Positions 1 through 64,000 of a stretch of 64,000 nucleotides of DNA are shown piece by piece. The position numbers were made by a program, and so were the translations under genes. How positions within the stretch are numbered: position 1 is the first letter of the stretch; each line of letters starts with the position of its first letter. The notes beneath the pieces are model-generated. The model was not told the DNA's origin. It was given only the letters and a program-made list of their open reading frames with translations, and searched no databases. Source of the DNA: Narcine bancroftii (Eukaryota); NCBI RefSeq assembly GCF_036971445.1, contig NC_091480.1, positions 62,372,001 through 62,436,000 of the forward strand. The letters run 5' to 3'.

Positions 1-1385
1 TATGATTACCCCTTTTCCCTTTAATTACTTATAAAATTTCTTAGGATTATCCTCAATGTTATCTGCCAGAACTATCTCCCATCCCCTTTTGGCCTCCTGA
101 TTTTCTTTTTGGCTTGCTCCTCTGTCCCCAAATTCCTCCAAGTATACACTTGATCCCAGCTGCTTACATCTGCCCTGTGCCCCCTCTTGCTCTTAACCAG
201 ATACTGAATTTCCCTCATCATCTAAGCATGTCTGACCCATCACTCTAACAGGTACATGCATGTCCTGGACTATTGTCAACACACTTTTAAAAATATCCCA
301 TTTTCCTCACATTCTTCTTCCTTCAAACAGCCTGCTCCGATTATCTTGTATCTTCAAAGTTGTTCTGGCCCCAATTCCGAATTTTTAACTCGTGGTTCTG
401 CCCTGTCTCTCTGCAATGAAACAAAGGTCAGTGGACCCTAAAGGCTCATCCGCAAACACGCCATCCATTTTCCCCTCCAAATTTCCCAAGACTGGATCAA
501 GCGTTGCCTTTTCCAACGTTGAATTATCAGCATATTGCTGGAGAAAAATGTCCTGAACACATTTGACAAATTTCACCCCACCTAAGCCTTTCACACTCTG
601 ACTTTCCCAGTCAATATTTGGAAAGTAATAATCCTCAACTAGGACAACCTTACAGCTGGCAGCAATCTCCTGGCGTATTTGCTCCTCTAACTCCCGTTGA
701 CTATTTGGGGACCTGTGATACACACCCAACAAAGTGACCATGCCTTTCCTGTTCCTCAATTCCACCCATATAGCCTCACTAGGTCTCTGCAATATCACCT
801 CTGACCAATACCATGATTCCTTCCTTGACCTATAAATGCAACACTCCCTCCTCTTTTACCCCCACTTCTGAAATACCTGAACCTTGGAATGTTGAGCTGC
901 CAGTCCTGCCCCTCTCTTAACCCAGTTTCTGTACCATCTACCACATCCTAGTCACACATGTTTATCCGTGCCCTAAGTTTACCTTCCTCATCTGACGAGC
1001 CTCTTGCATTAAAATAGGTGCAATTGAAAGCAATAGTCCTTCCTCATTCCCTGTCCACTAAAATATCTCTCAACACCCTCTATATCAACCTATAACCTTT
1101 TACTTTCTGGGTCCTGCATCGAATTCCACCCCCCACTGCTAATCTGTCTAGTTTAAACCCACCCATGTAGCACTAGCAAACTGGCCTCCCAGGATGATGG
1201 TCCCTCTCTGGTTCAAGGGCAACCTATACCTCTTGAACAGGTCGCCTCACCCCATAAGAGATCCCAATGATCCAAAAACTTGAATATCTGTGCCCTGCAC
1301 CAGCTCCTCAGCCACAAGTTCATCTGGCCTATCTTCTGAACTCGCTAGCACATTGCACCAGGAGTAATCCAGAGATGACTACCAT
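1..1385 (-). mobile_element. Decayed CR1 LINE, 5' part (APE endonuclease region)
   Basis: ORF 385..798(-) reads EAIWVELRNRKG..LGVYHRSPNS..FPNIDW..LD, typical of the CR1 ORF2 endonuclease; flanking frames are disrupted. Confidence 0.85.
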
Positions 1386-1389
1386 TGAT

Positions 1390-3130
1390 ACTTTGGAATG
1401 GAAATATTTTGTGGACTAACAAGAAATTACTGCTTCCGGTAAAAGGGGAAATTGTTGCTCTGAATATTTTATTGGCTAGAGATGGAAATGTCAAATCTTT
1501 GAACACGAGAAACATTAATTATATTTTTTAGACAATAGTCCAGAAAATACTTTAAGGCAGAATGGAAGCTGCTGCTTCAGATATTTTACAGACATTACAG
1601 GGAAATGGGTACTTTTGATTTTCATTTTTTTGGAGAAAAACCAGAAGATTGCAATATCTGATAGTTTATGGACTAAAGATTCAAACTTGCTGTATCTTCT
1701 ACATTTTTGATTAAAGATTGTAAACTCTAATAGGTTATGGTGTAAGGACTGAAATTTGCTGTATTTTGTTGATTTAATAACTGATGACTATAAGTTAGAA
1801 TTTGTTGTATCAGATAGTTTAAGTAGTAATCTTTGGGCATTAGTTCTCATAATTAATGGATCAACAAGGAAAGATGAGGAATGTTTAAGACTGGAGATTG
1901 GAAATTATTCTGTTATTTTATTGTCTAAAGCAGTGGTTCTCAACCGTTTTCTTTCCACTCACATCCCATTTTAAGTCATCCCTAGGCCATTGGTGCACTG
2001 TGAGTAGTAAGGGATTGGTTACGGTGGGATATGGGGGGAAGGGAAGGACCCAATTGTTACTGAAATCTTTTGCTTGAGAGAAATGGTCATTGGCCCATTT
2101 CCTTTGGAGTTCTGAAACTGTGCACATAACGAGTCCATGAGGGATGATTAAAACAGTGGGTATCAAACGTTGGTTTCCACCCACATCCCACCTTAAGCCA
2201 TCCCTTACTACTCACAGAGCACTAATGGCACAGGGAATACTTAAAGTGGGATGTGAGTGGAAAGAAAAAGGTTGAGAATTACTGGTCTAAAGATTGCAAA
2301 TTAGTGCTTTTAAAACTTGAGATTGGAAATTACTGCCACTGAGATTGTATGGGATATGGTGTGAAGTTTATTTAATGGTTAATAAGTAGGAAATTACCAT
2401 TTCAGATATTTTCTGAAATATTACGGGGAAGTTGCTACTTCTGATCAGAAATGTCTGCTTCTGGAGAGAACAGTTGATGTTTTATGGGCTAACTTACAAG
2501 TTCCTGCCGTTCATATTTTATGGATCTTTGACTGTAAATAATTCCTAGATAATTGGCAGCAGTTTTGAGGGCCTGGTATTTTGTGCTTTACAGAGTGAAA
2601 ATTGCCTCTACCCATGTTTTATCGACCACAGAATCGAAATGAATGCTTCAAGCATTTCATGGACAATGGGCTGGAATTTACTGCATCTTGCATTTCATGG
2701 ACAAAGGATGTTTCTTGTGCTCTGCAGACAATGGATTTACTAACTACTGTCTATGATATTTTACTGCTTTTGATACTTTGAGAAATTATTGCCTCTAATA
2801 TAATACAAAATACAGGCTGCCAATAACTTTCTTTGATCTGTTATGCACCAAAGAGTGGACATTATTGGTTCTGATTTTTGACAAATTATAGGCTGGAAAT
2901 CACTGTTTCTGTTCCAGCTCCATCAATTTCTTTATAGACTAACAGACAAGAAATCACAGCTTTTGTTGCATCCTATTCTGCAGAATGACAATTAATGCTG
3001 ATAATAGTGGATTGTAGTCTGGAAATATGACATATTTAATAAATTAGAGCTGAAAATTATGGCAGCTGATATTTTCTATTCTAGAGACTGAAAATTAATA
3101 CATTTAATGTACCACAAACAGAAAGGTACC
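1390..3130. repeat. Degenerate ~38-bp tandem array, block 1 (in GDF11 intron 1)
   Basis: Recurrent variants of GGAAATTACTGCTTCTGATATTTTATGGACTANAGACT, e.g. near 1413-1437, 1563-1590, 2388-2410 and 2893-2910; interrupted by a MITE. Confidence 0.75.
1931..2284. mobile_element. Non-autonomous hAT-type MITE
   Basis: TIRs CAGTGGTTCTCAAC...GTTGAGAATTACTG and a perfect 8-bp TSD GTCTAAAG at 1923-1930 and 2285-2292. Confidence 0.9.
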
Positions 3131-3174
3131 ACACCAATATGTTATTTTTAAATTTAATTAATTTTTTTAAATTA

Positions 3175-3420
3175 AAAAAATTTGAAATACAGCACAGTAA
3201 CAGGCCATTTCAGCTCACAAGTCCGTGCCGCCCAATTTACACCCCATTAACTACAACCCCTGGTATGTTTTGAACAGTGGGATGAAACCGGGATCCCCGG
3301 AGAAAACCCATGCAGACATGGGGAGAACATACAAACTCCTTACGGAGAGTACAGGATTCGAACCCCGGTTTAGTCCTGATTGCTGGCACTGTAAAGGCAT
3401 TGCACTAACTGCTACGCTCA
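3175..3420 (-). mobile_element. tRNA-derived V-SINE-like element
   Basis: Minus strand shows a tRNA-like head with B box GGTTCGAATCC, then GGAGTTTGTATGTTCTCCCCATGTCTGCATGGGTTTTCTCCGG and a CR1-like tail; same family as 16262-16508 and 47938-48167. Confidence 0.85.
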
Positions 3421-3454
3421 TGAAATCTATATTGTAAGTTACTTATCCTATTTT

Positions 3455-4890
3455 AGAACATTACAGTACAGGCCCTTCGACCCACAATGTGGTGCTGACC
3501 TATATAAACCTAATAAACAATCCAACCCTTCCCTATCACACACCCATAACCCTCTTGCATCCACATGCCTGTCTGAGAGTTTTTTAAATGTTCCTATTGT
3601 ACCAGCCCACACCACCACCCTGGCAATGCATTCCAAGCACTACACTGTAAAACAAAACTTACCCCTGATGTCTCCCCTAAACTTTCCTCCCTTTACTTTA
3701 TGCAAATGTTCTATGGGGAAAAGGTGCTGGCTGTCCACCCAATCTATGCTTCTCATAATCTTGAGACCTCTCATCCTTCTTCATTCCAAAGAGAAAACCC
3801 CAAGCTCTCTTAACCTTGCCTCATAAGACATATTCTCCAATCTCGGCAACATTCTGGTAAATCTCCTCTGCATCCTTTCCGAAGCTTCCATATCCTTCCT
3901 GTAATGAGGCAACCAGAACTGAACGCAATATTCCCAGTGCGGACTAATCAGAGTTTTATAGAGCTGCAACATTACCTCTCGACTCTTGAACTTAATCCCC
4001 CAACTAATGAAAGCCAGCATACCATATGCCTTCTTATCTACCCTATCAACCCACATGGCATCCTTGAGCGATCTATGGATTTGAACCCCAAGGCCCCTCT
4101 ACCACACTATTAAAAATCCTGCCATTAACTATGTCCTCTGCCTTCAAGTTTGACTTCTCAAAATGCATCACCACACTTATCTGGATTGAACTCCATCTCC
4201 CACTTTTTCGCCTGTTGTAATCTACAACAACCATTCACAGCACCTCCAACCTTCATTTGATCTGCAAACTTACTCATCCTTCTTCTTCGTCTAGGTCATT
4301 TATAAAAATCACAGAGCAGGGGTCCCAGAACAGATCCCTGCAGAACTCCACTAGTCACCGACCTCCAGGCAGAATATGCTCCATCTACTAACTACCTTCT
4401 GCTTTCTGCAAAAAAGCCAATTCAGAATCCACACAGCCAAGGTTCCATGGATCCCATGCCTTGTGTTTCTGAACTCGTCTCTCATGGGGGACCTTGTCCT
4501 TACCTAAATCCATAGACATTACATCTAGCATCCTACCTTGATTAATTTCTTTTGTTACTTCCTCAAAAAACTTAATTAGGTTCCTGAAGCACGACCTACC
4601 CTTCACAAAGCCACGCTGACTATCCCTGAGAAGACTATGTTTCTCTAAATGCTCGCAAATCCTGTCCCCAAGAATCCTCTCCCACAGTTTGCCCACCACT
4701 GATGTAAGACTCACTGGTCTATAATTCCCAGGATTCTCCCTATTACCTTTCTTAAACAAGGGGACCACATGTGCCATTCTCCAATCCTCTGGTACCTCCC
4801 TTTGGCCAGGGAGGATGCAAAGATCATTGCCAAAGCCCCAGCAATCTCTTCCCTCACTTCCTGTAGTAACCTGGGATATATCTTGCCTGG
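3455..4890 (-). mobile_element. Decayed CR1 LINE (RT and 3' end)
   Basis: ORF 4388..4777 (VVPLFKKG..PGNYRPVSLTSVVGK) and ORF 3781..4056 (LYKTL..PH.EYCVQFW.PHYRKD) are CR1 ORF2 motifs. Confidence 0.9.
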
Positions 4891-4949
4891 AGTAAACTCA
4901 CTGAAATGCTGGAGGAACTTAGACTCTATACCTTGACTGGTCCCAGGGA

Positions 4950-5970
4950 CCCATAGACTATAATCAAGAAATTAATGTTTTTTTAAAACAACAAAAATAC
5001 CCATTGTTGCTGAAAATCTGATTACTGAAATTGTAGACTGACCATTACTGCCACTGATGGACTATAGACTGGTAATTTCTGATGCTGATTTTAACATATG
5101 ATCTAGAAATTATAGTTTGAGCTACTTTCATGAACAAAGGACAGGAAATTAGTGCCTTCGTCTGCCAGTGTATTGAGTATAGAAGTTGAGAGGTCATGTT
5201 GCAGTTTTATAAGACATTGGTGAGGCCCCATTTGGAGTATTATGTTCAGTTCTGGTCACTGTGCTGCAGAAAAAATGTTGTCCGGCTGGAGAGGGTGCAG
5301 AGAAGATTGACGAGGATGTTGCCAGTATTCGGGGGCCGGAACTATTCAGAGGTTGAGCAGGCTAGGGCCTTATTTTATTCCTTGGAATGCAGGAGAATGA
5401 GGGGTGATTTCACACAGGTGTACAAAATCATGAGAGGAATAGATTGGGTCTTTTTGCTTGGAGAAGGGGAATTGGTAACCAGAGGATGTAGGTTTAAGGT
5501 GAGGCAGGAGAGATATTACAGGACCCTGAGGGGTAACCTTTTAAATATAGAGAGTAGTGGGTGTATGGAACAGGGTGCCAGAGGAGGTGGTTGAGGCAGG
5601 TCCTATTGAAACATTTGGACAAACACATGAATAGGATGGGTTTCGAGGGATATGGGCCAAACAGGCAGTGGGATGAGCATGGGTGGGACATTTTGGTTGG
5701 TGTGGGCAAGTTGGGCCAAAGGGCCTGTTTCCACGCGGGGTGACTCTAACCAAGCAGCAAATTGCCGTTACTAATATCTCAGAGACTATAAACTGGAAAT
5801 TACTGCTTCTGATATTTAGTGGACTGTGGATGGGAAATTACTGCTTCTGATGTACTTGCAGTTACTATTTTAATTCTATGGAAATGGGAAACTGATGTTT
5901 CTGATATTATGGCTGTTAGCAGCAAATTACTCTTGATATTTTGTAGATTATAATATTGAAGTCAGATGTT
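4950..5970. repeat. Further blocks of the 38-bp array (~4950-5160 and ~5755-5970), split by a CR1 3' fragment
   Basis: GGAAATTACTGCTTCTGAT occurs at ~5795 and ~5833, 38 bp apart; variants occur near 5026-5160. Confidence 0.7.
5150..5750 (+). mobile_element. CR1 LINE 3' fragment
   Basis: ORF 5196..5594 reads LQFYKTLVRPHLEYYVQFWS..LERVQRRLTRMLP..RRMRGD. Confidence 0.9.
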
Positions 5971-6292
5971 ATGATCTACAGTGGAGAATTAAGGACTTGT
6001 TTTTTGATTTGTGAAATAACCTTAGGATCAATTTGATTATTTTAAATGTTGCAACTTTTATCTATGTTGTATGTTATTCATTTAAAGTTGCAATAACAAC
6101 TACATAAGTTTAAATTATGCTATCATTAAGACATTGCCCTCTGTCAGCTTTAGTTATTATCAGCAGGTTTCCCTTCTCTCCCAGCAACTCTGGATAGAAC
6201 TTCCCTCAAGACACCATTTGATACTAAAATTGCTCCATCAGTGAGGACCCCAGTTTGAATCAACCAGGGAATGGATGCCACCTGGAGCAAAA

Positions 6293-6445
6293 CAGTGGTT
6301 CTCACCTTTTTCTTTCCACTTACATACCACCTTAATCCCTTACTAACCGCAGAGCACCTATGACATCCTATGCCACAGGTGGGATCCCTAATGTAAGGGA
6401 TTAAGGTGGTATGTAAGTGGAAAGAAAAAGGTTGAGGAACCACTG
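6293..6445. mobile_element. Palindromic hAT-type MITE (same family as 1931-2284)
   Basis: CAGTGGTTCTCACC...GGTTGAGGAACCACTG with long inverted arms; no clear TSD. Confidence 0.8.
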
Positions 6446-6596
6446 TAACTTTTGATATAATGGCAGAGGCATTTAGAGTGCAATTCATTGCATAATGTTT
6501 AAACGACCCCACCCCCTCCGCCAGTGTGACCTTGCCCTTTAGAGTCACCAACATGATTTTTGCCCAGAGTTTGAAGATGGGACACGGGGTACTCAC

Positions 6597-6993
6597 GTTC
6601 GGCGGCCATGGTAATGACAGTTTCTGTCGTGGCGTGATACTCGTCATCTTCAAGAGTAGACTCCTTGGCCGAGCAGTCATCTCCCTGGATGTCATAGCGA
6701 TCTAACAGTTGTTGCAGCGGGGGAGCTTTAGGCAGGAGCTGATTGACAATATCTCGACTAATGTTGGGGGCTTGCTTCAGACGCAGCTTGCTCAGGATCT
6801 GGGATTTAATGGATTCCAACCTCAGTGCTTTGCTATGCTCCCTCCATAAACAAGCGGAGCATTCTTTTCTCCCAGGTTCCGCAGGGACTGAGACGCTCTC
6901 TTCTGCCCCTAAATCCTTCTCCAAGGCTGGCTCGATGCTGCCTGTCAATCCCAGAGAGATCAGGAGGCAAAGCAAAACGTGTGGTCTGTGCAT
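6597..6993 (-). CDS. GDF11: Growth differentiation factor 11 (GDF11/myostatin subfamily), coding exon 1: signal peptide and N-terminal prodomain
   Basis: ATG at 6993 (gaccATG), hydrophobic signal peptide, then [62 protein letters not shown]...[18 protein letters not shown]. The 397-nt exon ends in phase 1 at donor GTGAGT (6596). [22 protein letters not shown] and ORMDL2/DNAJC14 linkage favour GDF11 over MSTN. Exons 2-3 were not seen in the window. Confidence 0.85.
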
Positions 6994-7001
6994 GGTCTGC
7001 T

Positions 7002-7002
7002 G

Positions 7003-7033
<31 letters not shown>

Positions 7034-7040
7034 CGTGCGC
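7002..7040. repeat. (GT)n/(GCGT)n microsatellite in the GDF11 5' UTR
   Basis: A GT dinucleotide run followed by GCGT units, ending about 9 nt upstream of the ATG on the minus strand. Confidence 0.9.
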
Positions 7041-7124
7041 GCCCTGTTGAGAATGGATCTCGGGATTTAGGAGAAGGCAGTGGGTGAGTGACACGCTGGT
7101 GTATGATAACTGATCAACTGGGTC

Positions 7125-7260
7125 GCGCCTTTTTATATTATAACTTTGGCCGAACTATTGCGTCGTAAAAATCCGGGATTGGTTGAACAGCCAAAGGGGT
7201 TTTTGGCTGTCAAGAAAAACAAGAGAGAAAAAATTTAAGACATTGCCTTCTGTCATTTCT
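7125..7260 (-). promoter_or_regulatory. GDF11 proximal promoter: TATA box, CRE-like site, CCAAT box, two Meis/TALE sites
   Basis: On the minus strand: TGACAG (7255-7250 and 7212-7207), AACCAATC (7184-7177), TTACGACGC (7168-7160) and TATAAAAA (7137-7130), ~140 nt upstream of the ATG. Confidence 0.8.
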
Positions 7261-8716
7261 CGTTATTATCAGCAGGTTCTCCCTCTCTCCCTGAAACTCT
7301 CAAGATGTCATTCGATATATTTCATCCTTTCTCCTATTTACTGGACCCAATTTGCTTTATTTTTATCGTGCAGACTCCAGACACAGGCTTGTGTTTCCAT
7401 CCACTAATTTCGTTTTAATTGACAAACTATTTTGTTTCCTGAGTTTATCGGTGTTATCACCGTCCATACCTTCGCGTTCACTTTTCATTAATTTACGTTT
7501 GGACTTTGAGTGTGTTACTGTTTTATTTTTAACCCAACCAGGATCGACGGTCAAGCCATGCGCGTCTGCGAAACTGACCTGTAATTAAGGTCATTGAGGT
7601 TTATTGTTATTTGCACCGAGCGCTCGGGACTCTCGGACGACTGTCTTCAACGCCTTCATTTACATGCTTTGGCGGCGCGTTCTTGTGAAAGAACCCATTT
7701 GGCTTTCTTTTGGTGGGATGATGGAAGGAGAGACGCTTGTGGACAAACCGAAGTTAGGGATCGTTCGCTTATTGTAATTTCGAAACCTTTTATTAAACAG
7801 TATACCACCTCCATGAATAGAAGGGCTGCGGAATGTCGGAGAAACTCAGCAGGTCAAACAGTGTCCTTCAGATTTATGGTCAGAGGACATCACATCCAAC
7901 CCTGAGTTTCCTTTTTTTTTCTTGTAGGCGAGGCAGAATTGCCACGAATTGGGAGTGCAAAAAAAAACCCTGTACTCAACGTACACGTCAACAAATAAAG
8001 AACTCAACAACTGACTGCAATTTCGAGAAAAGGACGAGTCCTTCAATGGATCCCTGATTGGGTTTGTTGTTGAGGAGTCTGATGGTGGAGGGGGAGCAGC
8101 TGTTCCTGAACCTGGTGGAGCGAGTCTTGCACCTCGACCCCTTTCCTGATGGCGGCAGCGAAAACAGAGCACCTGATGTAGCAAAGATAGAGATACATAA
8201 CCAACGTCTCCTGCTTGAGCCCTTCATCAAGTTATATCCATTAATAGATTTATCTACCCCATTAATTATAAACCAGCAAGGCAGGGTGGAGCAAATTCGC
8301 GTCAGTAACTCGATCTGGGATAAGGCGGAATCTACCGGATTATTGTAAAGCAAAACATTTGGTTCACTGACGTTCTTCAGGGAAGGGAATTTGTCCTCTT
8401 TACCCGGCCTCGACTTGTGTAACTCCAGACCAACCGATGTGCTTAACCCTTAAGCGTCTCTTCAGTTCACAACCAATAATGCTGGATTTATTAGCGAACG
8501 CTAACTAATTTATTTTGCACTCGATGCGTTTGTTTCCCCGAAACTCTTTGAACCGTTTTTTTTACGCGTCAGTTTCGTGTCTGATGAGCTGCAGGTTGTT
8601 CTCAGAGCGAACGTTGTGATGGTTTCTCAGCATCGTTTTAACGAAAAGAATCGATAGCGAGAGGCCCAAACAGTCCATAACTATAATGACATGAACTGTC
8701 AATAGTGAAACAACAG

Positions 8717-8904
8717 GAAGCCCAGCCGGAAAACGGAACCACATCTTACCTTCGACCATGGGAACCCAGAGACTCAGTTTACCCCACTGCAGGGCTCCTT
8801 TCCCGAGCGTCTGTTGCTCAAGGAGCCCTGCAATGGGGTAAACTGAGTCTCTGGGTTCTCATGCTCGAAGGTAAGATGTGGTTCCGTTTTCCGACTGGGC
8901 TTTC
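8717..8904. repeat. Long near-perfect inverted repeat (~83-bp arms, ~19-nt loop), probably a MITE
   Basis: AAGCCCAGCCGGAAAACGGAACCACATCTTACCTTCG...GGGCTCCTT is mirrored by AAGGAGCCC...CGAAGGTAAGATGTGGTTCCGTTTTCCGACTGGGCTT. Confidence 0.9.
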
Positions 8905-9411
8905 GGTGACATTCCTGTGTATAAATTAAGATGAAAAATGACCATTTCGCCCATCCAAATTCAAGGCTATTACATGTCGCAAAAGTACGGCGACAATCGG
9001 TGATCGAAAGAAATTTCTCATAACCTAGCAGAATGAGACAAGGCCAGAATGTAGACCTTTCGGTTTAATTAGACTGAGATTGACACGTACTGGCTCTCGA
9101 AATTGTCCGTTTGCATTTAACCTTAGTTGCAAATGTAACCAGAACTTAATAAACCCTCTCCGTAAATTCCACAGCAGAGAAACAGTAGGTGTTGGAACAT
9201 CTATGAGTCATACAGTACAACACATATACGCAGTCAGTCAACTGGTCTGAACTCTTTATTGAGACCGAGAAAGACTTACAGCATTCCATAAGACATAGGA
9301 GCAGAAATAGGCCATTCAGCCCATCGATTCTGTCCTGCCATTCAATCATGAGCTAAAGGTTCCATTATTGTCACATTTAGAATTCTACCGCTCCTTTGTC
9401 CAGCAGAAATG

Positions 9412-9473
9412 AGGCCCCAGCGAGGAATGAACTCATGCCCCCTGGTTTAAAAGACCAGTGCTCTAACCTCTGA
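9412..9473 (-). pseudogene. 5'-truncated tRNA-Thr(UGU)-derived pseudogene
   Basis: Minus strand TCAGAGGTTAGAGCACTGGTCTTTTAAACCAGGGGGCATGAGTTCATTCCTCGCTGGGGCCT resembles vertebrate tRNA-Thr(TGT); the 5' acceptor strand is missing and the anticodon position reads TTT. Confidence 0.75.
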
Positions 9474-9555
9474 TTCATTCTCCCACTCCACGAACCCCCG
9501 CCCCACATAACTTTCCATGCCATGGCTAATCAAGAACCTATCAATCTCCGCCTAA

Positions 9556-9936
9556 AGCTCTTTCACACTTGCCAGTGATCACAGGAATCAAACGCCAATC
9601 GGCCTTTAAAGTGGCAAATGAGAAAGCAAAATCTACTCAACACCGGCGTCCGGTGACATCATCTCACGCCGGGTATTGACGGCCTTGACCCCTAGTACAA
9701 TCCCCGGCATCTGCAGACACCAGCGTTGAGATCAAGCAAGTGTGAAACAGGCAATCGCTTCTCTTTTCCGATTAAAGGTAGAACAGACCAAACACCGGGG
9801 ATAGACCCTTGCAAGTGTGAAACCGTTCAGTGTCCCGGTTAGGAGTGGTCTGGTGTGAAAGGCCAAACCCCCCCCATTCCTATCCCAAGACACTGAATCC
9901 CAGGCCAATTTAGTAGGACGCAAGTGTGAAAGGGGC
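9556..9936. mobile_element. PIF/Harbinger-like non-autonomous element nested in a CR1 3' end
   Basis: Ends AGCTCTTTCACACTTGC and GCAAGTGTGAAAGGGGC, TAA on both sides, internal (CAA)GTGTGAAA repeats; flanks rejoin into a CR1 3' end (~9285-9970). Confidence 0.7.
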
Positions 9937-10099
9937 TAAAGATACACCCAACGACTTGCCCTTCACAACTGTATGTTTGTAATTTGCATTAACTGGTGGT
10001 TGGACTGTTGTAACTCAAACAGCAGTAACTGAGTTGAGTGTTTCCCTGTGGATCGAGACTATGCAGATACCGTCATCTGCTGGCCATTGGAGGTACTTC

Positions 10100-10955
10100 T
10101 GACCATCCACACAATCCGACGTAACCCACATACAGACAGACACACAATACATATGCAAGAGAAGTGTTATTCATCTATACAAATAAATCAATCAATACTG
10201 TTTCATGAACATGAGAGTCTTGGATGGTCAATGCGAGCAGTTCCTTTGGACGACAACGATCCCGGTCAATCACATCGATGGGGGAAGACTCCAGTGATCA
10301 ACTCTGCCACTCTATGGTCCTGCGGATTGACCTCCAATTCATTTCTCTGCAGCAACCATACCGCACTGTGATGTAGCTGGCCAGGATGATTTCGACAGAG
10401 CTCCTGTAAAGGTTGACATGATTGTGGCTGGTAGCCTTGTCTGCTTCAGTCTTGCCAGGAAGTGCAGTCGATGTTGTACCTTCCTGACAAGTGAGGAGAT
10501 GTTGGGTCACTAGTTAAGTGAACTCCAAGGAACTTGGTGTCTCCACTCACTCCACTACAGAGTTGTTGATGTGCAGTGGAAGGTGGTCGGTCCTGGTTCT
10601 CCTGAAGTCCACAATCATCTCCTTTGTCTTATCCACGTTGAGATGCAGGTTGTTACTCTTGCACCATATCATGAGATTTTCTATCTATTCTCTGTAGTGC
10701 GACTCATCGTTGCTGATGAGGCCAACGACTGTCATGTCATCTGCAAAGGTTGATGGCACTGTTGGACCTGGATCTGGCGATGCAGTCATGGGTTAGTAGT
10801 GTGAACAGGAACAGGCTGAGCACACAGCCCTGAGGTGCCCCGGTGTTCAGTGTAACAAAGCTCGACGTTCTACTACCAACCCGGACAGACTGTGGTCCAG
10901 AACCCAGTTACAGAGAGGTATGTTGATTCCCAGCAAGGACAGCTTCTCCACCAGA
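10100..10955 (-). mobile_element. Rex1/Babar-type LINE 3' fragment
   Basis: Minus strand carries RT remnants (ADD motif, TKEMIVDFR, LYRSSVEIILASYITV). Confidence 0.75.
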
Positions 10956-10984
10956 CATTAACTTAAGAGGTTCTTCCTGTCAAA

Positions 10985-11085
10985 TTCTCCCAAGGTGCTT
11001 TACAGCCTATGAAGTACAAGTAATACAGCATCTAGTTTGTGCACAGCAAGTCCACAGAAACAGCAATGTGATAATGACCAAGTTA
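10985..11085 (-). mobile_element. Old Deu-domain SINE fragment (SacSINE1/AmnSINE-like)
   Basis: Reverse complement reads ...TTGCTGTGCACAAA...TACTTCATAGGCTGTAAAGCACCTTGG, similar to Deu-SINE 3' regions; related pieces at ~11450-11640, 38870-39130, 44745-44940 and 54500-54625. Confidence 0.55.
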
Positions 11086-12599
11086 AACAGTAAAATCTGC
11101 AAATGCTTTGATGTAATGCAATACACAAAAGTGCTAGAGAAACTCAGCAGGTCATGCAGCTTCTATAAGAAGTAAAAGTTAATTAACGTTGGTCAGGTAA
11201 CCACCTTGTCCACCTAAGCTGCCACTTTCAAGTGGCACTTGCACCCCTAGGTCTCTTGTTTTGCAACAGGCTCCAGGTTCTACTGTTCACCATGCTTGTC
11301 CTGCTCTGGTTTGACTTATGAAACTTTAACAACTGTGGAAAGGCAAATTGATGTTTCTATTTAGGATTCTTCATCCAAACTAAATGTTGATAGTCTTAAT
11401 GTTGCCATGAATCACATGTTATCACAATTTCAATCAGTGATGATTTGATTAGTAGCACCCCTGCCTCTAAGACAGGAGCTGTGTATTCAAGTCACAACCA
11501 AGGAACTTTAGTGCAGCGTGCAATCTGGGCAGAGATTCCTGTGTGCAGGAGTGAGTGCGTCAAAGGGCCAGTGCTGAGGTGGTAACTCAGCTACTCTCAG
11601 CAGATATTGTTGTCCCTTGATTCCTTCAAATTATATTCAATGAAAGGGTTCCTGAGTCATCAGAAGATAGTGATGAGGAAGTTTGGTTGACTTTGTTTCA
11701 TCTGAATACAGCAGGTTCTCATGTTCTCCACTTTTGGTGGGTCAAACCTGAAGCTGGACGGATAGGAGATCTGACTAAGTATGGCGAGATCAAGCCTCTG
11801 TTGGAAGAGGATTTGGCAGGGTTCTTTGTGCTGTGACTCCTTTCAACATCTCATCTGAATGATGGCATCGGCGACGCTGTGTTGCTCTCTCAGGGAGCAT
11901 CAGCCTAGCTTAAGGGTCCAGGGTGGAACTCAAACCGACAACTACCCTGGCACGGACATCCTTCATCTTGACAAGTGCAGAGGCTCCAAACAAAACTTTA
12001 TTTATGTGAAGAGTGGGCTGGGGTGTTTGCTGCTGCATTCCTATCAAATATAGTTCGGGGATTTGGCAATTCATTGCCAATGCCTTGAATACCTGGCAAA
12101 GGGACACGGTTTCCATCCAACAGCTGAATATGTCTCGTTTATCCCATCTTCACACCTGCTAGTGTTGAATTATTACATTATTTTTCATATAGTTTGCAAC
12201 TTCAGACAATGTTTTCCACCATCAACAGAGTGTCTGTCTGGAGCAGACTGGCAGTTCTTTTCGCGGAGTTACAGAGAGGCAGGCGGAGACCATTTGACAC
12301 CTTGGGCTTGTCCCACCATTTAGTTTGACAACAGTTGATCTGTAACTCAACCTTGTTTTTGTGAATTTACTCTGTATCCCTTGATGTCCTCACCCAGTTT
12401 TGGCATTTCAGTGATACCCAAGTTATTGCAACTATTTGGCACTGTATGATTCTGTGACTCTAATCAAAAGGGGTGACACACTAGTGCAACTCTCATATGA
12501 AACCTTGTTTTCTTGTTGCTAACATGCCTAATATGTTTCCTTTTGAAACTTGCAGTAGCTACTTACAACTCAATCTGTTCAGAAGGGACACGTCAGCCA

Positions 12600-13260
12600 T
12601 GAATACCAGGTTCCTTGAAGTTCTCTTAACTAGTGACCTATCGTGGACACTCAACATCTCCTCACTTGTAAGGAAGGCGACTGCACTTCCTGAGAAGACT
12701 GAAATGGACAAGGCTATCAGTTCTACAGGAGCTCTATCGAGAGCATCCTGGCTAGCTGCATCACAGTATGGGTATGATGGCTGCAGAGAAATTGATCATA
12801 GGTCAATCCACAGGACCATAAGAGCAGCAGAGAGGATCACTGGAGACTCCCTTCCCTCCATCGATGTGATCTACTGGGATCGTTGTCTGAAGAGAGCATG
12901 CAAAATCATTGAGGATCCTTTCCACCCCACATGCAGCATCTTTCAGCTGCCCACGTCAGGAAAGAGTATCAGAGCCAGCACCACCAGGCTGAGGAACAGC
13001 TTCTTCCCACGAGCAGTGAGAATGTGAATGACCAAAGGAACTGCTCGCACTGGCCACCTGAGACTCTCATATTCATGAAACTATGTCTATTTGTTTATTT
13101 TATTTGTATATATGAATGAATACTTGCCTGCATGTGTATTGTTTGTCTGTATGTGTTATGTCTGGTTGTGTGTCTGCGTGTTTTGCACTGAGGACCGGAG
13201 AACACTGCTTTGTTGGGTTATACTTGTACAATCAGATGACAATAAACTTGACTTGACATT
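12600..13260 (+). mobile_element. Rex1/Babar-type LINE 3' fragment
   Basis: ORF 12497..13027 has DLSWT..LVRKA..IIEDPFHP..TTRLRNSFFPRAVR; tail AATAAACTTGACTTGA. Confidence 0.8.
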
Positions 13261-13334
13261 GGAGACCTGCAAAAGAGAGGCTAAACGGAATGCCAGGTTT
13301 CCTCTCCTAAAGGGCACTTGCGACAATCCACAAG

Positions 13335-14305
13335 TATCAGATTTCAGCTTTATTGTCAGAGTGTCATTGTCATGATATTATCATTGTCATGATATCACAT
13401 ATAACCCTGAGATTCTTATTCCCGCAGGCCAGGAAGAATTACCATTAATTGGTAGTGTACACTGTAAAAACTGTACACATTGTGAAGATGTAAACAAATA
13501 AAGAAATGTAAACAAACTGATTGTGCAATATGTAAAAAATAAAAAAGAAAATTAACGAAGTGCACAAGTCAGAGTCCTTAAATGAGTCCCTGATTGAGTT
13601 TGTCATTGAGGGGTCTGATGGTGGAGGGGGAGCAGCTGTTCCTGAACTGCTGATGCGAGTCTTGTGGCACCTACACCTCTTTCCTGATGGCAGCAGCGAG
13701 AACAGAGCATGTTCCGCATACCTTCCGCAGTTAGTGTGGACCCTTGATAGTTGCTGCTCCCCTCCGACGGCAGCGTTCTCTGTAGATGTTCTCAATGGTG
13801 GGGAGGGTTTTACCTGTGATATCCTGGGCTGTGCCCACTACCTTTTGGAGGGCTTTAGGCTCCCCATAACAGACTGTGATGCAGCCGGTCAGCACACTTT
13901 CCACCACACCTCTGTAGAAATTTGCCAGGGTTTCTGATGTCATAACAAACCTCCACAAACTCCTGACAAAATAGAGGCACTGATGTGCTTTCTTCACAAT
14001 GCCATTGGTGTGCTTTGTCCAGGAAAGATCCTCGGAGACAGTGACTCCCAAGAACTTAAATTCGCTCCCCCTCTCCACTTCTGATCTCCCAATGATTGTT
14101 GAATCATACACCTCTGGCTTTCCATTCCTGAAGTCAACCATCAGCTCCTTGGTTTTGGTAACATTGAGTGTGAGGTTGTTGTTGGTGCACCATTCAGCCA
14201 AGTTTTCAATCTCCCTCCTGTACGCTGACTCATCCCCTTCCTTTATAAAATCCACTACTGTGGTATGTTCGGCAAATTTGTAGATGGTGTTATTGTCGTA
14301 ACATA
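13335..14305 (-). mobile_element. Rex1/Babar-type LINE 3' fragment
   Basis: ORF 13731..14351 has IYKFAEHTTVV..WCTNNNLTLNVTKTKELMVDFR..FKFLGV..FYRGVVESVLTGCITV. Confidence 0.85.
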
Positions 14306-15019
14306 TCCATAGCCAACCCCTGACCCAGTCCATGAGTTTATTCAGTGTCATAACTTGAGACAGAATTTGAACTTGCTGTCTGGTTCTGTGATGAGAATGC
14401 TGGGTATTAGGTGGCCCAATTGAACTTTGAACAATAGTAAAAATTTAAATGACCACAAATGCAAGGCAGAAAATTAGATCATAAATATTAAAGAACTGAT
14501 AAATAAATATTTGCAGTTTCAGTTAGTGGAAGAATTTTTTTTAAAGTGATGTTTCAGTAATCCAGACAGATGATTTTATGGTCAGGGTTAGGTTCGTATG
14601 GGGAGGTTCAAGAGCCTGATAGCTTGTTGAATGAAGCTGTTCTGGAACCTGGAGGTGCCAGAGTTTAGGGTTCTGTGCCTTCTTCCCGAAGGGAGCTGTG
14701 AGGAGAGGTGGTGATGGGGCTTCTTTATGACATTAGCTGCCCTCTTGAGGCACTGCCTTGTGTCGATGTCTGCAATGTATGGGAGGTCGGAGCCTGGCTA
14801 TGTTTGTTACCTTCTGCAGCCTTCTATGTTCCTGGGCACAAAAATTTCCAAACCAGGCAATCAGTCAATATACCTTCCACAGTGTACCTGTAGATATTCA
14901 TTAAGATGCCAAATCTTCTCAGACTTGGAAAGTAGGAACATTAGTGTGCCTTCTTCATGTTTGCTTCAATGTGCTATCCCAAGGAGAGGTCCTCCAATAT
15001 GTGAACTTGAAGGTACTTA

Positions 15020-18000
15020 CCCTCAGGAGGCAGTCACACCCTTTAGAATAGCTGCCTCAAATTTGGCCTGAGGTCAGGGACAAGAGGGGGTGACTGCGAG
15101 TGAGGCAGGTAGTGGGATCCAAGAGACAGTGATGGAGGAGCCTCAGCCCTTGATCTTATCTGACAAGTCTGAGATTTTTACTCCTTGTGTGGAGACGGGA
15201 GTAATTTATCCAATATCATGCAGACCACCATTATCAAAGTCTTTGTGACTGCACTTAAAGTTAGACATGATAAGTCGAAGCAGTCTTCGGAGGCTGGAGG
15301 AAGAATGAGCAACCTACTTGGCATCGTGGTTCAGGAAGCCATTCAAGGGGTGGGGGGGGGAGGAGAAGAGAAATGTTGTGGTAATCGGGAATAGTATAGT
15401 TAAGGGAATAGACAACATTCTCTGTTGCAAAGATAGAGCATCCCAAAGGCTGTGTTGCCAGCCTGGTGCCCAAATTCGGGACATCTTATCTGACCTGCAG
15501 AGGAATTTGCAGTGGGAGGGAAAAGATCCAGTTTTGTGGTCTGTGTGGGTACCAATGACGTAGGTAGAACCAGGAAAGAGGTTCTGCTAAGGGAATTTGA
15601 GGAGCTAGAGACTAAATTAAAAAGCAGGATCATGTGCAAATTGGCAAGATTAGAGAGTTAAATGCATGGCTCAGGGATTGGTGTGGGAGAAGTGGATTCC
15701 AATTCATGGGAAATTGGCACCAGTATTGGGGAAGGAAGGAACTGTGCAAAGGGGATGGGCTCCATCAGAATTGTGATGGGACTAGGATCCTGGTGAATCG
15801 CATAACTAGGACTATGGACAGGGCTTTAAACTAAATAGTAGAGGGGTGGGTTCAACAGATTGGAGAGGGATGGATAAAGTAAAAGAGAAGAATGTGGATA
15901 AAGCAAATGTTAAAAAGGAGAAGTAAGAGTAGAGGGGATAAAAGTCGAGTGCAAAAGAGGCAAAGACGACCAGATTTTAAAAGCACAATGAGGATAAGGG
16001 CACTTTATCTGAATACCCGTAGTATTCGAACCAAGGTCAGTGAACTTGTGGCACAAATCAGTACAAAGGGGGATGATTTAGCAGCCATTACAGGGTGGAG
16101 AGTATTGGGAATTAAATATCCAAGGATACAGGTAATAATGAAGGACAGGCAGAAAGGTAAGGGAGGTGGGGTAGTGCTTTTCGTTAAAGGATGAGATCAG
16201 GGCAATAGTAAGAGATGATGTAAGATCTAAAGAGCAAAATGTTGAATCCATCTGGGTAGATTTTTAAATTTAGACATCAGCATGTATTTGGCCCTTTCAG
16301 CCCATGAGCCCATGCTGCCCAATACACCCAATTGACCTACAACCCCCAGTACATTTTTGAATGGTGGGAGGAAAGCGGAGCACCTGGAGGAAACCCACGT
16401 AGACATGGGAGAACGTACAAACTCCTTACGGAGAGCGTTGGATTCGAAACCGATCCTGGTTGCTGGGGCTGTAACACTGTGGCGCTAACTGCTACGCTAA
16501 CCATGCTGCTGAGAGATTAGGAATAGTAAAGGGAAAAAAAATCACTGGTGGAGTTGTCTATAGGCCACCCAATAATAACATTACAGTGGCACAGGTAATA
16601 AACCAATAAATATCAAAGGCATGAAAGGATGGAACAACAGTCATTGTGGGGGACTTTAATGTGCACACAGACTGGGTGAATCAGGTTAGTCGAGGAGGAC
16701 TTCATAGAATGAATACATGATAATTTTCTTGAGCAGTGATACTGAACCTACAAGGGAACATGCTATCTTGAATCTGGTCCTGTGCAATCAGTTGGGTACA
16801 ATGAGCAATCTTGTTGTTAGGGATTCTCTTGGAAAGAGTGATCACAGTATAACTGAGTTTCTCATACAAACAGAGGGGACAATAGTTTGGTGTAAAACCA
16901 GTGAGTTTTGCCTAAACAAGAGGGTGAGGGAGGAGTTGGCCAGGGTGGACTGGGAACACAGGATATGAAGGGACAGTTGAGGAACAGTGGAGGACTTTCA
17001 AAGAGATTTTCACAGTGCTCATCGAAAGTACATTCCAGTTAACAGCAAGGACAGTCAGGGTGGGGACAGCCAGCCTTGGATAACTAAGGACATCAAATGA
17101 AAAGCTCGTGTGCACAAAGTCACCAAGAGCAGTGGGAAACCAGAAGATTGGGAAAACTTTAAAAAGCAACAAAGAACCACGAACCGAGCAATAAGGAGGG
17201 AAGGTAGATTGTGAGAAAAGATTAGCACAAAATATAAAAATAGAGAGTAAAAGTGTTTACAATTATGTAGAGCAGAAAAGGGTGGCTAAAGTGAAGGTTG
17301 GTCCCTTGGAAGATGAGAAGGGGGAATTGATATTGGTTAATGAGGAAGTGGCTGAGGCCTTGAATGACTATTTTGTGTCGGTCTTCACGGTGGAGGACAC
17401 GTCAAACACACCAAAGACAGATGTTATGGATGTGATGGGAGGGGAGGACCTGGATTTAGTAGCTATCACTAAAGAGGTAGTATTGAGCAAACTTGAGGGT
17501 CTAAAGATAGACAAGGCCCCTGGTCCTGATGCAATGCATCCCAGGGAACTGAAAGAAATGGCTGAAGTTATAGTCGAGGCTTTGGTAATTTACCAAAATT
17601 CTCTGGATTCTGGGCAGATCCCAGTGGATTAAAAGATGACAAATGTCACACCACTATTCAAAAAAAGGATGTAGGTGAAAGGAAAGGCAGGGAACTGTAG
17701 GCCAGTTAGTTCAATGTCTGTAGTTGGGAAAATGCTTTAGCTATCATTAAAGAAGAAACAGCAAAGCATCTGGAGTGAAGTGGATCCATCAGGTAAACGC
17801 AACACAGATTCAGCCAAGGCAGGTCCTATTTGACAAATTTACTGGAGTTCTTTGAGGATATAATGAACGTGGTCGATAGAGGGGAGCAGATAGATGTAGT
17901 TTATCTGGATTTCCAGAAAGCGTTCGATAAGGTGCTGCCTAAATGTTATGCATAAAATAAGAATGTATAGAGTTGGGGGAGATGTATTAGCATGGATAGA

Positions 18001-18905
18001 GGATTAATTAACTAATATAGAAAGCAGAGAGTTGAGATACAGGGATGTTTTTCTGGTTGGCAATCAGTGGGGTGTGGGGTTAATGGTGGGCCCGCAACTG
18101 TTCAGGATATACATTAATAATCTGGAAAAGGGGACAGAGTGTAGTGGATATGTTTGCTGATGACACAAAATTGAGTTGAAAAGGAAATTGTGCAGAGGAT
18201 ATGGAGAGTCTGCAGAGAGATATAGACAGGTTAAGTGAGTGGGCAGAGGTCTGGCAGATGGAGCACACTGTTAGTTAATGGAAGGAAAAGTGGAAGATGA
18301 GATGATGATTTAAACGGCAAGTGAATGCAGCAGCTGCCATGTGGAAGGACCTGGGAGGGTTTGTGCATGAATCACAAAAGGTTGGTTTGCAGGTGCAGCA
18401 GGCGATCAGGAAGGCAAATGGAACGTTGGCCTTCATTGCTGGAGGGATTGAATTTAGGAGCAGGGAGGTTATGCTGCAACTGTACAAGGTAGTGGTTAGG
18501 CCGCATGTGGAGTATTGTGTGCAGTTCTGGTCTCCTTACTTGAGGAAGGATGTGCCGGCTTTGGAAGGGGTGCAGAGGAGTTCATCAGGTTGATTCCAGA
18601 GATGAGGGGATTAGCCTATGAGAAGAGATTGAGTCATCTGGGACTGGACTCACTGGAATTTAGAAGAATGATAGAGAAGCTTATAGAAATGTATAAAATT
18701 ATGAAAGACATAAATAAGATTGAAGTCGGTAAGTTGTTCCCATTGGTGGGGGAGACCAGAATTAGGGGACATACCCTCTAGATTCAGGGGAGTAGATTTA
18801 GGACAGAGATGAGGAGGAACTGTTTATCCCAGAGGGTGGTGAATCTGTGGAATTCGCTGCCAATGAAGCAGTGGAGGTGACCTCAGTGAATATATTTAAG
18901 TATTT
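15020..18905 (+). mobile_element. Long degenerate CR1 LINE (ORF1 esterase remnant plus ORF2 EN/RT)
   Basis: VVVIGNSIVKGID (SGNH-like ORF1), YLNTRSIR (EN), KAPGPD..HPRELKE, YLDFQKAFDKV and LYKVVVRPHVEYCVQFWSP; many stops and frameshifts. Confidence 0.9.
16262..16508 (-). mobile_element. V-SINE-like element nested in CR1
   Basis: Same family as 3175-3420; interrupts the CR1 endonuclease region. Confidence 0.85.
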
Positions 18906-20140
18906 GTCAATTGAGTTGGAATTGAACTTGGCTACACAGTAATGGGTGTAAAAGGAAAAGAGCAGGGATTAAGCTCACAGACTTGGGGAACCCCTGTGCT
19001 GATAGTCAGTGAGGAGGAGGTGATGTTGCCGATCCACACTAATTGGGGTCTGGTAATAAGGAAGTCAAGGATCCAGTTGCAGAGAGAAAGACAGAGTCTG
19101 AGATCAAGTCAGGACTGTTGGCGTTGCAGCTATTACCGTACCAGAAACCCGGGGTCAAATCTGCTGCTGTCTATAAGGAGTTTTTACATTCTCCCCATAG
19201 CCTGCATGGATTTCCTCTCACCCTTCACAATGTATGGGGTTGGTAGGGTAATAGGGTGGCCTGGGTTTCAATGGGTAGAATAGGCTTCTACCCCGCTGTA
19301 TCGATAAAATAAATGTTAAAACTTCCCCGAGTCTGATTAGAAGTTTTGCTGGTATGATGGTGTTGAATGGCGACGTCAGTGTTCCTATGGTCCAGGTGAT
19401 CTAATGCCGAGTGGAAGGCCAGCGAGATGGTGTCTGCCCTTGCCTTTAAGAATAGGTGAATTGGAGTGGGTCCAGGTCCTTCCTGACACAGGAGCTGATT
19501 TGCTCCATCACCAACCCATCAGAGCACTTCATCACAGTAGAGGTAAGTGCCACTGGCTGATAAGTCGTTGAGGCAGGTCACCTTGCTTTTCTTGGGCACT
19601 GGAATAATGGGTGTCCTTTTGAGGAGGATGGGCACCTCTGACTGTTGTAGCAAGAGGTTAAAGATGCCCTTAAAAATCTCCCACCAGTTGGTTCACACAG
19701 GTTTTAAGCCAAGTACACCACCTGATGCTCTCCGAGGATTCACCCTCCTGAAGGTTATGTTCATCCGGGGGCTGTGCAAACTCGCAAGGGTCATTATTGT
19801 TTTCCCTTTCGAAGCGAGCAAAGAATGCATTGAGCTCATCTGGGAGAGATTAATCACAGTTAATGATATGACATTGTTTCACCTGTTGGATGTGATGGCG
19901 TGCAAGTCCTGCCGCAGTTATTTGAGACTCCAGCTTAGTCCGGAACTGTCTCTTTGTGTTGGTGGTGGCTTCCGGAGGCTGTACCTGGTCTTACTGTATG
20001 TTTCTCAATCCCCAGTCTGAAATGTTAAATGTTACAGATCTGGTTTTCAGTAGTTTATGGATCTCTTGGTTCATCCATGGATTCTGGTTAGGGTACACCC
20101 GGAAAGTTGGGACGAACACACTCTCTCACGGATTTCCTAA
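18905..20140 (-). mobile_element. Rex1/Babar-type LINE fragment containing a plus-strand V-SINE (~19115-19310)
   Basis: Minus-strand RT remnants (PVALTS.VMKC, LDPLQF, WILDFL); V-domain GGAGTTTTTACATTCTCCCC near 19177. Confidence 0.7.
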
Positions 20141-20774
20141 ATCCTATTTAGTTCTGATGTTTAGGAGGCAGCAGTGACTTCCAGGAAAGCCATTCAACCT
20201 GGCTTTTCTTCTGGAATATGGTGATAATATTTTAAGAGTAATTTTCAATGAGTCAGTCTTTTTTTCCATGTATTTAATCATTTTAGTGAAGGAATGGGCC
20301 TACCATCTGGAGTTATTCAGATGTGGTTCTCTTGTCAAGAATGCAGAAGTAGGTCTGGAATACATTGTGACAGGATACATATTTTTTTTATTATTATGCA
20401 ATTACTTATCCCAAGTTGGTTTTTACTGGTTTTCTTCTCGACATAACTCTGACATTGCAGTGTGCTGGCACTCCAACCACAGACTGCCTGATCTCCTGCC
20501 TTTCAGTCCTTGATTCAGACATTCTTCGGGTGGCTCCTGCAAAGATGCACTGGCATAGACTTGGGACCAGGTACTGCAGTCGATCAAAGCCAAGTATCTG
20601 CCAAACTCCAACCTCCGCTGCCCATAAGGAACAGGAGCAGGGCATCGTGAGAAAGAGTGTGAGGAGGTGTGCACTGAAATAGGGTTAATGGTAAACTCGC
20701 AGAGTTAAAATCATTTATGTCATAAGATATGGGTGATTACACCACTCTCCTCACCTCTCTTCTGAGGTCATTAA

Positions 20775-21305
20775 TCAGAATCAGAATTTATTGTCATGAA
20801 CATGTCACGAAATTCGTTGTTTTGCAACAGCGTCACAGTTCAAACATTTACATAAACCACCTTACAAAATAAATAAAAATAGTGCAAGAAAAAGTCAAAG
20901 TGAGGCATTGTTCATTCTGATGGCGGAGGGGAAGAAGCTGTCCTTGTGCTGCTGAGTGCTGGTCTTTAGGCTCCTGTACCTTTTTTCCCATGGTAGCAGA
21001 ATGAAGAGGGCGTGGCCTGGGTGTGGGGATCTTTGAGGATAGAGGCTGCTTTCTTAAGACACCGCCTCTTGTAGATGTCCTCAATGGAGTGAAGACTGGT
21101 ACCTGTGATGTCACAAGCCATTAACAACCCTCTGGAGTTTTTTCTCGTCCTGAGCGTTGACACCTCTGTACCAGACAGTGATGCAACCAGCCAGAATGCT
21201 CTCCATGGAATACCTATAGAAGTTTTTGAGAGTCTTTGGTGACATACCGAATCTCTCAAACTCCTCATGAAGTACAGCCACTGACGAGCCTTCTTCGTGA
21301 TTGCA
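20775..21305 (-). mobile_element. Rex1/Babar-type LINE 3' end
   Basis: DITGTSLHSIEDIYKRRCLKKAASILKDPH; tail AATAAATTCTGATTCTGATT on the minus strand. Confidence 0.85.
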
Positions 21306-22243
21306 TTAAAACACTAGGGGCATGGTAAATTGCTCCTCAATGCAAGTAACTGGAAGAACACCAAAATGGAGGAGTTGTGGACAAGAGAGAATCAGTCGTA
21401 GGGGGTTAGGTGCAAAGGGAAGAGGAATGATTGCCAACATGATGCAATACGTCAAATGGCAGCCTCCTGTACTGTAAAGGTAAGTAAGGTGCTGAATCTA
21501 GGAACAGGCAGCAAGCCTGTTGTGGACTCTGATCTTTATGGAGGTGTCTTCTTACTGTCAGTGGGGAATTTGATAGTCCTGTGCATCCTTACATCTATGG
21601 TATGGCATCAAGCAACTCATCACTGCAGCAAGGAGCGACCCTGGTGAATCAACCCTCTCATTCTGTTTGTCACCAACTCCAAAGTCCATGAAACTGCCTG
21701 CTTACAACATGCATTTAACTAATGCAGCAGAAATTCAGTCCTGCGTGTCTTTTGCTTACCCCCATGGTTGGAAACGTGGAATTAATTGTTTAATGCCATG
21801 GTTCCCTTGAAATGGGTTGCAAAAAATATGGGTCCCCCTGCATGGAAGTTAAAATTCAGCCCAAAGTGTGGAGCGGCTGGGTGCTGGTTTGGAAACCTTC
21901 AGGGGTGAACTTGGTCAACAATAGTTGTGGCAGCAAAAAGGCCGACTGCTTTACACCAAGCCTGATTTCTGTCTGCTTTGAAAGCAATTGGTACAGTTTA
22001 ATATCAGATGCTGAGTTAGTATTAGCCATTTTGCAGAAGCCTGAAGTCCAGCAGCTCTGGGCTATCCCTGCTCTTCTCAGACTGCTTCGTATGTGCGAAC
22101 GTGGAGAGCAGATTTATAAAGGAAAGGTTGATGATTTTGCCAGATCCAGCATGCTGAGAAAACCTATTGAGGGGGAGTAAGCAGAACCTTGCTGTTTTCT
22201 TGATCATGTCCTGCAGTGCTAATGGTTTGTAGAAAGATTTGCA

Positions 22244-25200
22244 TTGATCTGCCTCAATGACTACTGCCCAGTAGCACTCACTTCTACTGTGATAAAATGC
22301 TTCAAGAGGCTGGTCATGGCTAGAATTAACACATACCTAAGTAAAGATCTGGACACATTGAAATTTGTCTACCGTCATAATCGCTCCACAGCAGATGGAA
22401 TATCATTGCCTCTCCACTCAGCTCTGGACCACCTTGAAAACAGCAATTCATACATACAGCTCCTCTTCATAGACTACAGCTCAGCCTTCAACACCATTAT
22501 TCCCTCAGTGCTAATCAAGAAGATACAAACTCTGGGCCTCTGTACCCCCCTCTGCAAATGGATCCTTGACTTTCTCATTGGAAGACCACAGTCAGCATGA
22601 ATTGGAAACAACGTCTCCTCCTCACTGATCATCAACACAGGACAAAGACCCACGCAATATATATAAATCAAATTATATCTTCTTTTGCTCTGGAAGATTG
22701 AGGAGGACCCGGCCAGATGGAAAACTCTGCCCATAATGTGGTGGGCAGAGTTAACTGTGTAAAAATGAAGGTGATGCCAAGACTACTATATCTTTTTCAA
22801 ATGCTGCCAATTTCATTGCCCCAGTGCTTCTTTAAAATGTTCAATGGATGTGTCAGAAACTTTTTTGTGGAATGGCAAGGTGTCTAGAGTCTCCATGGAA
22901 AAGTTGACATGGGAATATAAATTGGTGGGGCTTAAAACTTCCAGATTTTAACAAATACTATTGGGAGTCCCAGGCAAGGTTTGTTGCCTCATTTTTTGAG
23001 GTGTCTCCCTTTTTGGGTACATATCAGGTCACATGTAGTAGGAGAAAAGATAGCAGGAGAATTTATATACAAATGAGATGCCAAATCAGTTTAAATAAAA
23101 ACAGATAAACCCATTATAAACATGTGTGCCAGACATGGCAAAGAATAAATTGATGTACTGGATTGAAGGTGGGGTTATCTCCTAAAATGGCCTTGACCCA
23201 GAACAATTGAATACCTATGACTCTGAGCATTAAGATCCTGGACACCTGGGTGCCGGAAGGGGATCAGGTGAATCGAGGATTGTTACAATCAAGGGCAGCT
23301 CATGTCATTCGAGCAATTAAGGACTAAATATAAGTTATCGAATAAAACATTCTTCTGCTTTCTGCAAATAAGGTCTTTCCTAAGGGATAAACTGGGACCA
23401 ACAAAGACTCTGCCTGACTTGGAGACTCTAATTCAAAAGGGGATTGTGTGTAAATTTATTTCTAGGATGTATTCCATAATCCAAATTCGAAAGCCCGAAC
23501 CCGGGCCTACTTCGGTCAAGGGAAAGATGGGAGTCGGACTTGGGCATCACAATTGATGAACGATGGTGGGATGATTTGTGTTTGAATAGCCTGACAGGAA
23601 TTATTAATGCCAGACACATAAATGTGCAATATAATTCCTTTCATCAGCTATACCTCACACCAATAAAAATGACGCAAGTCAAAGCCGGAAATCTCGGAAA
23701 TGTGTTTTAGGTGCAGTGTGGAGATTGGAACCTTTGTCCACTCCATTTGGGTGTGTACAAGGGTGAGACCCTTCTGGGAAGACCTATGGGACACTCTGAA
23801 AAAAATTACAAAGGTGAGTTTTTCACAGGATCCGGAGTTGTACCTTCTAGGGGACATTGAAGAAGTATAGTTTAGACTGGCCAAACACCAAATTCAGTTT
23901 GTGAAGGTCATCTTGTCAGTAGACAGGAAATGTATAGCGGTTACGTGGAAGTACGACTCCTAGCTGAATATTGCACAATGGAATATGGAAATCCAGAGTT
24001 GCATTCCCCTGGACAAAATCACCTACAATTTGCGGAAGAGATATGGCACATTCGTTGAAGTGTGGGAACTGTATCTGAGGCACATCGGTCAGTGCACAGG
24101 TATAATTTACAACCCCTCCCCCCCCACCCCCCCCCCCCCCACCGGATAAGAGAAAAAAAACAACAATCAATCCCAGCAGGTAAAGGATTAAGAATATGAA
24201 ATGGGGAATATGGCGCAGATGACGTGTGCTTTTGCCCCTATCTGTTTTTATTTAATATCCAAGGTCCTCTAGCTTCACGGAGGATCGTTTTCTTTGTTGG
24301 TATTTTGGTGATTTTTGTTTGCCTGTATTTTTGTATTTTTATATTTTGGTATTTGTACAATTTAAGGGATAGGGAGGGGAGAGTGTAAGGAGGGGGAAAT
24401 AAGAACTCTAAATCATATTACGTGGAAAGAGAGTGTGAAGTTCTATTTATTGAATTTGCATGAGTCTTTGGAAAATCAAAACTAAAATATTTTTAAAAAA
24501 CCACAGATGCACTCCAAGGATGCGTACTTAGCCCACTGCTCTACTCATTATACACCCATGACTGTGTGGCCAGGCACAATTCCAATGCCATCTACAAGTT
24601 TGCCAATGACACCACTGTTGTCGGCAGAATCACAAACGTCAACGAGGAAGTGTAGAGGAGGGAGATAGATCAGCTCGTTGAATGGTGTAACTACAACAAC
24701 AACCTTGCGCTCAGTGTCAGCAAAACCAAGGAAATGATTGTGGACTTCAGGAGGAGATCAGGGGAACATGACCCAGTCCTCATCAAGGGCTCAGTAGTGG
24801 AGAGGGTTAAGAGCTTCCAAATTCCTGGGTGCCAACATCTCCGAGGATCTGTCCTGGAGCCTCCATGTTGATGCAATCACAAAGAAGGCTCACCAGCGGC
24901 TATACTTTGTGAGGTATCTGAGATTCGGTATGTCACCGAAGACTTGTAAACTTCTACAGGTGTACGATGGAGAACATTCTGGCTGGTTGCATCACTGTCT
25001 GGTATGGAGACGCCAACTCTCAGGACAAGAATAAACTCCAGAGGGTTGTTAACTCGGCCTGCGACATCACAGGCACCAGACTTCACTCCATCGAGGACAT
25101 CGACATGAAGTGGTGTCTTAAAAAACCAGCCTCTATCTTCGAAGACCCCCCACCACCCAGGCCATGCCCTCTTCACTCTGCTACCATCGGGCAAAAGGTA

Positions 25201-25430
25201 CAGGAACCTGAAGACGAGCACAAGGACAGCTTCTTCCCCGCTGCCATCAGATTCCTGAATAATCAATGAACCACAGACACGGCCGCAATTTTTGTCCACT
25301 ATCATTGCTATTATTATTTTACTTTTTATAGTAATGTCGTAAGATGGTTATAATCTGAACGTTTGCCCTGTGACGCTGCTGCAAAACACCAAATTTCATG
25401 ACTTGTTCATGACAATAAATCCTAATTCTA
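22244..25430 (+). mobile_element. Rex1/Babar-type LINE split by an L1 insertion
   Basis: 22244..22600 reads [26 protein letters not shown]; the RT resumes at ~24500 (PQGCVLSPLL) and runs to a 3' tail near 25430. Confidence 0.85.
22642..24500 (+). mobile_element. L1-clade LINE, 3' ~1.9 kb
   Basis: RVNCVKMKVMPRLLYLFQMLP, QYNSFHQLYLTP and C-terminal CFRC...H..W.C...PFW, followed by a 3' UTR and A-rich tail; imperfect (a)CACAG target duplication. Confidence 0.85.
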
Positions 25431-25649
25431 ATATAGCACCTCAGGACATCCAAAAGCTCTCTCTCCATTTATTGTATAGTTGGAATGTTTAAAACACCAA
25501 AGTAAAATTGGGAATAAATGGTTGGCAGGCTGTGACCAGGAATGGTACTTGGTTTCCACTCATCACAATCTAGGACTGAGATGAGGTAAAATTTCTTCAC
25601 TCAGCTTGACATCTGAATTTAGGAAGAGGCACCAAACTGGATATAACTG

Positions 25650-26055
25650 TTTACATATAACCGTTTATAGCGTGAAAACAGGCTATGTTGGCCCTTCGAG
25701 TCCGTGCCAGTTCACTTGAACAACTCCACTAGCTCCCCCCTCCCGCTCTCCGTCCATAACCCTCCAACCCCCTCACATCCATGTACTCATCCAACCTTCT
25801 CTTAAATGACAGAAGGGACCCTGCCCCAACTATCTCTTCTGGAAGATCATTCCATTCTGCCACCACTCGCTGAGTGAAGAAGCATCCTCTAACATTTCTC
25901 CTAAAGTTTTGCCCCCTTACCCTTAACATGCCCTCTTGTTACAACCTCCCCTGCCCTCAGGGGAAAGAGTCTATTTACGCCTAGTCTATCTATTCCCTTC
26001 ATAATTTTAAATACCTCTATCAAATCCCCTCTCACCCATCTATGTTCCAATGATA
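25650..26055 (-). mobile_element. CR1 3' end
   Basis: RGDLIEVFKIMKG..FFTQRVVAEWNDLP..FKRRLD. Confidence 0.85.
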
Positions 26056-26512
26056 CAAACTGGTGATAGTACAAATGATACAAATCTTGCTGAGATTTTG
26101 AGTAGGGACAGGAACATCAAAAGGCTTCAATGAAATATAGGCAAGCTGAGTGAATGGATGTAAGCATAGACAAGTACCAGTGATTAGGAAAATGCTGATG
26201 TTCAGAGGGGCTTGGGTGTCCTTGTTCACTTGTCACTGAACGCAAACACAATGACAATTAACAGTTTTCGCACATGTTATGGTGACCTTCATTGCAAGAG
26301 GTTTTGAGTGCAGGAGTAATGATATCTTGCTACAATTAAACAGAGCTTTTGAACACAGAATATTACAGCACAGAACAGACCCTTTGACCCACAATGTTGT
26401 ACTGATCTCCATGAACATTCTCCACAACAATCTAACATTTCCAAACCACACACTCATAACTCTATGGTTTTCTTACATCCATGTGCCTCTTTAAGTGTGG
26501 TGAAACCACTAT

Positions 26513-28285
26513 TGTACATATTCATTATATATGTAAATTACATGACCTTTCCCGGTTGACCCTGCTCTCACTGTCCAGCTTGTGACTCCTTCCTTTTCTT
26601 CCCCATAAAGGCTGTCATGCCACAAGCCTGCCCCCAGTTCGAGTCCACGCTCCAGATCTTCCCTCCACCCGTTTGCCAATTTCACCCCTTATTGTAAGGC
26701 CGTCACCACTAAAAGTCCCCTTTGGAGTCACGAATGGAGTCTCAGTCTTTCAGAGGGAGATGGATTGGATGGTGGACAAACTCAGGCTGCGGGCCACTTT
26801 CCCATACCTCGACAATGTCACTATTTGTGGCCATGATCAGCAGGACCATGATAGGAACCTCTAGAAATTCCTCCACTCTGTGAAACGCCTCAATTTGACG
26901 TATAACACAGGGAAGTGCATCTTCAACACATGTTGCCTGGCTATACTAGGCTGCATTACAGAGAATGGAGTCATCAATCCCAACCCCGACCGCATGCGCC
27001 TCCTGTTAGAACTTCCTCCACTCCCCCACTGCCTCAAAGCCCTGAAACGGTGTCTGGGGTTTTTCTCTTATTATGCTCAGTGGGTCCCCAGCTACGCAGA
27101 GCAGGCCCGACCCCTCTCATCAGGGCCACTATTTTCCCCCCGTCGGCAGACGTTCGTGAGGAATTCGACCGGATCAAAGCCGGCATGCATGTTGTGGACG
27201 AGTCCATCCTGTTCCAGTTGGAAAATGATGCATCAGATTTTGCCCTGTTGCTACACTTAACCAGGCAGGCAGGTCCATAGCGTTTTTTTCGCATAACCTC
27301 TAGGGCCCTGAGAAAGAGGCCCAGGCTATCATTGAAGTGGTAGGGCACTGGAGACATTATCTCATTAGAAGGCATTTTACCCTGCTGACTGACCAACGGG
27401 CAGTTGCCTTTGTGCTTAATAATCAGCAGTGGGGTAAAATCAAAAATGATAAAATTCTGAGGTGGAGAATCGAGCTCTCCACCTAAAATTATGACATAGT
27501 GTACTGGCCCTGAAAGCTCAACAAGCCTTCGGATGGCCTGTCTTGGGGAACTTTGCGCCAGTGCGCAGATAGATCGACTGCAGGCATTGCATGTCGACCT
27601 CTGCAACCCAGGGATCATCCGTTTGTTTCATTTCATCAAGCCCCATGACCTCCCTTACTCCATCGAGGACATCAGGATGCTAATCAAAAATTGCCGGGAC
27701 TGCACGGAAAGCAAACTGTGCTTCTACCAGCCCAACCGGTCACACCTGATCAAAGCCACTCACCCCTTTGAATGTCTAAGAATGGACTCCAAGGGATCCT
27801 TACCCTCCATGAACCGCAACGTTTACTTCATCAACATCAACGATGAGTACTCGCGGTTCCCCTTTGCTATCCCCTGCTCAGACATGACTGCAGCTACCAT
27901 CATAAAGGCCCTGAACAACCTGTTCACTATTTTCAGATACCCCTACTATGACCATAGAAACAGGGGTTCATCCTTCATGAGCGACAAGCTGCGGCAGTAT
28001 TTGCTATCCAAGGGCATTGCCTCTAGCCAAACCACCAGCTATAACCCCAAAGGGAATAGCCACGTGGAGCAGGAGAATGGCATGGTCTGGAAGGCAGTAC
28101 TACTGGCTTTAAAGTCCAAGGGCCTCCCCATCCCCCACTGGCAAGAGGACCTCCCAGAGGCACTCCACACTATCCGGTCCCTCCTGTGTACGGCCACCAA
28201 CGAGACACCTCATTCCCCAGGAAATCGGCATCCGGAACCACATTACCTACCTGGCTGATGTTTCCCGGGCATCCTACTCCTGTGG
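26513..28285 (+). mobile_element. Ty3/Gypsy LTR-retrotransposon remnant (partial LTR-like segment plus disrupted RT-RNase H-integrase)
   Basis: PFGVTNGVSVFQR..FPYLDNVTICG (RT), LENDASD (RNase H) and ORF 27533..28258 with a zinc-finger remnant and integrase core (DEYSRFPFA..NRGSSF..YNPKGNSHVEQENG); in-frame stops; gag not seen. Confidence 0.88.
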
Positions 28286-28286
28286 T

Positions 28287-28985
28287 GACATGTCTGTCCA
28301 TGGGCTCATGTACTGTCAAACCAAGACCACCCGTAAATTGGAGGAGCAACACCTAATTTTCCATCTGGGTACTCTCCAACGGATGGCATTAGCATCGACC
28401 TCTCCAGTTTCTGCCAGCCCACTCCCCATTCTCCCTCCCTTCCCCATCCCTCTGACTTCTTCCCTCCAGCTCTCCACCCCTATCCCTCTCCATTCACAGA
28501 GCCACCCCCCCTCCCCCTGTTTGCTGGTGGGCCCTCCCTCCCTTATCCACCTATTACCTCCTGCCAGTAGGGCTGTGCTTCTCCCCCTGCCCCTCCCCTC
28601 CACCATTTTATTTGGGTGGCTGGCTACATTTTTCTCATCCATTGATGAAGGGCTCAAGTCCGAAACGTTGGTTATGTATCTGTATCTTTGCTACATAAAG
28701 GACATTGTCTGACCTTCTTCAGGTAATACAACGGAGATGGAGGAATTGAAAGGAATAGAATCCTTGCCGGGGACTGGGTGTGAAGAAGTGTAGTCGAGGT
28801 AGTTATGGGAGTTGATAGGTTTGTTAAAAAACATTTGCTCATACCTTGATGAGGGCTTAAGCCCGAAACATTGGTTATATATCTTTATCTTTGCTATATA
28901 AAGTACATTATTTGACCAGCTGAATTTCTCCACCTTTGTATTTTTACTTCAACCATGGGGTCTGCAGACTTTTGTTTTTAACCTG
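28287..28985 (+). mobile_element. Penelope-like element 3' end with two pLTR tails and an inverted RT fragment
   Basis: KLEEQHLIFHLGTLQ (C-terminus of the GIY-YIG region); inverted KPINSHNYLDYTSSHP; tails with TTGATGA..GGGCT.AAG.CCGAAAC at 28642 and 28846. Confidence 0.75.
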
Positions 28986-29793
28986 GTCTCCATTTATACT
29001 CCATTGTCATTTTCCCTTCTCTATTCCTCTGGTTCACCCCTCCCACCATGTCCCCATTACATTGGCTTCTCTTCCCATTCATTCCCAGTCTTGATTAAAG
29101 GTTTCCATCCGAAACATTGACCATTCCTTTTCTCCCACTAATGTTGCTTGACCTGAGTTCCTCATGTGTTCAAAAGGTGTACGTTCCAACTTACACAGTG
29201 GGAAACCTTCATCTCTTTAGAGTGAGCGGAGTTGTTCACGGAGTCCTGAGATGCTGCTTTGTAACTGGCCACTGCAACGCACCTGGATCTGTCTGCTCAT
29301 TGATTCTACCCTGTGTGTGATGGTGGAGGGTAGGGTCGGGGGAGCCAAGAGGGCATGGGGATGGTAAGAAGGGGCTCAACACCTCCTCATGATGCCTAAT
29401 CATATATGGAACTGCATCTCACTACCATTTGAGGCTCATGGGGATTCGGGCACTGTAATGCTCAATTCCTGGAAGCCCATTTTGTTGCATCAAAGAAGCA
29501 AAGGAAATCCCTGTCCAGTCTGTTTATAATTAAATTCTTCCAAAAGAACATCTCTGGAAACATCTGATGATAGGTCTGAGAGGAGAAATCCCAGTTTTAA
29601 ATGAAAAACTAGATTCTCTTGATGCAGGGCCAAGCTTAATGGAACGCCCAGGGAGTCGTCCAAGAGCTGCATCTGCACTGTCTACATACCATCATTTAAG
29701 TACATCAAAAAAATGTACTGCATTCATCAAAGCAGATGCTAAAATATTTTTACCATGTTTCCTTAAACAAAGCCAAAAGATGTTTTCAGACAC

Positions 29794-30840
29794 TGTGTGG
29801 ATATCAACTCACAAGCTGGGTATTTGAAGTATTGTTTTCTACGGACCATAAGCAATTGTCTGCTGCCTGAATCACAATTCACACCAAGGGCAATACCAGG
29901 ACAGAGTGGCTATATCCAACAATAATATAACACCTAATCTATTTACACTTATCTAAACTTAACTAACCTTATCTACACGTGTCTAACTTAACCCTCAACT
30001 ATGTGCGAATTTACTAGTGTTGCGTGAAATACCCCAAGTCACTGCAGCTCAAGGCTAAGTTCTTGAAAGGCAGTTCCAAGTTCAGAAAATCCCAATGTTG
30101 ACACATAGGCTTTAAATTGATGCAACACACAGACTTTAGATGGATCAGACACGCAGGCCTTAGGTGGATGCGACACGCAGGCCTTAGATGGATGCGACAT
30201 GCAGGCCTTAGATGAAATTAGCAGTTCTTGAAGTGGGTGAAAGAAACTGGGGATAACAGAATGTTGATTAACTCACAAAACCCTTTTTGAGGTGCTTTCA
30301 ACGAAATGTCCTTTTTGGACGAGTGCCAACCAAAACTCCCCTCTTCTTTGGCGGAGGGGACATGAAGCAAGTGATGGTCACAAAGCTTCCAGAACCCTTT
30401 TCGTGAATCAGCCGCTCAAGTGACTCTCACCATCCAAGCGCACTATTTCTTCTGCAAGTAGAACCCTTTTTGTGGGTCAGTCAAACAAAAGTGACCTTCG
30501 CTCTTTTGGTCTTCTCATTCCTCTATAACAGACAGGAGGAAATCAGACAGATTGTCTATAATCATGTAAGAGACCAATCCAGCACAGAATTTCTTCTGCA
30601 GAGAGCTGTTTGCTCCTGTGCTGACTCCTTAAAATGGCCCCCGATCAAAGCTATGCACTGCTTCTTCAATATGCTGGTCACATAGACTCTGCATCTGGGA
30701 TTTCTAGGGCTTCTCTCCTCACTCTGCAAATGTATCCATTTAGGAATATGCTGTTTTCAAAGCCTGTTGCCAGTTCACAGTCACTTTCCAAAACCTGCAA
30801 GCTTTTGTTAAATTTGATCTCTTAAAGTGGCAGTCCCACA
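29794..30840. mobile_element. Putative solo-LTR-like segment with an internal 24-bp tandem repeat
   Basis: Bounded by TGTG...CACA; about 4-5 copies of GACACGCAGGCCTTAGATGGATGC at ~30100-30214; no TSD found. Confidence 0.35.
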
Positions 30841-30879
30841 TAAATGTAAATGAACTGAAAAATAGGAACACATCAAAGC

Positions 30880-31875
30880 GGATGATATAAAAGTTGAAGC
30901 CATTGTGGACAGCATAGATGGCAGTCTCCTAGGTTACAACAGGATATAGACAGGATGTAGAGTTAGACGGAGAAGTAGCAGATGGAGTTCAATCCAGTGA
31001 AGTGATGCACTTTGGAAGGTTGAACTTGAAGGCAGGGTAAGTGGTTGATGGCAGGATTCTTAACAGTGTACAGAAACAGAGGATTCTTGGAGTCCAGGAC
31101 TATTGATTTTCAAGGTTGCTGTGCAAGTTGGTAGGTGGATAAGAAAGCATATTGTATGCTGGCCTTCATTTTTCAGGAGGATTGAGTTCAAGAGCCATGT
31201 TGCATGTGTATAAAACTCTGGTTAGACTGCACTTGGAGTACTGGGCTCAGTTCTGGTCACCTCATTATAGGAAGGATTATGGAAGCTTTGAAGAGGTTGC
31301 AGAGATTTACCAGGATGTTGCCTGGATTGGAGAACGTGTCCTTTGAAGAAATGCTGAGTAAACTCATTATAGGAAGGATATGGAAGCTTTGAAGAGGATG
31401 CAGAGATTTACCAGGATGTTGCCTGGATTGGAGAATGTGTCTTTTGAATAAATCATATAACCATATATAATCATATAACCATTTCAGCACAGAAACAGGC
31501 CAGTTTGGCCCTACTAGTCCATGCCGAACATCATCTCCCACCTGGTCCCACTGACCCGCACCCAGCCCATAACCCTCCACACCTCTCCCATCCATATACC
31601 TATCCAACCGATCCTTGAATATTAACATCGATCTCGCTTCTACCACCTCTGCCGGAAGTTCATTCCATACCCCCACCACCCTCTGCGTGAAGAAATTTCC
31701 CCTTATGTTTCCCTTAAACTTTTCCCCTTTTACTCTCAATCCATGCCCTCTTGTTTGAATCTCCCCAACTCTCAAAGGAAAAAGCCTATCCACATTGACT
31801 CTATCCGTCCCCCTTATAATTTTGAATACCTCTATCAAATCACTCCTCATCTTCTATGCTCCAGAGAATAAAGTC
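30880..31875. mobile_element. Plus-strand CR1 fragment (with a ~100-bp local duplication) abutting a minus-strand CR1 3' end
   Basis: YKTLVRLHLEYWAQFWSPHYRKD on plus; CTCATTATAGGAAGGA... duplicated at 31261 and 31363; ORF 31257..31850(-) is a CR1 C-terminus. Confidence 0.85.
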
Positions 31876-32539
31876 CATGGATTTTTTCAGTACTTTAAAT
31901 AAAATATTCCACTCTACTATATTGACTGCTTTTTCAGCTTATGAATAAAAATTGATAAAAGGAAAAATAGTAGGGATTAAATAACTGGTATGGATTTGAT
32001 GGGCCAAATGTAAGAAAATATGAAATCCCTCAAAAGCACCGATGGAAAAAGACTTCCCAGTTTCAGTGATCTCCTGCAGCTGACATCAATGCAACAACAC
32101 TCAATATTAAATATACTCCATTTTAGGTGCAGCATCATTTCATAACATAAGAAATAAGAGCCTCCAGTGCCATAGCAGATCTGACCATGAATTCAACTCC
32201 CCGTCACTTTTAATTCTATTACAATGTCAAATTCTATCCCACTGGATCAAAATGAGGCGATCCTATGAATTGGTATTGGTCAGGCAGTGTCTGCAGCTTC
32301 CACAGGCAGGTAATTCCACAGATTCATTAGGTGTTTACACACCGCAGGTGAGCAATGACCCTACTTTGTCACAGGAAAAGTATCAAGAATTCAGGATCAA
32401 CTGGGCCTTTCACACCATAATCCAAATTTCTGGGAATTTACCCTCCTTGGCTATTTAGGGAGAATCCCACCCCAAACTGATGACACATTACGCACTCACA
32501 GGAGAAAATTCCACTTTGTCTGTCGCCCACACCCCCCCC

Positions 32540-32668
32540 CCCCCGTTCCCCTCGGTAGGTCAGTGGCCCGCCTCCCCCCTTCACCTCGGTTGGTCAGTGG
32601 CCAGCCTCCCCCCTTCCCCTCGGTTGGTCAGTGGCCAGCCTCCCCCCTTCCCATCGGTTGGTCAGTGG
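32540..32668. repeat. 33-34-bp GC-rich minisatellite, 4 copies
   Basis: Unit CCCCCTTCCCCTCGGTTGGTCAGTGGCCAGCCT. Confidence 0.9.
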
Positions 32669-33344
32669 TGTTGAGTAAACTAGGATTTTTCTCTATTGAC
32701 CGAAGATGAGAAACGACTCTGTGAGAGGCATAGACAGGGTGGACAGCCACCTTTTTCATAGGGTGCCAACGGCCAATACCAGATGACATCTGTTTAAGGT
32801 GAATGTAGGAAAGTTTTGGGGAAATGTCAAGGGTAAGCTTTTTTTTACACTGTGGTTGTTACCTAGAATGCAGTTAGGGGTGATGGTGGAGGCTGCAACA
32901 GGGACATTCAAAAAACTCTTAGACAGGCACATGGATGTAAGGAAAATAGAAGATTATGGGTGTGAGGGAGGGAAGGGGTAGATTGATGCTGGAATAGGTT
33001 TATGTAGGTTGCTTGTTCTGTGGTGTAATTTTCTATGTCTCACAACCACTCAGCAAGGACAAGTCTGATGCAAGAAGGAAGTCTGGGGAAATGTGCAAGC
33101 AAAGCAAGTGGAATGAGCTCCAGTCTCCTGGGAGCCACTGTGGGAAGGTTACTGCTCATACATTAGGCTCATATCTCAAGTACCTCTGCCTGACTGACAT
33201 CATCAATGATGTTAGAAGTCCGCAAACTTGCAATATCAAAGCTCACACTGAGTTAAAGACGATTACTTGGTAAATATGACTCTTTAGTGAAATATTAGCA
33301 TAAATAGAGGAATGGTTAAAAGACAATATGTGTAAACAGATCAT

Positions 33345-33540
33345 TTTATCATTGGTGGGCTTCAGTTCCCCATCCCATTCTCTTGCTGACATGTCTGTCC
33401 GTGGTCTCATGCACTGCCAGACTGAGACCACATACAAATTGGAGGAACAACACCTCATCTTCTGACTGGGCACCCTCCAACCGGATAGCACGAACATCAA
33501 CATCTCTGGTTTCCATTACTCCTCCTTCCATATTTTTCCC
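33345..33540 (+). mobile_element. Penelope-like 3' fragment
   Basis: Homologous to 28290-28410 (ATGTCTGTCCGTGGTCTCATG...AAATTGGAGGAACAACACCTC). Confidence 0.75.
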
Positions 33541-33547
33541 TATAGCC

Positions 33548-33675
33548 CAGTGGTTCTCAACCTTTTTCTTTCCACTCACATCCCACCTTAAGCAATTCCT
33601 TACTAATCACAGAGCACCAATGGCATAGGGATTACTTAAAGTGGGATGTGAGTGGAAAAAGGTTGAGAACCACTG
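33548..33675. mobile_element. Short hAT-type MITE
   Basis: CAGTGGTTCTCAACC...GGTTGAGAACCACTG; TSD CTATAGCC/CCATAGCC (7 of 8 match). Confidence 0.88.
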
Positions 33676-33680
33676 CCATA

Positions 33681-34045
33681 GCCCCATTCACGCTAGCACT
33701 TCAAACCAGTAATTAACTGCCAATCTACCACTTAATGTGCCAGTGTGAACGCTCGCGAACTGGCACAGAGGGGTCAGATCGCCTCGGGGATGAGCCACCT
33801 AGGGAGGGTGTATGATTGGCGATTCATTTTGAATCAGCATACCGTTTACCCCAGTGTGAATGGGATGGGGGTATGTAGGATGTCACCACTAGAGGATAGG
33901 TGCCCCTTTGCTCTGGGATGCCAGGTGATGAGTGTGAAAGGGCGCAGAGAACCAGTTAACACTGGTCCAGTGTGAATGACAAAAATGCTATTTTGAACCG
34001 GTTCGTTGAACTGTCAATTTACTGGTTAGCCAATGTGAAAAGAGT
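33681..34045. mobile_element. Harbinger-like non-autonomous element
   Basis: Degenerate TIRs GCCCCATTCACGCTAGC and GCCAATGTGAAAAGAGT; internal CAGTGTGAA repeats. Confidence 0.5.
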
Positions 34046-34499
34046 ATTCCTTTAGCTCTGGCTCTCTTTTCTCTCGGCCTCCATTCGCAGAGCCCAAAAC
34101 TGCCCTCCTTCCCCTATCATTTCTCACCTTTCCTTTCTCCTGTCCTAACATTTCTCTTCTCCCAGCCATTTCTGTGTTTTTATCTATTTAGGCTGTTTAT
34201 TCGAGGTAATGTTGACTAAGGACATATTTCATTGATACATTTTCTCCTGCAGATGGACCAAGATGATTGAGGCGTCCAGTTTCATGCCAAAGGCTTGCCC
34301 TGTGGCCATACAAGTCGGTGACCTTAGGGCAACACGTGGTTTAATTAAATTAAACCTGTGGCCAATCTTCCGAAATTTATAATAAGGTATGCTGATTTAT
34401 AATGAGTTGCCTTTACCTGACACTTCTAAGATGGAAAAACATTCAAAGACACTTCATTTTGAGGAATACAAATCGTTCGGGTTAAAGTGTTTCCTGTTT

Positions 34500-34800
34500 T
34501 CTATCGTGTCTTTTAGACGTGATTCGGCCGCTTCTCTTCTCTCTGCCTCCCGACCATCCCCAACTCAATCATTGACCGTCGTCGCCTCAGTGCAACCTAC
34601 ACTGATAGTCCACCTACAGCTGATTGACGTGCGAGTAGCCAATTGCAGCACGAGTTGGGCCGAGCACGCACCGAGCCGTCCAGCAGAGTCAACGACCCAC
34701 AGCTGATGGACGTACGACTAGCCAATTGTGTTACGAGTTGCGGGGAGCGCGAACCAGCTGATTGGGGCGTTGTCGCTCTCTCTCTCTCTCTCTCTCTCTC
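34500..34800. promoter_or_regulatory. CpG-rich ORMDL2 promoter with repeated E-box/CRE-like/CCAAT modules
   Basis: Local CpG enrichment; CAGCTG x3, CCAAT x2, ATTGG, TGACGT; a (CT)n tract at ~34776-34800. Confidence 0.7.
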
Positions 34801-34853
34801 CCGTGACGGGTTAGGTTGAGCGGTGGAAGATCTCTTGGTCGTGGTTAAAGGTG
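34775..34853 (+). other. ORMDL2: Probable non-coding exon 1 of ORMDL2 (start approximate)
   Basis: Follows the CpG promoter; strong donor GTG|GTGAGT at 34853/34854; ORMDL genes have a 5' non-coding exon. Confidence 0.6.
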
Positions 34854-36199
34854 GTGAGTGAAGGGGCTGTTACTGATATCAGATAGTTTTATATTCGTTT
34901 CTTATGAGTTAAAGAGATAAATGGAGTTTATTGCGGGAATGTCTTTGTTTTTAAAGAGCAGGCCTTCAGAGTCTGTTTTTAAACCTACTCAAGTTTCAAG
35001 AATGTTATTTTCACCTCGCCTTACTATGTTCTTCTATTTTTTTTTAACCAGCACTGCATTTAAAAAATAATTCAGTATTAAATGATCCTCACTACAAATT
35101 GTTTTCATATCTGATAGAAATTTTACTGGGGAATGGTGCATGTACTTCAAAAGGCATTCTTTCTCTATTTTGTAAAAGAAGTGAAATGCCCTTGTTAATG
35201 TAATAATGTCTAGGGCAATAATTTAAAAATACTTTATTTTGGGTAGTTTGAGTACCTGGCCTGATTTGGAATGTACGCATTCTCCTTGTAGGAAACTCCA
35301 GTGAAGGTGGGCAAGAGGAAATAATTTTGAACCTTGGGAGAGTTTAATGAGCTAAAGGCTGATAAATTGTACTTCTTTCTGTTATTATTTTTAATCTGTT
35401 GGAACAATAGCTTGCTTGAGCATTCATCTACCAACAGTAACTCCAATCAGATTTGGACTTGTTGTCAGAGTACATACATGGCATCATATACAACCCTGAG
35501 ATTCTTTTTTTTTCCTGCAGGCAAGGCAGAATTACCATTATTGGCAGGGCAAAAAAAAATCTCCAGGGTGACATCAAGTTTCACTTGTCACCTGGATCAA
35601 TAAATCTTATAGGTATGGGTAACATTTGAGTGAGTTCACTGTAAAGATCCTTCAGTTCCATTGCTGGTGGTGTCTTCTTGGCATTATCCTCACTTCAACG
35701 AGTCCAGACTTATCCTCTTCCAAAGAGAATACAGTTTACCTGAAGTACATCATGTGCTTGCAAGCTAATGATAACAAAATCTTTACAGCCCATTTTAAAA
35801 AAAAAGCCCTCTAAATTGTTCTCTGAGTTCGTGCACACTACAAAAATGTAATTGGATCACTGTGCAGTTGTTAGACCTTATAAGCATCTGACCTTGTGCA
35901 AATGGTTAAATCAGTTAATTTAATCTTGGCCTATTTTTGTGTCCTGGGATGTAATCTTTAGATTTTATTATAAACAATTTGCATTTGATGTTATAAAACA
36001 ACCACAAATTGGAAAATAATTGACTGAGGGAGAACATCAAATGATTGATCAAAAACATGGTCACTGAAAGGGTTTTTTGAGCATCATAAGGATGGAGAGG
36101 CAGAGAATTATGGGAAGGGAGCTGAAAATCACCATCAATGGTGGAGCATGAACTGGATGGAGAAAAGTGGAGGAGCTGAAGGAAGTTACAGAGATGGGG

Positions 36200-36790
36200 A
36201 AGGGTCTGATGTGGCCTCCTCTACATCGGTGAGACTGGATGCAGACTGGAAGATGGTTTCGTTGAGCACCTATGCTCTGTCTGCTGCAATAATAGCATCC
36301 TCCCAGTGGCCAAACATTTTACCCCATTCCCACACCCACATACCTGTCTATGGACTCATGAACTGCCAAACTGAGGCTTCCCTCAAATTGGAGGAATAAC
36401 ACCTAATATTACATCTGGGAACTCTCCATCTTGAAGGCATGAACATCGACCTCCAGTTTATGTTAAGGCCCTTCCCCACTGAGTCTCTCCTTCTCTATTC
36501 CTTTCCTCCAGATAGATCTACACCCCATTCCCTATCAGAGAGCAACACTCTCCCATTACCTTTTTTTTCATCTTCTGCCCTCCCACTAAGAGCCTGTGAC
36601 CACTTATCCATTAGCCTTACTCCTCCTCCCCCCGCCCGCCACTTCCTCCCTCCTCTTCTCCTCCCCCGCCCACCTTTATATTCAGGCGGCTACCTGTTTT
36701 TGCTCGTACCTTGACCAAGGGCCAAGACCTGAAAAGTCTACTTCCTGTCGATGCTGCATGACCTGAGTTTCTCCATCACTTTTGTGTGTT
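36200..36790 (+). mobile_element. Penelope-like element 3' fragment
   Basis: GLMNCQTEASLKLEE*HLILHLG, a pyrimidine-rich segment and a degenerate pLTR tail near 36710. Confidence 0.7.
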
Positions 36791-37519
36791 ACAAAGGGGA
36801 TTGAAAACTAGGGTGAAATTGTTTACATTGGCATTGTTAAACTAGGAGCAATTGTGGGTCAGCACGTCAAGAGGGATAATTGGTGAATGGGTAATGGACT
36901 TGATGAAAGTTGAATCAAGGGACAGCAGATTTCTGGATTAACTGAAAGTTATGGCGTCAGAAAGATGGGAGACTGGCCAGGAAAACACTGTTAACAAGGT
37001 ATCTGGTTCAAACTTCTACTTGTGTTTTATCTGAAGCAGCCTGGCCTCCCCTGGTTCTTTCACTGATTGGAATCATAGCTGCCACCTTACAGCTGCATCA
37101 ACTTATTTCTACCACAGTGTTTGACGCAAATTGCAGTAGAAGCGCACAACCCACTTTCCAATGAGGGGACAGCAGAAACTCTGGAGCAACTCCAGTGTGG
37201 GCTGGCAAAGTTTGCAAGCACCAGCAATGCACCCAGTGCACTTTCATCACCTGCCATGTCCACCGAGCATGAGACGAAATCTTATTTCCGACATTTTTTT
37301 TTGTATTTCCTTGCCTCAGTACAGGATATGGATTTGAGACCTGTGCATCTCCAGCATCTTTTTTTCTCACTTAAGCCCTCACCAGGTATGGGGAAGAACG
37401 ACATGCTTTCAAAATAGTTCATGTCACATGATGCAATCTTTGACTTTCCAATCTTATATTCTGGCAAATGCACCACGTATAGACTCATTGAGTTAATGCA
37501 CTGAAAGCCTCGTACAACA

Positions 37520-38470
37520 GAGCTTGTTCAAATGAAATGCAATGCCGGAAAGTGTACCGTCATGTACTTTGGTCAAAGAAATAAATGGGCAAACTATTTT
37601 CTAAATGGGGAGAAAATTGAAAATTTCCAGATGCAAGGGTCTTGAGAATCCTTGTGCAGGATAGCCTGAAGGTAAATTTGCAGTTGAGATGGCGGTGAAG
37701 AAGGCGAATGCAATGTTGACGTTCATTTCAAGAGAAGTATAAGAGCAAGGATGTGATATTGAGGCTTTATAAGGCACCGGTGATACCTAGTTTGTATGTT
37801 CTCCCTGTGTCTGTGTGGGTTTCCTTCCATTGCTTTTAAAAAAAAAAGGACCGGAGTTGTAGGTCAATTGGGTGTAATTGGGCAGCACAGACTCATGGGC
37901 CGAAAGGATGTGTAACCGTGTTGCATATTTAAATTTAAAGGAATATTGTGAGCAGCTTTGGGCTTCTCATTTAAGAAAGGATGTGCTGACGTGAGAGAGG
38001 GTTCAGGGGAAGTTTCACAAGGATGATTCTGGGAATGAAAGGGTTATATGAGAAATGTTTGATGGCTCTTGGTCTGTACTTGTTGCAATATAGTAGAATA
38101 ATGGGAGATCTCATTGAAACATTTTGAATATTGAAAGCCATGGACAGAGTAGATGTAAAAAGGTTGTTTCCCACGGTGGGAGAGTCTAGGACAAGAGGGC
38201 ACAACTTCAGGATTGAAGGGCGTTCACTTGGAATAGAGATGCGGAGGGATTTCTTTAGTCAGAGGGTGGTAAATCTGAAATTTGTTGCCACAGGCAGTTG
38301 TGGAGGCAAGCCATTGGGTGTATTTTGGGTACAGATTAATAGGTTCTGGATTAACCAGGGCATCAAAGGCCAGGCAGTGGGGCTGAGTGGGAAAATGGAT
38401 CAGCTCATGATTAAATGGTGGGCCAGGACTTGATGGACTGAATAGGCTTTTTCTGCTCCTATGTCTTCTG
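37520..38470 (+). mobile_element. CR1 3' fragment with a nested V-SINE piece (~37790-37940)
   Basis: ESRTRGHNFRIEG..RRDFFSQRVVNL; V-domain TTTGTATGTTCTCCCTGTGTCTGTGTGGGTTTCC. Confidence 0.8.
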
Positions 38471-39358
38471 TTCACCTGTTTTATGTTGATAACTGATGGT
38501 CTTTCTTAACTAGGGATGGGAATGTCCATTTCCTTTATGGATGTTCTGAATCTTTTCTGAATTATAAACAGGAGTGTTTCTGATGTGAATACCTCATTGT
38601 AAGTTGTGAGTAGTTATTCTACAGGTTTGCTGATTTCAAAGTCCTGTCACAAACTCTACAGCAAGTTAGATTCCATGTACAAAAAATGGACTTCAAATAT
38701 GTCAAATCCTTGTGAATATACGAGCAATTCCTTCAACTCCAATGTCCAGACAATGTCCACACAAATTAATATTCCCACCTGTTATAATCCAGTTTCAGTT
38801 GCACACCTTGTGAATTTCCACAGGGATTTTCCAACACCAGTGTCAAGGCTCAGTTTATTGCTTTCTTTTGTGAGTGAGAAGTTGTGGGTTCAAATCCCAC
38901 AAAATTCAGGCCAGTATTCTACTACTGACCTGAAGGATATGCCACACTGTCAAGGCAGATCCATGGCCCTGTCTGCTTGCTCTCTTTAATGAACATGAAT
39001 GCTCACCAGGTGAGTTTCTTTCCATAACCATAACCATATAACTTTCCATGTCCTGGGGCCAGTAATTATCCTTCAGATATCACTAAATAATTTTAAGTGA
39101 GAATTTGTTTTGGGTGTTGTTAGTGAGATCTTGTTATTGTCGTTGGCAGGCCAGTTAAGAGCTAGCAGCGGTTCAAATGTGTCAATTTGTGTAAGAAGTC
39201 CTGCAACAAAACACTGTCTTTGGGAAGCTCTTAGTGACAACATCACTTCCCTTCAGCACAATAGCTGAGGAAACCATTGGAAAGGCTATAAGTGGAGTGC
39301 AAAGAGAAGCATGTTCTCTTATGTTTGAACTGTGCCCTTCTTTAAAGTAGGAGACAGG

Positions 39359-39532
39359 ATGTACGTTGGCGTCGCTCACAGTGAGGTTAATCCCAACACT
39401 CGGATAATGAACAGCCGGGGAATCTGGCTGGCCTACCTAATTTTAATTGGAATTCTCCATGTCGCCTTGCTGAGTATTCCATTCTTCAGCATTCCGTTGG
39501 TGTGGACCCTCACTCACATCATCCACAACACG
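39359..39532 (+). CDS. ORMDL2: ORM1-like protein 2, coding exon 1
   Basis: [58 protein letters not shown]; 174 nt; acceptor AAG/TAG at 39347/39350; donor GTGAGT. GIWLAY and FFSIP match ORMDL2. Confidence 0.93.
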
Positions 39533-39689
39533 GTGAGTTAAGGAGAGTGGGTAGGGTGGGACAGCGATGGTTGGGTATTTAGATGGGTGCTTTATAAGGC
39601 TGTTTGACGTCTTTAAGGACATAAGACAAAGGAGCAGAATTTGGATTTTCGGCCACACATATCTGCTTCGCCATTCAAATGGATGAAGT

Positions 39690-42460
39690 AGAACATAAGA
39701 GCACAGCACACCTTCAGCCCATGATGCTGTGCTGACCTACATCACCCTACTCAACAGACAAAATCTTCCCTCCCTCACACCCATAACCCTCTATTTTCTT
39801 GTCTGTCCAAGAAAATGTCCCTATTGCACCAGCCTCCACTACCACCCCTGGTAATGCATTCCAGCCACCCATTACCTTCTCTTTTTAAAAAAAAAACTTA
39901 TCCCTGACATCTCTCCCAAAGATCTCCTCCACTCACTTTGTATAGATGTCCTCTGGTGCTTTCTAATCTCGGAAAAAGGTGCTGGCTGCCCTACACTATG
40001 TCTCTCATAATCTTGTCATCTCTCATCCTTCTTTGCTCCAAAGAGGAAAGCCCCAGTTCTGCTAACCTTGCCTCATAAGATGCATTCTCCAATCCTGGTA
40101 AATCTCCTCTGCATCCTCTCTGAAGCTTCCACATCCTGTAATGAGGTGACCAGAACTGAACACAATATTCCAAGTATGGTCCCACCAGTTTTTATAGAGC
40201 TGCAACATTACCTCGGGGCTCTTGAGCGCAATCCCCTGACTAATGAAGGCCAGTACACCATAAGCCTTCTTAACTACCCTATCAACCTGCGGAGCAACCT
40301 TGAGGGATCTGTGGATTTGGACTCCATGGTCCCTCTGTTCTTCCACACTATTAAAAATCCTGGCATTAATCTTCCAAAATGCATCACTTCCACACTATTA
40401 AAAATCCTGGCATTAATCTTCCAAAATGCATCACTTCACACTTATCCAGATTGAACTCCATCTGCCACTTTTCTGCCCAACTCTGCCTCTGCTTCCTGAA
40501 GCCAAGCCAATCCTGAATCCACACAGCCAAGGTTCCATGGATCCCACATCTCATGACTTTCTGAACGAGTCCACCATGGGGGACCTTATCAAATGCCTTC
40601 CTAAAATCCATATGCATCACATCTACTGCCCTACCTTCCTCAATTTCTTTTGTTACTTCCTCAAAAAACTCAATTAGGCTTGCTAGGCATGTATTTCCCC
40701 TCACAAAGCCACGCTGACTATCCCTGAGAAGACTATACTTCTCTAAATGTTCATAAATCCTGTCCCTAAGAATCCTCACCTGTAGTTTGCCCAGCACTGA
40801 TGTAGAACTAGTCTATAATTCCCAGGATTCTCCCAATTACCTTTTTAAACAAGGAGACCACATTTACTATTCTCCAATCCTCCGTTACCTCCCCTGTGGC
40901 CAGGGAGGACACAAAGATCATTGCCAACACCCCAGCAATCTCTTCTCTTGCCTCCTGTAGTCACCTGGGTATATCTTGACAGGTCTCAGCGAGTTAGCAA
41001 TGCTAATGTTTTTAAGAAGATCCAGCACCCTCTTTCTTAACCTCAACGTGCTCCAGCCCACAGGCCTGTTCTATACTGACCTCACCTTCAACAAGGTTCC
41101 TCTGTCTGGTGAACACTGAAGCAAAGTATTCATTTAATACCTCCCTCCCTCCTCTGCCTCCAGGCACATGTTGCAGCCCTACCTTCACTCTTGTCATCTT
41201 TTGTTCTTCACATATTCATAGAACGGTTTAGGGTTTTCCTTAATCCTACTTGTCAAGGCCTTCTTGTGTCCCCTTCTAGCTCTCCTAAATCCTTTCTTAA
41301 GTTTCTTCCGGGCTATCATATAATTCTATGAGCCCTTCCTGTCTTTCCTAAACCTGTAAGCTTCCTTCTTTCTCTCACCTCTTTTGTCAACCAATTTCCC
41401 TTTTCCTACCATCTTTACCCTGTCTCAGTGGGACAAACCTATCCAGAAATTCAGCACAAGTGATGCCAAAATATCCTCCACATTTTTTCCTGTGCTCTTC
41501 CCTGAGAAATCTCTTCCCAATTTTCTCTCCCCAGTTCCTGCCTAATTCCATCATAATTAGCCCTTCTCCAATGAAACACCTTCTCATTTTGTCTACTATT
41601 CTTGTCAATAACTACGATAAAGGTCAGGGGAGTTGTGGTCACTTTCACTGAAATGCTTCCCACTGAGAGGTCGGTTCCCTGACCAGGTGCTCTACCCAGT
41701 ACTAAATCCTTGGACACACCTGACAAATTCTGCTCCATCTCAAGTCTCTCAAATCCGCACCAGTATCTCTGCACCATTCCAAAATCTGCCTACATATCTG
41801 CTCCTCAATGTCCCAAGAGCTATTGGGGCTGATAGACTACTTCCAATACAGTGATTGCTCCCTGCCCATTTATACCCACACTGACTCAATAGACAATTCC
41901 TCCACTATGTCCTCCCTTTCTGGACCTGTGATACTATCCCTGATTAGTAATGCTACTTCACACACCCCCCCCCCCCTTTTACTTTTTATCCTATTCCTTT
42001 TAAAACATCTAAACCTTAATACCTGCATCAGCCAAGTCTCTGTAATGGCCACAACATTGTAATTTCACCTACTGACCCTTGCTCTAATTCATCTCTATTC
42101 CTAATAATCCTTGCATTGATATAGACATATTTTAATTCCTCCAACTGACTACATTTACGCTCCCACCACTGCCCGTCCTTCCTGACAAACTCACATGTTG
42201 CATCCAGCTTTCCACCATCTGTTGTGTTCTATGCCTTCACATTTTGGTTCCCACCCCCCTGCCAAACTAGTTTAAACTCTCCTCAAATGTTCTAGCAAAC
42301 CTGCCTTCCAGGATATTGGTGGCCTCCATCCTGTTTAGGTGCAACCTGTCTTTTTTGTACAGGTCATACTTTCCCCAAAGATCCTAATGATCCATGAACT
42401 TCAGCCATGCATTCATCTGCCATAACTTCCTATTCCTGCCCTCACTGGTACATGGCATAG
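39690..42460 (-). mobile_element. Long degenerate CR1 LINE in an ORMDL2 intron
   Basis: AITETWL (EN), DFRKAFDKVPH (RT) and PYLEYCVQFWSPHYR; 47-bp local duplication at ~40341-40437. Confidence 0.88.
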
Positions 42461-44360
42461 GCTTCAGGACCTCCTCAGTTTTCCTATCTCTTTCAACCCC
42501 TTTCTCCTCCCCATAACCTTTGTCACCCTTACTACTTAAGAATCTATCAAACCAATGATGTGGCCTCCACAGTCATCTGTGGCAACAAATTCCACAGATT
42601 CACCCCCCCCCCCCCCCCCCCCCCGGCTGAAGTCACCTCTCCTCATCACCAACCCCCATGGAGCACCATTAGTTACTGGCAGCCAGCCAGAAAAGACAGC
42701 CTTATTTCTACTCTTTGCCTTCTGCCATTCAGCCAATCTTCTATTCACCATAGTATGTTTCCTGGTAATACTGTGAACTCCTTTCTTGTTTAGAATTCTT
42801 GTGTGCGGCACTTTGTCAAAGGCCTTCTGAAAATCCAAATAAATAACATCCACTGACACCTCTTTGATCTTAAAACAAACCTGCAGTATACAAGTTGCAA
42901 TACACAGGATTCAGTCTCTTGAGCTTGAGGGTACTGTTGCCATGGTTAATCTTCGGCATTCTTTCCTACCCTCATATTATCAAAGGACAACCAGCCAGGC
43001 CTCCCTTCCTGATCACTTTCTTGGGAATCTGTGTGTGTGCGCAAGCTCCCCTGTGATTTACACCACCCCACTCCAATCCCCCACTATAACCTACACTTAT
43101 TCATCAGAGATGGTGATGGTCTCCTAGCAAATCTCCATTGCTTGGGCACTGAGACCTACTCTCCCACTGTGCATTGACTGCCAAATACTGTGAAAGTTGT
43201 GTACCAGAAGAACATCTTTGAATGATTAATTTGGTCACTTAATTGGTTACTGTATATTGCCCCTGCTGTAGGTAGATGGTAGAATTGGGGTGAGCTGATA
43301 GATATGTGGGAGAATATTTGAGAAATGAGGTTAGATGCTGGAACCTGGAGCAAACTGCTGGAGGGACTCAGCAGTTGAGCAGCATCTGTGGAGGCAGAGG
43401 GATGTAGTAGGGTTGCTCTATGAGTTGGCATAGCTTGAATGATCTCTTTCCATGCTGTAAGGAAATTGTGCTCACACTGGAAAGGTTGGATTCTGATTTT
43501 ACTGTCAAGATGCATTGCGATTTGCCCTGTAATACAGTGTTCCTTAATAACTTGAAGTTTCCACAGGTATTCCCCATGCAAGGGTCTGTGGCCTATTTGG
43601 CAGCAGAACCTAGGCAGGTCCCTTTCTCATCCAATCAGATTCTGGGAGTTTCAGGTCTGTAATGATTGAGCATATTGCTTGATGCATTTGCCCAGTGACT
43701 TTTAAACTGGAGCTATTTTTTTCCAATTGTATCCCTGAGCTTTGCAGAAAGCTCTGTGCAACCAAGTTTCTGTTCACTTGATCTGGGTTACACATTAACA
43801 CACTGGCCCAGTACACTTATCCAAAATATACCAAGAATAAATGTGGCTTTGATGGAGATACAATCATCACTTATGACTGATAAATGTTAATGATCAAGGC
43901 AAAGAGGGATCTGGAATTGATGGAGGCAAGTATTAGTATTAATACTAAGTATTAGTGTAGATGGTTGGCATTTATTCAGTGTGCCAAAGGGCCCATTTAT
44001 ACGCTGTATAGCTCTGTCTCTATAAGCTCAGCAGTTAAATGAAAATCTAAAATTTAATTGATAAGCTGTTTTAAACTGGTTAAATTATTTTCTACAAAGT
44101 GGAAGAGTGTCACTACATATTTCACAGGACTTTTAAGCCTAAAACCAAGGCTTTTAAATATGGAGGTCTTTGTATGGGAGAGGCTGGGTGTTTAAATGTT
44201 GTATCAAGAGCAACATCAAAATAAGGTAGAAATGATCCAGCCTTTTACGATCTCCATAAGTATCCACCAAGGTTGTTTAAAGATGAGCCTTCCACTCACA
44301 ACAAAAAATGGTGAGGGCTTCAAGTCAACACCAGGTGTGGTAATGAGTCTCTGTTTATAG

Positions 44361-44512
44361 GCTATGTATTGGTTTCTGCACACGGTTAAAGGAACACCCT
44401 TTGAGACTCCAGACCAAGGCAAGGCACGGTTACTGACCCACTGGGAGCAAATGGATTATGGGATCCAGTTCACATCATCACGCAAATTTCTCACCATTGC
44501 ACCAATAATTCT
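44361..44512 (+). CDS. ORMDL2: ORMDL2 coding exon 2
   Basis: Acceptor tttatag; [50 protein letters not shown](L); donor gtaagt; 152 nt. Confidence 0.95.
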
Positions 44513-45924
44513 GTAAGTCCCAGTTTTACTTTTTGGTAACTGCTTTAATTGTCAGAACTAGGGGGAAACCTGGAGCATTGTCGTGAGAGGGAAACAGAAA
44601 CTAGCCAGTGAAATCCCCAATATTTACAAGTTTTAATCAGGGTTCAAAACTCCTCTCTTGACACTTGAATGTGTTTTTTTTAGATACTAGACTTTGTTTG
44701 CTGTGACATAAAAGATTCTCAGCACCATTGGAAGGACAAGGGCATTCCCAATGTGCTGGGCAATGTTTATCCCTCAAATCAGCATTTCTTGAAACAGATC
44801 ATTAATTCCTTGACAAATAAATTTGAAATTGGCTGCAAGGTTATTCTACTGTGCTACAATGCCTATATGTCAAACAGCCTTGACTATACAGTACTTTTTT
44901 TAAGAGTACTTGTGTGAAAATATCTAGAAATGCAGGTCTACCTTTTTTTTGGATATCACTTCAAGATCTGACAGGCGATGATCCCAGGATAGCTGATATG
45001 GTACGAATCAGTCTGTCAATTTCACAGTTGAATACCCTTTCAATACACACCTTAAGTGTTTTAACTTTTTAAAGTTATTTTATCCGGGGTGGGGGGGGGG
45101 GGGTGCGGGTGGCGGGTGGAAGTTGTCACTGGCAAGACTAGTGTTTAATGTCGTGAGAAGGTGATTATGAACCACTGCCAATAGGTGCCATCTTTGTGAG
45201 AAGGGTTTGGACCCAGTGATAATGAAGGGGCAGCAATGCATTTGTAAAGCAATGTGATTTGGAGAGGAATCTGCAGTCAGCAGTGTTCCCATGTGCCTGC
45301 TACCTTGAACTGCTTGGAGAGGAAAGTCACATGGTTAGTCAAACTAGCCAAGGTGACTTGCAGCAATACATTCTGTGCAGTAATGATGCACATTGCAGCC
45401 ACTGTTGTCCAGTCGAGGGGAGAGTGAATGTCTAGAAGTGGTTTAGGTGTCAATTAACTGAGTTGCTTTACCCTGGGTGGTAACCCTCAGCTTCTTGAGA
45501 GGTGTTGGAAGTTGCACTTCGTCCAGGCAAGTGGAGAGCATGTTTTGGTTATGGTGGATAGGCTTTTGGGGAGTAGGGAGAGCTCAAGCCCAAGTTGCTT
45601 GGGCTCATGGAAAGACCCATGGAAACAAACTTTAAACAGGTTAATTATTGAAAAGTAATCCAAGGTTGCAAAGCAGATTTTGTGGAGAAACTGGGATTGT
45701 TCTTTGTAGAGCAGGATAAGGGAAAGGAAAATTTAATTGTAACATTCGAAACCATAAATGTATTTTGATGGAGAAGTATTCAAGGTGGATTAGGGGTTTG
45801 AGGACTATGGGAAACTGGCACAGAAGAATTGAGGTTAGCATCCTCCTCCTGCTCTTGTGTGGAGGCAGAGGAACTTTCCTGTGGCTGGAAGGTCAACAAA
45901 CAAGGACAAGGATTTAAGATAATT

Positions 45925-46690
45925 TATAATAATAACAATATGTTTATTGTCATATACATTGTATAATGTACATATGCACCAAAATTGTTGCTGCAGCTGA
46001 ACAGGTACTTCATGAAAAAACAAGAGTACACATTAAATTAAAAATGGAAAATAAGTACAAATACAGGTAGTTAATATATTCACAGTTTTCAAAGTGCAAT
46101 AGTGCAGACAGTCCTTTTGTGCTGTGGGAGCATTCGATGGTCAATGTAACAAGGGGAGGTTCAAGAGTCTGATCACTGTTGGAAAGAAAGTGTTCTTGAA
46201 CCGAGAGGAGCTGGTCTTCACGCTTCTGTACCTTCTGCTCGAAGGGAGCAGTGAGGAGGTGGTGACCAGGGTGACGTTGGCTGCCCTCTTAAGGCAGCAC
46301 CTCACAGAGATTTGGTAGAGAGTCCAATAACATGCCAATTCTCGTCAGACTTCTCAGAAGGTAGGTGTTGCTGTGCCTTCTTCATGGTTGCCTTGATGTG
46401 CTGGCTTCAGGAGAGTTTTTCTGAGATATGGACTCCCAGGAACTTGAAGGTACTTCCTCTCCCCATCTCTGTCCCATGGGTGTGGACAGGTACATGGTCC
46501 CTCAACCTCTCCTTCCTAAAGTCAACAATAGCTCCTTGGTTCTTGGTGATGTTGAGAGCAAGATTGTTGTTCTGGCACTACCCAACTTGGTTCTCCATCT
46601 CCATCCTGTATTCCAACTCCTCATTTCCAGTTATTCATCAGTGAATTTGTAGATTGAATTGGAGCTGAACTTGGCTAAAGCAGTTGTGTC
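45925..46690 (-). mobile_element. Rex1/Babar-type LINE 3' fragment
   Basis: LLPSSRRYRSVKTSSSRFKNTFFPTVIRLLN. Confidence 0.75.
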
Positions 46691-46860
46691 ATTGGCAAAA
46701 GAATCAGCAACAAAGGATTTACAGGTTTATAGGGAATGAGCAGGGGGAGAGTTTAACTCCAAAACACAAATCATGGGCTAAATTGTAGTCTTAAACAGTA
46801 TGTAATTTGCTGAGTAAAGGATTGCTTGTCATTTAATAAATGGTTTCATTTTCTTTCCAG

Positions 46861-46996
46861 GTATATGCTAGCAAGTTTCTACACAAAATATAATGTTGTT
46901 CATTTCCTGGTGAACACAACATCTTTGCTCACTGCCCTCATTCCCAAACTCCCTCAGCTACATGGGGTCCGCCTTTTTGGCATCAACAAGTATTGA
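46861..46996 (+). CDS. ORMDL2: ORMDL2 terminal coding exon
   Basis: Acceptor ttctttccag; [44 protein letters not shown] then TGA. Exons of 174+152+136 nt total 462 nt (153 aa). AATAAA at 47088. Confidence 0.95.
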
Positions 46997-47937
46997 GCGG
47001 GTGGTTGGTAGCTGAGCGAATGCTGCCACTTACTCCAGCCAACCTCAGAAGGGGCAAGTCTGAATGATGGGCACAATTTACTGAGTGAATAAACCACGAA
47101 GAAGCAGCTGGATCCACCTCTCAAATTAGTATCTACACACTTTCCCAAGTGGAAGTCATTGTATGTAGAAATTGTCCTCATGTGAATAAGTTACTTGTTT
47201 ATAAATTCATATTTCCCTTTTTACATTAATTGTACACACACACACGAAAAAGTTTGTCATTGAGGGTGTGGTAGTGTCTGTGCATATAAGAATGTGCAAA
47301 TACAGTCCATAGATCTCATTTGCAAGACTAGTCAGATTAGAATGTTTCTTGAAAGTTGTAACCCAGACAGATAAGGTGTTGAAGAAGGTGTTTGGCAGGA
47401 CAGAGTACAAAAGTTTCCAAGGCATTGGTGAGATCACACTTGGGAGTACTGTATGCAGTTTGAACTATAGGAAGGGATACAAGAAGAGATTCAGCAAGAT
47501 TTTGCTGGGACTGGAGGGGTTGAATTATAGGGACAGGCTGGGACTTTATTCCCTGGAGTGTCAGGCCGAGGGGGTCGTTATGGAGGTCTATGAAAACATG
47601 AGGTGTGCGGATCAAATGAATGTGCAGATGATTCCAGGACTAGAGGGTGTAAGCAAAAGGTGAAAGATTCAGACAATCTTTTCACTCAGAAGGTGGTCCA
47701 TAGGTGGAACCGACCTGCCAAAAGGGGAAGCGGGGTAAGGGAAGAGAGAGTGATAACAACATTCAAAAGACATTTGGACAGATTTATGGATTTGGCTGGG
47801 GGTGGGGGGGGGGGGGGGGTGGGATGGACCAAGTGCAGGCCGATGGGATGAGCCCACAGTGCCCATTTGGTCGGCAAAGACCAATGAGGTCAAATGGCCT
47901 GTGCCTGTTCTGTGCAGTATTCTGCAAGTTAAATTTC

Positions 47938-48167
47938 TTAATTTAGACATACAGCACGGTAACAGGCCATTTTGGCCCACAAGTCCATGCCGCTCCATTT
48001 ACACCCCCAGTACGTTTTGAACGGTGGGAGGAAACTGGAGCCCCCAGGGAAAACCCACGCAGACACAGGAAGAACGTACAAATTCCTTACAGGCAGCGTG
48101 GGATTCGAACCCTAGTCCCAATCGCTGCCACTGTAAAGGCGCTGCGCTAACCGCTATACCAATCATG
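47938..48167 (-). mobile_element. Well-preserved V-SINE-like element
   Basis: A-box-like TGGTATAGCGGTT, B box GGTTCGAATCC, V domain and CR1-like tail. Confidence 0.88.
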
Positions 48168-48549
48168 TTCTCTCTTTCAGCCTCACCCATCTGACAAGTG
48201 CAGTAAAATTTTATAAAATTTCTTCATTATTCATTGTCCAGTCCAGAATACATTTGCTATAATTCTTCTCGTGTCTAAAACAGAGGAACCGCTTGACCTT
48301 GGCTGATCATGGTCAACTAAACTACAGCAATATGGACTTCCATGAAATTTAGGATCATACAACAATGAAAACAGGACCTTCAACTCAACTTGCCTATGCT
48401 GACCAAAATGTTCCACTTGCCTGAATGTGGGCCATGTATCTGTCCAAACGTTTCATAAACAGTTCAATAAAGTAAATTGAACCATCTGACTTTAATAGGA
48501 CTCTTGCTGCTACAGTGTGCGTATATATTGCCCCCGGTTACAGATTTCC

Positions 48550-49675
48550 CTTCTCTGAGCAAAAGACAAAAGGCATTCATTTCTATCTATTTCTCTTATG
48601 AGTTTGTAAGAGAATCTATGTGATCACCCCTTATCCACCTGCACTCCAAGGAAAAAGCCCCAGTCTGCTCAACCTCTCTGTGAGGCTCAGGTCCGCATGT
48701 TCTGGCAACATTCTCAATCTTGTCTGCACCCTCTCCAGCTTGATGACCAAAACTAAATACAATACTCCCAATGGGGCCTCAGTAGCACCTTGTACAACTG
48801 TGATGAGACCTCTTAACTCTACTCAATACTCTGATAAAGACCAATGTACCAAAAGACCTTTTGACCATCTACTTGTGATAGCACTTTCAAGGTACTATGG
48901 ACTGTATTCAGAGATACACTCTGTATTCAGAGTGTTCTACAACACTCCACACCCTTTACTGTGCGTATGGGTCCTACCCATGTTAGACCTTCTACAATGC
49001 AGCACCTCACATTTCTCTGTATTAAATTCCATCAACCACTCCTCTGCCCGCCTGATCCTGCTGCAGTCTTTGGCAACTGTCTTCACCATCTAGAATACCA
49101 GACACTTTAGTATCATCCGCAAACTTACTACTCATGCTATGTACCCTCTCATCTAAATGATTGATATCAATGACAAACAGCAATGGGCCCAGCATCTCTG
49201 AGGCACACCACGAGCCACAGGCCTCCAGTCCAAGAAACAACCTTCCACCATCACCCTCTGCTTTCTTCCAAGAAGCCAATTTTCTCTGGTATTTCACAAC
49301 CACGTGTGAGGCTGGTCCACTGGTTATTATACAGGATACTTCACTCCATCAAGGACTTTTGCATGAGGCGGTGCCTTAGGAAAGCAGCCTCGATCCTCAA
49401 AGAACCCCACCACCCAGCCCATGCCCTCTTCACTCTGCTACCATTGGGGAAAAAGGTACAGGAGCCAAAAGGCAAGGACTCAGTGTCACAAGGACAGCTT
49501 CTTCCCCTCCACCATCAGATTCCTGAATAATCAGTGAACCAAAGATCCTTCCTTACTTTTAGTGCAATACTATTTTAATGTTGTAAGATGGTTATAATAT
49601 GAATGTTTGCACTGTGACGCTGCCGAAAAACACCGAATTTCTTGACTTGTTCACGAAAATAAATTCTGATTCTGA
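48550..49675. mobile_element. Minus-strand CR1 RT fragment followed by a plus-strand Rex1-type 3' end
   Basis: LGPLLFVIDINHLD..SKFADDTK on minus; RRCLRKAASILKEPHHPAHALFTLLP on plus with an AATAAATTCTGATTCTGA tail. Confidence 0.8.
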
Positions 49676-50339
49676 TATATGGGCTGTATTAAAAGAATCA
49701 AGAGTCAATGCATTGCAGGGGTAGGATAATCTTGAGCCTGGTACTAGTTATAGCCCTTGCTGGAAAGGGCAACTTTGCAGAAAGGTTGGAACGGTGAGAA
49801 TTAAACCACAACATCTCGAATCACAGGCGACAATACCAAAGCTCAGTGATAAGCATATTACACACCTTAAAAATCACTAATCCTTGGACCGCTCAGACTC
49901 TGGTGCAAATGTTGAGTGTTAATTAGTTCCGAGACAGAGAATTTCAGGCTGGTCTCTAATGGACACACAGCATAAATGATCATAGGAGACAATTACTGTC
50001 AGAGTAGTGCATTAAACATTCTTGCCCATTTCTGAAATTAAATTGTTTCTGTGCAAAATTTTTATTTACTGCTAAAATAGAAAGTTCGAACCAAGGCCCT
50101 TTTCCTTCACGCGTGTTAAACAGCCCATGGCACTCTAACCAATAAGTTAGTTTACCCCATTTGTGGGGATTAAAAATTTGACACTTAACCAAAATCTCTA
50201 AAACATTACCTTTCTTTCAGTAATGGAAAATCAAACTAAAATGTAGATGCTGGGAATCTGAAATAACAGAAAATGCTGAAAAAAAAACAACTCAGGTCAG
50301 ACAGTGGCTGTGGAAAAAGAACGCTTTTTTAAAAAAAAT

Positions 50340-52430
50340 CAAAAACAGATGTAATTCACAATAAATTCTTTACAAAAGGAAAGCTGTTCAAAGTCTCTTT
50401 GCATCCATAGTTTCGTATCCATTCATTTCTATTTACACCATTGCCATTGTGGCATCTTGTTACTCCCCCATTTGCCCAGGTCTCAGCCCTTCAATGCGCA
50501 GTAATGGAAGGACTCTAGACCGTGATTCTTACCTGCAGCACGCTCATGTTGGCTGCACCAAGCCTCAGTGAATCCCTCCACACCTAATCCTGCATCCTAG
50601 AATGTGTCAATCAACAGCATTCCTGTACTGACATCTCAGTCTGCTGAAAGACCAACATCTTTTGGGCAGGCCAAAGGCAGTCTTTCACCAGGTTGATGAT
50701 CTTCCAGCAGTTCTGGATGTCTGACTGTGTGTGTCCCTGGGAACAGCTCGTAGATCAGAGAGTCCTCTGTCACGTTGCTGCTGGGGATGAACTGTGACAA
50801 GGACCCTTGCCTCCTACCCTACAATCTGAGCAAATCTGCATTTTGCAAAGAGGTGGGCAACTATCTCCCCTCCACCCCAGTCATCTTGGGGACAATGTGT
50901 GTTGTGGGTGATGCTCCAGTTATACAGGAAGGATCTGACTGGGAGGGCTCCTCTCACTCAGTGTCTGCAGGACTATCCGTGCTGACTACTGCCTGATGGC
51001 CTTGTAGTCAAAGGTGTTGGTCTGGAAACTTTTCCACAAAGGATATGTAGCAAAGTCCATCTGACTGGGACGTTGCATGGCAATAGGGCCATGCCCTTCC
51101 TTCACAACACCTGAGACAGGTAGAACCTCAGCACATATTTTGGTTCCATGCACAGCCTGATGCAGCCACATGAAGGTGGTCATCAAGATAAAGGTATGCC
51201 CTTCGCCCCATTGACTGGCGATTTGTACATGGCGACCCTTCAGACCTTTTCTATCTTGAATCCCCATATGATCCGGAAGACTGCTCTGGTGACTGCCCTG
51301 CAGAGGTGTGGGGGGCAGGCCACACTGCAGTACTGAGAGTACCTCGCACCTGATGACCAGGTTCCTCCCTGTTGAGAAAGAGCGTTGCTCCCACAGACCC
51401 AATCTCTGGTGGATATTTGCGATTCGCTCTAATTTTTATTGCATGCCTCAACCCATCCAAACCAGATCCCCAATACACTTAGGCGGTCAGATCGGACTGT
51501 GAAAGGAATGGTGGACCGATCATTCCAGTTACTGAAGAGCAATATCTTGCTCTTCTTCTGGTTTACCCTGGCACTCAATATAGACTCAAACTGGCCGCAG
51601 ATGCTGATCCATCCACAGACTGATAGTGTCCAAACAGAAGACGGTGACATAGTCCATGTTCAGGGATGCCTCCACTGCCAGGCCTCTTATGCCCTCGTCC
51701 TTCCTGATGTACAGAACACATATAAGACTGGAAAGCAGGGGCAATCTGCCTGACTCCGTTTATCACCCATTTATTTGGGCTGCACTATGGATGTCCATGT
51801 AGAGCAGTTTAATTCAATTTTGGATTCCCTCCCAAAAGCCCGTTTTGGAGAGCATGTGCATCATGTATGTGTGCGATATCCATTCAAAAGCCTTCTCTTG
51901 GTCTAAGCTGACCAAGCAGGTGTCCACCACCCCCCCCCCCCCCCCCACCCAACCCGACCTGCATGTAGGCAATGGTATCTCTGAACAGTACAAGGCTGTT
52001 AGTGATTTTCCTGCCCCGAACCGTACAGGTTTGCTCTGTCAGACTGAACTCAATTGGCAATGACTATGGACAGGATTTTGTAATCAATATTTAACAATGA
52101 TATGAATCTCCAATTCCTGGTATCCTCTTGTTTGAAGGTGAGGGTGACGATACCCTTCCTCATGGAGTCTGACCTGCTGCCTGTCAGGAGCATAGCATAG
52201 TATACTTTCAGCAGATCCAGTCCTACTCAGTCCCATTCATGAGACATCACTTCTGAGAGATTTACTTGATCCAAAGGAATGGATGGAGTCTGTCAGCTCC
52301 TCCAGGGTAATTGGCAGGTCCAGACTCTCCCACTTGCTGTTCTCTAAGACCTCTGTGATAAAGGACAGGAAGTTTTGGGAGGCCATTCTGTCTGTGGCCT
52401 TACTGTCATACAGTTCAGCATAAATTCAGT
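50340..52430 (-). mobile_element. Tx1-like (L1-clade) LINE remnant
   Basis: Minus strand NWRFISLLNIDYKILS near 52070-52120, ARVNQKKSKILLF and LSVLGIWFG; heavily disrupted. Confidence 0.7.
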
Positions 52431-53239
52431 TCCTGGATCTGACAAAAGTTTGGTTTCTTTTTTCACAGATATTGCCCGACCTGCTAAGTGTGTTAACATT
52501 TTCTGTTTGTGGAATTCTGTTCTGCATGTGATTAACTTAAAAATAACTTTATTGGATCAAAAGCTGTCAAGGTTCTTCAGGGTGATATTATAACGTGTAA
52601 ATCTTCCAAAGAAATGTGTACAAAAAGTTGTGACTGGTCCATGATACCTTAAGGAGTGAAAGACTAAAGTCTTTAGACCTGTGATTGAAGTAAAAACAGA
52701 AATGCTGGGGGAACTCAGCAGGTCTCGCAGCATCCATAGGAAGTAAAGATATCTAACCGTTTCTGGCCTGAGCCCTTGACATTGCGAGACCTTGCTGAGT
52801 TCCTCCAAGATACCTCAAACCAACTTTTAATATCCCAACCCTTAGAACATAAAAGCACATATCAAGTTGTTTTCAATGGACAGTTCTCATAAATCGAAGC
52901 ACTTGTGAATATTTTAAAATGCTTTCTTACCTCTTCTTCAAATAGGAGTTCCAGACTTGAGCCAGGAGTTAATATTTGAAGAAGGTTTTGAACTCCTACT
53001 TGAATAGCTCAAAGAGTTTAAGACTTTATACCCTATTTGAACTCCTATACCTCCACTACATTAATGAATGTGCTGTACTTTAACATCACATTCAAATTGT
53101 AGTTTCTGGTCCCATGCTCTGATAAATTAGTGGAATAGGAGCAAATATTGGATCAATTCAATGAACACAACTGAACAAAAACATGCAAAATATGGAAATT
53201 GAGAACTTGCACACAGAACACCATCCTTGCATCATGACT

Positions 53240-53780
53240 TCCTGCCTTAGAGTACAAAATGAAGGAGGCCATGTTGCAGTAATATAAAACTTTGATCAGG
53301 CTGCACTGTGTGCAGTTCTGGCTTTGGAAAGGGGACAGAAGAGGTTCCCAGGATGTGGCCTGGATTAGAGGATGTGAGTTCTGTGGCAAACTTTGCTTTT
53401 TTTCCCTGAAGCATAAGAGGCTGAGGGGAGATTTGATGGAGGTTTATAAAATGATGAGAGGCAGTCATATGGTGGATAGTCAGAATCTTTTCCCAGAGCA
53501 AAAGCTTCACACACTAGAGGACATGTGTTTAAGGTGAGGGTCTGGAAGTTTAAGTGACAGGTGCAGAGCATTTTTTTAAAATACAGAGTGGTGGGTGTCT
53601 GCAATGGACTGCCAGGAGTAGTGGTGGAAGCAGATACAATAGCAGTTTATTCTAGATAGGCACATGAACATGAAGGGACTGAGGGAGCAAACATCAGAAT
53701 TTTAGCTTGATTTGGACATTGTGATCAGTATGTGGGCTGAAGGGCCCAATTCTGGTGTTGTACAGTTCCATGTTTTATCT
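53240..53780 (+). mobile_element. CR1 3' fragment
   Basis: FSLKHKRLRGDLMEVYKMMRG..DSQNLFP. Confidence 0.8.
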
Positions 53781-54746
53781 CGAAGTTTTGAGCTTGACTG
53801 TAGCCTGAATAATCAAGGAGGGCAAAACTTTGTGTTTAGAGCAAGAATCCGAAGTGAAACAATAAACTATAACAAGATTTCAGCCCCTGCACATTCACTT
53901 AACAAAACTTTACATCATGACTTCACAAAATTTGAAATCTTCACAAACAATAACACTGCCAATATTTAGCAGATCACCGATAACCAACCTCATTTCACTG
54001 AGGATCCTTCCACATTTTGCAGTTATGTAAATAGGGTTAGCTACTGAACAGTGACAGGCACAAGTGTTAGATTAAAAAAATTTCAGTAGTTATGCCATCC
54101 AACACCTTAGGTTCAACATCTTCAAAAAGGTATTTATATGCCTCTATTTGAGCTCACACTCCATATGGAGAGCACCCTCACCACAGGAAATAGTTCATTG
54201 TAGCAGCCACGTATCTACAAAATCTGCTTACAGCAATAAGGATTCGATGGATCAAATGAAGGGCAATGTAAAAGAGCCACTGAGACTGATCCTACTTTCC
54301 AGATTTCAACTTGTATTTATTAAGTGGTTACCTCAAGCAAACATCAGAAACCTGACTCAAATATTTAGCTGCTTAATTTCTGGTTTGCTTTACAAGGCCC
54401 CCATCTGTTTCCTCAGGTTGGTCGAGTTTTTTTCATCAAGGGAGCTTATCAGATCAATGTTTAATGTTTAGACAACATCCAAAGCAAATGATCTCCTCTA
54501 TTATTTGTTAGAATTTGCTGTGCGCAAAATGACTGCTGAGTGTTTTGCATTACACCTCAAAAGTACTTTATTGGCCACAAACCACTTTCCCAAGGCTATG
54601 AAAGGAGCTATACACATGCAGGCAAAGCAATAGGAGTTCAGTTTTAATTGAGATTTAAAGATACAGTATGGTTGCTGAGAATATTGTGTCATTTTTAAAT
54701 ACTTTTTTTAAACAAAGAAAAATACAGTTTGGTGATGCAATCTGCA

Positions 54747-54752
54747 TTTATT
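54747..54752 (-). terminator. Candidate DNAJC14 polyadenylation signal
   Basis: AATAAA on the minus strand with a U/GU-rich tract downstream, after ~1.2 kb of repeat-free AT-rich UTR-like sequence; other AATAAA sites exist (e.g. ~55524). Confidence 0.4.
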
Positions 54753-55990
54753 TTTACTCCTAATAAAGTTCTAGCTAACAAAAATTGTGTGGAATCTGCA
54801 AGCCTTTTTAAATCAAAAGAATGGAGGTCCATTGGGTGAACCCATCAAATAACATCAAATAAAATTGCTCAAAACTGTAACTTCAACAATGGTCAGCAGA
54901 ACTTTTACAACTTACAAACTTCTACATCGAACAGTCTTGCCATTAAAAGGTAATAAGTTGTCAATTACTTATTCAACCTCAAATATCTTGTCAATTGATG
55001 ATAGGGTGGGGACAAGATCAAATAAATAAACTTCCCATTCACACCTCATTGAATGATGAACATATGATGCAAAGGCTGGATCGAGAGAGTTCCAGTGTTG
55101 ACCCCTGAGTACCTCATTTGGGTTGCAAGGCACTTCATATTTGTGTTCAATTGTACTAAGAATTCTGAAAACATCAATGTAACATGTTTCCTCTTGCTAC
55201 TGCTTAATACTTGTGTAATTACTATGAAAGAGAATATCACCCTTGTTGATGAATTTTGTTAAATTCAATTAGGGAACTGAAGAAGGAGAAAGGAGGGGAG
55301 ACAGACATTACAATAGCAAGAGACAGCAAAATAAGCACAACTCAATTTTTCTATTTATGGTAGAGTTATCAAAGGTTCATAAGACTTGCGAATAATTTCT
55401 GCAGCACAGTAAATTATCCAATATTTATTTTTTTAAGAAATTCAATCTCATCTCTCAAATCACAATAAGTGTCCCAATTTTGCATTTAAATTATTTTCTG
55501 GTTTCTTTTTTAATATAAAGTGCTTTATTTTAAAAAGAAAAGGCTCATCATACGGTGGAACTCAGGCTATCAGCCAAGCACAATGTTTCGTCTGTTCCTT
55601 TTCCATTCCAAATGTTTCCTCATTAAAAGCGGTCAGGAAGATGTATGACCTTGGGGAAAGGAAGTGCTGAAAAACGGAACATTTCAGAAAGTTGCCAAGC
55701 ATGGAAAAATAATAAAGCATTTTTTAAAAAAGTCTAATTTTCCATTCTAACTGTTGAAACCAGAAATTAATTTGTTTTTACCTAACAAATTAGAAAGCAA
55801 AGCCCTCTTAAGATCACCTTGGTTCCCACTGTATAGCCAAATTAAAATGTTAAAAATGAGTTAAAGTCTATTAATTTGATTCAATAAGAGGACTTATTTA
55901 TCTTTGTTCTAATCTAGAATTAAGTTTGACCCTCTCAGTCAGACTGCTATCTAGCTGACTACTGAGATTTTTTTAAAGCAGATACAAGGC

Positions 55991-56198
55991 TTAGTGTGGG
56001 AATGTTCGTCGCACCTTCTTCCTTCTTTTTTGCTTTGAGTCTGTTCTCTGTGTGGGCTCTTCTTTTGCCTGACCATTGGACCCCGTTTGTGATGGGTAAA
56101 AGGAGCTCATGTTGGACTCTGGTGCAGCTCCCCAGAAAATCTTGCTCAAAAATTCTTGGATGTCAGCAGGAGAACTTGGGCCATTTTCGAAGCCAGCT
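55991..56198 (-). CDS. DNAJC14: DnaJ homolog subfamily C member 14, terminal coding exon
   Basis: Acceptor tttttctgtgtag; (R)AGFENGPSSPADIQEFLSKIF...KQKRRKKVRRTFPH*, matching the DNAJC14 C-terminus (PADLQDFLSRIF..KRRKKVRRPF). Confidence 0.92.
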
Positions 56199-56974
56199 CT
56201 ACACAGAAAAAAAAAGTTACGGAACAATTTTTTAAACCACCTCTTCAAATGACAATATTCTCATACAATAGACTGTCAAAATCCTTAACCACAAGCAGAC
56301 TATGCACTATAACCAGAAGGTTTCCTAATTCACTGGTATGGACCACACAACATACTCATGAAAAGCAAAAAGATGGCTGTTTCTTCACCAACACCTTGTA
56401 ATGCTCATACGTATTGGATGAGGCTACCTCCTGCACTCTCTACCTGGAACATCCAACAGTGAAGCGTCACTCCTATTTCTGCCACAAAAATTTACATCAA
56501 TTATATTAACTGCAATCTACAAACCACCCTGCATGAATACCTTCATCAATAAGTGTGTGGAAGACTGTGTGACCAAGAAGACAATGGTTGGAGGTGCTGT
56601 GGATAGTGTTGAAGGTTGTCATAGATTATAGTTGATATAGACAAGAGGTAGAGTTGGGAGGAAAAGTGACAGATGGAGTTCAAGGAGTTCAAAATGTCCT
56701 AGACCCCCAAAAAAAACCCTGATGGAAGTCATATACAGGCTTCCAAATAGCTGCCAGGATGTGGGATGCAAATTACAACAAGAGTTGGATATGTTCAAAA
56801 GGGAGTTAGCTAAGGCTCTTGTGGGCAGGGGAGTTAAAGGTTATGGGGATAAGGCAGGGAATGGATACTGACAGAGAATGAATGATCAGCCACAATCAGA
56901 AAAAATGGCGGTGCTGGCTCGACGGGCCAATTGGCCTACTCCAGCACCTACTGTCTATTTTCTATTGTCTATAA

Positions 56975-57112
56975 AATAAAACACAAAAGTCTGCAGACAC
57001 CGTGGTTGAAATAAAAACATAATGCTGGAGAAACTCAGTTCAAACAGCGTACTTTATGTAGCACAGATAAAGGTACATAACCAACGTTTCAGGCTTGAGC
57101 CCTTCATCAAGG
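56975..57112 (-). mobile_element. Solo Penelope pLTR-like unit with a minimal hammerhead-like motif
   Basis: Minus strand CCTTGATGAAGGGCTCAAGCCTGAAACGTTGGTTATG...TGAGTTTCTCCAGCATT...TCTGCAGACTTTTGTG. Confidence 0.65.
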
Positions 57113-57129
57113 CATTCCCCCGGACAAAA

Positions 57130-60100
57130 GGCATGCAACAAAGGCAATATTACAGTGGTTGGTGGGGGGGGGGGGGGGGGGGGGGAGGGGGGTGTGGAGC
57201 TTCAATCTGCAGGTAGACTAGGAAAATCAGGTTGGTGCTAGATCCCTAGAGAAGGAATTAGTGAAATGCCTATGAGAGGGCTTTTAGAGCACCTTGTGAT
57301 TGAGCCCATTAGGGAAAAGGCAATTTGGATTTGGTGCTGTGCAAAGACCAGATTTGATGAGAGAACTAAAGGAACCTTTGGGAGGTAGTGATCACAATAT
57401 CATAGAATTCACTCTGTAGCACAAGAAGGGGAAGCTACAATCGGATGTGTTGGTATTACAGTTGAGTTTAGATAATGGATATATGACTGGAAGGGAACCC
57501 CAGTAGAAACAATGGTAGATCAGCAATGGCAGGTGTTTCTGGGAATAATTCAAAAGATGCAGGATCATTTCACCCTAAAAAAAAGAAGCGTTTTAAAGAG
57601 AAGAATAAACAACTGGCTGACAAGGGAAGTCAAATTCAGCAGAAAAGCAAAAGAGAAGGCATATGGTATTGCAAAAATTAGCGGGAAGCTGGAGGAATCT
57701 TTTAAAACCACCAGAAGGCAACAAAAAAAGCAAAAAGGGGACAAAAGATGAAAGTAACCTAGCCAATAACATATAAAAGGACATCAAAACTTTCAGAAAT
57801 ATAAAGAGGCAAGAGTGGACATTGAACCGCTGAAGAAGTGGGAATGGGGAACAAAGAAATGGCGGATGAACTGAACGGTATTTTGTGTCAGTCTTTACAG
57901 TGGAAGATACCAGCAACTTGCCAGAAATTAGAGAGTCAGGGGACAGAAGTGAGTGTAGTCACTATCACTAAGATGCTTGGGAAGCTGAAGTGGATAAGTC
58001 ACCTGAACCAGATGTTTTGTACCCCAGTGTTCTGAAGAAGAGAGCTGAAGAGATTGTGAATGCATTTGTAGTGATCTTTCAAGAATCACTGGAGTCAGGA
58101 ATAGTTCCAGAGGACTGGAAAATTGCAAATGCCTCTCCACTCTATAAGGGAGAGAGGCAAAAGACATGCAACTATAGGCCGGTTAGCCTGACTTCAATGG
58201 TTGGCAAGATTCCAGAGTCCATAATTAAGGATGAGGTTTCGGGGTACTTGAAAGCACAAGATAAAATGGGCAGAAGTTAGCACGGTTTCCTTCAGGGGAG
58301 ATCTTGCCTGACAAATCTGTTGGGAGTTTTTTGAGGAAGTAACAAGTAACAAGCAGGACAGACAAAGGAGAGTTGGTGGATGTTGTTTACTTGGATTTTC
58401 AGAAGGCCAGTGACAAAGTGTCACACACGAGGCTGCAGGTAGAGTGTATGGTGTTGTGAGAAAGGTACGAGCGTGAGTGGAAGATTGGCTGGCTGACAGA
58501 AGGCAAAGTGTGGGAATAAAGGGGGCCTTTTCTGGCCAGGTGCCAGTGACTAGTGGTATCCTGCAGGAGTTGTCATTAGGTCTGCTACTTTTCATGCTGT
58601 AATGTAAATGATTTAGATGAAATTAATGACTTTGTGGGCAAGTTTGCAGATGATACAAAGATAGGTGGATGGGCGGGTAGTGTTGAGGAAGTAGGGAGTT
58701 AGACAGGTTAAGAGAATGGGCAAAGAAGTGGGAGATGAAATACAGCACGGGGAAGTGTATGGCTGCGCACTTTGGTTGAAGGAATGAAGTAGACTGTTTT
58801 CTAAATGGGGAGAGAATTCAGAAAGCAGAGGTCCAAATGGACTTGGGAGTTCTCATACAGGATTCCTTGAAGGTTCACTTGCAGGTTGAGTCTGTAGTAA
58901 GGAAAACAAATGCAATATTGCCATTCATTTTGAGAGGACTATAAATATAACTATATATAACAATTACAGTATGGAAGCAGGCCATCTCGGCCCCTCTAGT
59001 CCGCACCGATTTAAATAATCTCCTCTAGTCCCACCTACCTGCTCCCTGTCAATAACCCTCCAATCCCCTCACATCCATGCATTTATCCAACCTTCTCTTA
59101 AATGACGACATTGACCCTGCTGCAACACCTCTTCCAGAAGGCAAATATGTAATGCCGAGGCTATATAAGGTGTTGGTCAGACACATCTGGAGTATTATAA
59201 AAAGCAAAACACGAAAATTTGTAGACACCATGGTTGAAGTAAAAACACAATGCTGGAGAAACTCAGTAGATCAAACAGTGTCCTTTATGTAGCAAAGGTA
59301 AAAATACATAACTGACGTTTCAGGCTTGAGCCCTTCAAGGAAATGGAAAATATCGGCAGGGGTCTGAACCAGAGTATGGTGGGGCTTGGTTGCAAAGGCA
59401 AGAGGTAATATGTGGAGAAGGGAGGGAGTGGACAGCAGCGAGCAAGGGGAGGAGAGATGGCTAGGTGAGTAGAGAGGGAAGTTGGGGTGGGGGGAGGTAA
59501 GCTGGCAGGGGGAAGGGAAAGGGGAGGGTTTCTGAGGGTTAGAGGGTTGGGGAGAAAGGGGTAGATGGGATGGAATAGGGAGAGGTGTAGGGGGATAAGG
59601 AAGGGTAAAGAGTAGTAAACGGGATGGGTGAGTGGTATCCAGCAATGAGAACTGGACTATAGTAGGAGTCTATGTCGGAGCCACGTGGTTGGAGTCAGTG
59701 TGGGAAGCTCCGGCCTGAGGGCGGGTGGGGCTCAGGTGAGAGTTGGCGGCATCAGGATCTCCTGTAGGTAGGCGGAATGGATCAACCCTTCCCTTCCCCC
59801 TTCCAGATCTCCTTCCCCCTTCCCTCTCTACTAACCCAGCCATCCCTCCTCCCCTGCGCGCTGCTGTCCCTTCTTCACTTATAACCTCCTGCTTTTGCGA
59901 CCACGCCTCCCTCCTTCTGTTTTGTTCGGAGCCTTTGATGGCTCTGAGCCTGCAGTCGCTGAAATTTAGAAGGACGGGGGGCGGTTGGGTGGATCACATT
60001 GAAACATTCCCACTATTGAAAGGGCTGGGTAGATTGGGCGCGGAGATGTTTCCAGTAGTGGGAGAGTCTGGGACCAGAGGGCACAGCCTCAGGATAAAAG

Positions 60101-60355
60101 GACATCCTTCTAGAAGAGAGATGAGAAGCTTCTTCAGCTAGAAGGGAAAAACTCTGTGGAATTTGTTGCCACAGATGGCTGTGGAGGCCACATCACTGGG
60201 TAGATTTAAAGCAGAGCATGATCAGTAAGGATGTCAAAGATTATGGGGAGAAGGCAGGAGAATGGGGTTGAATGGAAAAAATACATCAGCAATGATTTGA
60301 ATGGGGGAAACAGATTCGATGGACTTAATAGCCTAATCCTGCTCCTACATCTTAC
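57130..60355 (+). mobile_element. Degenerate CR1 LINE with nested CR1 3' end and Penelope-like insertions
   Basis: DKSPEPD..PEDWKIAN..NYRPVSLTSMVGK and KFADDTK; the 3' part resumes near 59930 after inserts at ~58945-59930. Confidence 0.8.
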
Positions 60356-60539
60356 AGTGTAATGATCTTTGCTAAGCCCTGCATCCTGTCTAAATTCCAT
60401 TGTAACTTATGACAACCTTCCACATCTTGCCTTCATATCATCTGCAAACTTATTAACCCACCCTCCACTTGATCACATAAAAATGAGAGTGAAAACAGTT
60501 GGAAGATCAATAATGATTGTACCGAGCTTTCTTACTCAC

Positions 60540-60642
60540 CGATGTTGACCACCGGCTCCACAAGTTCTTGTAGCAAAAGATATATGGCAATGAACGTGAT
60601 GTTTATCAGGAGATATTCTTACCTTCTGACACCCAGCCCATT
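60540..60642 (-). CDS. DNAJC14: DNAJC14 penultimate coding exon
   Basis: Acceptor ctttttag; (E)[33 protein letters not shown](R); donor gtgagt; 103 nt with phases matching both neighbours. Confidence 0.92.
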
Positions 60643-62062
60643 CTAAAAAGAAGAAAAAGAAGTTATTCAAGTTGTAACTTGATACCTTGATGAAGGGCTC
60701 AAACTCAAAACATTGATGTATTTTTACCTTTGCAAGATAAAAAACACTATTTGACCTGCCGAGTTTCCCCAGCATTGTGTTTACTTTAACCATGGGGTTT
60801 ACAGATTTTCATGTTTTACTTGTGACTGTGTGTGACTTGAGTTCACCAAATTCTCTTCCAAAAGATCAGAGAAAAATATGAAGGCAATGTCACAATGGTT
60901 GAGGTAATGAAAGAAATCCAGGTACTTTGTATCATTCTATATCCCAGCCAAGGAGGTGTGGGTGTCCCAACCCCACCTGTTACCCACTTGCTTCCTAACC
61001 ACCCATTTGAAAGTGAATTACAAAATGGAAATTGATTGATGTTCAGGCATTAAGAAAGTAGAATCAAATCTGGTAAACATGGCTCACTTAATTCTATGTT
61101 GGGAACAAGTTCAAGGAACTGGATGATCTTTTCCTGGTCCTATGAACCATTCTGAGTTTCCTTCACACTATTGCCAAGCCACCACTTTGTATCTAATGGC
61201 TTGATCCATAAATCCATCCAAATGTCTTTAGAATGTCAAAATTGTGTCCCCTTCTGCAGGAGAAACACGCCCCCCCCCCACCACTCAAAATTAAAGTTGT
61301 CCCTCAGGTCCCTCTTGAATCTTTCTCCACTCACCTTAAACCCACGTCCTTTAATTAAAAAATCAGCTACCCTTTAGTTCAAAAATCAGCTACCCTTATC
61401 CACACCCCTTGTGAATTTATAAACCTTTATAAGGTCACCCCTCAGCCTCCTATGCTGTCGGTATAACCTGTATAAAAAAAGAGGTGAGGCAGAAGCTAGG
61501 AAGTGAAAGGCAGATCCAATTCAGGGGTTAATGGACAGACGGAGTCAGATGGGGGAAGATAATGACAGAGCTGGGAGGTGAGATGCTCTAGAATACAATT
61601 TTAGCTAGATTCTCCAGAACCACTTTCAGAAACACTCAAGAGTTTGCTGTCATGGAAGAGCTGTAATTTCCATCAACATTTCTTCTCATTCAGCAGAAAA
61701 CAAGTGCTCTAGCCTGTTCAGAGAAATGACATCATTTCAGTTTCAACCAACAGCAGGTCATTTTGTATGTTTTAGTGTTGACTTTCGTTTCACAAAAACA
61801 GAGGAAGCACCTGTTGACAATCATAGGCCTAAGATATTTATGTCGAGTTAAATGGAATATAGAGCACAGACAGAAATCAGGAGCCAGTGATCTACACTGG
61901 TGTCTATGCTCCACAAAAACACTGCTGGAGTAACCAGGCAGCTAGCTTTATGCAACACATTATTTCCAAATTGGCAATGCACACAAAGGTCGAAAGATAC
62001 CATTTTTTTTTCTTAATCCAACATGCTGGAACTATATCAAGACAGCTTTAAATTTTTAATAC

Positions 62063-62223
62063 CTGTGATATCATAGACTTTGCCATCCATCATCGCAAAG
62101 TAAGTGATTTTCAATCCCAGCATTTTTGATTCTGCCCAAAAGTCTCCATCCTCGACAGCATGTCTCTTGTTACACTTAGCACAATATCGAGCTGCCCGAG
62201 GGTCTCGATCCATTTCAAATCTC
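62063..62223 (-). CDS. DNAJC14: DNAJC14 internal exon (Jiv90 zinc-binding region)
   Basis: Acceptor tttgcag; [53 protein letters not shown]; donor gtatt; 161 nt. Upstream exons lie beyond the window. Confidence 0.95.
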
Positions 62224-62949
62224 CTGCAAATAACATTTGAACTTAATTGCGACACACAGGTAGATAAGGAAATGAAGTTCCAGAAAAGACTTGACATAGG
62301 ATGTCACAGGGGCCCTGTGGTTAGTAAGGGATTACTTAAGGTGGCATGTGTGGAAAAAAAGGTTGAGAGCCACTGCCCTAAACCTATCCTATCCATGGAT
62401 CTGTCCACATGCTTTTTTTTGAACGTAAACACTGCGATAGTACCTGCCTCAACCACCTCCTCTAGCAGCTTGTTTCATACACCCATCACTCTCTGTGTTT
62501 TAAAAAAAAGTGTCCTCTTAAATCTCTCGCTCCACCCAAAATCCAAGTCTTCTGAACATAGATTACAGCCCACGATGTTGTATATACCTACCAAATAAAA
62601 ACTAAACACGCCCTATCTCATAACCCTCTATTTTTCTTGCATTTATGTGCTTGTCTAAGAGTCTCCTAAATGCTCTACCAGCCTCCATCACCACCCCTGG
62701 CAATGCATTCCAGGCATCCACAACTGCACGTTAAAACAAAACTTACCCCTGATGTCTCCCGAAAACTTTCCCCCCCTCACTTTGTACAGATGCCCTCTAG
62801 TGTTTGCTACTCCCACCCTGGGGAAAAGGTGCTGGCTGTCCACCCTATTTATGCCTCTCAGAATCTTGTAGACCTCCATTAAGTCACCTCAGATTCACCT
62901 ACTCTGGACAAAGGACTCTCTGCATGCACCCAATCTATTCCTGTCATGA

Positions 62950-63840
62950 TCAAAATAGGTGGTAAAGCTGGTAGTGCTTAGGGCACGGAAAGGCTGCAGA
63001 GAGACTTGGATAGATTAGGAGAACGGGCAAAGAAATGGCAGATGAAATACAATGTTGGAAAAGGTACAGTCACGCACTTTGGTAGAAGAAACAGACGGGC
63101 AGACTATTATTTAGATGGGGAGAAAATTCAAAATTCAGAGGGATTTGGGGGTCCTCGGGCTGAATACCCTGAAGGTTAACCTCCAGGTTGAATTGGCAGT
63201 GAAGAAAGCGAATGCAATGTTGGCATTCATTTCTAGAGGAATAGCATAGTAGACCAGGGATGTAATGTTGAGACTCTATAGGGCGTTGGCGAGACCTCAC
63301 TTGGAAAACTGTGTACAGTTTTGGGCACCTTATTTGAGAAAGCGGGTGCTGGCGTTGGAGAGGGTTCAGAGAAGATTTACTAGAATGATACCAGGAATGA
63401 AAGGGTTAGCATATGAGGAATGTTTGTCGGCTCTTGGGCTGTACTTGTTGGGACTACAGAAGAACGAGGGGGGAACCTCATAAAGACATTTTGAATATTG
63501 AAAGGCCTGGTTAGAGTAGTTGTGACAAAGTTGTTTCCCATGGTAGCTGAGTCTAGGACAAGAGGCCACAATTTCAAGATAAAAGAGCATCAATTTAAAA
63601 CAGAAATGTGGAGAATTTTCTTTAGCCAGAGGGCTGTGAGTCTGTGGAACTTGTTGCCACAGATGGCAGCGGGAGTGGTCTTTGGGTGTATTTAAGACAG
63701 AAATTTACAGTTATTTGATTAGTCAGGGCATCAAGGGTTTTGGGGAGAAGTCCGGGGAGTGGACCTGAGCGATAAGGATCAGCTCATGATTAAATGGCAG
63801 AGCAGACCTGACAGGCTGATTGGTCTACTTCTGCTCTTGT
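62950..63840 (+). mobile_element. CR1 3' fragment
   Basis: LYRALARPHLENCVQFWAPYLRK..LERVQRRFTRMIPG..FFSQRAVSLWNLLP. Confidence 0.88.
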
Positions 63841-64000
63841 GATTTTCTACACCTCGATGAGATCACCCCTCATCCACCTGGGCTCCAAGGAATAAAGCCC
63901 CAGCCAGCTCAACCTCTCCTGGCAGCTCAGGTCCCTGAATACTGGCAACATCCTCATCAATCTTCTCTGCACCCTTTCCAGCTGGACAACATTTTTTCTG

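Follow-up and report, generated by a model that had tools for sequence, protein, structure and literature searches.

The CCAAT and TATA boxes of the Mstn promoter are conserved from fish to mammals, and sites for CREB, NF-Y, and MEIS1 are described as needed for basal Mstn control, with muscle activity carried by E-boxes (PMC6477727). For the paralog GDF11, the first-pass annotation of the present locus had cited a GC-rich promoter in mammals; the human promoter is indeed 77% GC, yet a review (PMC8109099) reports that trichostatin A activates it only through an intact CCAAT box at -66. PMC8080601 places the duplication that produced the two genes at the origin of vertebrates and describes the ancestral gene as broadly expressed, like GDF11. 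MSTN and GDF11 encode almost the same ligand and do different jobs, largely through the site of their expression. Conserved non-coding elements kept between vertebrate ohnologs are a known kind of element, and the known cases are mostly distal enhancers of transcription-factor genes. Here we describe an 84-nt block, alignable with the MSTN core promoter, that lies upstream of GDF11 in a ray. The DNA analysed, termed the window, was a stretch of 64,000 nt (G000:C24:62372001-62436000), and its features are collected in Table 1.

Table 1. Features of the ray GDF11 locus and its surroundings; positions are those of the window unless a contig is named.
Feature	Position	Strand	Basis
Core promoter block, 84 nt, MSTN-homologous	7129..7212	-	63/84 ungapped against G000:C9:249946172-249946255; shuffle and real-sequence controls
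TGACAG, candidate MEIS-type site	7207..7212	-	offset 0 in both ray paralogs; also in teleost gdf11
CCAAT box, putative NF-Y type (CCAATC)	7177..7182	-	CCAAT invariant in 4/4 aligned promoters
TTTTACGAC at the MSTN 'CRE-like' position, HoxA9/AbdB-type match	7162..7170	-	full 9-mer in both ray genes
AAGTT element upstream of TATA	7142..7146	-	ray GDF11, ray MSTN, and teleost mstn; not teleost gdf11
TATA box TATAAAAAG	7129..7137	-	9/9 bases same as ray MSTN
66-nt stretch with upstream TGACAG (7255-7250)	7235..7300	-	85% identical copy at 6191-6126, intron 1
5' leader with CA repeat (about 6995-7047)	6994..7088	-	one X8 contig, 7088-6597, ending at splice donor
CpG-retaining region over promoter	7000..9500	.	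CpG obs/exp 0.57-1.01 per 500 nt against 0.29 for whole window; GC 0.42-0.46
GDF11 exon 1, coding part, 397 nt	6597..6993	-	matches protein record P0128
GDF11 exon 2, 374 nt	G000:C24:62356202-62355829	-	outside window; normal splice sites
GDF11 exon 3, 381 nt	G000:C24:62352998-62352618	-	outside window; normal splice sites
ORMDL gene, three coding exons	39359..46972	+	PF04061; ORMDL2 by elimination
Open frame with DNAJC14 exon	62040..62303	-	Pfam Jiv90, E 8e-20

Gene identity and genomic setting

The ray gene has three exons and is intact; its product carries the Pfam domains TGFb_propeptide and TGF_beta, and a furin site, KRIRR, precedes the mature domain, which is encoded in exon 3 (G000:C24:62352618-62352944). 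All three exons match P0128, which is labelled GDF11-like at source. Its cluster has 22 members; the 15 that were listed come from sharks and rays, and most of them bear the same source label. Genome searches with exons 1 and 3 returned one other close locus, on contig C9, which matches P0018, labelled GDF8; no third MSTN/GDF11 paralog was found in these searches, whose counts are lower bounds. Trees were built from 54 rows and from chosen subsets of 26 and 19, rooted on cyclostomes with no invertebrate outgroup. The clade of the ray gene joined bony-vertebrate GDF11 in each of them (89/75, 91/89, and 94/94, the last under a mixture model; none starred), and MSTN, the C9 gene included, formed a single clade (99-100/96-97) outside which the window gene fell. 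The AU test, applied to 26 rows, rejected an MSTN duplicate confined to chondrichthyans (p = 0.0008) as well as a branch lying outside GDF11 plus MSTN (p = 0.018), but it did not reject a sister relationship of the ray GDF11 clade to all MSTNs (p = 0.123). The mature residues D89, Q91, M52, and G100 are GDF11 states, whereas position 62 has H and not the Q of GDF11; the best non-elasmobranch matches are all GDF11. Judged by these sequence comparisons, GDF11 appears to be the best name for the gene, as the first-pass annotation had proposed from protein motifs and from linkage to ORMDL2 and DNAJC14.

That linkage was recovered within the window, where an ORMDL gene (PF04061) is followed by a frame with a Jiv90 domain, which we take to mark DNAJC14. 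Also on C24, BLOC1S1 lies 6.3 Mb and a fourth Hox9 paralog, HoxC9 by elimination, 2.1 Mb from ray GDF11; the human GDF11 neighbourhood comprises ORMDL2, DNAJC14, BLOC1S1, and HoxC. Since a second ORMDL at C24:72.67 Mb, near HoxB-like genes, resembles human ORMDL3, and the ORMDL of C9 lies beside MSTN, the ORMDL of the window is ORMDL2 by elimination. The order on C9 is HIBCH, MSTN, ORMDL, and the same contig carries a HoxD-like cluster. The separate MSTN that had been expected near HIBCH and ORMDL1 is therefore in place, so that a relocated MSTN was rejected as the identity of the window gene, and the AU result for a chondrichthyan-only duplicate likewise removed an MSTN duplicated in this lineage. 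Ray GDF11 (6993) and ORMDL (39359) stand head to head, which differs from the human order, and a local inversion is likely. A search for SARNP, run without a working control, gave no match.

Several observations concern the wider chromosomes. PMC12318234 places Gdf11 on the X of five elasmobranchs, an X that also carries the Hox C cluster. In the ray, C24 unites a GDF11/HoxC-type segment with an ORMDL3/HoxB-type segment. Its HoxB13-like and HoxB9-like genes each have a diverged second copy on C26 (L042, 8.06 Mb, and L050, 7.85 Mb), the HoxB13-like copy (L042) being frameshifted in exon 1. Fusion of an X to an autosome, together with a neo-Y in decay, would be compatible with this pattern. Beside MSTN, an ORMDL occurs twice (C9:250.19 Mb and 250.34 Mb, 154 kb apart, identical scores), which could reflect a tandem duplication of recent date or an error of the assembly.

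GDF11 orthologs in related species give spliced transcripts. Contigs of eight runs were aligned to the window (13 runs were listed, none recorded as RNA and with tissues not given), and since 7/8 runs differ from the window by about 1.5-8%, they come from relatives. In four of the eight (X2, X3, X7, and X9) a contig passes from the exon 1 donor into the start of exon 2, as matched by eye. One X11 contig joins exon 1 (donor 6597) straight to exon 3; without the 374-nt exon 2 the reading frame is shifted and ends at a stop after 155 residues. For X10, the letters beyond the exon 1 donor found no place in L003, L004, L005, or the window; the X11 and X10 junctions are single contigs with a depth of 6-9. 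The X1 contig covers 6744-6983 only, and the X8 contig stops at the donor. Counted from the first T of the TATA box, the furthest 5' contig end, 7088 (X8), lies 49 nt downstream, and none of the eight runs covers 7104 and above, so the contigs are uninformative on the start of transcription.

The promoter block in ray, teleost, and human genes

The motif string that the first-pass annotation quoted from the minus strand was found letter for letter. Its reading of that string as the MSTN order stood for TGACAG, CCAAT, AAGTT, and TATA and failed at the middle, where the 'CRE-like' TGACG is absent and the site is TTTTACGAC (7170-7162), with ACGAC (7166-7162) inside it. The ray GDF11 promoter has a GC content of 43% and a clear TATA box. 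Transcription usually starts 25-30 nt below a TATA box, and from this spacing a start near 7105-7112 is predicted; no ATG was found in the leader between 7112 and 6994, and the start codon lies at 6993. A further TGACAG at 7255 was rejected as part of the shared module, both because its distance from the second site is 43 nt as compared with 22 nt in ray MSTN, and because it falls within a local duplication of 66 nt; this TGACAG does not align with MSTN. The genome search gave 2 matches for the 66-nt stretch, and both copies (7300-7235 above the promoter and 6191-6126 in intron 1) retain TGATAA and TGACAG. In ray MSTN (L002:1139-1166) and teleost mstn (L044:476-504), two MEIS-like hexamers stand 22-23 nt apart above CCAAT, the lower one reversed in the teleost.

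The ray GDF11 and ray MSTN blocks align without a gap, with 21 base differences over the 84 nt and 46/54 identities from CCAAT through TATA. All five motifs stand at offsets 0/30/46/66/75 in both genes, with 45 nt from CCAAT to TATA, and identity falls sharply at the flanks (17/30 before CCAAT, 16/41 after TATA). Between the 1300-nt upstream regions of the two genes, taken from the same genome, the local alignment score was 70, as compared with 23.6 +/- 2.2 (maximum 34) for 500 dinucleotide shuffles, none of which attained 70, and with at most 36 for 293 real 1300-nt control pieces; the comparison of promoter alignment with chance that had been called for thus came out clearly in favour of the alignment. 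By contrast with the block, fourfold-degenerate sites of the two genes agree at 13/35 positions in exon 2 and 11/45 in exon 3 (24/80 in total), which is near random. Since neutral similarity between the paralogs has been lost, the block must have been either under selection or converted.

A pattern was also drawn from the two MSTN promoters alone (CCAAT n11 ACGAC, then TATAWA within 35 nt), the gdf11 promoters having already been seen by then; an earlier version of the module pattern had been drawn with all four promoters known. The MSTN-derived pattern occurs at ray GDF11, 0/20000 shuffles contain it, and on the two strands of 909,782 ray bases the GDF11 and MSTN promoters are its sole occurrences. 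Taken by themselves, the 14 fixed bases CCAATC n3 GAT n4 ACGAC are no genomic rarity (3 matches; reversed control 8); the third CCAAT-ACGAC match, on C23, has neither AAGTT nor TATA behind it and was taken as chance. A genome DNA search with 7125-7330 did not recover the C9 MSTN promoter, which is a limit of the search seeds.

To widen the comparison, metagenome contigs were scanned by exon 1 alignment, blind to the promoter, and 66 candidate stretches yielded three loci; for further vertebrate loci, genome_contigs gave 1 weak bacterial match of 62 and viral_contigs 0/7. L044 (86% to P0108) proved to be a teleost mstn and L043 (96% to P0010) a teleost gdf11; the remaining locus, L045, lies on a contig without upstream DNA. 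The promoters compared were therefore four in number (ray GDF11, ray MSTN, one teleost gdf11, and one teleost mstn), without DNA of a holocephalan, gar, coelacanth, tetrapod, cyclostome, or amphioxus. The teleost mstn block shares 44/54 bases with ray MSTN and 41/54 with ray GDF11. About 420-490 nt above the ATG of teleost gdf11 we found TGACAG, with CCAAT at +34, ACGAC at +50, and TATA at +70; AAGTT is lost, and CCAAT-to-TATA measures 36 nt as opposed to 45. The order TGACAG-CCAAT-ACGAC-TATA is present in both teleost genes, and the distance from the start of CCAAT to ACGAC is 16 nt in 4/4 promoters. Plain alignment of teleost gdf11 is weak: identity with the ray GDF11 block is 28/54, and shuffles attained the score in 2/500 cases against ray GDF11, 57/500 against ray MSTN, and 105/500 against teleost mstn. 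The case for its homology therefore rests on motif order and spacing. In the teleost gdf11 upstream DNA, CCAAT n11 ACGAC arose in 8/20000 shuffles, and in 0/20000 with TATA behind it. Adding about 30 nt to the start, the 36 nt of teleost gdf11 would put its CCAAT in the same place as the human -66 box, and a shared core would be a likely origin for the CCAAT that the GC-rich human GDF11 promoter requires.

Origin of the block and consequences for expression

The 84-nt block is probably the basal promoter that the single GDF8/11 gene had before it was duplicated, maintained by purifying selection in both daughters and least changed in cartilaginous fishes. An origin before the duplication had been proposed in the first-pass annotation, and the ungapped alignment, the base-exact spacing, and the same order in teleost gdf11 make it the most likely one. 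What did not survive is the further view that the promoter was retained at GDF11 in this lineage in particular: it was retained in the ray, but since teleost gdf11 carries the same order, retention is not special to the ray lineage. In such a promoter, NF-Y on CCAAT and TBP on TATA would set the start near 7105-7112, while factors at TGACAG (MEIS-type) and at ACGAC would tune the level of expression. Tissue specificity would then come from gene-specific enhancers, directing MSTN to muscle and GDF11 to the tail bud, nervous system, and other organs.

Compatible with an ancestral promoter is the idea that the shared core causes ray GDF11 to be expressed like myostatin, mainly in muscle, making it a second myostatin. 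We regard this as doubtful, though conceivable. The core is near-identical to that of ray MSTN, a MEF2-like 10-mer that may be a chance match lies about 1.1 kb upstream in both ray genes, and H62, found in 9/9 listed elasmobranch GDF11s, is the lower-potency GDF8 residue in PMC5336696. However, the core is described as basal, with muscle activity residing in E-boxes further upstream (PMC6477727), and teleost gdf11 carries the module too. Moreover, when 40 kb of the GDF11 locus was compared with 20 kb of the MSTN locus by blastn, the 17 hits comprised three exons, the promoter, one LINE, and 12 that were repeat-like (so called as a group, by recurrence); no further non-coding block common to the two loci looked unique. 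A shared promoter is therefore not a sufficient ground for myostatin-like expression of ray GDF11, which does not follow from it, and by itself it likely does not make the gene muscle-specific.

The ligands differ as well. The listed elasmobranch GDF11s share H62, H63, N95, and Q97 in their mature domains (9/9), and position 66 is A in 8/9 (A/V66 overall); chondrichthyan MSTN has Q62 and A100 in 3/3 listed. Since Q62 and G100 both add potency to the ligand (PMC5336696), each chondrichthyan paralog, GDF11 with H62/G100 and MSTN with Q62/A100, carries one of the two potency residues.

Selection on an inherited element has to be weighed against an old ectopic gene conversion, in which the MSTN core promoter was copied onto chondrichthyan GDF11 and refreshed a homologous element. 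Ray GDF11 is nearer to ray MSTN (46/54) and to teleost mstn (41/54) than to teleost gdf11 (28/54), and several bases common to both ray blocks are lacking in teleost mstn, as conversion would predict. Faster change in teleost gdf11 would also explain the 28/54, however, and the ray paralogs (46/54) are about as similar as the ray and teleost MSTN orthologs (44/54). Identity also drops at once on either side (17/30 and 16/41), synonymous sites are saturated, the genes lie on different contigs, and the T before ACGAC, which teleost gdf11 shares with the two ray genes, can be ancestral. Taken together, we consider conversion improbable. A 1377-nt block, 98% identical at both loci, was rejected as a conversion tract, being a young high-copy LINE with 672 candidates. 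This LINE is 5'-truncated (L004:5531-6906, in GDF11 intron 1, and G000:C9:249938125-249939501), and its 98-100% identity to many copies points to a recently active family.

The promoter could also be of MSTN type because the gene itself is an old MSTN-side paralog at the GDF11 address. The AU test leaves the grouping with all MSTNs standing (p = 0.123), the source labels are mostly 'GDF11-like', mature H62 is as in human GDF8, and the head-to-head arrangement with ORMDL is unlike the human order. Yet 3/3 trees, the residues D89, Q91, M52, and G100, and the best non-elasmobranch matches favour GDF11, the genome searches found no third locus, the module is present in teleost gdf11 regardless, and PMC12318234 puts Gdf11 itself on the X with Hox C in five elasmobranchs; we therefore hold this reading to be very unlikely. 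Lastly, separate origins by chance or convergence, for which it might be said that CCAAT and TATA are common, that the motifs are short, and that the 14-base core is not genome-rare, are extremely unlikely and for the ray pair refuted, since the spacers match too, no gap occurs over 84 nt in the same place before exon 1, and 0/500 shuffles and 0/293 real controls come near.

If, as the ancestral reading has it, a single core promoter passed to both genes, then what is studied and also edited as the 'myostatin promoter' of livestock and fish would be an old basal module from which muscle specificity does not arise, and enhancers must account for the difference between MSTN and GDF11.

The middle site and comparison with known systems

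A preprint (bioRxiv 10.64898/2026.10.09.757953) names TGACAG as the MEIS motif, and TGACAG followed by TTTTACGAC is its cooperative Meis1/HoxA9 binding probe. While TTTTACGAC is present in both ray genes, teleost gdf11 has TTACGAC, and TGACG is found only in teleost mstn; the other three promoters thus have TTACG and not the TGACG half-CRE. It is possible, though we think it unlikely, that the ancestral GDF8/11 core promoter bore a posterior-Hox (AbdB-type) site together with MEIS, and that a base change in bony-vertebrate MSTN made of it a CRE half-site; the Hox-type match is perfect in both ray genes and may be partly kept in teleost gdf11. Both half sites of the probe occur letter for letter in both ray promoters, but in the ray they are 36 nt apart with CCAAT between them, whereas those of the probe are adjacent. 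Because of this distance, and because the TTTTACGAC 9-mer occurs three times in the 909,782 ray bases fetched, two of these being the promoters described here, we treat the link to Hox and MEIS as a lead only. Were it true, the axis-patterning gene GDF11 would receive direct Hox/MEIS feedback at its own promoter, and the cAMP/IGF responsiveness of myostatin would be a later rewiring of the middle site. The ray pair amounts to a natural 84-base swap experiment and points to the TTACG versus TGACG site, at which the factor may have changed.

The block appears to be the known MSTN element, found here on the paralog GDF11. For the sharing itself we found no report in the open-licence literature, with subscription papers on fish and amphioxus GDF11 outside that scope; the accessible part of PMC13097845 holds nothing on a shared MSTN/GDF11 promoter, and in the available text of the PMC6477727 review 'GDF11' and 'shark' each have 0 occurrences. 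The ray GDF11 block has the motif order of the ray MSTN and teleost mstn promoters at near-identical spacing, but it sits on the GDF11 paralog, and the CREB position of the MSTN proximal promoter is occupied by TTTTACGAC in both ray genes. The human GDF11 promoter, as summarised in PMC8109099, resembles the ray one in CpG retention and in how far its CCAAT box stands from the start, which in the ray is a predicted one; the ray promoter differs in its GC content of 43% and its clear TATA box. Finally, like the non-coding elements kept between ohnologs, the ray blocks remain alignable though the synonymous sites of the paralogs are saturated; unlike most of those elements, the ray block is the TATA core promoter of a secreted ligand.
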